This document shows positions 1 through 64,000 of a stretch of DNA of 64,000 bases, piece by piece (position 1 is the stretch's first letter; each line of letters begins with the position of its first letter). The translations under genes and the position numbers were made by a program. The notes beneath the pieces were generated by a model. It had not been told where the DNA came from. It did no database searches and saw only the letters and a program-made list of their open reading frames with translations. Location of the stretch: positions 155,558,001 through 155,622,000 of the forward strand of contig OX597816.1 in NCBI GenBank assembly GCA_951406725.2, in the 5' to 3' direction. The stretch is from Octopus vulgaris (Eukaryota).

Positions 1-169
1 TGGGTATAAAGCTTTTCAGTGTTGGTTGAGTTTAAGGTGGTTCTGTCTCTAATATTTTATATATATACGAATTAAACATTGAGAGATGTTCATTTTAGTA
101 AATCTAATTTGAATGTCTTTTTCCTGTGTACTTGGAAGTAATATTCCCTAATAATATATATAAATCAGA

Positions 170-1015
170 AACAATCTGTCCGTGACTCTTTCAAACCTTT
201 TTTTCAAACTTTTTTCACCTTTTTTCTTCTTCTTCACCTTTCTTCTTCTACCTCCATTTTCCCACTTGTGTTGCCACCACCTACACCTACACAAACTTTC
301 ACCACTTCTCACACCGACACATATACATACACACAACATATACCTCCACGCACACATACACATACGTACACACATATAAGCACAGACACACACATACATA
401 CGCACACTCTCACACAATCATACACACGTATATATACACACACACGCACGTACAAGCACACATGCACACATACACTAAGTCTAAGCACAGTTACTCGCCA
501 TACACACAAAAAAACGCACACGTACACACACACATACTACAAAACACACACACGATACATATACACGCACACACACATACCTCCCTGTTTCTGATCTGCC
601 TTTCTGACTTGCTAGGGTACCCCCACCCATTCCTTAATTCCCTACTGCTTGCTACTAGCCCTCGTCCACCATACACACACATACACACACACACGCACAC
701 ACTCACACACACGCACCCTTGTCATCTCGCACACCTTTTTTACCATTCATTCTCTGATTCAGCTCTTTTGTTTTTAAAAAACACTTTTCCTTCCTTTTGA
801 CCACTTCCGTTTTTTAGTATGTGACCTCGTGTAGACTACCTGCTATTTTTTTTCCTCTGTCCTCCCGTCTCGGGATGTTTCTTTCTCCTATGTTTCCGAC
901 GAAGAGCTCCGCTCGAAACGTCAAACCCTCCTTCTTTCCTGAGCGTCCAATAATACTTTATTTGTTCCACATCCTTGCGTTGTTGTTTTTTTGTTTTCTT
1001 GTTTGGATTAACTTT
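170..1015 (+). mobile_element. 3' non-coding end (pLTR-like, CA-rich) of a Penelope-like element carrying a hammerhead motif
   Basis: CA-rich tract followed by a terminal block (CGGGAT...TTTCCGACGAAGAGCTCCGCTCGAAACGTC...CCTGAGCG...TTTGGATTAA) highly similar to 22740-22900, which lies downstream of a GIY-YIG PLE ORF; ends in (TA)n. Confidence 0.7.
892..926 (+). ncRNA. Minimal type I hammerhead ribozyme motif (U4C core variant, extra A after A9)
   Basis: GTTT-CCGACGA-A-GAGC(TCC)GCTC-GAAA-CG-TC-AAAC: stem I GTTT/AAAC, stem II GAGC/GCTC, palindromic ACGT stem III, predicted cleavage after C922. Confidence 0.7.
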
Positions 1016-1109
1016 ATATATATATATATATATATATACACGTCTTCATAGCAGCCTACTAACAAATCTACCTGTGTATATATAAACTGTGGGTATTGGG
1101 GTATCACTA

Positions 1110-1835
1110 CCTTCTACGTATATTTCCTATTTAGTACTGGGAATGTTTCATTTATGAGGACGTACTCCTGTATTTGTCTGAGTGTTGGGTCCTTCGGTTG
1201 CTTGGATAAAATGCGGATGTCAAGTCGACCCAGTATGCCTCCATGTTGGTCTTCAGCATATTGGTAGAGTACGGAGGACTATTTTTTGTCGTCATATTGT
1301 CTCAAAGGTACTTTTAGTCTCTCCGTAAAGCTTCTAGATGTTTCACCAATAAATGTCATATTCTTATTTTTACAAGCACCCTCTATGTACCTTCTGCTGT
1401 AGACTTCATTTCTAGTTCTACAGTTAATGCCAGTTAATCTTACATACCATGCAGTTCTCATTGGTGTATGTGGTATCCTCAGAGGACTACGTCCTGCATA
1501 ATTATGATCTGATGGAGCTCCTTGGCTTTTCAACGATGTTAATGTTGCGGTTGCACTCCTTCAGAGCTTTCCTAAATTCTCCATTTCTCCATGGGCTGTG
1601 GCCTCTACAAACATCACTCCGTGATATTTGTCGGCCTTGTACCATGTGTTCACCCTGTTTGCTTCGTCACAAACTCTCTGTATCCTATTCTAGTTTTTAC
1701 TTCCGTATCTGGGGCAGATAACACTGGCTGCATTACATATAATGCTATCTGACTTCTTCCTTTCTCCCATGTATGCCTGAACCCTATCTTTCTGGCCATA
1801 TCCAATACATATAGTAGCAACAGCATTACCTTTAA
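1110..1835 (-). mobile_element. Degenerate Penelope-like element C-terminus (GIY-YIG endonuclease)
   Basis: ORF 1279-1533 NCRTRNEVY...CKNKNMTFIGETSRSFTERL; downstream frame HGGILGRLDIRILSKQPKDPTLRQIQEYVLINETFPVLNRK, typical of a PLE GIY-YIG C-terminus; frameshifted. Confidence 0.65.
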
Positions 1836-2869
1836 TTCGATATATATATGTATATATATATATATATAATAGAAATATTAAAATTACTAAGTCTCTCTCT
1901 AAAGGAGATTACGGCAGCGTTACTGGAAATTAATAGTTATCGCCATACTAATATGGCAGTCTTATAAATATAAGACTAAAGCTGTCGCTGATTAGCTCCA
2001 AGAGGCCACCGCCTCAAGCTAGCTATTTGACACACGAACCTGCGTCCATTACAAACCTTCGAACAAGGGAGGTCAGCCGCTTCATCCTGCCAGTCAGACA
2101 GCTACAGACATGTTAAACAAAGAAAATGTGTTCTGGTGGTGTTGTAAATGGGTGATTTGTTTGTTTTAATGTCTTCGTGTGTTATGTTTGTTTTGTACTT
2201 ATGTATTCTATCAACTATGCATTTTTTTTGTGTTGATGGCCTTGAGCCCTGTTGATGCGTATATTTTTGTTGTGTTGGTGTTGTTTGTATTTGTGTTTGA
2301 AACATTTTCAGTTGTGTATCTTCTTGCTTTGATGAGATTCATAAAATGCCGGAAGAGTTGCAGATATTTGTTTTTTCTTTTTATTTATTTATTTTGTTAA
2401 AAAATGATCATTTCCAAGGGCACTGTGAGAAAAATCTGAAAAATCCCCATCAAAACGGAGAAATTCTAACTTGTGTGTGCTACATATCGCTGACGTCCGC
2501 CTGTACGTATGTATGTATGTATGCATGTACGCATTTATGCATGTATGCATATATGTTTGTAAATATAATCCACCCAATGTACAACCATATTCTGGTAACT
2601 ACTTGTGTATGTATTTTCCAATTGTAATTCTTTGGGAAATTGTAGCTCTTTTATATTCAGTTGATATCTCCTCTATTGCTGTTCATTTTTATTGGAAACT
2701 TATTGTGTCCGCTGTGGCTCAGCTATCATTGGTCTAAATAAATAACTTTTATATCAAATATACACGACTCACTGCCATTATTCTGTTAACGCAGCACAAA
2801 TGATTACAATGCTAAATTGTATAGATTTCCCTCCAAACAACCGAAAGGTATTTCAGTTTGAAAAGCAAC

Positions 2870-3180
2870 AGTAGTTTCTTCTGAATATCTAGTGATATTG
2901 TCATTGGCTTTTATTACTGGAAAATCTAATATTATGTTGATTGTCACTTTCAAAGGAACGATACTAAAAGCTTTTCTTTATCTAAGTTAGAAATGTTTCC
3001 TGCGCCTTCTGTTTCTTTTAAGCTCTCTAGAAACTCTTTAGTTGAACGAATAATGAACCGTTCGACTAAGTAGTAGTTGAAAACAGTGTCAAAAACAAAG
3101 AAGTTGATATTGTGGAGATCTGGAAAAGTTGATGGACTTTGGAGCGGCAATGTTCAATTAAGAACTATTCAGAAAATAGG
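2870..3180 (-). mobile_element. Highly degenerate Tc1/mariner transposase C-terminal remnant
   Basis: ORF 2950-3150 PLQSPSTFPDLHNINFFVF...NLDKEKL resembles the WPPxSPDLNPLD(F/Y)xxW region. Confidence 0.3.
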
Positions 3181-3559
3181 AAAATCCTTAGTGAAACAGA
3201 TAAATATTGTGTGAACTCAGTCGTGATTATTTGGTTGTGGGAATGTGTGGTGTCTGTATGTATAACCCATTGGAATATTTCCACGAATATAGACGGGTGG
3301 TACTAAAGTGCCTAACATGTACTATGTGGATCTTGTTTCTTTCTTCTTTGTATCTATCCCTTCTATGTATATCAATATCTACTCCTTACGGAGATTAAAT
3401 AAGATTGTATAATTTTAATATTTTGAACTTTATTTTACCGTCGACGACTGAGTGGTCGGCATAGACTTCTCAGAAAGCAATATAAAACAATGCAAACGCC
3501 AAATGTTAAGCTACAAAAAAAAAATAATAAACATACCGGAAATAGAAAAAAATAACTCT

Positions 3560-4620
3560 TCATCAGAAAAACAGCAAAATAAGCAGCATATTGACGATGA
3601 TGACAACTGACTACATCAAACATGGATTAAGCAACAGCTTACTCCAATCCATTATAGAGACGCACAACAGAAGTTTCCTTTTCTTTGCTAAGGCCATAAT
3701 GGCTTTTCTCATTTCCTTGGAAACAGCCTTAACAGATATGTTTTGGTGAAATCTCTTTTTTATTGCAAGAAGGGCATATGGCACCATAAGAAGACAGGAT
3801 TAAAGTGTAAGTTGAAATTGTCTGAGTAACAGCTGCCCATCAATTCGTTCCACAATATTTGGCATGATAAAACACAAGGGTTACCGTCAGGGATATCAGT
3901 GACGATCTCGAAGTTGGGTAGTCGTCAATTTTGTTGTGCAATATGAACAGCTAATCACCAAACATTACAACTGCCGTTAATATGATTTGGTGATATGTGG
4001 CGGTGAGGTCAACATGAATTTTACAGGTACTTTTAACTCCTCAAAGTCACAAAAAAGAATACCAAAATTGTATCCTATAGAGATGCTGAGAGAAAGCCTT
4101 TAAAACTCAACACCCAGGACGGACGGTACAGTTGCTACAAGTCATTTAGGGATTTTCTGCACAAAATCTTGAAAGAACAAAGCCAACAAATACAAGCATG
4201 GAGATAACTGGTCCTAAAGTGATACCCGGCAAAACTCTGGAGTCGGCAAAGAATTGGTCCTCTAGAATAAGTCTTCATTGCAAGCAGAGAATTGTGAACT
4301 CCAGAAATCTCTCATCCAGTCACAACTGGTGAAGGTAATGGAAGTCAAAAAGATCTGACAAGACAATTTACTCCATTGATTTCCAAGGTAATAGACCGAG
4401 GAGGGCAAGGTTTCACTTTTTAAGCAACATAACAAGGACAGATTGTTAAAATTTCTGACAAATATTGTGAAACTTTGTCAATGATCCGCAGGATGTAGTT
4501 CTTACCTGCCGACTATAATCATAGAGAATTTCCCGGAAGGTTTTTGGATCTCCAGCAATGAACAATATACAAAGGAAGTAGAATGATTTTTAAAGTGGGA
4601 TGCCTTGAACAACGCAAGTG
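3560..4620 (-). mobile_element. Highly degenerate Helitron PIF1-like helicase remnant
   Basis: Broken frames give FIAGDPKTFREIL (cf. AGDFRQILP), PVKF..SPPH (cf. PVEF..LPPH) and SCHHRQ (cf. FSHGQ) in the expected order. Confidence 0.35.
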
Positions 4621-4929
4621 GACGTTAAAATTACTGTTTTATTACGCTTTTAAAAAATATATTCTGGGCAAATATTTGTATGTCTATTTTTAATTGATTT
4701 TAAATTTGTCCCATTATATATCGCATAATTTTCAATCTGACCTTGCCTTTGCGTAACTTCTTCGTCTATCCTACAAATCTTTGTAAGCCCCTTAAAATTT
4801 CGGTCAGTATACTGTTTAAGCCCGTCACGCAAAGAAAAAAAAAGAAAGAAAACAGCCTACTAGGTGTAAAAAAATGTGTATAAAACAAATATGGAAACAA
4901 AAATTTGTGCGAACGAACGAGGTGGGTGT

Positions 4930-5290
4930 TGAGAGGACTTTCGGAAAATTCACGAGATCCGATTTTTCCTTCATATCTTTCCGGAAAATGGATATATATA
5001 AATGAAATTTTATAGAAATACTGTTCAAATGACACAAATTACGATTATAAAAAAAATTCTGGGGAAAATGTTTTCCGATGGGGGAGGGGAGAGGATTTCG
5101 GAAAATTCACACGATCCGTTTTATCCGTCATAGCTTTCAGGAAAATGGATATCTTTTCATGAAATTTTACAGAAACACCTTACAAACAGCATAGATTAAG
5201 ATTATAAAGAAAATGTTTTCCTAAGGGGTGGGGAGAGGACTGTCAGAAAGTTCCCTCGATCCGTTTTTTCCCCTCATAACTTTCATGCTC
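4930..5290. repeat. Degenerate tandem array, ~150 bp unit, about 2.4 copies
   Basis: Units start GAGAGGA(C/T)TTTCGGAAAATTCAC..GATCCG at ~4931, ~5089 and ~5232. Confidence 0.7.
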
Positions 5291-6142
5291 TAGCGCCCGG
5301 TCACCAAAACGAAAAAAGAAATCCAGTCTAATAGGTGTAAAACAAAACATGTAGAAAACGAATATGAAAACAAAAATTCCACCCTAATCCTCCATTTCGG
5401 AGACAAGAAATCTCCCTGACACAATTCATTTCCCTTGTGAGAGTCAGGAGGCTTTGGAAGCTGAGTTAAGTGATGGTGTGGTTCAAAATAATATAGTGAG
5501 TTGTACATTTTGCATTTTCATGGTTTTACCTACAAGTTCATTAATAACCTCTCTGCCTCTCTCTAACTGATTGTCTAAGTTTAGCACACTGCATGAATAT
5601 TGCAGTTTCTTCTTCTGATCTAAATTTTATAAATCTCGATGATAATTGATCAGTAATTAACTCAGTGATACTTGATAGTTGCTTTTGATCATTCTGAATG
5701 TCTATTTCCGCATGAATTTGAAACTTTGTCAAGTTTCAAGGAATATTTAAATGTGCTCTTGCCAACATATTTCAATGACATCAAACATTTTACCAGTTTC
5801 TTGTTTATTAGTATTCAGATCATTGAAAAGTGAACAGAAACTTTAAAACAAATGTTAATTTATGCATCTCAGTTTACGCCAGGCTGCTTCCATGCTATTG
5901 TAACCAGAGAAACTGTCTTTCATATTTGTACACAGAGTATATGAAAGATATGTTTATTGACACACACATTATGAACAAAAGGTTCTCAAACAAGCATATT
6001 CTTATTGCTATATACACATGTTATGAAAAGAACTTTTTCATATTGATGCAGGCTACTTATTATAAACAATACCAATATAAGACTGTGTAGTGTTCATTTA
6101 TTTTAACTGCTTATGTTTTCATTTGCTTTGATTCGTTGTAAC

Positions 6143-6553
6143 ACTCTCTTTTACTCTTTTAGTTGTTTCAGTCATTTGACTGTGGCCATGCTGGAGCACC
6201 GCCTTTAGTCGAGCAAATCGACCCCAGGACTTATTCTTTGTAAGCCCAGTACTTATTCTATCGATCTCTTTTGCCGAACCGCTAAGTGACAGGGACGTAA
6301 ACACACCAGCATCGGTTGTCAAGCAATGCTAGGGGGACAAACACAGACACACAAACACACACATACATATATATATACATACATATATACGACAGGCTTC
6401 TTTCAGTTTCCGTCTACCAAATCCACTCACAAGGCATTGGTCGGCCCGGGGCTATAGCAGAAGACACTTGCCCAAGATGCCACGCAGTGGGACTGAACCC
6501 GGAACCATGTGGTTGGTAAGCAAGCTACTTACCACACAGCCACTCCTGTGCCT
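6143..6553 (-). mobile_element. Full-length tRNA-derived SINE with CR1/L2-type tail
   Basis: Minus strand starts GGCACAGGAGTGGCTGTGTGGTAAG (A box) and GGTTCAGTCCC (B box); internal CA/TA microsatellite; tail GGTGCTCCAGCATGGCCACAGTCAAATGACTGAAAC..(AAAAGAGT)n; near-identical copy at 60625-61012. Confidence 0.9.
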
Positions 6554-7229
6554 GTTGCATTCTAGTTAAAATATCAACAAATGTGCTCATCTCCTCACTA
6601 CCACTACCTTAGGAAGATGCATGCCACTTACATTCGTAGAACATGGCACTGAAAAATGCTTTTTATCTAATTTATTATCAGACAGATAGGGTTTGTTCTT
6701 AAAACTTTGCGTATTCTTTGATAATTATAGTCAATGCAACCCAGTTTCATCCTCATTATATTTGTCGAACTATTAAAAACTCCACATTGCTTGATTTTCT
6801 TGGTTAGTTGCTGCCTGTTTCTCTATGGCATTTTCTAAATTGCCATAACCACTCATTATTTGCTTCAAAATAGTTGATACCAATATGCTTAGCTAAGGTG
6901 GCAGCAGATTTTTGACTGTCTATCCCACATTGTTACCACAGGATCATTGATGAATAAACCACTTCATCATTGCCCCCTCAATATCTCTCTTTTACTACTC
7001 TCTTACACTTTCTTGTACCAATATATAATACAAAGAGAATTTGTATTAACATATATTTCAAAATATAAAAAAAATACAGAGATTTTGTTCTCAGCCTTTC
7101 AAGTATCCAAAACAGTTTACTCTTTAACATACTTTTCACAAAAACCTCACCATCAAAGCACAGATTCTGACTTCCTGGCTCTCCATCAGTGTCTGATAGA
7201 AAGACAGAAAGAAGCAGAGAAATATTGCC

Positions 7230-7640
7230 TAGGTTTTCTTCTAACAGCAGCTATGCATAACAAAATAGCAATGAAAGATAGGAAAAATTAAGAACTAATT
7301 GTGATAAACTGGCTTAACATAATTTAAGCTCTACATGGGACAAGGTGTCGAACTGTCTGGAAATCTGCTGGAAGACCAAGCTAAATATTTTCATGAGGAA
7401 TTAGAACTAAATTATGGTGAGATTATAAGGAAGGTTAATTTTATGATTTCAGACAGAAATACAGCTTAAAGTATTATGCAGTGTGTTGTGGAAAGCATAC
7501 AGCTGACAAGGAAGCAATTGCTACATTTCTTAAGCAGTTTGTAAAATTAGTTCCTGATTGACAATTAACTCCTGAGCAGGTTTACAATGTTAATGCGACT
7601 GCTTTGTATAGAATGGTACTGCAAGAAATATCCTGACAAC
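7230..7640 (+). mobile_element. Tigger/pogo (CENP-B/Jerky-like) transposase remnant
   Basis: Broken frames GVELSGNLLEDQAKYFHEEL and LTPEQVYNVNATALY (cf. LTPEQIYNADETGLFW). Confidence 0.65.
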
Positions 7641-7707
7641 TAAGGATGTAGAATCTCCACTGCTGCTACTACTGCCATCACTGTTGCTACCATTGTGGTC
7701 ATTGCCA

Positions 7708-7950
7708 TTGTCATCATCATTTATTTCTATGCTTGAATGGGTTAGACAATTTGTCGAGGCAGATTTTCTACAGCTGGAAGCCATTCCTGTCATCAATTCT
7801 CACCTGTTTCCAAGTAAGGTAATATTTCCCCATGACCAGACATGTTTCCACAAAAGATTGGAAAAAAAAGGACACCACTTGCATGACAATAACACTTGCT
7901 AACAACTATCAAGTGATGTCAAGGCAAGAAGACCAACACACACACAAATG
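7708..7950 (-). mobile_element. SINE fragment with RTE-type (GAT)n tail
   Basis: (CAT)n then ATGGGTTAGAC..TTTCTACAGCTGG..CACCTGTTTCCAAGTAAGGTAATATTTCCCC, shared with copies at 31418-31700 and 43200-43590. Confidence 0.65.
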
Positions 7951-8039
7951 TGAATGATTATTAGTGGTGTAGGTAGACCAGAGTAGTAGTTGTATAGGAA
8001 GAGGGACAAATAAGGAGAGTATGTACTTGAAGGGTATGG

Positions 8040-9213
8040 TTTAATAGTTATGTTGTAATTTGATTCATCATTACTTTCTTTCAACCCATCACTTTCTTTC
8101 AAAATTTATTCCATCATATTTTATAGTCTGTTTCCGCTGTTGTACCAGAAGCTCAATTCCATGTTTATAGCATTTGGCTGGTTTAGAGGTAAAAACACTC
8201 CTTGCACTTGTTTTCCGCCTCATCCACATTATTGAACTTCTGTTCATGAAGGAAATAGCCCATGGCTTGGAAAAGGTAGATATCTGATAGTTCAAGGTCT
8301 ACATGGTAGGCAAGGTGAAGCAGCACCTCCAGCCCCTCAAGTTCGTCAAGGTTGTGTTTGGTCATGTTAGCAGTGTGTGCCAGGGCATTGTCATGCTGTG
8401 GGAGTGGATGTCTTTGATTGAGATTGACCACTGTTGGGTAGCAGGCTTTCAAAGCATCATATACTCACTGCAGTTGTTGAGCATTAAAATTAGTGTTCAT
8501 AGTATGACCATCTGGTAGAATTTCGAAGTGCAGTATACTCTTGATCTTCCACCAAACACACATGATCTGCTGTTCAAACCACGCTTGTATGACGACAGGT
8601 TTTGAAGACTGACCAGAACAAAGTCACTGATTTCTCTTATTAGTATTACAAAAATATATCCATTTTTCATCCCAGTTACAATTAAACATCAAAACATCAA
8701 AAATGGAAGTCCTGAGAATTTGTCAGAAGTTGTTTGCATATTGCATATCACTGAGCCTAGTCATTGTTTAATTCATGAGGAACTTCTCAACGGCATCTCT
8801 TTACCAGGCTGAACTTAAGGAGGTGTTTATTGATGGTTCCTTGTGGAGAACCAAGTTCTGCCAACAATGTATGAGTGTTTCTACTAGGCTGTTGTTTTAC
8901 CATTTCGTACAAGACCTCAACTCCCACAATAGAAGGGCTCCCAGACTTTGGTTTGTTTTTGAAGCTGGCATCACCTTCCTTAAAACATCTAGACCAGTTT
9001 TGTGTCACATGTTAGTTGGCAGTTCCTGATAAATTTTATTTTGCCACTGTCCTTGCACTCAATCCTTCTTTCCACAGGTACCATAAAATAGCTGATATTG
9101 CAATGTTTTCAATAACGTTTGGATGAGTGTATTAAATTAATAATATAACATGGAGATACAAGTTGCCAAAATTCATTAATGAAAATCTTAAAAAAACTTT
9201 TGACTCAGCATGG
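8040..9213 (-). mobile_element. Degenerate mariner (DD34D-type) transposon
   Basis: ORF 8787-9008 WSRCFKEGDASFKNKPKSGSP (HTH/GRPR linker); ORF 8183-8452 HDNALAH...HLAYHVDLELSDIYLF (cf. HDNARPH...HPPYSPDLAPSDYYLF). Confidence 0.85.
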
Positions 9214-9747
9214 TACATACACACACACACATGCATGCGTGCACATACACACATCTTCATGCATACAAATACACATATGGATGCACACCCACGCACATAC
9301 TCCACCGTCCCACATCAATTAGAGGTTGATTGTTTGTCTCAATGACAAGAGACAGAATTGTCTTACCAGAATCCATATGACTATGTTAGTGAAAAGGAGA
9401 AAAATATCTTAATGAAATTATTTCGTCAAATTTTCTATCTTTTAATTACACTTTTAAACATATTTAATGTTTTTTATACTTTTTAATACTGGTATAGTTA
9501 GGATAGCTTTTATTTCAAAGTTGCTTAACATAACACCTGATATATATATATATATTCGATTCAAATTGTTGCTGTCAACTTCGTCCGAAAAATGAATTCC
9601 AGCTAAGCAATTTAATTTAATTCAGCCCGTACCTACCAGAAATGTTTCTGTGCAATTGATTGATCTTTAGTTTCCCCTGTTTATCTCTATTTATGTTATG
9701 ACTTTTACTTTGTTTATTTCAGCCTCACGCCTCGTGTTATATATATG

Positions 9748-10212
9748 TCATAGAAATGGTCTGTGTCCATCGGGTAGCCCTGGCTGAGGGGCATAGGCCG
9801 ATATAATAGTTGCTAGACTATGATGGAGCACTAATCTAATCTTAAGTATTCTGTCACATACTCTGACTACCTCGATTACTTTATCTACCCATTTTTCGGC
9901 GATAAGTATACCCACACCCCCGACCCCGTCAGTATTCCCAGCCCAGAAAATCTTGTACCTCTGTCCTTTGTCTTTGAGAAATCTAGCAGAACCTCCTCTC
10001 CACCTCACTTCTTGAATGCAGCATATATCAATACACCTCCGTTCAAGCAATTCAACGATCTCGCCAGACCTGCCTTTCAGTGTGCCAATGTTGAGGGTGC
10101 CAACCCTGATGGAGTGGGAGGTATTGGCCCTAGTAGCATCATGAACCTGAAAAGAAAACTCGCGTTTGGCAGGATTCATAGACAAACAATAAAACTCAAG
10201 TTCAAACCGCAT
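9748..10212 (-). mobile_element. RTE-clade LINE 5' fragment, AP endonuclease domain (truncated)
   Basis: IRVGTLNIGTL..RRCIDICCIQEVRWRG..GVGILI..TIISAYAPQ APE motifs; truncated by a stop at a repeat junction. Confidence 0.9.
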
Positions 10213-10577
10213 ACACTACACTAACATATCTTGCAATGAATGACCACTACCTTTTATGGAAGGAGATGGGGGTGGCGTAAGACTTTGAAGTGTACATGGG
10301 AGACAACAAGGATGAGAAAATTTAGGACTTCCTGTAGCGGTGGAGGAGGTGGGAGGGCGGGTGCACCCGCGAAAACTAGCAGCCATGTGTGGGCGCCACT
10401 GGTAAGGAATATTGATCAGTAGGTATAAAATAAGGAGCTATAAAATTATAAATATACTTATTCTATATTTAACGAAACGTGAGGCTGATCGATAAAATTA
10501 CGGGGCGAGCTATAGGATTATATATATATTTAACACAAGACATGAGAGAGACAACGATAATTTGAGATGAACTATAT

Positions 10578-10619
<42 letters not shown>

Positions 10620-10719
10620 CAATTGATTGATATGTGCAATTGATTGATCTTTAGTTTCCCCTGTTTATCTCTATTTATGTTATGACTTTTACTTTGTTTA
10701 TTTCAGCCTCGCCTCGTGT

Positions 10720-10750
<31 letters not shown>

Positions 10751-10826
10751 AAAGTAAAAGTCATAACAGAAATAGAGATAAACAGGGGAAACTAAAGATC
10801 AATCAATTGCACATATCAATCAATTG

Positions 10827-10874
<48 letters not shown>

Positions 10875-11239
10875 GTATAGTTCATCTCAAATTATCGTTG
10901 TCTCTCTCATGTCTTGTGTTAAATATATATGTAATCCTATAGCTCGCCCCCTAATTTTATCGATCAGCCTAACGTTTCGTTAAATATAGAATAAGTATAT
11001 TTATAATTTTATAGCTCCTTATTTTATACCTACTGATCAATATTCCTTACCAGTGGCGCCCACACATGGCTGCTAGCTTTCGCGGGTGCACCCGCCCTCC
11101 CACCTCCTCCACCGCTACAGGAAGTCCTAAATTTTCTCATCCTTGTTGTCTCCCATGTACACTTCAAAGTCTTACGCCACCCCCATCTCCTTCCATAAAA
11201 GGTAGTGGTCATTCATTGCAAGATATGTTAGTGTAGCGT

Positions 11240-11704
11240 ATGCGGTTTGAACTTGAGTTTTATTGTTTGTCTATGAATCCTGCCAAACGCGAGTTTTCTT
11301 TTCAGGTTCATGATGCTACTAGGGCCAATACCTCCCACTCCATCAGGGTTGGCACCCTCAACATTGGCACACTGAAAGGCAGGTCTGGCGAGATCGTTGA
11401 ATTGCTTGAACGGAGGTGTATTGATATATGCTGCATTCAAGAAGTGAGGTGGAGAGGAGGTTCTGCTAGATTTCTCAAAGGCAAAGGACAGAGGTACAAG
11501 ATTTTCTGGGCTGGGAATACTGACGGGGTCGGGGGTGTGGGTATACTTATCGCCGAAAAATGGGTAGATAAAGTAATCGAGGTAGTCAGAGTATGTGACA
11601 GAATACTTAAGATTAGATTAGTGCTCCATCATAGTCTAGCAACTATTATATCGGCCTATGCCCCTCAGCCAGGGCTACCCGATGGACACAGACCATTTCT
11701 ATGA
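11240..11704 (+). mobile_element. RTE-clade LINE 5' fragment, AP endonuclease domain (mirror copy)
   Basis: 154 aa ORF identical to 9748-10212 except D>G. Confidence 0.9.
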
Positions 11705-12322
11705 CATATATTATAACACGAGGCGTGAGGCTGAAATAAACAAAGTAAAAGTCATAACATAAATAGAGATAAACAGGGGAAACTAAAGATCAATCAATTG
11801 CACAGAAACATTTCTGGTAGGTACAGGCTGAATTAAATTAAATTGCTTAGCTGGAATTCATTTTTCGGACGAAGTTGACAGCAACAATTTGAATCGAATA
11901 TATATATATATATCAGGTGTTATGTTAAGCAACTTTGAAATAAAAGCTATCCTAACTATACCAGTATTAAAAAGTATAAAAAACATTAAATATGTTTAAA
12001 AGTGTAATTAAAAGATAGAAAATTTGACGAAATAATTTCATTAAGATATTTTTCTCCTTTTCACTAACATAGTCATATGGATTCTGGTAAGACAATTCTG
12101 TCTCTTGTCATTGAGACAAACAATCAACCTCTAATTGATGTGGGACGGTGGGGTATGTGCGTGGGTGTGCATGCATATGTGTATTTGTATGCATGAAGGT
12201 GTGTGTATGTGCACGCATGCATGTGTGTGTGTGTATGTACCATGCTGAGTCAAAAGTTTTTTAAGATTTTCATTAATGAATTTTGGCAACTTGTATCTCC
12301 ATGTTATATTATTAATTTAATA

Positions 12323-12586
12323 GCCTCGCCTGGCCCCCGTGCCGGTGGCACGTAAAAGCACCATCCGTTCGTGGCCGTTTGCCAGCTCTGTCTGGCACCT
12401 GTGCAGGTGGCACGTAAAAAGCACCCACTACACTCACGGAGTGAGTGTAGAAACACTGCCAGATCCAGCCATAGAAACACTGCCAGATCAGACTGGGCCT
12501 GAAGCAGCCTTCTGGCTTCACAAACCCCAGTTGAACCATCCAACCCATGCTAACATGGAAAGCGGACGTTAAATGATGATGATGAT
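12323..12586 (+). mobile_element. RTE LINE 3'UTR fragment
   Basis: GGTGGCACGTAAAAGCACC subrepeats and CCAACCCATGCTAACATGGAAAGCGGACGTTAAAT(GAT)n tail; same 3'UTR follows an RTE ORF end at 57152-57625. Confidence 0.85.
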
Positions 12587-12789
12587 ATATATATAGTGAA
12601 TATGCTTGGAATACACATTAACATAACTGAACATTGTTAATCCTTAAGACATAGTGTTAAGCATTTATGTTAGGAATTAATGTTTGCATTCAAGGCATTA
12701 AGTTGTGTTTCACCTCACACTAAGCAGTGTCACTGTCATCTGGTTCTAATTCCCAGGTGAATCAATTTTAATTCAAGTGTGTGTGTGTG

Positions 12790-12821
<32 letters not shown>

Positions 12822-13074
12822 ATTAGAAAATTGAGAACTTGATTGTATACAGATAAATTTACTAATTAATATATTCACCAATATGTTGATTAATTAATAA
12901 ATTAATTTGTAACTATTAGATCTCACTGATTTCCAACTCGATAAAAATGTTTGATATGTTACGGTATTCTATATAATATATTCATTGAAGAATTATCGCT
13001 TCAATATTTGAGATATTAAACCAGTGCATCTTGGATGAATATCCCTATATGAGGTTTAAATATCCTTTTTGTAA

Positions 13075-13144
13075 CTATATATATATACATTGATTCATAT
13101 ATATATATATGAATTAATATATGTGTGCCTATATATATATATAG

Positions 13145-13202
<58 letters not shown>

Positions 13203-13585
13203 TATATATATGTATATATACATATATAGATATATATGTATATATACATATATATATATATGTATATATACATATATATATATGTATATATACATATATA
13301 TATATATGTATATATACATATATATATATGTATATATACATATATAGATATATATGTATATATACATATATAGATATATATGTATATATACATATATAGA
13401 TATATATGTATATATACATATATAGATATATATGTATATATACATATATAGTTATATATGTATATATACATATATAGTTATATATGTATGTAGATATATA
13501 TATATATGTAGATATATGTATATATACATATATAGTTATATATGTATGTATATATATATATATATATACACACACATGCATATAT
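13075..13585. repeat. (TA)n-derived complex microsatellite
   Basis: TATATG/TATACA higher-order units. Confidence 0.95.
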
Positions 13586-13894
13586 GTCTATGCAGCCAAT
13601 ACTCTCATAAATGGTGTGTTTCTTACCACCTAATCTCTATGAATTTCTCCATAGATATGAATTCAAATTTATATTCATTGTTATGAGATACACATTAACA
13701 TACCAACATTTCTCCAGATATTTCTACCTAAGTAGTTTCCTGAAAATTTATATTTATTGGGTTACATCATATACTCTTCTAGAAATCTGAGCCTTATTAT
13801 GTAGTCATAATATACATTTATCGTGCATTATACCTTAATCCCTATAATTCTGTACCTTTTTAAGGATTCAATATTTGTATTTATTATGAATGAA

Positions 13895-14150
13895 AAGCAC
13901 TGGCGAGAGTACTGGTGCCACATAAAAAACACTGGAACTGGTGCCATGTAAAAAGCACTGTTGTTGGTGCTATTTAAAAAAACACCCAGCACACTCTGCA
14001 GAGTGGTTGGCATTAAGAAGGGCATCCAACTGTAGAAACCAAACCAAAACAAACTATAGAACTTGGTGTGGTCCTAAGTCGTGCCAGTTCCTGTCAAGCC
14101 ATCTAGCTCATTCCAGCGTGGAAAACAAACATTAAATGTTGATTATGATG
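13895..14150 (+). mobile_element. Diverged RTE 3'UTR fragment
   Basis: GGTGCCACATAAAAAACAC subrepeats, GAGTGGTTGGCATTAAGAAGGGCATCC, degenerate tail. Confidence 0.75.
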
Positions 14151-14804
14151 GTGGTGTGTGGTATATTCTATATACTTGCTATAGATTTGTACATTTTTAT
14201 TGGCAGTGGTGTGGGTGTCATTTCATGCCAGTTTTTTCACATTGGCATGGCCTAGATAGGTTGTTGCACATTCTCTTCTTTCTACTAGGTTGAGGTCTTT
14301 GGCTCATCATCAAAATGTATCTTGTGTCTTTCCTATAAGTATTTCCATGGTCATTGCTTCAATGAATTTCCAAATATTGTCTTGTTTTTCTCTGGTCTAT
14401 GATATTCAGTCCATTAGGCTTTCTAGCAGTTGACATCCTTTGGATTTATAGGCCTTTCTTTTCCTTCTTTGTAGTTCATTTTGCTACAATAGCCTCAAAT
14501 ATTGTTTGGGACAAAATTGTATGAAAAAATATTGTTTTTCTTAAATTTCATGTCTTAGGGCTTTCAAATATCTGTATATATTTTAATGTAGCTTTTACTT
14601 TAAATAGAACTGCCAACTTTTAGGAAAAGTGTTAACCCACTTTTAACCTTGAACATACACAACACAAATTCAGATACAAAATATATATAATATTTCACAT
14701 GACATTATATTTCCATTGATCAATAGTGTTGTTAAAGTGAATCCTTTTAATAAGGTCCAACATAGGTGGAGGTAAAGAATGTGTACAGCATCCATTTTTG
14801 AGTT

Positions 14805-15458
14805 TATTTTTTCAAAAATGTTTTTGGGATTTCTATGTTTTTGACATAGGAGAATATGATTTTGGCCCAAAATCACCTTCAAAATTTTAATTTTCCCTCT
14901 CCACTGCAATTTTTTAATATTTAACTATTTTTGGAATATTTTTTTAAATCTATGTAGAAAAATACAGAAATTACAAATCTGGGAATTTAAAAAAAAAATT
15001 TTCTTTAGGAAACACTCAATGCCCCTTCCCCCCTCCACCTCCCCGCTTTCGGAAACTAAAAATTCAGACTGTTTAACTTTTGATTGATGTTTTATGTATG
15101 CGTCAAAATATCGGACCACCACCAGAAATCCCGACATGCTAGAAACAACACCTAAACGACATTATCTCTGGAAAAACTTCCATGCTTTCAAAAAAGCTAA
15201 AAGTCAAACATTTGGAGGTGATGGTGTAGGGTGTGGAAGGGGCATTGAGTGTTTCTTAAAGAAAAGTTAGAAGTTGAAAAAAATCCCAGATTCGTAATCT
15301 CTGTATTTTTCTATGTGGATTAAAAATAAAAATAAAAAATGTTGAAAATTAAGAAATTGGGTTGGGGTGGAGGAAAATTAAAATTTTGAAAACATAATTT
15401 TGAAGCAGAATCGTATTCTCTTATATAGAAAACATAGAAATTTGAAAACATTTTTGAA
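14805..15458. mobile_element. Foldback/MITE-like element with ~270 bp imperfect inverted arms
   Basis: e.g. TTTCTTTAGGAAACACTCAATGCCCCTTCC (~15000) versus GGAAGGGGCATTGAGTGTTTCTTAAAGAAA (~15235); TTCAAAATTTTAATTTTCC versus GGAAAATTAAAATTTTGAA. Confidence 0.75.
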
Positions 15459-16259
15459 CCCCACCACCAAAACAGGTGGTGCACACATTTTTTACCTCTG
15501 CCCCAACACGTCAGTAACACTGGCATTTATAGTTTAGCCCCAGCTTATCTCTGATTAAGCAAATCTATGATAGTAAATATCCAAGTTATAACTATCGTGT
15601 TTCTTCAGATATCTAGGATGAACTATCTTATCCAATGAATCCTTTTTGTTTCCTAGACTACAGTGTTATGATAGCTATTTCTACCAGGTCAGTTCATTAT
15701 GTAAAGACTCTGTTGTTGATTTGGTGGTAGTAGTGTTAGAGTTAATGATATTAGTAGTGGTGGTGGTTGAGCTCTCAGTACCAACAATGATGGTAGTGGT
15801 GGTGGTTGAGCTCTCAGTACCAACAATGATGGTAGTGGTGATGTCAGTTATAGTAGTGGTGGTGGTAGTTAAATTCTTTCATGACTGTTTGCAGCCTTAT
15901 GAATGACTCAGTGACTTCCCCACTCACTCCAAGGTCTGCAAGGTTTGCTCTGAGTATCTACTATAATAATACTCTTGAGAATGGAAGGGGTGATGGCAAA
16001 CTGGTAGTAGGGTGATGGAAGATCTACGGTGAAAAGAAACAGTGTTTCAACTCTGTGAGTATATGTGTGTGTGTATGTAAAAGTGAGATATGTGAATGTT
16101 TGTGTGTGTGTGCGCGCGCATGTGTGCAATGTATGTGGGATTGTGAACATTCAATTCTGAAAAGAAAAATCAAACAGTGCTTCAACTCTGTGTGAGTATA
16201 TGTATGTATGTGCATGTACAGGGGAAGTATGTGAATGTTTGCATGTGTGAATCAGTGTT

Positions 16260-16586
16260 CTTTCAGCAACAAACGATGATCGATGTCACATCTCAAAAGA
16301 CAACCACTAGATAACATTGACATGTGTATTAATTTGATTTACCATTCCATATTCTATCCGTATTTACTTACAGCCAGCTTTATGTGGCTTTAAGTCATAC
16401 AAGAAGGAAGGAAAACTTGAAAATTCTTTTGAAAGAAACAAGCAGTCAAGAGATGTTAGTTGCAGAGAGATTTTCAACAAAAAATTTGGTAATAAAAGAA
16501 TTATTAAACTAAAACTTGGTTTTGTACCTTATTTTTATATAAAATACCACAATTGGCTGTCACTTTTGACTGTATGGCACCAGCTA

Positions 16587-16587
<1 letters not shown>
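16260..16587 (+). mobile_element. Helitron 3' end remnant (helicase C-terminus plus CTAG terminus)
   Basis: SQLYVALSHTRRKENLKIL (cf. HGQLYVALSR); short hairpin GTCA..TGAC then CTAG-T at 16584-16588. Confidence 0.6.
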
Positions 16588-16647
<60 letters not shown>

Positions 16648-16649
16648 TA

Positions 16650-17201
16650 TATTTTTTGTAAATTATATAACTATCAAAACGTATTAAAGTTTAATATAAG
16701 ATAAATAGTAAAAACACTACGATCGTTTCATGCCCATAACCAATTCGAATAACAATAATTTAAATTCAATTAATAATTCGAATTATGGTTACAGTCAATC
16801 TTCAGGTTAATTGTAATATTTTAATAAGTAAACAGAAATATTTAAACAATATTTTTAAGAAATAAATAATATAATAATTTTACTTATAAAAATCTCTATT
16901 ATCAAACTAGAAACTTAACGATTATGATTAAATCAAAACATCAATTATAATGTTAAATATTAATTTTAATTTTTTAGTATTAATTTTTAAGGTAAGAAAC
17001 CCACCAATAATCTAATATCAGTAATAGTCAATATCTAATTACGTAAATATTTTACAAAAAAACTTTTATATTATTAGAAATATAAAATTCAAATAATATA
17101 TAAATTATCAATGAAAATATATAAATGTATATAAATATTAGAATTAAGATCTAAAATAATCTCTATAAAAATATATATGCACATATAATAAAGACCTAAT
17201 A
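16650..17201 (-). mobile_element. AT-rich non-coding PLE-type element with hammerhead motif
   Basis: Very AT-rich block containing the HHR at 16718-16805, ending (minus strand) in a long (TA)n; cut by the assembly gap. Confidence 0.5.
16716..16807 (-). ncRNA. Minimal hammerhead ribozyme motif with long stem II
   Basis: Minus: CTGAAGA - ~70 nt hairpin (TGACTGTAACCA..AATTCGAAT/ATTCGAATT..TGGTTATGGGCA) - GAAA-CGATCG-TA; palindromic stem III; stem I weak. Confidence 0.65.
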
Positions 17202-17301
17202 NNNNNNNNNNNNNNNNNNNNNNNNNNNNNNNNNNNNNNNNNNNNNNNNNNNNNNNNNNNNNNNNNNNNNNNNNNNNNNNNNNNNNNNNNNNNNNNNNNN
17301 N
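17202..17301. other. Assembly gap (100 N)
   Basis: Run of N. Confidence 1.
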
Positions 17302-17302
17302 A

Positions 17303-18614
17303 CACTACGACTGGGTACTGAAACAACTACTGGATCGCTCACAGGTGGATGTGGTATATCTCGACTTTGCGAAGGCCTTTGACAAAGTCGACCACGGAGT
17401 GATATGTCACAAATTACTCAGACTCGGCATAACAGGAAAAGTAGGTGAGTGGATACATGACTTCCTGAAGGACAGAAGCCAGATGGTTGCAGCCAATGGA
17501 GCCCTCTCGGGAAAGACACCAATAGCAAGCGGGGTGCCACAGGGCACAGTCTTGGGACCCTTGCTGTTTTTGGTGGCGCTCTCTGACATGCCCTTGGTAG
17601 CACAAACAACATCCCTCACTAGCTATGCTGATGACACAAAGGTAGCACAGGCAATCAAAAACCCAGCTGATGCTGACCTTTTACAACAAGATCTGGATGC
17701 CATATACAAATGGGCTGAAGACAACAACATGCAATTTAATGCTGGTAAATTTCAAGCCTTACAATATCAAGCTGTAAACACATATACATTACAACACAAC
17801 TATACTGGTCCAGGAGGGATCGAAATCCCAGTATCGAAATCAATACGGGACCTGGGGATAGACATGAGTGACGATGCATCTTTTTCTTCACACATCGCGA
17901 AGGTGGCGACAATGTGCAGACGACTCACTGGCTGGATCCTGAGGACATTCCGGACAAGAGACTGCGAGACCATGTTGACACTATGGAGGACATTTGTCCT
18001 AAGCCGCCTGGACTACTGCTCCCAACTGTGGTCACCGCATAGTGTCAAACTAACCACAGAGCTTGAGACAATCCAAAGACATTTCACCAAGAGGATTTCC
18101 ACCATGAAAGAAAAGAACTATTGGGAGAGGCTTAGGGAACTCAATTTGTACTCCTTGGAACGAAGACGAGAGAGATATGCAGTGATATACATATGGAAAA
18201 TCCTGGAGGGACTAGCACCAAATTTTGGAATTGAGAGCTGTTCCAATCCCCGTACAGGACGTCACTGTGTGGTGCCAAAGGTCCCGTCTTCCACATCCAG
18301 GGTAAGGAGCAGATACTGTAATAGCCTGGGGTTCAGGGGCCCTCAGCTTTTCAACAAACTGCCAAGAAAACTAAGAGATCTACATGATGCGGATGTGGAC
18401 ATTTTCAAAAAACATCTAGACAAGCTGCTTTCCGGGATCCCAGATGAACCCACTGCAAGGTACGAAGGTAACCTAAGGGCAGCAGCTACAAACTCTCTCT
18501 TAGATCAGTGGCCAGCCACGGCAAACTGGACTTAGAGGGTAGCAACAAGGGCGGTGCCCCAGCATGGCCTCAGCCGGATGGCTGAAACAAGTAAAAGAGT
18601 AAAGAGTAAAGAGT
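17303..18614 (+). mobile_element. CR1/L2-group LINE: intact reverse transcriptase C-terminal ORF plus 3'UTR
   Basis: Uninterrupted frame from the gap to stop 18535: YLDFAKAFDKVDH, GVPQGTVLGPLLF, YADDTK, RDLGI, LDYCSQLWSP, LYSLERRRERY; tail CCAGCATGGCC..CTGAAACAAGT(AAAGAGT)n. Confidence 0.95.
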
Positions 18615-19023
<409 letters not shown>

Positions 19024-19942
19024 TCTCTCCGCATCGATATCCAGCTCTCTCACCACCACCGCCTTCTTTAAACCTACGGATTCCCACCTCTATCTCAACT
19101 TCTCTTCCTCCCACCCCTTCCACACCAAACGAGCCATCCCCTACTCCCAGTTCCTCCGCCTCCGACGTTTGTGCAGCCGCGACCAGGATTTCGAGACCCA
19201 ATCTCAATACCTGGCCCGCATGTTACTCCGAGGTTACCCACCCACACTCCTCTCTGATGCCCTCACCCGCGCCCGTCGCATCGACCGCACTACCGCCTTG
19301 TCTCCTTCCCCCCGCCCACCCCCCAACCGCACCCCCTTCCCCCTCCTTTTCCACCCCTCTACCCTACCCCCTTCGTCGCAAGATACTACGTGCCTTCCGT
19401 CGCCTCCAGCTTGATCCCACCACCCGCCCCATTTTCCCTAACCCACCCCTGTCCTCTTTCAAACGAGCCCGCAATCTGCGTGACCTCCTGGTCCACAGCA
19501 CCCTCTCTCCTTCCCCCTCAGCCCCACACGGATCATTCCCTTGCTCTAGATCCCGCTGCAACACTTGCCCTTCATCACCAACACCACCGCTGTCACCGGC
19601 TCCAACCTGCATACTGTACGCATTAGGCACTCTTTTACGTGCACCTCGTCTGGCCTTATTTACTGCATTAAATGCAACCTATGCGGGATGCTGTATGTAG
19701 GTCAGACGGGACGCCGGTTGTCCGACCGTTTCATTGAACACTTGAGGGACGTTCGCCTACACTCTTTTTCTCCCGTCGCACGCCACTTCCGCTCGGCCGG
19801 CCATTCCCGAGATGACATCTCAGTGTTTGGTCTCGCCCCCCACAATGGTCGCCCACTTTCCAGGCTCCACTTGGAGCAACGCTACATCTTCACCCTACAA
19901 ACTACCACCCCACACGGACTTAACACAGCCCCCTCCTCTTGA
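19024..19942 (+). mobile_element. Penelope-like element, 5'-truncated ORF (RT thumb, linker, GIY-YIG endonuclease), frameshifted
   Basis: [38 protein letters not shown]; [12 protein letters not shown]; CSRSRCNTC; [40 protein letters not shown]. Confidence 0.95.
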
Positions 19943-22905
19943 GACCGTTTTTTTTTTTTTTTCCGGACACACCACCCACACACACCCACCCACCTACCTC
20001 CCACCCACCTACCTACCTCCCACACGCCTGTTCACACACACACATACGTAGACCCATCTACGTACATACATTCACACATTTAATCACACACACTTACAGA
20101 CACACATGCACATACACACACACATACATACATACACACACGCATACATACTTACACACACACACACACAGACATACATACACACATACACACACACATA
20201 CATACGCACATACATACACACACACTCACACACACACACCGCACGTACATACTTCACACACACACACATGCACACATACATGTAGGCACATACATACATA
20301 CATACCCACACATGCACACCCGTACACTGAATGCACACACACATACACCTTTTTGCATCCAGGCAGCCCCCCTCTTTTCTGCTTTCCGGTTTTGACTGAT
20401 GGATCCTCGGTTCCCCGCGTAGCAACGTTCGAGGGCCTTTGCGCTCGCGCGCCTTGGCGCGCGCTGGGGGCTCGGTCGGCCCATTTGGGCTTGCGTTGCA
20501 CTGCTTGTGCGGTGTGTGCGTGAGCGCGCTTCGTGTGTGTGGGCTTGCTTCGGATGTGCGCTTGCGTATGTTTGCATACATACCCACACACTCGCATGCA
20601 TCCCTACCAACATACATACACGCACACCTACTCACACACACACATACACACACACACATACCCGCACACACACACACATACATACATACACACACATACC
20701 CACTTCAGACATACACACACACAGACATACACCCATACACCCACACCCACACGCATACACACACACACATACACACGCACACGTACACATACACACACAC
20801 ACACACACCTACATACATACATTACACTTGTATACACACACACTTACATTCATACACACACACACCTACACAGCCATACCCTCACTCAGACACACACATC
20901 TACCTACACACACACAAACACACACTGACACACACCCATACATACATACATCTACACACTCACGCCTACACACATACATACACACATACATAAACACACA
21001 CACATACACATACACACATACGCACACACCATATACTTATACACATGCACACATACATACATACATACATACATACATACATACATACATACATACATAC
21101 ATACATACATACATACATACACACAGACATACACACATACACACTCACACAAACATACACACACACATACTTACACACACACTCACCTGCACGCGCACAC
21201 ACATGCATGACAAACACTCATACACTCACACTCACATACGCACACACCAACATAAACACGCACACACACACACACACCTACACTCCCACACACATACACA
21301 CGCACCTACATACACACACGCACGCATACACACGCATACACACATACATTACACACGTACACACACACACCTACATACACATGCATACACACACACACAC
21401 AAACATGCACGGACACACCCAGACATACATACATACACCTATATACACACGCCTACACACCTACATACACACACATACACACACATACATACACATACAC
21501 GGACACACCCATACATACTTACATACATACACCTATACACACACGCCTACACACCTACACACACACATGCACACACACACACATACGCACATACACACAC
21601 ATATACGCACACACATATATACCCACACACATGCACACACACACATACGCACATACATGCACGCATGCACACGCGCACACCTACACGCATACACACACAC
21701 ACACGCACGTACACATACATACATACACACACGCATACATACACCCATACACATACATGCATCCTACACACACATACATACACACTCACACATACATACA
21801 CACACACGCACTCACTCACACACCTGTATGTTCGCGCACACACATGCACATACACACACTTCCCCACACCCATACGTACATACATACACACTCATACACA
21901 CACACACACACACACACACGGACATACATCTATGCACACACATATATACACACATACTCACATACATTCATCGGACACACTGCCACCCAGACATACACAC
22001 AGACACACTCACACATCCACACGCACACATACGTACGCGCACACTCGCAGGCTCGCGCACACACGCGTTTGCGCCGGTTCGCGCACGCATGCGCCCCGCA
22101 TGCACCTCGCCCTTGGACCCGACGAGACCTCCCGCCCGTTCCTGGGATGTCGCTTGTCGTTGGGTTTTCCCACGCCCGTCTCCGCGGGACCACTCTTCCA
22201 TCTTCCCCTCCGCTGGAGTCCTTTTCCTAACCCCCCCTTTTTTTCGTTACACACACGCGCACACATATACACACATTGCTTAAACATATACATCACTCTT
22301 ACACACATTCAATCTACTCGCCACTAATACTACCACGACACTGGACACACACACACTACTACTCAACACACGCTGGCACGCTACATACGCCCACCCCTTC
22401 CCCTCCCTCCCTTCCTCCTTCCTCCCTTTTCTTACTACTGACCTTTGTCTGCTATGCTGCTGCTATGCTGACCACCGTCTCGCCCTACCTCACACGCCTA
22501 CACACTGACGCACACACTAACACATACATATATTTTTGTTTTTTTACCTCGCCTCACACACACACATACACACACGCACACGCACAGACTCACACATACA
22601 CACACATCTGTTGCGTTACCAACCTTGTCTCCACTCTTTTGCCTTTAAAAACCCACTTTGCTCTTGTTATCGTAAACATCCGCCTTTCACCATGTGCTAC
22701 TCCTAACACCAGCCGTTTTTTTCTCTATCTCCGTTGCCCGCTCCGGGATCTTTCTTTCCTCTCTCTTCCTTCTTTATGTTTCCGACGAAGAGCTCCGCTC
22801 AAAACGTCATACCTCCCTGCTTCCATTTCCTGAGCGCCTATTAATAATAATACTGTAATTGTTCCATTGTTGTTGTTTTTTTGTTTCCCGTTTGGATTAA
22901 AATTA
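19943..22905 (+). mobile_element. PLE 3' non-coding region: expanded (CA)n/(CATA)n with GC-rich islands and terminal HHR block
   Basis: Contiguous with the PLE ORF; terminal ~170 bp homologous to 860-1015. Confidence 0.8.
22778..22812 (+). ncRNA. Hammerhead motif, same family as 892-926 but G12>A (likely inactive)
   Basis: GTTT-CCGACGA-A-GAGC(TCC)GCTC-AAAA-CG-TC-ATAC. Confidence 0.6.
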
Positions 22906-22925
22906 TATATATATATATATATATA

Positions 22926-23051
22926 TACAAACTCTCTCTATAGATCAGTGGCCAGCCACGGCAAACTGGACTTAGAGAGGGTAGCAACAAGGGCAGTGCC
23001 CCAGCATGGCCTCAGCCGGATGGCTGAAACTAGTAAAAAGAGTAAAAGAGT
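22926..23051 (+). repeat. Direct duplicate of LINE 3' end 18487-18614
   Basis: TACAAACTCTCTCT..GATCAGTGGCCAGCCACGGCAAACTGGACTTAGAG..AAAAGAGT at both positions. Confidence 0.95.
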
Positions 23052-23943
23052 ATGTATGTATATATATATATATATGTGTATGTATATATGTATATATGTA
23101 TATATATATGTATGTATATATATATATGTGTATGTATATATATATATATATATGTGTATGTATGTATATATATATATGTGTATGTATGTATATATATATA
23201 TGTGTATGTATGTATATATATATATGTGTATGTATGTATATATATATATGTGTATGTATATATGTATATATGTGTATGTATATATGTATATATATATATG
23301 TATGTATATATATATGTGTATGTATATATATGTGTATGTATATATATATATATATATGTGTATGTATATATATGTGTATATATATATGTGTATGTATATA
23401 TATATATATGTGTATGTGTGTATATATATATATGTGTATGTGTATATATATATATGTGTATGTATATATATATATATGTGTATGTATGTATATATATGTG
23501 TATGTGTATATATATGTGTGTATGTATGTATATATATATGTATGTATGTATATATATATGTATGTATATATATATGTATGTATATATATATATGTATGTA
23601 TATATATATATGTATGTATGTATATATATATGTGTATGTATGTATATATATGTGTATGTATGTATATATATATATGTGTATGTATGTATATATATATATG
23701 TGTATGTATGTATATATATATATATGTGTATATATATGTATGTATATATATATGTGTATGTATGTATATATATATATGTATGTATGTATATATATATATA
23801 TGTATGTATGTATATATATATGTGTATGTATGTATATATATATATGTGTATGTATGTATATATATATATGTGTATGTATGTATATATATATATATGTATG
23901 TATGTATATGTATATATATATATGTATATGTGTGTGTGTGTGT

Positions 23944-23979
<36 letters not shown>

Positions 23980-23991
23980 ATATATATATAT

Positions 23992-24041
<50 letters not shown>

Positions 24042-24042
24042 T

Positions 24043-24097
<55 letters not shown>

Positions 24098-24130
24098 TAT
24101 TTGTGTGTGTGTGTATGTGTATGTATATAT

Positions 24131-24203
<73 letters not shown>

Positions 24204-24219
24204 TATGTATGTATGTATA

Positions 24220-24262
<43 letters not shown>

Positions 24263-24265
24263 GTG

Positions 24266-24308
<43 letters not shown>

Positions 24309-24324
24309 ATATATATGTATGTAT

Positions 24325-24365
<41 letters not shown>

Positions 24366-24371
24366 TATATG

Positions 24372-24407
<36 letters not shown>

Positions 24408-24686
24408 TGTATGTATATATATATGTATGTATATATATATGTATGTATATATATATATGTATGTATATATATATATATGTATGTGTATATATATATATAT
24501 GTATGTATATATATATGTATGTATATATATATATGTATGTATATATATATATGTATATATATATATGTATGTATGTGTGTGTGTGTGTATGTATATATAT
24601 ATATGTATGTATATATATATATGTATGTATATATATATATATGTATGTATATATATATATGTATGTATATATATATATATATGTAT

Positions 24687-24722
<36 letters not shown>

Positions 24723-24793
24723 GTATGTATATATATATATGTGTATATATATATATGTATATATATATGTATGTATATATATATATGTGTATG

Positions 24794-24830
<37 letters not shown>

Positions 24831-24865
24831 GTGTATGTATATATATATATGTGTATGTATATATA

Positions 24866-24906
<41 letters not shown>

Positions 24907-25026
24907 ATGTATATATATATGTATATATATATATCTATGTGTATGTATATATATATATATGTATATATATATCTATATTTATCTATATATATATGTATAT
25001 GTATATATGTATATATATGTATATGT

Positions 25027-25060
<34 letters not shown>

Positions 25061-25125
25061 GTATATGTATATATGTATATATATGTATATGTATATATAT
25101 GTATATGTATATATGTATATATATG

Positions 25126-25156
<31 letters not shown>

Positions 25157-25397
25157 GTATATGTATATATATGTATATGTATATATATATGTATATGTAT
25201 ATATATGGATATCTATATGTATATGTATATATATATGTATATGTATATATATGTATATCTATATGTATATGTATATATATATATGTATATGTATATATAT
25301 GTATATGTATATATATATGTATATGTATATATATATATGTATATGTATATATATGTATATGTATATATATATGTATATGTATATATATATATATGTG

Positions 25398-25431
<34 letters not shown>

Positions 25432-25587
25432 TATGTATATGTATATATATATGTATATGTATATGTATATGTATATATATATGTGTATATGTATATGTAT
25501 ATATATATGTGTATATGTATATGTATATATATATGTGTATATGTATATGTATATATATATGTGTATATGTATATGTATATATATATG
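23052..25587. repeat. ~2.5 kb (TA/TG) complex microsatellite
   Basis: TATG/TGTA/TG repeats. Confidence 0.95.
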
Positions 25588-26330
25588 ATTGATTGATTGA
25601 TTGATTGATTCTAGTTTCAGCTTATGAGCTGTGGCCATGCTGGGGCACCGCCATTTGGTGTTGCTACTTGGTTTCACTTCATGGAGGCTTTCTAGCAACT
25701 GCTATTTGGTGCATGAGAGAGTTCGATGCAGCTGCCCTCATCTGCCCCTCCTGCCGTGAAGTTGGTTCATCTGGGACACCTGACAGGAAGAGATCCAGCT
25801 TCATTTTAAAGACATCTGTATCCACCCCATGCAGGTCTCTCAGGTTCTTCGGGATGATATTGAAGAGCTGTGGGCCTCGGAAGCCCAGGCTATCACAGAA
25901 TCTTGTCCTACATCTTGATGGCAGGTTTGGAGTCCTAGGCACCACGCAGTGGCGCCCAGTTCTGGCATTTGCGTAACTCTCGATGCCAAAGTTCAGGACA
26001 CTTCCTCCAGGATCTTCCAGATGTATATTATGGCATATCTTTCCCGCCTACGCTCCAGGGAATATAATTTTAATCTCTTGAGTCTTTCCCAGTAGCTTAC
26101 ATTCTGCATAGAGGCTATCTTCTTTGTGTAGCTTCGTTGGATCGCCTCAAGTTCTGTGATCAACTTGACACTGGATGGTGACCATAGCTGAGAGCAATAG
26201 TCAAAGTGGCTTAGGACAAGTGTCTTCCATAGGACCATCATGGTTTCTTGTTCTCTTGTTCTAAAGGTTCTAAGAATCCATCCAGCCAGCCGTCTACATT
26301 TCATTGTCAGTTTAGCAACATGTACATGAG
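25588..26330 (-). mobile_element. CR1/L2-group LINE 3' fragment (sister subfamily of 17303-18614)
   Basis: ORFs 25993-26304 and 25679-25945: DYCSQLWSP, LYSLERRRERY, SLGFRGPQLFN, PDEPT; (TCAA)n tail. Confidence 0.92.
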
Positions 26331-27175
26331 AAGGTCATATATATACATATATATACATATATATGTGTATATATATGGTCATATATATACATATATATAT
26401 GAAAGGTCATATATATACATATATATACATATATATGTGTATATATACATATACACATATATGTGTATATATATGTATATGTATATATATGTATATGTAT
26501 ATATATGTATATGTATATATATATATATGTATATGTATGTATATGTATATATATATGTATATGTATATATATATATATGTATATGTATGTATATGTATAT
26601 ATATATGTATATGTATATGTATATATATATGTATATATATATGTATATGTATATATATATGTATATGTATATATATATGTATATATATATGTATATGTAT
26701 ATATATATGTATATATATATATATGTATATATATATGTATATATGTTATATAAAAGGGCTTAGTAAAATAAATTACTTTGCCGCATACTCAACTCATTAG
26801 AAATAGCAGCTAAAAAAACTTTTTTAAAGCTATTTCTAATACTTAAAGAAAATCTCTCTCATATAGTGTTTGCTTAACTCAACTCACAAAAGTTTACTCA
26901 ACTCTCTTTTTTAAAGCTATTTCTAATACTTAAAGAAAATCTCTCTCATATAGTGTTTACTTAACTCAACTCACAATGCTTCGGATTTTACCGAAATAAG
27001 CATAGTGTTTGATGATTTTAACCCACGCTGGTGGAAAGGGGAGAACAGAAATTCTTCGCTTGCTTATTTGAGTTTGTTGGCACTGTTAGTTACGAACAGA
27101 TCTTCGAAAAGCGATGAGAAGCCGAAAGGGTATGTTCTTACTTTCAGTGTTTTCAAATCCAAACCAAGGAGTTTC

Positions 27176-27227
27176 TGAGCTGATGATAGAAGTGTCGTTT
27201 TGACTAATCTTGAAACGTACGTTCTCA
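27176..27227 (+). ncRNA. Minimal type I hammerhead ribozyme, copy 1
   Basis: TGAG-CTGATGA-TAGAAGTGTC(GTTTT)GACTAATCTT-GAAA-CGTACG-TT-CTCA: canonical core, stem I TGAG/CTCA, palindromic ACGTACGT stem III, predicted cleavage after 27223. Confidence 0.8.
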
Positions 27228-27729
27228 AATAACCTTTGCATTTGATTTTTTGATGTCCTTACCCCCAAACTTTTGTGAGTTGAGTTAAGCAAACACTATA
27301 TGAGAGATTTTCTTTGAAAGTATTAGAAATAAAAAAGTTTTTTTAGCTGCTATTTCTAATGAGTTCAGTATGCGGCAAAGTAATTTATTTTACTAAGCCC
27401 TTTATATAATGTAATAATTTGAATTCGCCTTAAATGGTCCCTTTGCATACTGAACACTTGGTGAAATTGATTAATAATTAATTAATTTTACCCTCAATTG
27501 TTGAAATTATAATTAATCTCCCTCTAATTAATGCTTCGGATTTTACCGAAATAAGCATAGTGTTTGATGATTTTAACCCACGCTGGTGGAAAGGGGAGAA
27601 CAGAAATTCTTCGCTTGCTTATTTGAGTTTGTTGGCACTGTTAGTTACGAGCAGATCTTCGAAAGCGATGAGAAGCCGAAAGGGTATGTTCTTACTTTCA
27701 GTGTTTTCAAATCCAAACCAAGGAGTTTC

Positions 27730-27781
27730 TGAGCTGATGATAGAAGTGTCGTTTTGACTAATCTTGAAACGTACGTTCTCA
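27730..27781 (+). ncRNA. Minimal type I hammerhead ribozyme, copy 2
   Basis: Identical to 27176-27227; predicted cleavage after 27777. Confidence 0.8.
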
Positions 27782-27830
27782 AATAACCTTTGCATTTGAT
27801 TTTTTGATGTCCTTACCCCCAAACTTTTGT

Positions 27831-30735
<2,905 letters not shown>

Positions 30736-31009
30736 AAAATTTGTAAGTGTAAATTATTTAAATAACTTTTAAAATTTTAACTTTAATTTATATATTTTAA
30801 TTTGGAATTTTATATTTTTTGTATTCATATTTTATATTTTTTTAATTAATTTTTTTCTGTGTATTGGCTTATGATTTTCACCGTTTGATTTGCCTAATAG
30901 TGGTTTTATCTCTAATTTAATATAATATATACTTATACTATATTAAATTGGATTTAATCCTAAATCTAATATTTCCCTGTAAGTTTGGATTTACTCCCTA
31001 ATATTATTA

Positions 31010-31058
<49 letters not shown>

Positions 31059-31417
31059 TTTTGGCATAATGACCATCCTGAGATACATCAAAATAGGTCA
31101 ACACAAGTTCACATAAAAAATCTTACAAACCAAATACAAGAATGAAATACTCTAAAGCAATCTCCTGTTGTATTTCCCCAAGCCTTTACTTGGTTGAGAA
31201 ATCAGCATTTCAATGTTAATGACATGTTATTACAATAACTTGATGTATGATGATGTGCTTGCAATAGATTATATAGTTGATTGCTTATACACTCACTCTT
31301 ACCGCCTTTACGTGTTTAATACCACTTTTATTAACTTTCAAGAAATGCATTCTGAATTGGATTATAGGATGATGTAATTAAGTATTGCTTTACATTTATT
31401 TATTTATTTACTTAAAT

Positions 31418-31700
31418 AGCAGGCATGGTTGTATGGTTAGGAAGCTTGCTTCTCAACCACATGGTTTCAGGTTCAGTTACACTCCATGGCACCTTGGGCA
31501 AGTGCCTTGGGTCAACCAACGCCTTTTAATTGAATTTGGTTGATGGAAGCTCCTGCCGTATGTACATGTGTATGTGAGAAAGTGTTTGTGTCTCCTTTAA
31601 TAAATAGGAGGGAAAATATTACCTTGCTTAGAAACAGATGGGGGTTGGCATCAGGAAGGGCATCCAGCAGTAAAAAACTTGCCACTCAAATAATCAAAGG
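31418..31700 (+). mobile_element. Diverged tRNA-derived SINE
   Basis: GGCATGGTTGTATGGTTAGG..CAGGTTCAGTT..GGCACCTTGGGCAAGTG head. Confidence 0.75.
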
Positions 31701-31848
31701 AGAAAGTCTTAGTGACTCTCTTCAGATCCTCCGTGATTGGTGGAACGAAGTGGGAGAAGTTATCTTCAGATTGAAGACCTAAACCAAAAGCTTGGAACAG
31801 AATGGACTCCAGTAAAAGCATTGCAATGTAACAATATTTGTTTCTGCT

Positions 31849-32065
31849 AAGGTAGTGAGCTGGCAGAAATGTTAGCATGCCAGGCGAAATTCTTAAGTGT
31901 TTTTTCTATCCTTACATTCTGTGTTCAAATTCCTCCGAGGTTGACTTTGCCTTTCATCCTTTCAAGGTTGATAAATTAAATACCAGTTGCATACTGGGGT
32001 CAATCTAATCGATTTGCCCCTCCCCAAAAGTTTTGAGCCTTGTGCCTAGAGTAGAAAAGAATATT
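31849..32065 (+). mobile_element. SINE with Nin-like central domain
   Basis: GAGCTGGCAGAA..GTTCAAAT head and GACTTTGCCTTTCATCCTTTC..GATAAATTAA.TACCAG core; other copies at 38718, 44945 and 56372. Confidence 0.8.
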
Positions 32066-32117
32066 TCTTTCTGCTACTCCACTGCTCTTACCATATATGT
32101 CAACTAAACAATGTTTC

Positions 32118-32295
32118 TGTTGCCTTACTATAGTTGCCAGCTGTATATAGTTGCCAGCTGTATATAGTTGCCGGCTGTATAGTTGCCGGCTGTATAGTTG
32201 CCGGCTGTATAGTTGCCGGCTGTATAGTTGCCAGCTGTATAGTTGCCAGCTGTATAGTTACTATAGTTGCCTTACTATAGTTGCCAGCTGTATAG
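32118..32295. repeat. 15 bp minisatellite (TATAGTTGCCRGCTG)n
   Basis: About 9-10 units, with outer units ending TTGCCTTAC. Confidence 0.95.
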
Positions 32296-32857
32296 CATCT
32301 CTTAACACTTTTTGGGACTGAACCATCAGAATACAATATGTATTTTAGTAATGGATGCTATAAACTCTAGCAACACAGCAAAGAACACTTTTTACAATTA
32401 GTCATTTATAAAAAGAAGAAAGAACATTTCTCAGCATGAATGTTTTTGCTCTTTTGGTTAATCCTAAAGCCAACAGAAAGCTGAATTGGCCCTACTAACC
32501 AATTGGCACAATTTTCTTATTAATCACAGATGGGCTGATAGGTTAAAGACTTAAGCGAACATGCTAATCTGATGGGATTTGAAACCCTAATGCAGGAAGA
32601 AGAAACTAAATAATTTCTTTGTACTTTTCTGCCGTTACACACAATTCAACAACATCTGTAAAAATAATTTAGGTTTGTGCATTAAAACATGTTACAACTG
32701 GCAACAATGGCATATATATATGTGTGTGTGTGTGTGTGTGCATGTGTGTTTTCATACACACACACTCATATGATATATATGTATATGTGTATACATGTGT
32801 GTGTATATGTATGTTTTCATACACACACACACATATATATGATATATATACGTATAG

Positions 32858-32888
<31 letters not shown>

Positions 32889-33199
32889 CGTGTGTGTGTG
32901 TGTGCACGTGTGTGCATGCATTTATCAGAAAGAAGGAAAAGATAATTATCCCTCAATTGGTGTAAACAACAGTTTCCATTTCAGGTTTGGAAAAGCTGAA
33001 TAATGTTATGCTTGTGCAGCGAACACTTTCATCCCATCGTCTCAATCTAAACCAATCTTTGTCACAACAACATCAGTAAATAAAAGAAGTAAGAAACTTG
33101 GAAAAAATATTCAAACATTGTTTTGTAAAAATTACACAGAAACTTTATAGGTAGTTGATACAAAATAATTTCACAACTTTGTTTGCAGAGTTGAATTCT

Positions 33200-34000
33200 G
33201 TTTCAGTTAAATACATTTTGTTCTGGTATTAATGATGGTAGTTTTGCCCACTGTGACTTGAGGCGAATATTTCGTTGCCATTGTCGTTCATGTCTGAAAT
33301 AAGTAGACAGATGGAATATTTAATAACAAGGCTACACAATTTCAAATTATACCATACAGCAAATACATTAGCGGAAAATATGAAGTGGTCACACTTCTTC
33401 AAAAAGTTTGTGAGGATTGATCATCAATGTTTGCACGAATGACCAAACTGACATGTTCAATTACAACAGCAGTAGATATTTACTTAGAAGTAGTTCTTAT
33501 CACTATGTACAAATTAACGGCTTTCCAAAGAGTATTGCCAGACACAAATTTTAATAAAATGTTCTGTATGTGTGCAATTAATAAAGAGTTTGGAAAACAC
33601 CAAAGACACGATATAAATATTAAAAGGTAGAATTAACAAACATTAGAGATGTATGATAAGATAAAAGTGAAGATCTTGAAAGTGTTGTCCACAATAGCTA
33701 GTGTTATGACAAAGATAAGGACTATTTAACCAGGTCAAGTTATAGCAAAGCATCTCAATGCTTTTTAATTTGAAATTGCTGTCCATGTTTGTGTTGGAAC
33801 CAAAGTTGTTCTAAACACAACTGAGTAAGTGTAAGAGTCTTTATATGTGTGTAATATGTGCTTAATATAGAAATACATGTACAAGGAGTTTCTTTCTGGA
33901 AATGTCTAAAACGTAAATAAGACAAAATATCAGTGAAGGACCCTGCAAGATATTTCAAGTTACTTTTTGAGATTTCACTGAAAATTCTTTCTAGAATATT
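33200..34000 (-). mobile_element. Highly degenerate piggyBac transposase remnant
   Basis: GSFTDILSYLRFRHF (cf. RFxEIxRYLRFDD) and KFVSGNTLWKAV (cf. KFGIKFWLAV) in broken frames. Confidence 0.35.
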
Positions 34001-34347
34001 TAATTGAATTCCTCAGAAAAATGAAAAGCTTGTTTCTAAACAGGAACACCACAATGAGAAATCATAAATAGCATGTATTATATAGTTGTTTCCAAGTGCA
34101 TGAGATAACAGATAATAGCCACTGCAACTAATCCTAATCTGATTTATACTATGTTAAAATCAAGCTTATGCAACAAATGAACATGTCTTGTTTGTTAAAT
34201 GTGGACTTCAACACTAATCACATATATAATAAGGCTAAATTTGCTTTCATATATGAAATGATTTTTCTGTTTATGAAATAACAGTGTATGATATATTAAT
34301 ATAAGATATCCTACACTATTATTTTCTTTTGCTGATGGCCACATCTA

Positions 34348-34549
34348 CAAGGGGTTGCTGAAAAGTTCCTGGCTTTAAGAGTATTGCAAAAAGCTTGGTT
34401 GGAGGAGCAAACTGCTGAGTTCTTTTACAGGGCTTAGAAAAAACTGAAGGACCACCGACTCTGAGAAGGGAATACATTGAATAAAATAAAGTAACTGATT
34501 CTGTATTTTCTTATACCCAAAAACCAGGAACTTTTCAGCATCTCCTATG
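34348..34549. mobile_element. Mariner-derived MITE
   Basis: TIRs AGGGGTTGCTGAAAAGTTCCTGG / CCAGGAACTTTTCAGCATCTCCT, preceded by TA. Confidence 0.85.
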
Positions 34550-34763
34550 TTAGCTACTGTTTCTCTATGAAAACCATACAATTGGTTATAGTTGTATTGG
34601 GGATCACATGATGCTAGTTATACACAATCTGATACGATTCATGAGCATTTGGATTGTCAATTCATTTCATACAATTCTAATCTTGATTCAAAACTATAAC
34701 ACACATTGTGATTAATATTTTGAAATTTTAATTTTTAAATTTTATAGTCATCATCCTCGCCTG

Positions 34764-34994
34764 TAGGTGTAGCTGTGAGGTAAATAGTTTGCTTTCTACT
34801 CACATGGTTTTAGATTCAGCCCCACTTCATGGCACCTTGGGCAAGTGTCCCCTACTATAGCCTCAAGGCAATCACTGCTTTGTGTGTGGATTTGGTAGAT
34901 AGAAACCGGAAGCTTCTTGTGTGTATGTGTGTCTGTCTATACACATACATATATATACATATTTATACACACATACACACACACACATATACAT

Positions 34995-35033
<39 letters not shown>

Positions 35034-35307
35034 CACACACACACACACCCACACACCCACAAACATTTAGATAGATAGACAGACGTGTGTTTTGATTGTT
35101 TCCTTGCCTTGAAATCATGAGATAGTTGTAAACAAGTGCCACCATCATGTGAGCAGTGTCCTTCATTTCTTTCATAAAAATGTCTGGTCATGGGAAAATA
35201 TCATCTTGCCTAGAAATAGGAGAGAGTTAATGGCAAGGGTATTCAACCATAGAAAATTCACCTCCACATTATACAGTTGAATCCATGTAGGCATGAAAAA
35301 GTAGAGG
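34764..35307 (+). mobile_element. Diverged tRNA-derived SINE, 3' end interrupted by the piggyBac
   Basis: SINE head (GGCACCTTGGGCAAGTG), internal CA tract; RTE-type tail ..GTTAA continues after 38670 as ATGATAATGATGA. Confidence 0.7.
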
Positions 35308-35311
35308 TTAA

Positions 35312-38300
35312 CACGTTGCCTGCCACAGGATAGTGATATGATCTGTTTCTATTTGCCAAAAGGGTTTTATTAACTTTCTCAAATCAGAAAGCTGAAATAT
35401 TTTGTGTGATGGTGTATAGATACATAATACATGTACGTACACTACAATGATGTGAAATGAGTTATCTCGTAGCAATGCAAAGTGCTCAGATTGATTTGCT
35501 ATGAAGGCTTTGAAGGTATGTTATTTATTATTTGACTGTCTTTTTATTGTATAATGTTTTATTTTTTCAGATTTATAAAGAACTATTAAAAATTTTGATT
35601 TGTAATATATAAGATGCCAAAAAGCCTCTCCAATGAAATAATTGCTGGAATGCTTCAGGAACTCAAGGAAAATGAACTATTGGAAGGTGATATCTTAGAG
35701 ACTGAGAGTGAATACTCAGATGCTTTGGATAAAAATTATATTGCTTATACCAGTGGAAGTAACACTAGTGACGCCAGTTCTACTAACAAAGATGAACAAT
35801 TAGTTGCTCAAGGTTATAAGAGACAATGCAGTTCTCTTGCACCAACTGCACCAAGTTCTCCGGCACCAACTGCATTGACATCTAATACTTGGTCAAATGC
35901 AGTGACAAATCCACCTAATTTTCTCTTCATCGCAACTGAAGATTCAACTCAACACTAACACTATAGGAGAAGTTATCGACCAATTCCTGACAGATGAATT
36001 TTGGACTGTATTAGTTGAGGAAACTAATGCTTATGTTATACAGATATTAAATCAACAGCAAGGTCTTGTATGAAGATCATCTCAGTTCAAAGAGTGGCAC
36101 ACAACAAATGTGACAGAAATGTAGTGTTTCTTTGGCCTGATGTTACAAATGGGTACATGTCCCAAACCATCTGTAGAAAGTTATTGGTCCACTAACATTT
36201 TATACAAATCTCCTCTTTTTCCTTCTGTAATGAGCCAGAATCATTTTCAGTTGCTGCTCCAATTTCTTCATTTTTCAAACAAGGAAGAAGAATGGTGATA
36301 ATTAGCATAAAATTAATCCCATTTTTAGATATTTCAATAACTGTGTGTATCAAGTGGTATTGTTCAAAAAATTCTCATCTATTCAGGAAAGTAAATACTC
36401 CAACTGGCATCTTGGGGCATTCAGGTCAAGTTGTTCTTAGTCTGATGGATGAGTTCTTTGATAAAGGTTATATTCTGTACACAGATAATTACTACAACTC
36501 TGTTCCTTTGACAAAAGCAATGTCACAGCGATCTACATATATATGTGGAACTCTAGGCTTACCCAAAAAGACAACCTCAAGAATTTGGTAAAAAATGGAT
36601 AAGATCAGACGAAGTAGTTGTGTGCAAATGGAAAGACAAGAGAGACTTATTGACAACTAGCAGTATAACCTGGCCTTGCCTGGGATTAAGTTATGATTAT
36701 TAAGCTAATCAAGTTCTTTATTTCAAACCAAACTAAGTAATATAGACATCAAATTTGGGTGAAATCCATTGAAATTAGTTATATTATGTATATATATATA
36801 TATATTTATTATATAATTATAATATAATATAAATATATATGGGCAACAGACACGAACACACATAAACACACGTACGTATGTACACCTATTGCATGTTTTG
36901 TGCATGCATACATGTTCATAAACAGAAATGAATGGAAAAAATGTTAAATTTGTAGATTAAAACTCGCACAATTTTCACTAAGAAAAAAGATCGTTTTTTT
37001 TTTTTTTCTTTTGCATGGAATCAACTACTCTGGCCTCAAAACCCTTTTTGTGGTCTGTGAAATGGAGTGGGGTGTGGTGGAAGCCTCGCAAATTGTACCC
37101 ATTTATATTGTGTAATTTACTGACAACTTGTTACTCACCTCTTTGTTTCTTTGTTGTTAAATAATGGATTGTCAACAAAACACTTTTTACTCGACGTAAA
37201 ATAAAAACAAAACTCTTTCACACCCAAAGTAATGTGTGAGAGAGAGAGGTGGGGGGGAGAAAGATGAACGATTTAAATTAAATAAATGATTTTAAAATAA
37301 ATATATTGTAATTGTTGTGTGAGAAAGTATATATATTATGGTTATAAAATATAGTGTGCTTTCAAAAACAAAAAACAAAACATTTTATTTTTTTATGAAC
37401 GTAGTCACTCTCTCTCTCTTTCACTTTATCTTTCCCGTGAAACTCTCTGCCTCCTTCTTCCACTTTTCTTTATCTTATTTTTTTTTGTTAGATGCCATCA
37501 AAAAGCAATGGCTGATATTTGTTATGGTTAAAAGCTATGGCTGAAAATAGATTTTTACCATATCCGTGGGTGCCTTGGGAAAAAAATAAGTTGACAAAAC
37601 CTAGATAGGATGTTGACAAATGTACTCCTAAAATTTGAGCGACATGAGTGCTAATTTGTGGATGTGCATAAATCACAATCACGTATACACATCCTCCTTT
37701 TTATAGATATGATTAGTAATATGCACCAAGTGGAAATAGTAAATGGGATAAATTGTAATGGAAAAAAACCCCAAAGAAGCCCAATATTGGAAGAGATTAT
37801 AACAATGGTATGTCAGGAGTAGATAGATCAGATCAAATGCTTTCCTATTATTCTTGTCCTTGGAAACACTCCATTGGTACAAGAAAACTGGTCTACACAT
37901 CTTTGAAATTCTCATCTATGATGCCCACAAGTTGTTTTGCAAAGTAGAAAACACAGTAGAAAATACTCAAATGAAACTTGTAAAGATAATGTAGTGCTGC
38001 ATGTGCTTGGTGAACATATATGAAAAGAAACTCCAGTTCCAGGAGTAGATTTCCATTACTTGGAAGCAATTCTACCTACAGAAAAGAAACAAAGGCCAAC
38101 CAAACCATGTAGGGTGTGCAGAGGAAAGAAACTTCGTAAAGAAACTAGGTATGTTTATTCTGCATTATAGACATTATGTCTATAATTTTTTGAATAAACA
38201 TGTTTTCTTTTATTTCAATTTAGTTAGAAAAGGAATAAAAATAGGTTCCAATTATAAGCTTCAATAACAAAATATTTTTCAGTAATCTTTCTGTATTTTT

Positions 38301-38666
38301 ACACTTAATTTTTCAGTTTATAATGTATTTCAATTTAGAGAAATTAAACTTTTATATGCTATTACAACCCAAATGTAAAAAATTGCAATAAATAAAGGAA
38401 ATATGTTTTCTTATACCTGATATATATATATATAGATGTTTTACCAAATTTATTTCCTGGTAGGTGCCATAATACGAGTTAACTCATATCATTGGGCAAA
38501 TAAAAGGTGTCTTTAGTGTTTCCACAACACACTCACAATGTTAGTTCCAGACGCCATTTCATTTTAAGCGCGTTACAATAAAATAGACCTCTACGAGTAT
38601 GCTCATACCTGGCAAAATTGTATAGATTGCCAACTACAAGATAACTAGTAGTTGGCAGTCAACGTG
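35312..38666 (+). mobile_element. Full-span decayed piggyBac transposon with TIRs and TTAA target duplication
   Basis: TTAA|CACGTTGCCTGCCA ... TGGCAGTCAACGTG|TTAA; remnants YWST..FLHF, GYILYTDNYYNS..ICGTL, WKDKRD, SGVDRSDQMLSYY, C-terminal CRVC..RKETRY; ~1 kb insertion at ~36670-37730. Confidence 0.92.
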
Positions 38667-38717
38667 TTAAACTGATTATGATAATGATGACAATGACTCT
38701 TACATACTAACAGTGAA

Positions 38718-38900
38718 GAAGGTGGTGAGCTGGTAGAATTGTTAGCATGCTGGGCAAAATGCTTAGCATTTTGTTTGTCTTTATGTTCTGAGTTCAATTC
38801 CTGCTACAGTCGAATTTGTCTTTCATCCTTTTGGGGTCAATAAAATAAGTATTAGTTGAGAACTGGGGGTCAATATAATTGACTTGCCCATTCCCCCAAT
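38718..38900 (+). mobile_element. Nin-like SINE
   Basis: GGTGGTGAGCTGGTAGAA..CTTTCATCCTTTTGGGGTCAATAAAATAAGTA. Confidence 0.8.
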
Positions 38901-39559
38901 CTTTGAACCATATTAGTTAGCAGTGGAGGATTATATATGCACAGTATGAGTGCTCTAATTTTATTGTTAACCAGTCAACTGTAGAAGGAAAGGAACCTGT
39001 TTTGGCCCATTAGAGAGAAACTGAATCATGCAGAGTTACTTATGTGTATTTCATCTTCAGGGTAGCTGGACAACAACAGGTGTAATGTTTGTAGTAGGAA
39101 GAGTTCAACACCTGCTGGTGTATATTTGAAGTTCAACACCTTATGTAATGTTTTCTAAAGAAATTAATTGGGTCTACACAACAACATTGCTGACAAGAAG
39201 AAAAGATACAAGTCTTCATAATCTAGAGATTTGGGGTTAGATTTGTAATACAAGCAGAAGTTGCCTATGTTGGTGTTGTGAAATGAAGTAGAGACTAAGG
39301 ATTGAAATAGGGACCTTTCATTGAAAAACGTGTTTTAGAGGGCTGTATATGGTACTAAACAGAATGTGAAAAGTGACGAGAGAGAGAGAGAGAGAGAGAG
39401 AAATAATAGAATGTAAAAAATTAGAAGTGAGGGGCAAGTGACAAGAGACAAGGCAGTTCAGAGTATGGTAGAAGGAACAATGGAAATAGGTGAAAAGAAA
39501 GCAAGAAAACAATTGAAAGACAACCAAAAGGATAAAAATAACATCAATGTACTGAAAGA

Positions 39560-40000
39560 ATGGCATACCTTGTCTTCAGGATATTTTCTAGTAAAGATTC
39601 CAGTGAAGTTTCAACAACAAAAGTAGCCATGTGAGTATTGGTTTCTTTGTAGAATGTTTCCAATATTGGAATTGTATCCAGTCGGAATATGAAGAAAGAA
39701 GTATTTTCATCTGTATGAATGCCATTAGCATCATCAAAGGAAGCTGTGAACGAAAGCAAAATAATTGTATTGAAAACATTGACATCCAACTTGATACTAG
39801 ATTTTCTAGTACATAAGCAAACAGTTCATATCTTGTCAACAAACAGTGCAGCAACTCGTATGACTCATAATTTAGCCACAACCTGGTCTATTCAGACAAA
39901 CCTCTTGACTCCTTCCACAGACTGTTTTCCTACTTGCAAATGTATCATTTGTATCAGTTTCACTAGTCTGAGAAGGCGTGCAAAGATCATGGACTGTGCC
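39560..40000 (-). mobile_element. Possible hAT (GTF2IRD2/Charlie-like) transposase remnant
   Basis: Weak similarity: FASRKTV (cf. LSRRTV) and ASFDDANGIHTDENTSFFIFR (cf. ALDESTDxxDxxQLxIFIR). Confidence 0.25.
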
Positions 40001-40399
40001 TCAACTTACCAGACTGACAAATAATTATGATTGACATCAATATCCAAAAACATCAAATAATCCAAAATCTAACAAAATATAAATGATGCACCACAGCATG
40101 AAACAGTTTATTGTTGTAAAGTTAGGGAGCAAAGTAGGGGTAAGGCTTGCTAATTCAGTTTGTAAATTTTAGTTGGGGATAACAGTCTCAACCAATGTGA
40201 CTTGTTCTTATTTCAGGTAAATATTTTGGTGATGCTGGGAACCAACATCATGATTAAATCTAAAGAATGTAATGCATTTAATCAAACAGACATACTGGAA
40301 GAAAGTTACATCCAAAGGCCTCACGAAGACTGATACCTCTGAGATATGCTGTGACTGTGAAGACTCGACAAATGAAGTGAGTTCATGGCTCACAGGATG

Positions 40400-40832
40400 G
40401 CCTGCTGTGCCAACCTTGGATCATAGAGTGACCCGCTGTTCTTGAGGAGACCTACTGAGTCAAGTACATCAACACCAACATCAAAATGAAAATCAAATGG
40501 AAATTGTAGTTATGATACCAGTGCAGATGACACGTAAAGAGCATTGTCAGAACATGGCAGATGCCAGTGCCGCATAACTGGTGTCGGTGACATGTAGAAG
40601 CACCAACCAATCATGGCTGTGTGCAAGCCTCCTCTGGCCCCTGTGCCGGTGGTACATAAAAAGCACCCACTACACTCACGGAGTGGTTGGTGTTAGGAAG
40701 GGCATCTAGCTGTAGAAACACTGCCAGATCAGACTGGAGCCTGGTGCAGCCGCCTGGCTTCCCAGACCCTGGTCGAACCATCCAACCCACACTAGCATGG
40801 AAAACGGATGTTAAACGATGATGATGATGATG
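40400..40832 (+). mobile_element. RTE LINE 3'UTR fragment
   Basis: AAAAGCACCCACTACACTCACGGAGTGGTTGG..GTTAAAC(GAT)n. Confidence 0.85.
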
Positions 40833-41471
40833 AGTGAATGAGTGTGTGTAGACGTAAGTACATTTGAATGTATATATGTATGTACACACATATGCAAACA
40901 CATGTATGCAGATATACATATATGGTTTCAGACATGTTTTTTTTTTTATTGATGAATAGAATTATTACATCACACAAAAAAAATAACCCATTTTCATCAG
41001 GTGAATACATGTACGAATTAAACATTTCAAAACATCATGACTCTTCAATGAAATTTGGTCTGTGTTTACTTTAGTAAGTACAGAGCTTTGTAAGTGATAG
41101 CAATTTCACTGACTCAACCTCGGTGCTTTACTATCTAATGACCTAATTTGTTTGGACCCTGAACCTTTATAAATATGTGTGTGTATACACAAATGGAAAA
41201 CAAGTATAGAGATAATTTCTTGTTTATTCAATACATTTTTACACATATTTCATGAACATGTTGTGTAACAAAATTACATTAGAAGATCACCAGATATTGT
41301 ATAACAAATATAAAACAACTTTCAGTTATATAATAGTAAGTAGCTGGGTTGAAAAAGGTCAAGAATTTACATAAATAATAAAGTGGGTAGAGTAGATAAT
41401 TTTTCTTATCACAGTAGACACACACACACACATATATAAGCATATATGCAAATATAGATATAATCTTATAT

Positions 41472-41512
<41 letters not shown>

Positions 41513-41539
41513 TACATATACATGTATATCTATCTATCT

Positions 41540-41790
41540 ATTCTTTTACTTGTTTCAGTCATTTGACAGCGGCCATGCTGGAGCACTGCCTTTAGTCGAG
41601 CAAATCAACCCCAGGACTTATTCTTTATAAGCCTAGTACTTATTCTATCAGTCTCTTTTGCCAAACTGCTGAGTTACGGAGACATAAACACACCAGCATC
41701 GGTTGTCAAGCGATGGTGGAGGGACAAACATGGACACACAAACACACACACAGACATATATATATGTGTGTGTGTGTGTGTGTGTACGTA
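41540..41790 (-). mobile_element. SINE 3' half (same family as 6143-6553)
   Basis: TACTTGTTTCAGTCATTTGAC..GGCCATGCTGGAGCAC. Confidence 0.9.
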
Positions 41791-42099
41791 TATATACATG
41801 TGTATATATATGCATGCATGTATAAACACACATACATAAAATAAAACATGCAAATCTGCACATGCACTGGCTCCAAATACAGCACATGTATACACATAAA
41901 TGTAAAATTAGCCTGTTGATGTTGTTGAAATTCCAATGAAGGTTGCCTTGGATCTAGATTAGAAACTGGCTCTTTCTCTATTGGTAAGAAATTTTGAAAT
42001 AAAACTGAATAATAACATACATATATACATACATATATGTAAAGTTTAGTAAAAACTGGTAACTCCATCAATTGTGATATTTTGAAATACACTTATAAA

Positions 42100-42430
42100 G
42101 ATAATTACAAGATGTGTCCTAAGAGCTCACATATCCCAGCAAAATCCCTGGAATATGGTACATCATATAAGTCACCAAGAAGGATCATGTGCAAACATCG
42201 TTGAAATTTATGTAGGAGAAACTACTTGAAGTCTGAGTGAAAGATCTGATGAAAAGAAACCACTGGGCCATTGCAACTCCACCTAATTCATTTTACAAAT
42301 ATTGAAAAAAAAGAAAAAGGAACTTCAAGAGATAAATGCAAAAGATATTTAAAAGATTTAAGGGATAATTGTAAAAAAATAAATGGTAAGCACTGATAAT
42401 GACTACATTGAAAGTTTAATTATCACAAAG
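42100..42430 (+). mobile_element. Degenerate PLE GIY-YIG endonuclease remnant
   Basis: Frame from ~42152: NMVHHISHQEGSCANIVEIYVGETT*SLSERSDE. Confidence 0.55.
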
Positions 42431-43199
42431 TTCCTCTGTGGCATGAGCTTGATTTGTTCAATCAAGCATTCAATTAGTTTACATGTTGATGTGGTGCATG
42501 CACACTGTATTCACATTCCCTCTGCAACAATTTTCTCTTAAAACTTTTCTGTTCATTTTTAGAGTTGCTAACGTAGCTTATTTCATGCTAGATCCCATGT
42601 ACTTTAAAATAATATATAGAAATAGTCATCTAATGGATATCTGCAAATCTTAATTTTAAAACTAATGAAGCATAATCTAGTTCGTTTTTCTGCTGTTAAC
42701 AATTTTGTAATTTTAATCAGATGACTGATTTACACTTCGTGTCTTACATTTGTCAGTTTTGGGTGAGAATATCATAGTAGTGACAGTTAAGAATATAAGT
42801 ACTGTTTATGACATTATATCGATCTAAAATAGCCTGTTACTTAACAATCTTTCATTTGTACTTTGTGAACATATGTATATACTCTTCATCCTTTTATTCT
42901 GTCCCTTAATCAAATATAATTTGTATATCACTTATCTTCTGAACATTAAGAAGATAATTGATACAGAAACTGGTTTTGATTAAATGGTGGAGTAAAGGGG
43001 TGAAAATGTATTTTAGTGTAAATTAAAAGTTTTGATTTTAAAATTAGAGATTAAGAAATAGATATGTATATCTAGTACTGCAAAAAAATAAATAAAAGAG
43101 GAATTTTATATCTAGTTAAGTTTAATGGTTTTACTTTTTGTGTAATTATCTAGTAACATTAATGAATGTATATTAGTTTTTTGAAATCATTATTGTATT

Positions 43200-43592
43200 T
43201 TAATGCCCCCTTTTACATGCTCATGTGGACTGGGCAGAATATGGCTGGATGACCTTTCTTAAGTCAATACTCCTGTTTCCAAGTTAAGGTAATATTTTTA
43301 TCCCATGACTGGACATGTGTCAGAATATGGAGGGCACTGTTTGCCTGATGGAGGCACTTGCTTACAACTGTCATGTGATGTCAAGATGAGAAGACTGTAA
43401 AAACACACACACACACACACACATATATAAACACAATAGGTTTTTTTTTCAGTTTCCATCAACCATATCCAGTCACAAGGCTTGGTCAGTCTAGAGCTAT
43501 AGTAGAAGACACTTGCCCAAAGTGCCACACAGTGAAACTGAACCTGAAACCATGTGGTTGGGAAGCAAACTTCTTACCACACAACCATGCAC
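43200..43592 (-). mobile_element. Diverged tRNA-derived SINE
   Basis: GAAGACACTTGCCCAA..CTGAACC..ACCATGTGGTTG head on minus strand. Confidence 0.8.
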
Positions 43593-44089
43593 AAATCTAT
43601 GAAAACCTAAATTTGTTTCAAAATAAAAAGATATATTTGTTGTTAAAGTGTATGATTTATGCATAGTTAATGAAGTTGAGCAGAAATACAAGAATGGAAT
43701 AGCAGTAATAATATTGTATGAGTTTATGGACAAACAGAACTGCAAAGTGACTAAATCAAGCCATTAAAGTATAATAAAACAACAAATCCAAAATTCAATG
43801 TAAATAGAAAAGAAAGGAAAAAACAAGAGATAAAAGGAGAAAAATTAAAAGTATTAAAAAGAGCACTTGAAGCCTAAAGTATCTAGTTTTTAACAGCTGC
43901 TGTGGAATTGTAACAGTGACATGGTCATAGAAGTGTATTGAAAATTATCAACACCTCAGGGAATAAATGAAACATGCATGTAACAATTTACCTGTGTTTT
44001 TAAAAATGTGAAAATGGTACTTCTAAAATGTAATGGTGAAACACACACGCATGTAGACAGATTTGAGTGTGTGTGTGTGTTTATATATA

Positions 44090-44925
44090 TGTGATCTGAT
44101 CAATAAGTACGTGGGCTGTTACCATAGTAATAAAGCTAAAACACACAGACTGAAGCCGCTTGGCATAGATTGACCTTGAACTCTGCTGTGCATGCACACT
44201 AAGTTTTAATGTTCTAGCTCACTTTCGTTGTTTACAGCAGTGCTTGGAAGGAACATGTGTAGCATTTACCATGACTCTGCATCAACCTTTGTCAAAAGCT
44301 TGGTGATACCTGCTCAGAGGCCAATGCAAATTTGCAGAAAGTGTATGGAGAGGAGTGTATGAGCTGAAAAAAATGTTGATAGTATCAAACATTCTGGGAG
44401 ACTGGTAACCAACAGAACTGAGAAAAACATGCCGGTGTATGTGCAGTTGTGAGGGGAAATTATCGAATCACCATCCATGAGTCATCAGAGGATGTGCAGT
44501 TCAGCCATTATCACTGAAGATTTGGGTATGCGGCGCATTTCTGCCAAGTTTATGCCAAAACTATTTTTCAGCTGACAACACACCTGTCTGTTCAGCACAG
44601 CTTGTGCAGCAGTTTTTGGCTAGGCTCAGCGTTCCCCAGGTCAAAAAGCCACAGTATTCCCCAGACCTCACCCGTTGCAACTTTTTCCTCTTTCCTAAAA
44701 TTAAATCCTGCTTGAAAGCAAGATTTCAGGATGTCAAAGAAATCAAAGTGATTACAAAGAGGCAGCTGCTGATTATCCCAGCAAACGAATTTCAGGAATG
44801 TTTCCATCAATGGAAACAGCACTGGATTAAGTATGTGGCCTTTGAAGGATATTAAATGCCAAATTGGTATGTATTGTAGTTTTGTATTTATAGCACCAAT
44901 CCGGATACTTATTGATCGGACCTCG
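44090..44925 (+). mobile_element. Internally deleted mariner element with TIRs
   Basis: TIRs TGTGATCTGATCAATAAGTA / TACTTATTGATCGGACCTCG flanked by TA; PQYSPDLTRCNFFLFPKIK..EFQECF..WKQHW..EGY. Confidence 0.9.
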
Positions 44926-44944
44926 TATATATATTTAATCTTTT

Positions 44945-45215
44945 ATCTTATACTTGTTTCAGTCACTAGACTGTGGCCATGCTGGGGCATCACCTTGAGA
45001 TATTAGTTTCAAATTTTGGTAGAAGGCCAAGTTCAGGGAAGGTGATAAGTCAATAGCATTGATCCCCAGTACTCAACTGGTACTTATTTTATCGATCCCG
45101 AAAGGATGAAAGGCAAATTTGGCCTCAGTAGAATTTGAACTCTGATTGTAAAGACGGATAGAATGCCGCTAAGCATTTTGCCTAGTATACTAATGATTCT
45201 GCAAGCTTGCTCCCT
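44945..45215 (-). mobile_element. Nin-like SINE with CR1/L2-type tail
   Basis: GTACTTATTTTATCGATCCCGAAAGGATGAAAGGC core; TACTTGTTTCAGTC..GGCCATGCTGG tail. Confidence 0.8.
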
Positions 45216-45225
45216 TGATACATAC

Positions 45226-45270
<45 letters not shown>

Positions 45271-45861
45271 CACACGCATACACACATACATACATAAATA
45301 TATATATATTGTATAAAAGATCATGGGTAAGGCCAAAACAATGCAAAGTAAATGCAAGGTAAATCACAAGAAAACAAATATGTAAATTAATGTAGACTTC
45401 CCTTGTATTCAATATTTCAAGGATATGAACCCATTTTCAAGAAATTGATGAATGTTGTCAATGTGTGTGAGCGTGTAATTATTCATTATAATATATATAA
45501 ATAGATGGGTGTATTTTTACCTTGTTAACAATTAACACGGAAAAAATAAATAAATAGTTACCAATTGTAAACATTGGCAAAAATACACATTTAGTGCATA
45601 TAAGTAGTCTATCATTATATATAATTTAAACTTTAATTTCCTTTATATTTAACATTCACTATTAATATCCCTACTCTTTCTGTAAGCTACTTATGACGTT
45701 ATATCATATAACGTTTTAAACAATATTAATAGCTTATGACGTTATATCATATAACGTTTATACCATTTATTTTTTAAACAATATTAATAGCGTTCAGTCA
45801 ATCGCTATACAAATCCATCATTTTTTTTAGCTGCTAAAATGTCTTATTGACGAGTTTCATT

Positions 45862-45956
45862 TTTTTCACTTTCCTGAAGAGAAGATTGCATTGTTTATAC
45901 CATTTATTCTTTTGAATAGTATCTGTGGAATTTTCGAAACATGTCGAAAGTAAAAA
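45862..45956 (+). ncRNA. Minimal type I hammerhead ribozyme with canonical core and long stem II
   Basis: ACTTTC-CTGAAGA-GAAGATT..(TATTC/GAATA)..AATTTTC-GAAA-CATG-TC-GAAAGT: perfect 6 bp stem I, palindromic ACATGT stem III, GUC cleavage triplet at 45943-45945. Confidence 0.85.
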
Positions 45957-45993
45957 TATTTGCTTTACACCTGTGTTAAACTCCATTTATTTA

Positions 45994-46038
<45 letters not shown>

Positions 46039-46055
46039 GAATAATTACATGCTCG

Positions 46056-46108
<53 letters not shown>

Positions 46109-46304
46109 GTAATAATGATAATAAAAGATAAAATTTTAAAATAAATTTATCAGTGGCCAGCATATAAAAATAGACTGATTAAGGTGAAATCATATATATA
46201 TAATTATTATTATTAAGGACATAGAGATGATTTAGCATCTATCTTCAGCATATAGGCTTGAAAATATATTTCTATGCCTTTAATTATAATTACACATATA
46301 CTAA

Positions 46305-47402
46305 ACAGAGGCCGGTTTATCAACAGACTGCCATGTTGTTGATTGAAGAGTACTAATTAAGAAATCGGTCTTTCTGATGATAAAACATCCTTTCCAGAAA
46401 CATGTTGGACATCACATGGTATCACGTGATGACAGTGTCCTGGATCTGAAGAGATGAACTGAATATCTCATGTGACCACCATTAACATTGATTACTGCCA
46501 GTAATCTTCTGTATATTGAATGCACCAAACAATTGATGAAGGCCATGGGAATAACAGCCCACACTCTGTTAAATCTTGCAGTGAGTTTTGCCACAGTTGT
46601 TGGTCATGGATGGATGTCATTTAGCCTTTTCTGGATTTTGTTCCACAGGTGCTCTATGGGGTTCAAGTCCGGACTTAGGGACAGGCCATAGCAGTGTTTG
46701 GTTTTTGTGCTGTTGGAAGAAGTCAATTGTCAACCTAGCAGTATGGGCATGGGTGTTGTTATGCTGGAACATGTAATTCAGATGACGAGCAAAGTATGAC
46801 ACAATGTGAAGCCTCAACACTTGGTTGATGTAGTGAGCAGTGGTGACTCCATTGTTCCTGTCTTGCCTGATGTTTTGGAAGACCACGGGCTCAAGTTTCT
46901 TGTTGAGTGCAATCCCGCCTCATACCATGATGCTCTGTCTTTCTCATGAGTCTCTCTCCACCACATAGCCATTGCCATAACATCCACCCCTTCTTCTCCA
47001 AACCCTAGCTCTGCCATCTGCCACAGAAATGCAATATTGACTTTTGTCGGTGAAGACTACAGTCCTCCACTGCTGATATCATCAGTTCTGACGTTTTTGA
47101 GCCCACATCAGACGTGCCCATTAATGATATGTGAGGATGGGGCCCCTAGCTGGATGTCAACAAGGCAGTTTGAAAGATCTCAACTACCGGTGAACTATCT
47201 CTGCATAAATGGGTCTGTGGTGCGTCCTTATGTTTTACCTAGCTGATTCTGTTGCCCTCTGGAATAGGTCCTTTAAGTGCTGTCAGTGCATGTGGTGATC
47301 TTGACATGCTGTTGTTACCTTCAGTCAGCCACTGCATGGGCAGTCATCCATGCTGTTTTTGGCATTGTATCATTCCCGCAGCCACTCAGTTGTCTGAATA
47401 CT
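46305..47402 (-). mobile_element. Degenerate Tc1-like (DD34E) transposon
   Basis: FQHNNTHAHTARLTIDFF..LWP and SPDL.PIEHLW in shifted frames; C-terminal VINVNGGHMRY. Confidence 0.85.
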
Positions 47403-47800
47403 GCAGTTCTAAGTCCCATTAGTTCTTTCCCTCTAGTCGAAGGCAGCATGGAGACGTCTGCAATGGCTTGCTCCCTCTGATTTCTATGTATACGACCCTG
47501 TTCCTAGCTGTCTCCCGACAGAAAATGTGTTGCATATAAAAAGCTTAGGATTCTCGACCCCATGTCGAATTTATCGATTTGCAAAACTGGGGGAATCATG
47601 CTTTCAAAATTTGTGCGTTAGTTTTGCAATCCCTATGACATTGGGCTATGTGTGTGTCAAGTTTCATCAGAATCTGTGAAAGCTGTGGTCCTGAGGGTCA
47701 CATTACCTGACAGCCACACAGACAGACAAACTGCCGTTTATATATATAGAGATGACTCAGTTTAAGGAAAACAGAGAATATCCAATTTTTATTATGCAGC
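47403..47800 (-). repeat. Imperfect tandem duplicate of 47875-48270 (Helitron body plus flank)
   Basis: Shared GTTCCTAGCTGTCTCCCGACAGAAAATG..CAGCCACACAGACAGACAAACTGCC..GACTCAGTTTAAGGAAAACAGAG. Confidence 0.85.
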
Positions 47801-47824
47801 CTTTATAGTTCATTATATATACAA

Positions 47825-48221
47825 CTAGCAGCATAGCCCGGCATTGCCCGGGTAAGAGCCCCTAGTAGGCAACGACTAATCCCAATCTAGTTCTTTCCCT
47901 CTAGGGAACGAAGGCGCATGTGTAGGTTGCAATGTCTTCTTTTCACTCGAATACTTCTATGTATACGATGTTCCTAGCTGTCTCCCGACAGAAAATGTGT
48001 TGCATATAAAAAGCTTAGATTCTCGACCCCATGTCGAATTTATCGATTTTTTTTCAAAACTGGGGGAACTTTTCAAAATTTTCGCTGCGTTAGTTTTGAA
48101 TTATGACATTGGGCTATGTGTGTGTCAAGTTTCATCAGAATCGGTTGAAAGCTGTGGTCAGGGTGAGGGTACAACCTGACAGCCACACAGACAGACAAAC
48201 TGCCGTTTATATATATAGAGA
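47825..48221 (-). mobile_element. Non-autonomous Helitron
   Basis: Minus strand A|TCTCTATATATATAA start; 3' hairpin CCCGG(GCAATG)CCGGG followed by CTAG|T. Confidence 0.85.
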
Positions 48222-48950
48222 TGACTCAGTTTAAGGAAAACAGAGAATATCCAATTTTTTATTATGCAGCCATTTATGTTCTATTTTCACCTACATAACA
48301 TTTGTGCTGCTATCAAGGTGCATCTTCTGCATCTTTACAGAGTGTGGTGGAGGTTTCTTTCATGACATTGGCACTATTGAGGTTGCTGTGTAACTTGCAA
48401 GACAGAGAAAGAACAAGGAAGAAAGGAAAAAAGCTCCTGCTACTAAAAGTGGGGTATTTGAAAAAGGAACATGGAAATAAATGGCTTTATGCAAGTATTG
48501 AAAAGCTAAAGTGTGGTAGAGGGACAAACAGAGGTATATTGCAATAGAGGAGATACACAGCTGAAGAAGATAAAAGGATGGTAGTGATGGGGTGCTATGG
48601 CAAACTCTTAAGCTACAAGAAGGAAAGCATAAGCGAGGATACAGAGTGGGTCATAGAAGGGGATGACAGAGTGGATACTTTTGTCGGAGTGAAATTATAA
48701 AATATTGATGTAAGTTGTAGTATTGGAAATGTCAACCAGAAGATGAAATCATGAAACAATATCTTATTACTTGTATATTGAAATACCAAAAAAGCAACAA
48801 CCAGCCTTATTGCAAATATCAAGTAGATAATTAGTTTTTTTCTATTATCACAAAACATATTTAGAAAACAGAAAATTTCATTTTAGTATTCAGTTAACCA
48901 GAACTCTAATCAATTTGTGTGTGAAGATAAGTGTGTGTGTGGTGTGTGTA

Positions 48951-48984
<34 letters not shown>

Positions 48985-49817
48985 TACACACACCACACAC
49001 ACACTTATCTTCACGCATATATATATATGTGTGTGTGTGTGTTTGTACAGATGCAGACATTCATGCACACACACAAACACACACACAAATATATATCAGT
49101 AAAAATATATTAAAAGTAAGCTGGAACAAATCCAATATAGTGCTTTAAAGCTGGAATTCTAAGGTCAAATCCAAAGCAAGTCTGTGTAAGTATTAGATAT
49201 ATGGTGCAAATACGATGAACAACAAATAGAACAACACTGAAAAGCAGTGCTTGGCAAATAGGGTATTAGCTTATTGCTTTAATGGAAAGACAAAGAGCTG
49301 CTGGATTTCAATTAATCCTTCCTCAGAAGAAAGAAAGAAAGAAAGAAAGATTAGAGAAAATGAGAAAGAGAAATGGTCAGTGAGAAAGAAGATACTGGGT
49401 GAAGGATTAAAAACTAGGTGTGAATGCTGCTATAAAAGGGTGAGTTAAGCAGAGAGGGAGAGGTGGATGTGTAGGTGTAAGTGTAAGAACATCTTGGAAG
49501 TGGACATAAGAGGGTAGTGATGTGTGTGTGTGCATGTAGAATTCGTACAGTTTTCTTATATTTTGAAATTTTAGTTTAAACCTTGATACTTTCTTAAAAA
49601 TAACATTTCCACCTCCCTTCACAACTTATACATACATGCACATCAATAACACTAGCCACCTTGATACACACATGCACACACTCACACACATATACACACA
49701 AAAGTGTGAATGTACATGCAGCCCTGTATATGTGCATACACACACACACAAACACAGATTGATATCTTTCCTCCCTCACACTTGGTCTCACCTCCTCACA
49801 TACATGCTTTCATGCCC

Positions 49818-51245
49818 CTACTTCTCTATACATATATATATGTATGTATATAGTGAGAATTTACATATATATATATGTATATAGTGAGAATTCACAAAAA
49901 AAACGAAAAACAAAGACAGGTGTGTAAACAACAAACAGATGTATTAGTTTAACGCTTGGGAAGTGAGAAAGTCTTTCAAGTTTCGAGCCTACACTCTTCG
50001 ACAGAAAGGAACACAGAAATAAACAGAGAGAGAAAATAGAAAATGGTTTAGTGGCTAGCAATCTATCATCATTTCGAGTACCAAAGAAAATTGATGTAGA
50101 GCAGCTAAAGCAACCACAAGTTTTGCAGTTGTTTCAGAAGAGATGCAGCAATATTCATTTTGAAGGTTCATGGCAATCTTTCCGTGATGGAATATATAAA
50201 ATGAGATCAGAGGTGTTAGGTTTTAAGAGGAGACAACACTGAGACTGGTTTGATTCCAATGATACAGTGATAAATGAGCTTTTTTCAACAAAGAGGTCCA
50301 TTCGTGAAAAGCTTCTTGACCCAAACGTTAAGAACAAAGTGCCACTAGAAAAGTTGTACAAGTCTCAGAAAGCAGACTTGCAAAAAAAGAACTCAGGAGA
50401 CTTAAAGACACTTGATGGAGAAATTTGTCTGAGGAAGAACATGCAGCCCTGTATATGTGACAGGAAAGACATTAAAAGTTTCTATAGTTTATTGCGGCAA
50501 ACTTTTGAACCACAATCTTCATCTACTTCTCTATACATATATATATATGTATGTATATAGTGAGAATTTACATATATATATATGTATATAGTGAGAATTT
50601 ACATATATGTATATAGTGAGAATTCACAAAAAAAACGAAAAACAAAGACAGGTGTGTAAACAACAAACAGATGTATTAGTTTAACGCTTGGGAAGTGAGA
50701 AAGTCTTTCAAGTTTCGAGCCTACACTCTTCGACAGAAAGGAACACAGAAATAAACAGAGAGAGAAAATAGAAAATGGTTTAGTGGCTAGCAATCTATCA
50801 TCATTTCGAGTACCAAAGAAAATTGATGTAGAGCAGCTAAAGCAACCACAAGTTTTGCAGTTGTTTCAGAAGAGATGCAGTAATATTCATTTTGAAGGTT
50901 CATGGCAATCTTTCCGTGATGGAATATATAAAATGAGATCAGAGGTGTTAGGTTTTAAGAGGAGACAACACTGAGACTGGTTTGATTCCAATGATACAGT
51001 GATAAATGAGCTTTTTTCAACAAAGAGGTCCATTCGTGAAAAGCTTCTTGACCCAAACGTTAAGAACAAAGTGCCACTAGAAAAGTTGTACAAGTCTCAG
51101 AAAGCAGACTTGCAAAAAGAACTCAGGAGACTTAAAGACACTTGATGGAGAAATTTGTCTGAGGAAGAACAGGCAGCCTGTGACAGGAAAGACATTAAAA
51201 GTTTCTATAGTTTATTGCGGCAAACTTTTGAACCACAATCTTCAT
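49818..51245. repeat. Tandem duplication, ~710-730 bp unit (49818-50523 / 50524-51245)
   Basis: Duplicated ORFs 49861-50061/50599-50793 and 50051-50242/50783-50974. Confidence 0.95.
49973..50008 (-). ncRNA. Degenerate hammerhead motif in a PLE terminal fragment (copies at 50705-50740 and 53390-53424)
   Basis: Minus: CTTT-CTGTCGA-A-GAG(TGTAGG)CTC-GAAA-CT-TG-AAAG; same architecture and similar downstream tail to 892-926, but A6>U and a non-cleavable UG triplet. Confidence 0.5.
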
Positions 51246-52232
51246 CATCATATGTTCCCTTGAAGTCGAAAGATGGAAATGAGATTATTAAAGATCCTCC
51301 TGGAATAATGAATAGATGGACATCTGGTTGTATTTTTAATTTGACCCGGTTTAACTGCAAGGCAAAGACTTTCCAAATACTTGTAAGAGAATTACTTTAT
51401 GCTGATGCTGCTGATTTGTTGGCACACTCAGAGGGGGATATGCAACATTTAATGGACAGATTTTCCACTGCATGTGTACATTTCAGACTTACAATTAGTT
51501 TGGGGAAAACCAAAGTAATGTTTACTCCCATGCCAGGACAAACATATTCTGAACCAAACATTTTTGCGAATGGAACAAGGTTAGAACTTGTTGACACTTT
51601 TGTTTACCTAGGAAGCAAGTTATCAAGAGATAGTAGTTTTGATGCAGACATATGCTTTCCAATAGGGATGTGTTAGGGTTAGAGTACGGTTAGGGTTAGA
51701 GTAATGCCTGGGAGGAAAAGATGATTCAGCACTCTGAACTTAAAAGGACCTGTCGTAAAGGAACTATTCGAACCATAATCAACAGTGAACATTGGGTGTG
51801 TATTATATGTGACTGTGTTCTGTTGTCAAAAGCAGGATACGTGAATCATATGAGAAATACTTAGAGGAACAAATTTCACAATAGCAGGTTTTCATAGATT
51901 TAACTAAGGCATTTGACACGGTAAACAGGGAGGCACTGTGGGTTGTTTTGTGTAAACTTGGTTGTCCAACACATTTTGTGAGCATTTTTAAAGAACTACA
52001 CAGAAACATGAAAACTCAGGTAGTCTTTAATGGTGACCTACCTCATGAATTGGTCAACAACGGTATCACACAGGGTGATATTTCTGACCCTACAGGTGTG
52101 TGTGTTGATAGAACAGCTATCATCTCCTTTGGTATGCTTTCAAGGACTGCAACAGGAAATCAGAATCAGATTTTGGACATCTTGTCGTATTTTTAATTTG
52201 ACCCGGTTTAACTGCAAGGCAAAGACTTTCCA
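50060..52232 (+). mobile_element. Rearranged RTE LINE remnants
   Basis: VRELLYADAADL..LTISLGKTKVM..FVYLGS (51155-51676); FIDLTKAFDTVNREALW..LCKLGCP..QG (~51890-52090). Confidence 0.9.
51672..51702 (+). repeat. Short telomere-like (TTAGGG/TTAGAG) tract
   Basis: GTTAGGGTTAGAGTACGGTTAGGGTTAGAGTA. Confidence 0.55.
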
Positions 52233-52245
52233 GGATCCAATATAT

Positions 52246-53913
52246 AGCTACATGTATAAAGCTGATGTTGTCTGTGTGTGGCAAGTTTGGTAGCCTTCAA
52301 CTAACACTATCTCCTCCGAGACCCTGCAGTGCAAGTTGACCAAAATTTGACAGTATGATAGGAGAAGACTTGCTCTTCATTCTGTAGAACAAATTCAAAT
52401 CAGACCATGTTAAGACCAAAAATTATTTACATCAAAAAGGTGCTTTTTTTCTATGAAAATCCCTCTTTTTTACGATGTTTTGACTGCTGTGTCGCTATTT
52501 TTTAGTGTATTTCAACCAGAAAAATGTTCACTTAAAGAGAATAACAAGCTACATAGTTGAATGAGAAGATGCAATAGTAACGGCGTATCTTTTTTATCGG
52601 TTTAAGTGATTCTTATTTGTGGGTATGCCAGTCATAGAAGTTGTGCAATCTGCATGCTGTTACTATCTACGATGTTCAGGTCAAACCTTCAATGGGTATG
52701 TTTTGATTTTACAGATGTTTTTTAGTTATACATGATGTAAAATAGTTGATTTTATTCATTTTACAGGTACAACCACGATTCATGTTGCCTACCTGTTTGG
52801 CTTTAAAATAACATTTTTGTATTTTTTTTTGTAACCACAAACTGTTCTTACTAAGATTAGAGAAAAGAAAGATTAGAGAAAATGAGAAAGAGAAATGGTC
52901 AGTGAGAAAGAAGATAGTGGACATAAGAGGGTAGTGATGTGTGTGTGTGCATGTAGAATTCGTACAGTTTTCTTATATTTTGAAATTTTAGTTTAAACCT
53001 TGATACTTTCTTAAAAATAACATTTCCACCTCCCTTCACAACTTATACATACATGCACATCAATAACACTAGCCACCTTGATACACACATGCACACACTC
53101 ACACACATATACACACAAAAGTGTGAATGTACATGCAGCCCTGTATATGTGCATACACACACACACAAACACAGATTGATATCTTTCCTCCCTCACACTT
53201 GGTCTCACCTCCTCACATACATGCTTTCATGCCCCTACTTCTCTATACATATATATATGTATGCATATAGTGAGAATTTACATATATATATATGTATATA
53301 GTGAGAATTCACAAAAAAAACGAAAAACAAAGACAGGTGTGTAAACAACAAACAGATGTATTAGTTTAACGCTTGGGAAGTGAGAAAGTCTTTCAAGTTT
53401 CGATCTACACTCTTCGACAGAAAGGAACACAGAAATAAACAGAGAGAGAAAATAGAAAATGGTAGATGTAAAATAGTTGATTTTATTCATTTTACAGGTA
53501 CAACCACGATTCATGTTGCCTACCTGTTTGGCTTTAAAATAACATTTTTGTATTTTTTTTTGTAACCACAAACTGTTCTTACTAACGTTTTGGAGTTTCC
53601 TGTACTTTTTCTTAATGAATACTGTTGCAGTATTAACTTCTTAATAGATTTTCAGTGCAGTTTGAAACTTCATTTTGCTTTAAATCTACAGGTAATTTTT
53701 TTCTCCATAATGTTAATAGAAGGAATATTTAACCAACAATTGAAGTTGGCATTACACATTTGCAGCACATTCAGAGCAAACTCGAGTATCGCCACACTAT
53801 ACTTTTATTCATAGATTGAAACTATGTCAAAACTTTGTTAATGCGACATCAAAGTCTACCGTTTTAAGCGCAACTAAAAAACAATCCCGAGCGATGCTGG
53901 GCTATACTGCTAG
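52246..53913 (+). mobile_element. Non-autonomous Helitron carrying an inserted local copy (52855-53464)
   Basis: 5' CTACATGTATAAAGCTG..GTCTGTGTGTGGC similar to the Helitron at 47825-48221; 3' hairpin CCCGAGC(GAT)GCTGGG then CTAG|T at 53910-53914. Confidence 0.7.
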
Positions 53914-53949
53914 TATATATATATATATATATATATATGCATGTATATA

Positions 53950-54140
53950 TTTATCTGTTTGTGTCTGTGTTTGTCCAATGTTGGTGTGTTTATATCCCTG
54001 TAACTCAGCAGTTCACCAAAAGATACCAATAGAATATCGAGAATAAGTCCCTGGGTTGATTTCTTTGACTAAAAACCCTTTAAGGCAGTGCTCCAGCATG
54101 GTTGCAGTCAAGTTACTAAAGCAAGTAAAAGAATGAAAGA
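53950..54140 (+). mobile_element. SINE 3' half
   Basis: GTGCTCCAGCATGG..AAGTAAAAGAATGAAAGA tail. Confidence 0.75.
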
Positions 54141-54589
54141 ATTAGGTTTGCAGATATGTCTTTGCTTATATGTAAAAATTAAGCCTTTTCTTATATTCAA
54201 ATGTCACACACACACACTTGAAAGTAGCATCAGTTTAGCAATTCTAGTAACATTGGCAATAGTTTTGTATTTTCCTTCATGATTCATATGCCATGCACAT
54301 ATATAATCATAATCTCACAACCCTATCCTTAGTAATAAGTGATAAGCTCATGAATGTTAATTATGTGCTATATATAAAAAACAGAAGATTAAGAACACAG
54401 TGGTGAGGCTAATATTAGCAAAATGACAAATAAAACTCTCCTGTGATCATAACATTATGTATAAATAAATTTGAGTCAATAAACTTTTAAAAAAACATAT
54501 TAGTACGAATGTTAATGTCACTAAAAATTGATATTAAAAAGGTAAGATGCTGTAAGTTATCCATTTCTCTGTGTATACATCAATTATTA

Positions 54590-55008
54590 ACGAAAATGTA
54601 CCACCATGCATTTTGGGAGGAAAAACCCAGCATCTACTTACTCCATCCACAACGCTAACCTCAAACAGTCTTTGTGTGAACGTGACCTGGGCATTATTGT
54701 CGACAGCGATTTGCGTTGGACAAAACACATCGCCAAAATTGCCAAGAAGGCTGAGGGTGTCTTGGCATCACTCACCAAGTCCTTTGTGAGCCGCTCTCTG
54801 GCTATCTATCTGAGGCTTTATATAGCTATGGTACGATCTCACCTGGAATTTGCATCACCGGTCTGGAAACCCTATCTTATCATCTGGAAGCCGTTCAGTG
54901 ACATGTAACCAAGAGAATACTCTCCATCAGGCATTTACCATAGTCTGAACGCCTTACTTCCCAGGGCATGGACACATTGAAACTCCTACGTCTGGCAGCT
55001 GACTTGGC
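54590..55008 (+). mobile_element. CR1 LINE ORF2 C-terminal fragment
   Basis: MHFGRKN..ERDLGIIVDSDL..VRSHLEFASPVWKPY. Confidence 0.9.
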
Positions 55009-55128
55009 TTATGTTAAAAGAACCATTTTCAGTAAACTTAAACAAACATTTTTATAATTATAAGTATAATCATAATTAGGGTTCAGCAAAAAATTTGCTT
55101 CAACACATACAGAAATTTAGAAATAGCA

Positions 55129-55194
55129 GTTAAAACTAGCTATTTCTCTACCATAAGAAAATTTTCTTATGGTAGAGAAAAAGCTAGTTTTAAC
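55129..55194. repeat. 66 bp near-perfect palindrome
   Basis: GTTAAAACTAGCTATTTCTCTACCATAAGAAAA / TTTTCTTATGGTAGAGAAAAAGCTAGTTTTAAC, one mismatch, no spacer. Confidence 0.95.
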
Positions 55195-55604
55195 ATATAT
55201 TCATATACATATGCATACATGTATAAATAGAGAGATAGAAGTTTGTTAAAATTGTTAGAAGAGTTATTTTGATAAAATATTATCAAAATAGATTACAACT
55301 TATTGAATTTTAATAAATTAAACAGTGAAGAATCACTGCAAGTTTCTACAAACAGAAACAAAATAAAAATGATAGAATTTTGAAATATCTGAGATGTTGA
55401 CATAACTCATTTCATAAATCATGCTTTGAAATATATTTAGTGTCTCAAATTTGTTACTTTTACTTCTTTTTTTGTTTTTACTGTTGTTTTCTTTAATCTC
55501 TTTGTATTGGTTCTAACTTGCTGCATTTGGCTAAGTTGGTAAATCACAAGATCAGCAAGTGAATGGTCAGCAGTTTGGATCTTATTTATAACCAGCAGTG
55601 CATT

Positions 55605-55992
55605 TTATGGTGGCATGTAAAAAGCATCATTCAAGCATGGGTCGTTGTTACTGCCTCCTGATTGGCTCTCGTGCTGGTGGCACATAAAAAGCACCATTCA
55701 AGTGTGGTCAGTGCCAGTGCCTCCTGACTGGCTCTCATGCCAGTGGCACATAAAAAGCACCATTGAAGTGTGGTCGATGCGAGTCCACCTGACTGGAACT
55801 TATGCCGGTGGCATGTAAAATGCACCCACTACACTCTCAGTCGCAGGCGTTAGGAAGGGCATCTAGCTGTAGAAACCTTACTAGATCAGATTGGAGCTTA
55901 GTGCAGCCTTCTGGCTTGCCAGTCCTCAGTCAAACTGTCCAACCCATGCCAGCATTGAAAGTGGACATTAAACAACGATGATGATGATGATA
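55605..55992 (+). mobile_element. RTE 3'UTR with four ~65 bp subrepeats
   Basis: GTGGCA(T/C)(G/A)TAAAAAGCA x4; (GAT)n tail. Confidence 0.85.
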
Positions 55993-56239
55993 GCACATAA
56001 TTGTATTGATCAATCTCATGGCTCAGTTCACCTTAGGTTAGATATCGCAGGCATAGGATGACCAACCTCATGGCTTAGTACACTTTAGGTTAGGTATCAC
56101 AGGAATGGGTTGATGGGATACCTGTAGGGTGTTAGAGGTCAAACCTCCGGGCAGTAGCAACAATATTTAAAACTGATGACTGCGCTATGTAGATTGTTGG
56201 GCAGTTACTAGTGCTGCTGTTGAGAATAAAGTAATATCC

Positions 56240-56270
<31 letters not shown>

Positions 56271-56371
56271 CAATGAGGCTCAGGATGGTAGAGATCATGG
56301 TGATGACAATGATAGAGAGGACTAAGCTGATAATGAAGTTGAAGTTAATGAGGATGATGGCAATATTTGTA

Positions 56372-56610
56372 AGGGTGGTAAGCAGCAAACTGGCAGAATA
56401 GTTAGGTGAAATGCTAAGTGACATTTCATCTGTCTCTATGTTATGAGTTCAAATTCCACCCAAGCTGACTTTACCTTTCATCCATTTTGGGGTCGATAAA
56501 GAAAGTACCAGTTAAGCACGGTGGGGTGGGGTGAGTCGATGCAATCAACTTAGCCCTGAGCTTGCTTGCTCCATGTCAAAATTTAAAACCGATATTTGTA
56601 ACGGTGGTAA
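56372..56610 (+). mobile_element. Nin-like SINE
   Basis: CTGGCAGAA..GAGTTCAAAT..CCTTTCATCC..GGGGTCGATAAA. Confidence 0.75.
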
Positions 56611-57151
56611 TGAGGTAGTCACCCCGGGAACTATATGAAAGAGGACAAAAAGGTTTGTTGGCAATGTTGGAGAGATGGACTGGACTGATTGATTTTCAGA
56701 TGCAAGAGCCATGCTGAGAGTAGAACTGTGACAAAAGCAACACAAATACATATGGCAAACATTGTTGCAAATTCAGCTCACCATCAACTGTAGCTGTTTT
56801 CTAGTTCACAAGAAAAGAGACATATATATATCTTTATAAAGAAAACAAAAAATAGAACAAGAATGTAACAGGCAACAAAAAACATCTGGATAGTTAGACA
56901 AATCAAAAAAGGACAAGAAAAAACAAGGACAAGTCATTCAGAGCTTTCTATCCTCAGTCGAGTTCCAGATCATCTTTGCAGTTTCAGCCAGTTATACTCG
57001 AGATTGCTCCAATCTGGCCAGCCCCAAGAAAATTTAAACTAAGAGCGCTAGACTCCTTGCAAGAAAGCAAGCGAACGTATATGAAAACAAGGATGCAAAA
57101 AACGGAGAAATGGAACGCAACTACAAATACAAAGAACAGGACATTAACAAC

Positions 57152-57625
57152 TGATTTGGTCATGTGATGTGTATGGATGAGGACAGTTGTATAAAGAAGT
57201 GTTGAACTCTAATTTTGGTGGGGTGCTTGTGGAAGGGGTAGACCCAGGACTATGTAGGGTGAAGTGGTGAGAAAGGATCTTCGGGTCTCACTGAGAAAAT
57301 GACAAGCGATTGGAAAATATGGAGATTTGCTGTACTTGGTGAGACATGTTGAGTTAAGTAAAATTGCTGTCTTCCATACACACAGGCTTGTCCTTTCAGG
57401 TGCTGGTGCCACTTAAAAACACCCGTGCTGGTGCTGTGTTAATGCAGCCATGCCAGTGGTACATAAAAATGCACTCAGTACATTCTGTTAAGTGGTTGGC
57501 ATTAGGAAGGGCATCCAGTCATAGAAACCATGCCACAACAGACAGTTGTAATCTGGACAGCTCCCTACCAGCCAATTCTATGTCAAACCATCCAATTCAT
57601 GCCAGCATGGAGAGCGGATGTTAAT
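57152..57625 (+). mobile_element. RTE LINE 3' end (ORF C-terminus and 3'UTR)
   Basis: FGHVMCMDEDSCIKKC..GRGRPRT followed by the common 3'UTR. Confidence 0.85.
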
Positions 57626-57779
57626 CAATGAGGATAGTTGGTTGATTGATAGGTAAGTAGGTAGGTAGGTGGATTAGTGGGTAGGTAAGCAGGCAGGCAG
57701 ATAGATATATGTATGTATGCATGTATGGTCATCATCATCATCACCATTATCAAGATAAAGAGACATATACACTCACATA

Positions 57780-57968
57780 CACAATATATACATACATCCA
57801 CATATCCAATGGGCTTCTTTCAGTTTCCATCTACTAAATCCACTCACAAATCTTTGGCAAACCTGGACATATATCAAAACGCACTTACCCAAAGTGTCAC
57901 ATAGTTGAACTGAATCTAAAACTATGTGGTTGGGAACCCTACTTCTTAAGCACACAATCACACCTGTA
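57780..57968 (-). mobile_element. Diverged SINE 5' part
   Basis: GGGCTTCTTTCAGTTTCC..AAATCCACTCACAA..ATGTGGTTGGG. Confidence 0.75.
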
Positions 57969-57971
57969 CCT

Positions 57972-58205
57972 CAGGTCTGTGGAGTCGAAACAAATAACTT
58001 TGACTCCTCTACTATTAGCTCCTCCGACTCCAACTCTTCTTTATGTAACTAAGTGATTGTGGTCAACATATCTCATAAAGCATATCAATTCGCTTGTACT
58101 TCGTGTAGGCCTCTGTGTTATAACTGGTTTATATTAAAGAATAAAGATATTGTGAGTCGGAATCAGAGTCGTTATAGTTTTACTGATGTTGACTCCACAG
58201 CCCTG
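57972..58205. mobile_element. hAT-type MITE
   Basis: TIRs CAGGTCTGTGGAGTC / GACTCCACAGCCCTG; 8 bp TSD CTGTACCT / CTATACCT. Confidence 0.85.
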
Positions 58206-59423
58206 CTATACCTACTATTTATATAGACTTAAATATACACATATTTCATATGCTTTCATGTGAAGCTTTGATGGTTGTGGTTTCCATAATGCACAAAAGA
58301 CTACGGCCTCATTTAATGCATAGTTCACCCTAAAAGAGTTTTTAACATCCTCAAGTTAAACCAATGTGATGTGTTTGAATCAGCTAAGAACATACTTAAA
58401 CAAGTGCTTCCAGTGAATTCTGCAGTTTACAGTTAAGCGGATCATGATATTGAAGTTGAGTGTCATTGTCCAAGTTCACCGATATAGAACAGCAAAGATA
58501 AAAGTGGGTGAATGTATATTTAATGCATGGAACACAGGTGGTAGTTTCCTTGTAGATAGAATACAATAACTATCTTAGCATATATTAGAATACACCTATG
58601 TATGTATGTAAGTATTTTGAATTCTATTTTTTCTGTTTGCACCAACATATCAACACACACACACACACAACAACAACAACAGCAATAACGATATTCTCAA
58701 AAAATGAAGCAACATAGGTTTATATTTGACTTTAAAGATAGATTAATGTCTTGGGTTTTTTTTTTTTTGTTTTTCAATTTGAAAAAATCTGAATAAGTAT
58801 AAATCTGATGCACTTATTTTACGTTAGTCTGATTGCGTATACATGCATCTACTGATGTAGACATGCCTGGATTTGTATTTTATATGTATATATGAGAAAA
58901 TATGTTTCTTAAAGGGAGAGAGATTAAAGACAAGAAAAGAACTCACAAGATATATTTACACACACATACACACACATGCGTACATATGTATGAATGAATG
59001 TATGCCTGCATACATGCATGTAGGTATGTACGCATGTAGGTATGTATGTAGGGAGGTATGTAGGTATGTATGTAGGTATGTATGATTGTATGCATGTATG
59101 TATGTATGCATATATTTGTGTTAAAATAAAGTTATTGTTTTAAAGCAACTCGTAGAATAATAATGGAAAGTTACAGATGAAGTGACTCTAAACTAGGATT
59201 AGTGTTGAATTTTTTGTAAAGATCAAGTTGACAGGAACTCCACACTGTGTGTGCTTGTGTGTGTGTGCATGTGCTTGCATGCATGTGTGTGTGTGCTCTT
59301 CTATTTTTAATTATTTGAATTATTGTAAGAAAGGAGCTGGTTTCTTACAAAGATAAAAATACTCCATTGTTCGAATGTAGATAACAGAACAAGGTCACCA
59401 TATTGCACTTGAGAAAAGTGTTG

Positions 59424-59918
59424 TCATCATCATTGTTTAACGTCCGCTTTCCATGCTAGCATGGGTTGGACGATTTGACTGAGGACTGGCGAACCAGATG
59501 GCTGCACCAGGCTCCAATCTTGATTTGGCAGAATTTCTACAGCTGGATGCCCTTCTTAATGCCAACCACTGGGTGTAGTGGGTACTTTTATATGCCACCG
59601 GCACGAGGGCCAGTAAGGCAGTACTGGCAACGGTCACAGAAAAATTGTTTTTTTTTTTTTGTTTTCTTATGTAACACCTGCACACCGGCACAAGTGCCAG
59701 TAAGGCGACGTTGGTAATGAACATGCTCAAATGGTGCTTTTTACGTGCCACCGGCACGAACGCCAGTTAGCTGCTCTGGCAACGATCACGCTCGGATGGT
59801 GCTCTTAGTGCTCCACTAGCATGGATGCCAGTCATTCATGCTAGTGGAGCACTAAGAGCACCATCCGAGCATGATCGTTGCCAGAGCAGCCAACTGGCAT
59901 TCGTACTGGTGGCACGTA
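59424..59918 (-). mobile_element. RTE 3'UTR with 5' foldback inversion
   Basis: (CAT)n..TTAACGTCCGCTTTCCATGCTAGCATGGGTTGG; 59742-59823 inverted at 59837-59918. Confidence 0.9.
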
Positions 59919-60039
59919 TTTTTACTTTTCTACTTACAGATAGTAATTGTAATGTGTTAGTGAATTGCTTTGTTTTTTTTTATCTGAAAACTCCAGCTTC
60001 CCCAGATTGTCATTTAGACATCTACTAACAAAACCAAAT

Positions 60040-63000
60040 GCACCAATTATTATTGATATAAATGTGAATTTATAATATAAGTACAGAAGCTGAAAGTTCT
60101 AAAGCAGTTGTTTGTAGTTACCATCTTTCTCTTTGATTCTCAAAGAGATAATGACATCTGTAGGGGAGCTGATATTTATGACTACATATTTTTTCTTGCT
60201 TGTCCCAAACAACAATATTGGACCAGTTCCATTTACATTTGATAAAAGTTTCGATAGGAATGTTCCTCAAATACTCCTTGCCTTGATGTTTATGTACATA
60301 TTCAATAACAGGGGAATTTTCCTTATTTTTCCCAAGATAGTCTTTTTCGTAGATTGCATTGTATATTGTTTTAGCAACAGTATCAATGTTGCATAGGGAG
60401 GCAGTACTTTGATGACATTTTTGGGCAGCTGTTCGTCACATATGATGTCTTCCACAGAAATGTGATATAATTAACATTTTCAGTTGCACCTCGAGGTTCC
60501 AAATGCTTCACTGTCTATTTTGCTCATGAGATATTTTGTAGCAATCTCATGCTCTTGGATTGTAAAAGCATAGCCTTTAAAGTGTAATGTAATGGTTGTA
60601 AGTCCAAGAGAGGGTACACTTTATGCTCTTTTACTCTTTTACTTGTTTCAGTTATTTGACTGCAGCCATGCTGGAGCACCACCTTTAGTTGAAGAGATCG
60701 ACCCCAGGACTTATTCTTTGTAAGCCTTGTACTTATTCTATCAGTCTCTTTTGCCAAACTACTAAGTTACGGGGACGTAAACACACCAGGATCGGTTGTC
60801 AAGCGATGTTGGGGGGGACAAACACAGATACACAAGCACACACACATACAAATATACGATGGGCTTCTTTCAGTTTCCGTCTACCAAATCCACTCACAAG
60901 GCTTTGGTCGGCCCAAAGCTATAGTAGAAGACACTTGCCCAAGGTACCACGCAGTGGGACTGAACCCAGAAACATGTGGTTGGTAAGCAAGCTACTTTAC
61001 CTCACAGCCAATCAACCTCAAGTTTTTAGTAATCATACTCATGCGTAGTCTATTTTGGTATACTGAGCATTTCACATCCAAGTCTCCTTTGAGATACGTT
61101 AATACAGTTATACAGAGGATGTTGGTCTCTTTGCTTTTCAGCACAAGATTTAGGTATTTTTCTTGTTGTTGTTAACCAAGTGCTGTCTAAGAAAGACAAT
61201 ATGATATTGAAAGGGTGCCTGCTCTGATTTCAAACCTCTACCTCCTTTATCTCTTCTTAAGCAGATTCTGTTGATATCACTATATTTGCATAAGTTTCCA
61301 GTTGATGTCAGATTCTTGCAGGTTTTAATGTTTAAGGAGTAGATTCCCTTAACTGAGTATCCCAAAAGTTGGTACCAGCACTGGTAGTTGTGAGAGGAGA
61401 TCTCTGGCTGCTGCATTTTCTAAGTCTGATGTAATATTCTCAGTTCACTCTATCTTTATTCACCACACCTTTGTATGTTAGCATTCTTTTCATAGAAAAG
61501 AAGAGATAGAGAAGTTGTTGATGCACAGGTTCTGGGTTTGGAGGACTGACCATGACTATGTTCAACATCAAATATGAACAGTTCTTTGGGACAAATTCCT
61601 TCCTGTAGGCTAAAAGTGTTATTAAGGCCAGTTGTTTTTTTTTTTTGGACATTGTAAACATTTTTATCATAAATCTTGATGTCATCCATGAAAAAATTAT
61701 GGGTTTCACTGATACTTCTTGCAGTTGCAAACTTTAAGCAGTTGCAGGCTCTGGAATGCTGCCAATGGATTTTTGTAAAAGAAACAATAACAACTTTATT
61801 GCCAACATAAACAGAGGTACACAAATACTATCTGCTTGGAACGTTCAATCTGAAATATTCATAACATTACAAATAATTGATTGTTCCATTCTCAGTTATA
61901 AGTGTGGATTGTTGCTCAGATCTTTGTGAACCTCCCAGTTGGCAGCAGCTAAGGCAGTAGGTACTTTTTCCAAGTGCAGAGTCTTCAGCAACCATGAATT
62001 AAGAACAGAGTCAAATACTTTCCTGTAATCAAGCCATACTTTCACATGGTTTCTTTAGTGTTCTCTTGAGATAGTATGGCTTCTTTTATCAAAAGTTGTT
62101 TGGCACATCCCTATACTCAGTTCATTCTACCTACTTGCTCATCAGTCACTATACTCTTGGACTCACAATGAGCCTGGAGGAACTGGCTGATGCCTAAGCA
62201 TTATGTACAGTTTGTATATAATGTTTAGGTAAGCAATGGGCTTATAGTTTTCTGCCAGCTCAGTAGTTTCATTCTTGGCTACAGGATCTGACTGTGCTAT
62301 AATAAGTCTACTTGATATATCAATTTGGCTTTCTGTAGATTTTACCAACTATTAGGTCTCTTCTAGGTACTTTCTGCTTATGTAGTTTGCTGCAGTGTAA
62401 GTTTTAGGGTTGACTGTGTATGCTTTACTGTCAACTTTGGTGATACAGCATTCTTTCTTAAACCAGAATGATTCGAGATCTTTCTGAGAAGAGGCTTTCT
62501 TATTAGTAATGTTTTTCTTTGTTAACACCTGGTATAATGCCTGTGGTTTGGAAGTAAAATTCTGATTTATATTGGCTCACTCAAAAGTTTTTCTATGATA
62601 AAGAAGCTTTTCACTCAGCCTCCTGAGTCTGTCTTCAAATTGCCTTCCTTCAAGAGCTTGGCATGAAGTGTTACTTTTGAATTTCATTATTTTTTTTTAC
62701 ATAAGATGTAATTGGAAAGGTGTGAAATCATTGTTCTCTGTATATTTCATTATCATGGTTAACAATCCCATATAGCAGCACACATTATTGATGCTTTCTT
62801 CAAGTCTGCTTCGACTATTTTTTCCCATCTAGGTTGTTTCTGCTTAGCATATGCACTACATGTTTCTCCAAGGTGTTCTTTAAAATTCATTATAACTGTT
62901 TATAGGAAAGAATAAATTGTCCAGTTATATACACCACATGATTCCATGTGATCACCAGCAATATAAACAATAACTTTTGAAATGAGAGAAGTTGGCTTTT

Positions 63001-63150
63001 TATTTAGTCCCATTAAACATGGCCTTTTGCTCAGCAATAGAATAGAAAGACTGGAAAAATATTTTATGAATTGTGATTTCAAAATGTTCTTAAGTTCAAT
63101 TTATTCTGTGGGCATTTCTATTGAATTGGTTGAATGTGGAGACATATGAG
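60040..63150 (-). mobile_element. Degenerate R4/Dong-like LINE (RT and C-terminal region), interrupted by a SINE
   Basis: ENYKPIAYLNIIYKL, WLDYRKVFDSV, FFMDDIKIY, SDINRICLRRDKGGRGL motifs in broken frames. Confidence 0.75.
60625..61012 (-). mobile_element. tRNA-derived SINE (same family as 6143-6553)
   Basis: Colinear high similarity to 6143-6545. Confidence 0.9.
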
Positions 63151-63339
63151 AGTTGAGCTATGCCGGCAGTGGTTTATTTACTTCATCAGTTTCTCTTATA
63201 GTAGATTCTAGTTTGTTCCCAATGTATTGAGAAGATCGGTTAGCATCAATAGAGCTGGAATAACAGCTGCAATTTGTGACAGTCATTTGTATGTATGTAT
63301 GTATGTGTGTGTGTGTATGTATGTATGTGTGTATGTATG

Positions 63340-63373
<34 letters not shown>

Positions 63374-63844
63374 TATATGTGCATATGTATATATAAGAGT
63401 TAAACAGGATGTCAAACATTAAGGCAAAGCAAATATCTCAAGTCATATACAATATTATTATAGGAAGAAATTCAAAATCTTACAGCTATTTCTAGGATAT
63501 CCCTGAGTAGGGGATATTCCATCATCAGAGACAAATAGGGGAAAAAATATGCAAAATGAGAATGGTATATATTAATAATATGACAACATAGAGGAAATGA
63601 GTAAAAGAATAAGGAGATGGAAAGAGATGGAAAAAAGAAGCATAAAAGTTCATAGTTCAAATTTCAAAAGTGATATAAACCAGAACTGTTTAACTATTAT
63701 ATATCTGCCGCATTGGAAATCTGCAATGGCTCCATAACTACTGTCTTGGCTATGACCTTGGAGCCTCAGTAATCTGTTACAGCACTTAGAGTTCCTAATT
63801 GTTTAGATCACCTGTGAAGTAAAATGCCATACTTTGTATATATA

Positions 63845-64000
63845 TCATCATCATTGTCGTTTAACATCCACTTTCCATGCTGGCATGTGTTGGATGGGTT
63901 TATTGAGGACTGGGAAGTCAGAAGGCTGCACCACACTCCAATCTGATCTGGAAAAGTTTCTACAGCTGGATGCTTTTCCTAATGACAACCACTCCAAGAG
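63845..64000 (-). mobile_element. RTE 3'UTR fragment (runs off the window)
   Basis: (CAT)n..TTAACATCCACTTTCCATGCTGGCATG..TTTCTACAGCTGGATG. Confidence 0.85.

Follow-up and report, generated by a model that had tools for sequence, protein, structure and literature searches.

Non-LTR retrozymes of animals, their occurrence in a mollusc and their proposed origin from PLEs have already been described (PMC7229834; bioRxiv 10.64898/2026.07.22.740005). Metazoan non-LTR retrozymes are described there as low-GC tandem units that are free of ORFs and each carry a single type I hammerhead, with a strongly folding monomer and co-occurring PLEs, and they are known in a mussel. Here we report on a locus of Octopus vulgaris which shares these features and which lies in a stretch of 64,000 nt, analysed as a whole and called the window below. 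Its unit of 555 nt is larger than the retrozymes of about 170-400 nt in PMC7229834 and falls inside the range of 51-972 given in the preprint. The hammerhead is of the minimal PLE type, whereas retrozymes of coral and mussel carry the canonical type (PMC7229834). Also unlike known retrozymes, the insertion in the window has a PLE-style inverted arm, and the unit is known from its sequence alone. Judged at that level, and with the folding-energy filter of the preprint left aside, it falls under the preprint's definition of a retrozyme, that is two consecutive type I hammerhead units (bioRxiv 10.64898/2026.07.22.740005). By title and abstract, we found no published cephalopod retrozyme; the supplement of PMC7229834 may list more taxa, and Repbase or Dfam may already catalogue the family. 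In the giant squid genome, 235 loci of Rfam hammerhead_1 have been reported (PMC6962438).

The second group of relatives is formed by the PLEs themselves. Minimal hammerheads of PLE pLTRs (PMC4209133) combine a short stem I, a long stem II and a palindromic 15.2-16.2 region with U-rich 5' flanks, AU-rich 3' flanks and a predicted dimer-only activity, and the motifs of our locus are alike in all these points; they differ in that the G10.1-C11.1 pair is missing and that no RT/GIY-YIG ORF lies between them. PLEs characteristically insert into microsatellites as partial tandems, next to which lies a 5'-truncated copy in inverted orientation; a tail of 30-40 bp may be present (PMC8557442). In A. 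vaga, Penelope with two direct pLTRs and one inverted pLTR moved an unrelated gene in trans, and its pLTR has a two-way TATA motif (PMC3846280). The PAc protein of Anolis, a predicted dimer, cuts and extends both strands; its reverse transcription starts inside its own RNA, the tail being the stretch between two start sites, and insertion in vitro needed no hammerhead cleavage (PMC11167929). With such endonuclease-bearing or non-autonomous PLEs (PMC3846280; Naiad/Chlamys including MRC1, PMC8557442; PAc, PMC11167929) our locus has in common the partial tandem with an inverted 5' copy, two unlike outer ends, a microsatellite target, a two-way TATA motif and non-coding content that appears to be mobilised in trans. 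The extension between the two ends measures 133 nt here as against 30-40 there. Furthermore, the inverted arm is here almost entirely made up of this extension, and sites that are polymorphic in the family distinguish it from the plus arm; in both respects it is unlike its counterparts in the PLEs described. Naiads and most Chlamys have no canonical hammerheads (PMC8557442).

We interpret the locus as a member of a family of non-LTR retrozyme type that has been mobilised in trans by PLE machinery, and put the probability of this reading at roughly 0.7. What is directly observed is the unit with its tandem junction and numerous variants, together with the anatomy of the insertion. The plus arm (26975-27830, + strand), 856 nt long and terminating in (TA)n on the right, repeats the 555-nt unit head to tail 1.54 times. 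Its direct repeat, put at about 300 bp in a preliminary description of this DNA that had also noticed two identical motifs in it at 27176 and 27730, is 302 bp long with 99.3% identity by self-blastn (A1, 26975-27276, and A2, 27530-27830, both +, with 2 differences). Because the whole unit and the end-to-start junction recur across sequencing runs, this repeat is the overlap of the tandem copies and no special terminal repeat. The two predicted cuts are 554 nt apart, as originally stated, and delimit a monomer (27224-27777, +) with about 33% GC. Downstream of A1 come the stretch of 133 nt that separates the insertion ends (27277-27409, +), which might play a tail-like role and which is closed by a TATA-like motif legible on both strands (27403-27409), and the AT-rich rest of the unit with its 15-bp hairpin (27410-27529, +), which is family-wide and was covered in 4/4 of the runs mapped in detail. 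The other small hairpins mentioned in the preliminary description are present in the sequence as well.

The inverted arm lies upstream and is made of two pieces, both on the minus strand. The outer piece (26746-26895) copies the unit segment 27267-27409 (92.1% over 152 columns, self-blastn), and its outer end meets the left (TA)n tract. The inner piece (26896-26976) is a second partial copy, of 27273-27331 plus about 20 nt (by self-blastn, 26918-26976 matches 27273-27331 inverted), and joins the plus arm head-to-head with a 2-nt overlap; within the arm, 26819-26889 and 26906-26976 form an internal duplication (98.6%). An inverted partial copy had been anticipated at this place. It does exist, but it lacks a hammerhead, shares only some 10 nt with the direct repeat, and is derived from the segment just downstream of that repeat. 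Both ends of the element sit in (TA)n, again as previously noted: the left flank is (TA)n/(TATG)n (26337-26745) and the right one (TA)n-rich (27831-29500; examined to 29500, with low GC extending further). These flanks, to which no strand is assigned, are both microsatellite and presumably represent the target; no TSD is legible at the locus, and a repeat search over 24000-31000 was dominated by (TA)n.

A splice-donor-like motif (27274-27280, +) is situated at the plus-arm end, and pyrimidine runs resembling acceptors follow 70-95 nt further down (27338-27369). Introns near the pLTR occur in some PLEs, and no splicing joint was found among the junctions listed for the unit in four public runs. 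Elsewhere in the window there are short DNA palindromes at 55129-55194 and 59742-59918, the former adjoining a weak 75% match to 27341-27401.

When the 555-nt stretch 26975-27529 was used as a query against public runs, it was present in 20/24 runs listed, from 10 studies and with four organism labels; 3 of these runs contain at least half of the query words, and no positive run listed is on record as RNA. Four of the 20 positive runs, from four studies, were mapped in detail: X1, X11, X3 and X18 (organisms A, B, A and D, respectively), X1 being possibly the source of the window itself. All 30 bins of the unit were covered in 4/4 runs, by 4139, 1636, 170 and 8 contigs, and the tandem junction 27529->26975 was likewise seen in 4/4, the shorter side measuring 31, 22, 45 and 196 letters (same order). 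Across the family, indels that shift the frame (1, 2, 4 and 5 nt) occur frequently throughout the unit. Thousands of polymorphic contigs occurred in the DNA runs (4139 and 1636); as depth is not equal to copy number, we claim only that there are many copies. The unit is thus a many-copy polymorphic repeat family across several species, probably octopods, and the proposed check of copies and tandem structure turned out positive in this respect.

Two of the mapped runs, RNA by software guess, cover both the unit and the junction, and their contigs cannot separate RNA from DNA or circle from tandem. In organism D, a 492-nt contig runs 27224->27529->26975->27170, and judging by its overlaps with a 114-nt contig of X18, the two would seem to form a closed cycle of about 546 nt, which a circle, a tandem transcript and tandem DNA fit equally well. 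The start of the organism D contig exactly at 27224 was considered as evidence of cleavage and rejected, given that two other contigs run through the site, with an overlap of about 30 nt. The start can be explained by a branch of the assembly graph, from which a variant at or near H17 can be inferred. No accumulation of ends was reported for these runs, a signal that contigs are unable to display. In our estimate, circle formation by family members in vivo has slightly less than an even chance.

The hammerhead motifs occupy 27176-27227 and 27730-27781 (both +) and have the same sequence. Either has a stem I of UGAG/CUCA, the core CUGAUGA (at 27180 and 27734), a stem II region of 25 nt, GAA, U as H17, and a stem III that is the 8-nt palindrome ACGUACGU (27215-27222 in the first motif), whose duplex is predicted at -9.8 kcal/mol; the cuts are predicted at GUU, between 27223/27224 and 27777/27778. 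Position names (N7, G10.1-C11.1, H17) follow the hammerhead numbering which we take to apply to these motifs. Both contain the arrangement CUGANGA...GAAA...UH with stem I and the palindromic stem III. The motif agrees with the published consensus of minimal hammerheads apart from the G10.1-C11.1 pair, which is highly conserved in that group, yet not invariant (PMC4209133). The pair is absent here, being replaced by U.U, or by A-U if one U is taken as an extra base.

Searches with hammerhead models, which had been suggested for this locus, gave a divided result. A strict scan of the window, with a pattern written after the motif had been seen, returned 4 matches, namely the two flagged motifs, 45874 (+) and 63528 (-), while shuffled windows gave a single match in 3/200 and more than one in 0/200. 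On the other hand, Rfam covariance models gave 6 matches at E<=10 with no hammerhead among them; across 24000-31000, the best 150 of 185 Rfam matches were all miRNA and driven by the microsatellite. A pattern scan of viral contigs gave 0 matches, one of prokaryote genomes 12, and one of metagenomes 1 (L001). In blastn of the element against these 13 loci, L001 alone matched, over 16 nt only; lacking stem I, it was rejected as a chance match.

The two remaining matches in the window concern separate motifs. The one at 45868-45952 (+) is a second type I hammerhead, unrelated to the flagged pair and present as a single copy adjoining (TA)n; with a stem I of 6 bp, a long stem II with a G-C closing pair, the palindrome ACAUGU and a GUC site, it seems closer to the canonical form than the flagged motifs do. 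A third, hammerhead-like motif at 63532-63481 (-), with GC-rich stem II and near-palindromic stem III, is single and probably decayed.

The unit is predicted to be strongly structured. The monomer has an MFE of -138.4 kcal/mol (z -4.60; as good in 0/100 shuffles) and the circular fold of 26975-27529 a z of -4.58, the minus strand being also strong (z -3.34); among 29 low-repeat tiles of the window taken as a control (12 shuffles each), the minimum z was -2.74 and 0/29 reached -4.5. In this minimum-energy fold, a rival hairpin sequesters GAAA together with the palindrome. For 27100-27830, in a model without tertiary contacts and without a positive control, forming the active double hammerhead costs 15.4 kcal/mol relative to the minimum and forming two single hammerheads costs 23.4 kcal/mol, so that the double form is 8 kcal/mol better. 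The idea of a retrozyme unit with PLE mobilisation, already put forward in the preliminary description, is borne out in its ORF-less hammerhead family of about 554 nt, its junction and its Penelope-type anatomy; the energetic cost of the active dimer counts against activity. The features behind the accompanying reservation about activity, U-U at the base of stem II and the GUU site, are both present in the motif, and GUU is a weak hammerhead cleavage site. The ribozyme of the copy at the window locus looks weak, and it is doubtful that this copy would cleave well.

Variation within the family bears on the same question. None of the 52 variant sites listed, in a listing that stopped short of 15 further rows, hits the 25 positions of core, stem I and stem III; this sparing of the core reached only P=0.08 unit-wide and P=0.007 solely in a window picked afterwards. 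The varying core position is N7 (A in 3/4 runs, C in one loose end), which in hammerheads tolerates substitution. At the base of stem II, U->G was found at 1.8-52% of depth and U->A in one loose end; either change restores the pair, and G.U and A-U versions of this base accordingly occur in the family. Of 48 substitutions, 40 were listed, with 20 unpaired, 11 keeping a pair and 9 breaking one; the 9/40 pair-breaking changes compare with 13.6 expected (P=0.05, weighted 0.058), so that stem covariation, another of the proposed checks, is borderline. Two of the 9 listed pair-breakers have a listed partner change. At 27096/27135, most of the family has G-C, as against A-U in A1 and G.U in A2, and the apparently compensatory pair 27006/27295 shows the joint change in X18, not in X1 (47% vs 3.5% of depth).

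An alternative that we consider unlikely is a PLE-derived satellite or short repeat with a dead relic hammerhead, copied from uncut tandem transcripts or amplified at the DNA level, without circles. It would agree with the weak stem II base, the GUU site, the rival hairpin and the insignificant unit-wide core conservation. It would also agree with the finding that 8/9 of the Xenopus retrozyme dimers assayed did not cleave (bioRxiv 10.64898/2026.07.22.740005), and PAc inserts without cleavage (PMC11167929). Against a dead ribozyme speak the positions of the listed variants, which are found at N7, in loop II and at sites compatible with wobble pairing, and some of which restore the stem II base pair, as well as the conservation of the whole unit over the three organism labels mapped. 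Moreover, an axolotl hammerhead with U.U at the base of stem II does cleave (PMC7229834).

The retrozyme-type reading was also compared with what is expected of other element classes. The reading frames of the unit are 30-91 aa long, Pfam matches are all sub-threshold, and 11 PLE-type proteins showed no significant similarity to the element in tblastn (best E 1.4), in keeping with the original statement that there is no recognisable ORF. Neither an ORF search nor tblastn found an RT and GIY-YIG ORF between the motifs, and few contigs leave the unit. In the SINE test we found 0 tRNA genes and no B box, that is, nothing of a tRNA-derived SINE. The following features of non-LTR retrozymes are found: a type I hammerhead per tandem unit, no coding capacity, GC <50%, a stable predicted fold and multiple copies. 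The element is neither an autonomous PLE nor a tRNA SINE. As for PLE-type insertion, the partial tandem, the adjacent inverted 5'-truncated copy and the microsatellite target are all found; the optional PLE tail of 30-40 bp is not, the two ends being 133 nt apart.

One might also suppose that an autonomous PLE inserted 5'-truncated copies here on a single occasion and that truncation produced the spacing of 555 nt by accident. The anatomy exactly matches partial tandems with an inverted copy of PLEs (PMC8557442, PMC3846280), whose pLTRs are marked by minimal hammerheads (PMC4209133). In that case, the junction 27409/27410 should be unique to the locus, yet contigs bridge both it and 27276/27277 in X11 (organism B) and X18 (organism D). 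Every part of the unit is covered in all mapped runs, and the share of contigs exiting into unlike sequence is 0, 0, 0.02 and 0.4 in X1, X11, X3 and X18, that is, next to nothing in the DNA runs; the missing similarity to PLE proteins argues in the same direction. The recurrence of the family together with the near absence of exits from the unit therefore indicates a repeat family rather than a one-off fragment of an autonomous PLE, and the possibility, raised at the outset, that the unit is always the pLTR of such an element did not hold in these data. We regard the one-off reading as largely refuted and very improbable; a rare autonomous parent element would escape these contig tables. A non-autonomous element with an incidental hammerhead, moved by a LINE RT or by a Helitron-type rolling circle, is barely credible, for although LINE RT fragments are present in the window and rolling-circle DNA elements also show tandem partial arrays and AT-rich targets, the unit has no tRNA, no B box and, apart from its flanks, no tail of poly(A) or simple repeats, and the head-to-head inverted arm, the two unlike outer ends and the minimal hammerhead are features of PLEs (PMC8557442, PMC3846280, PMC4209133).

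The window contains several further repeats. An open LINE RT fragment of 410 aa (17303-18532, +) adjoins an N gap, and its inverted relative (25715-26244, -; 70% identical) lies just left of the hammerhead locus; the closest named relative of the LINE RT protein is from Argonauta hians (63%), with one further sequence at 75%, which by itself would make an octopod host likely. Rearranged LINE fragments at 49350-53590 include duplications of 627 bp (98%) and of 328 bp and 121 bp (100%), due to either recent duplication or misassembly. At 9286-12167, two arms that both contain endonuclease/exonuclease/phosphatase fragments form a near-perfect palindrome of 2.9 kb (97%), perhaps a LINE piece folded back on itself or else an artefact of assembly. 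A fragment of a piggyBac-type transposase (DDE_Tnp_1_7, E 1.9e-08) was detected at 36196-36588 (+).

The footprint of the insertion, an inverted arm head-to-head with the 856-nt plus arm within (TA)n, offers some insight into how a retrozyme-type unit might have been inserted by PLE machinery. Mapped on the unit, the outer ends fall at 27409 and 27276, where in either case a few bases agree with the microsatellite, and the inverted pieces start at 27267 and 27273, 3-9 nt from the plus-arm end. A1 and A2, which differ at 2/302 sites, have the minority alleles at 27064, 27135 and 27139 in common; this suggests that they stem from sister units or from a single template traversed more than once. 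The inverted arm, in turn, has 5 differences from the plus-arm segment, 4 of them at family-polymorphic indel sites (27301, 27316, 27331 and 27400). Since these differences fall mostly on such sites, the inverted arm was probably derived from a second template, as judged from this single locus.

A PLE fragment is present in the same window at about 19025-19942 (+). It is 5'-truncated and frameshifted, comprises the RT thumb, a Cys-rich linker and GIY-YIG, begins in (TA)n and is followed by CA-rich repeats; by the description of the linker in PMC8557442, it may be called Neptune-like. Naiads of octopus prefer (TA)n targets and have long been inactive in cephalopods (PMC8557442). The Neptune-like fragment and Naiads are both candidate donors of the machinery; no autonomous PLE with sequence in common with the unit was identified, and no sequence link of the unit to the fragment or to Naiads emerged.

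We propose the following model. Tandem copies would be transcribed from the + strand, and the palindromes of neighbouring hammerheads would pair and cut at GUU, thereby freeing a structured monomer of about 554 nt, which a host ligase may circularise; transcription and cleavage may perhaps be limited to some family members. A PLE RT/GIY-YIG protein would then nick both strands of AT-rich DNA, with priming inside the RNA at two points, the unit positions 27276 and 27409. The plus arm would represent one cDNA running more than once round the unit, whereas the other cDNA would halt near 27270 and give the inverted arm, the two cDNAs being finally joined head-to-head.

A more far-reaching version of the model, to which we assign a rather remote chance, assumes that octopod species carry an abundant 555-nt ribozyme RNA circle and that a dimeric PLE protein copies two RNAs at once, held together by the palindromic stem III, both target strands being primed at fixed internal sites 133 nt apart. 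It is based on the inverted arm with its family alleles unlike those of the plus arm and its two stops 3-9 nt from the plus-arm end. If this were true, minimal hammerheads would be RNA-dimerisation signals, and the locus would provide direct footprint evidence that PLEs mobilise animal retrozymes.

With the retrozyme-type family described here, a probable cephalopod example is added to the animal retrozymes, a class already established. The enzyme that moves animal retrozymes and the role of minimal hammerheads in PLEs are both stated to be open in the literature (PMC7229834, PMC7761336, bioRxiv 10.64898/2026.07.22.740005). A many-copy family without ORFs and with a PLE footprint makes both questions testable from genome data, namely from insertion ends, arm alleles and selection on the hammerhead core.
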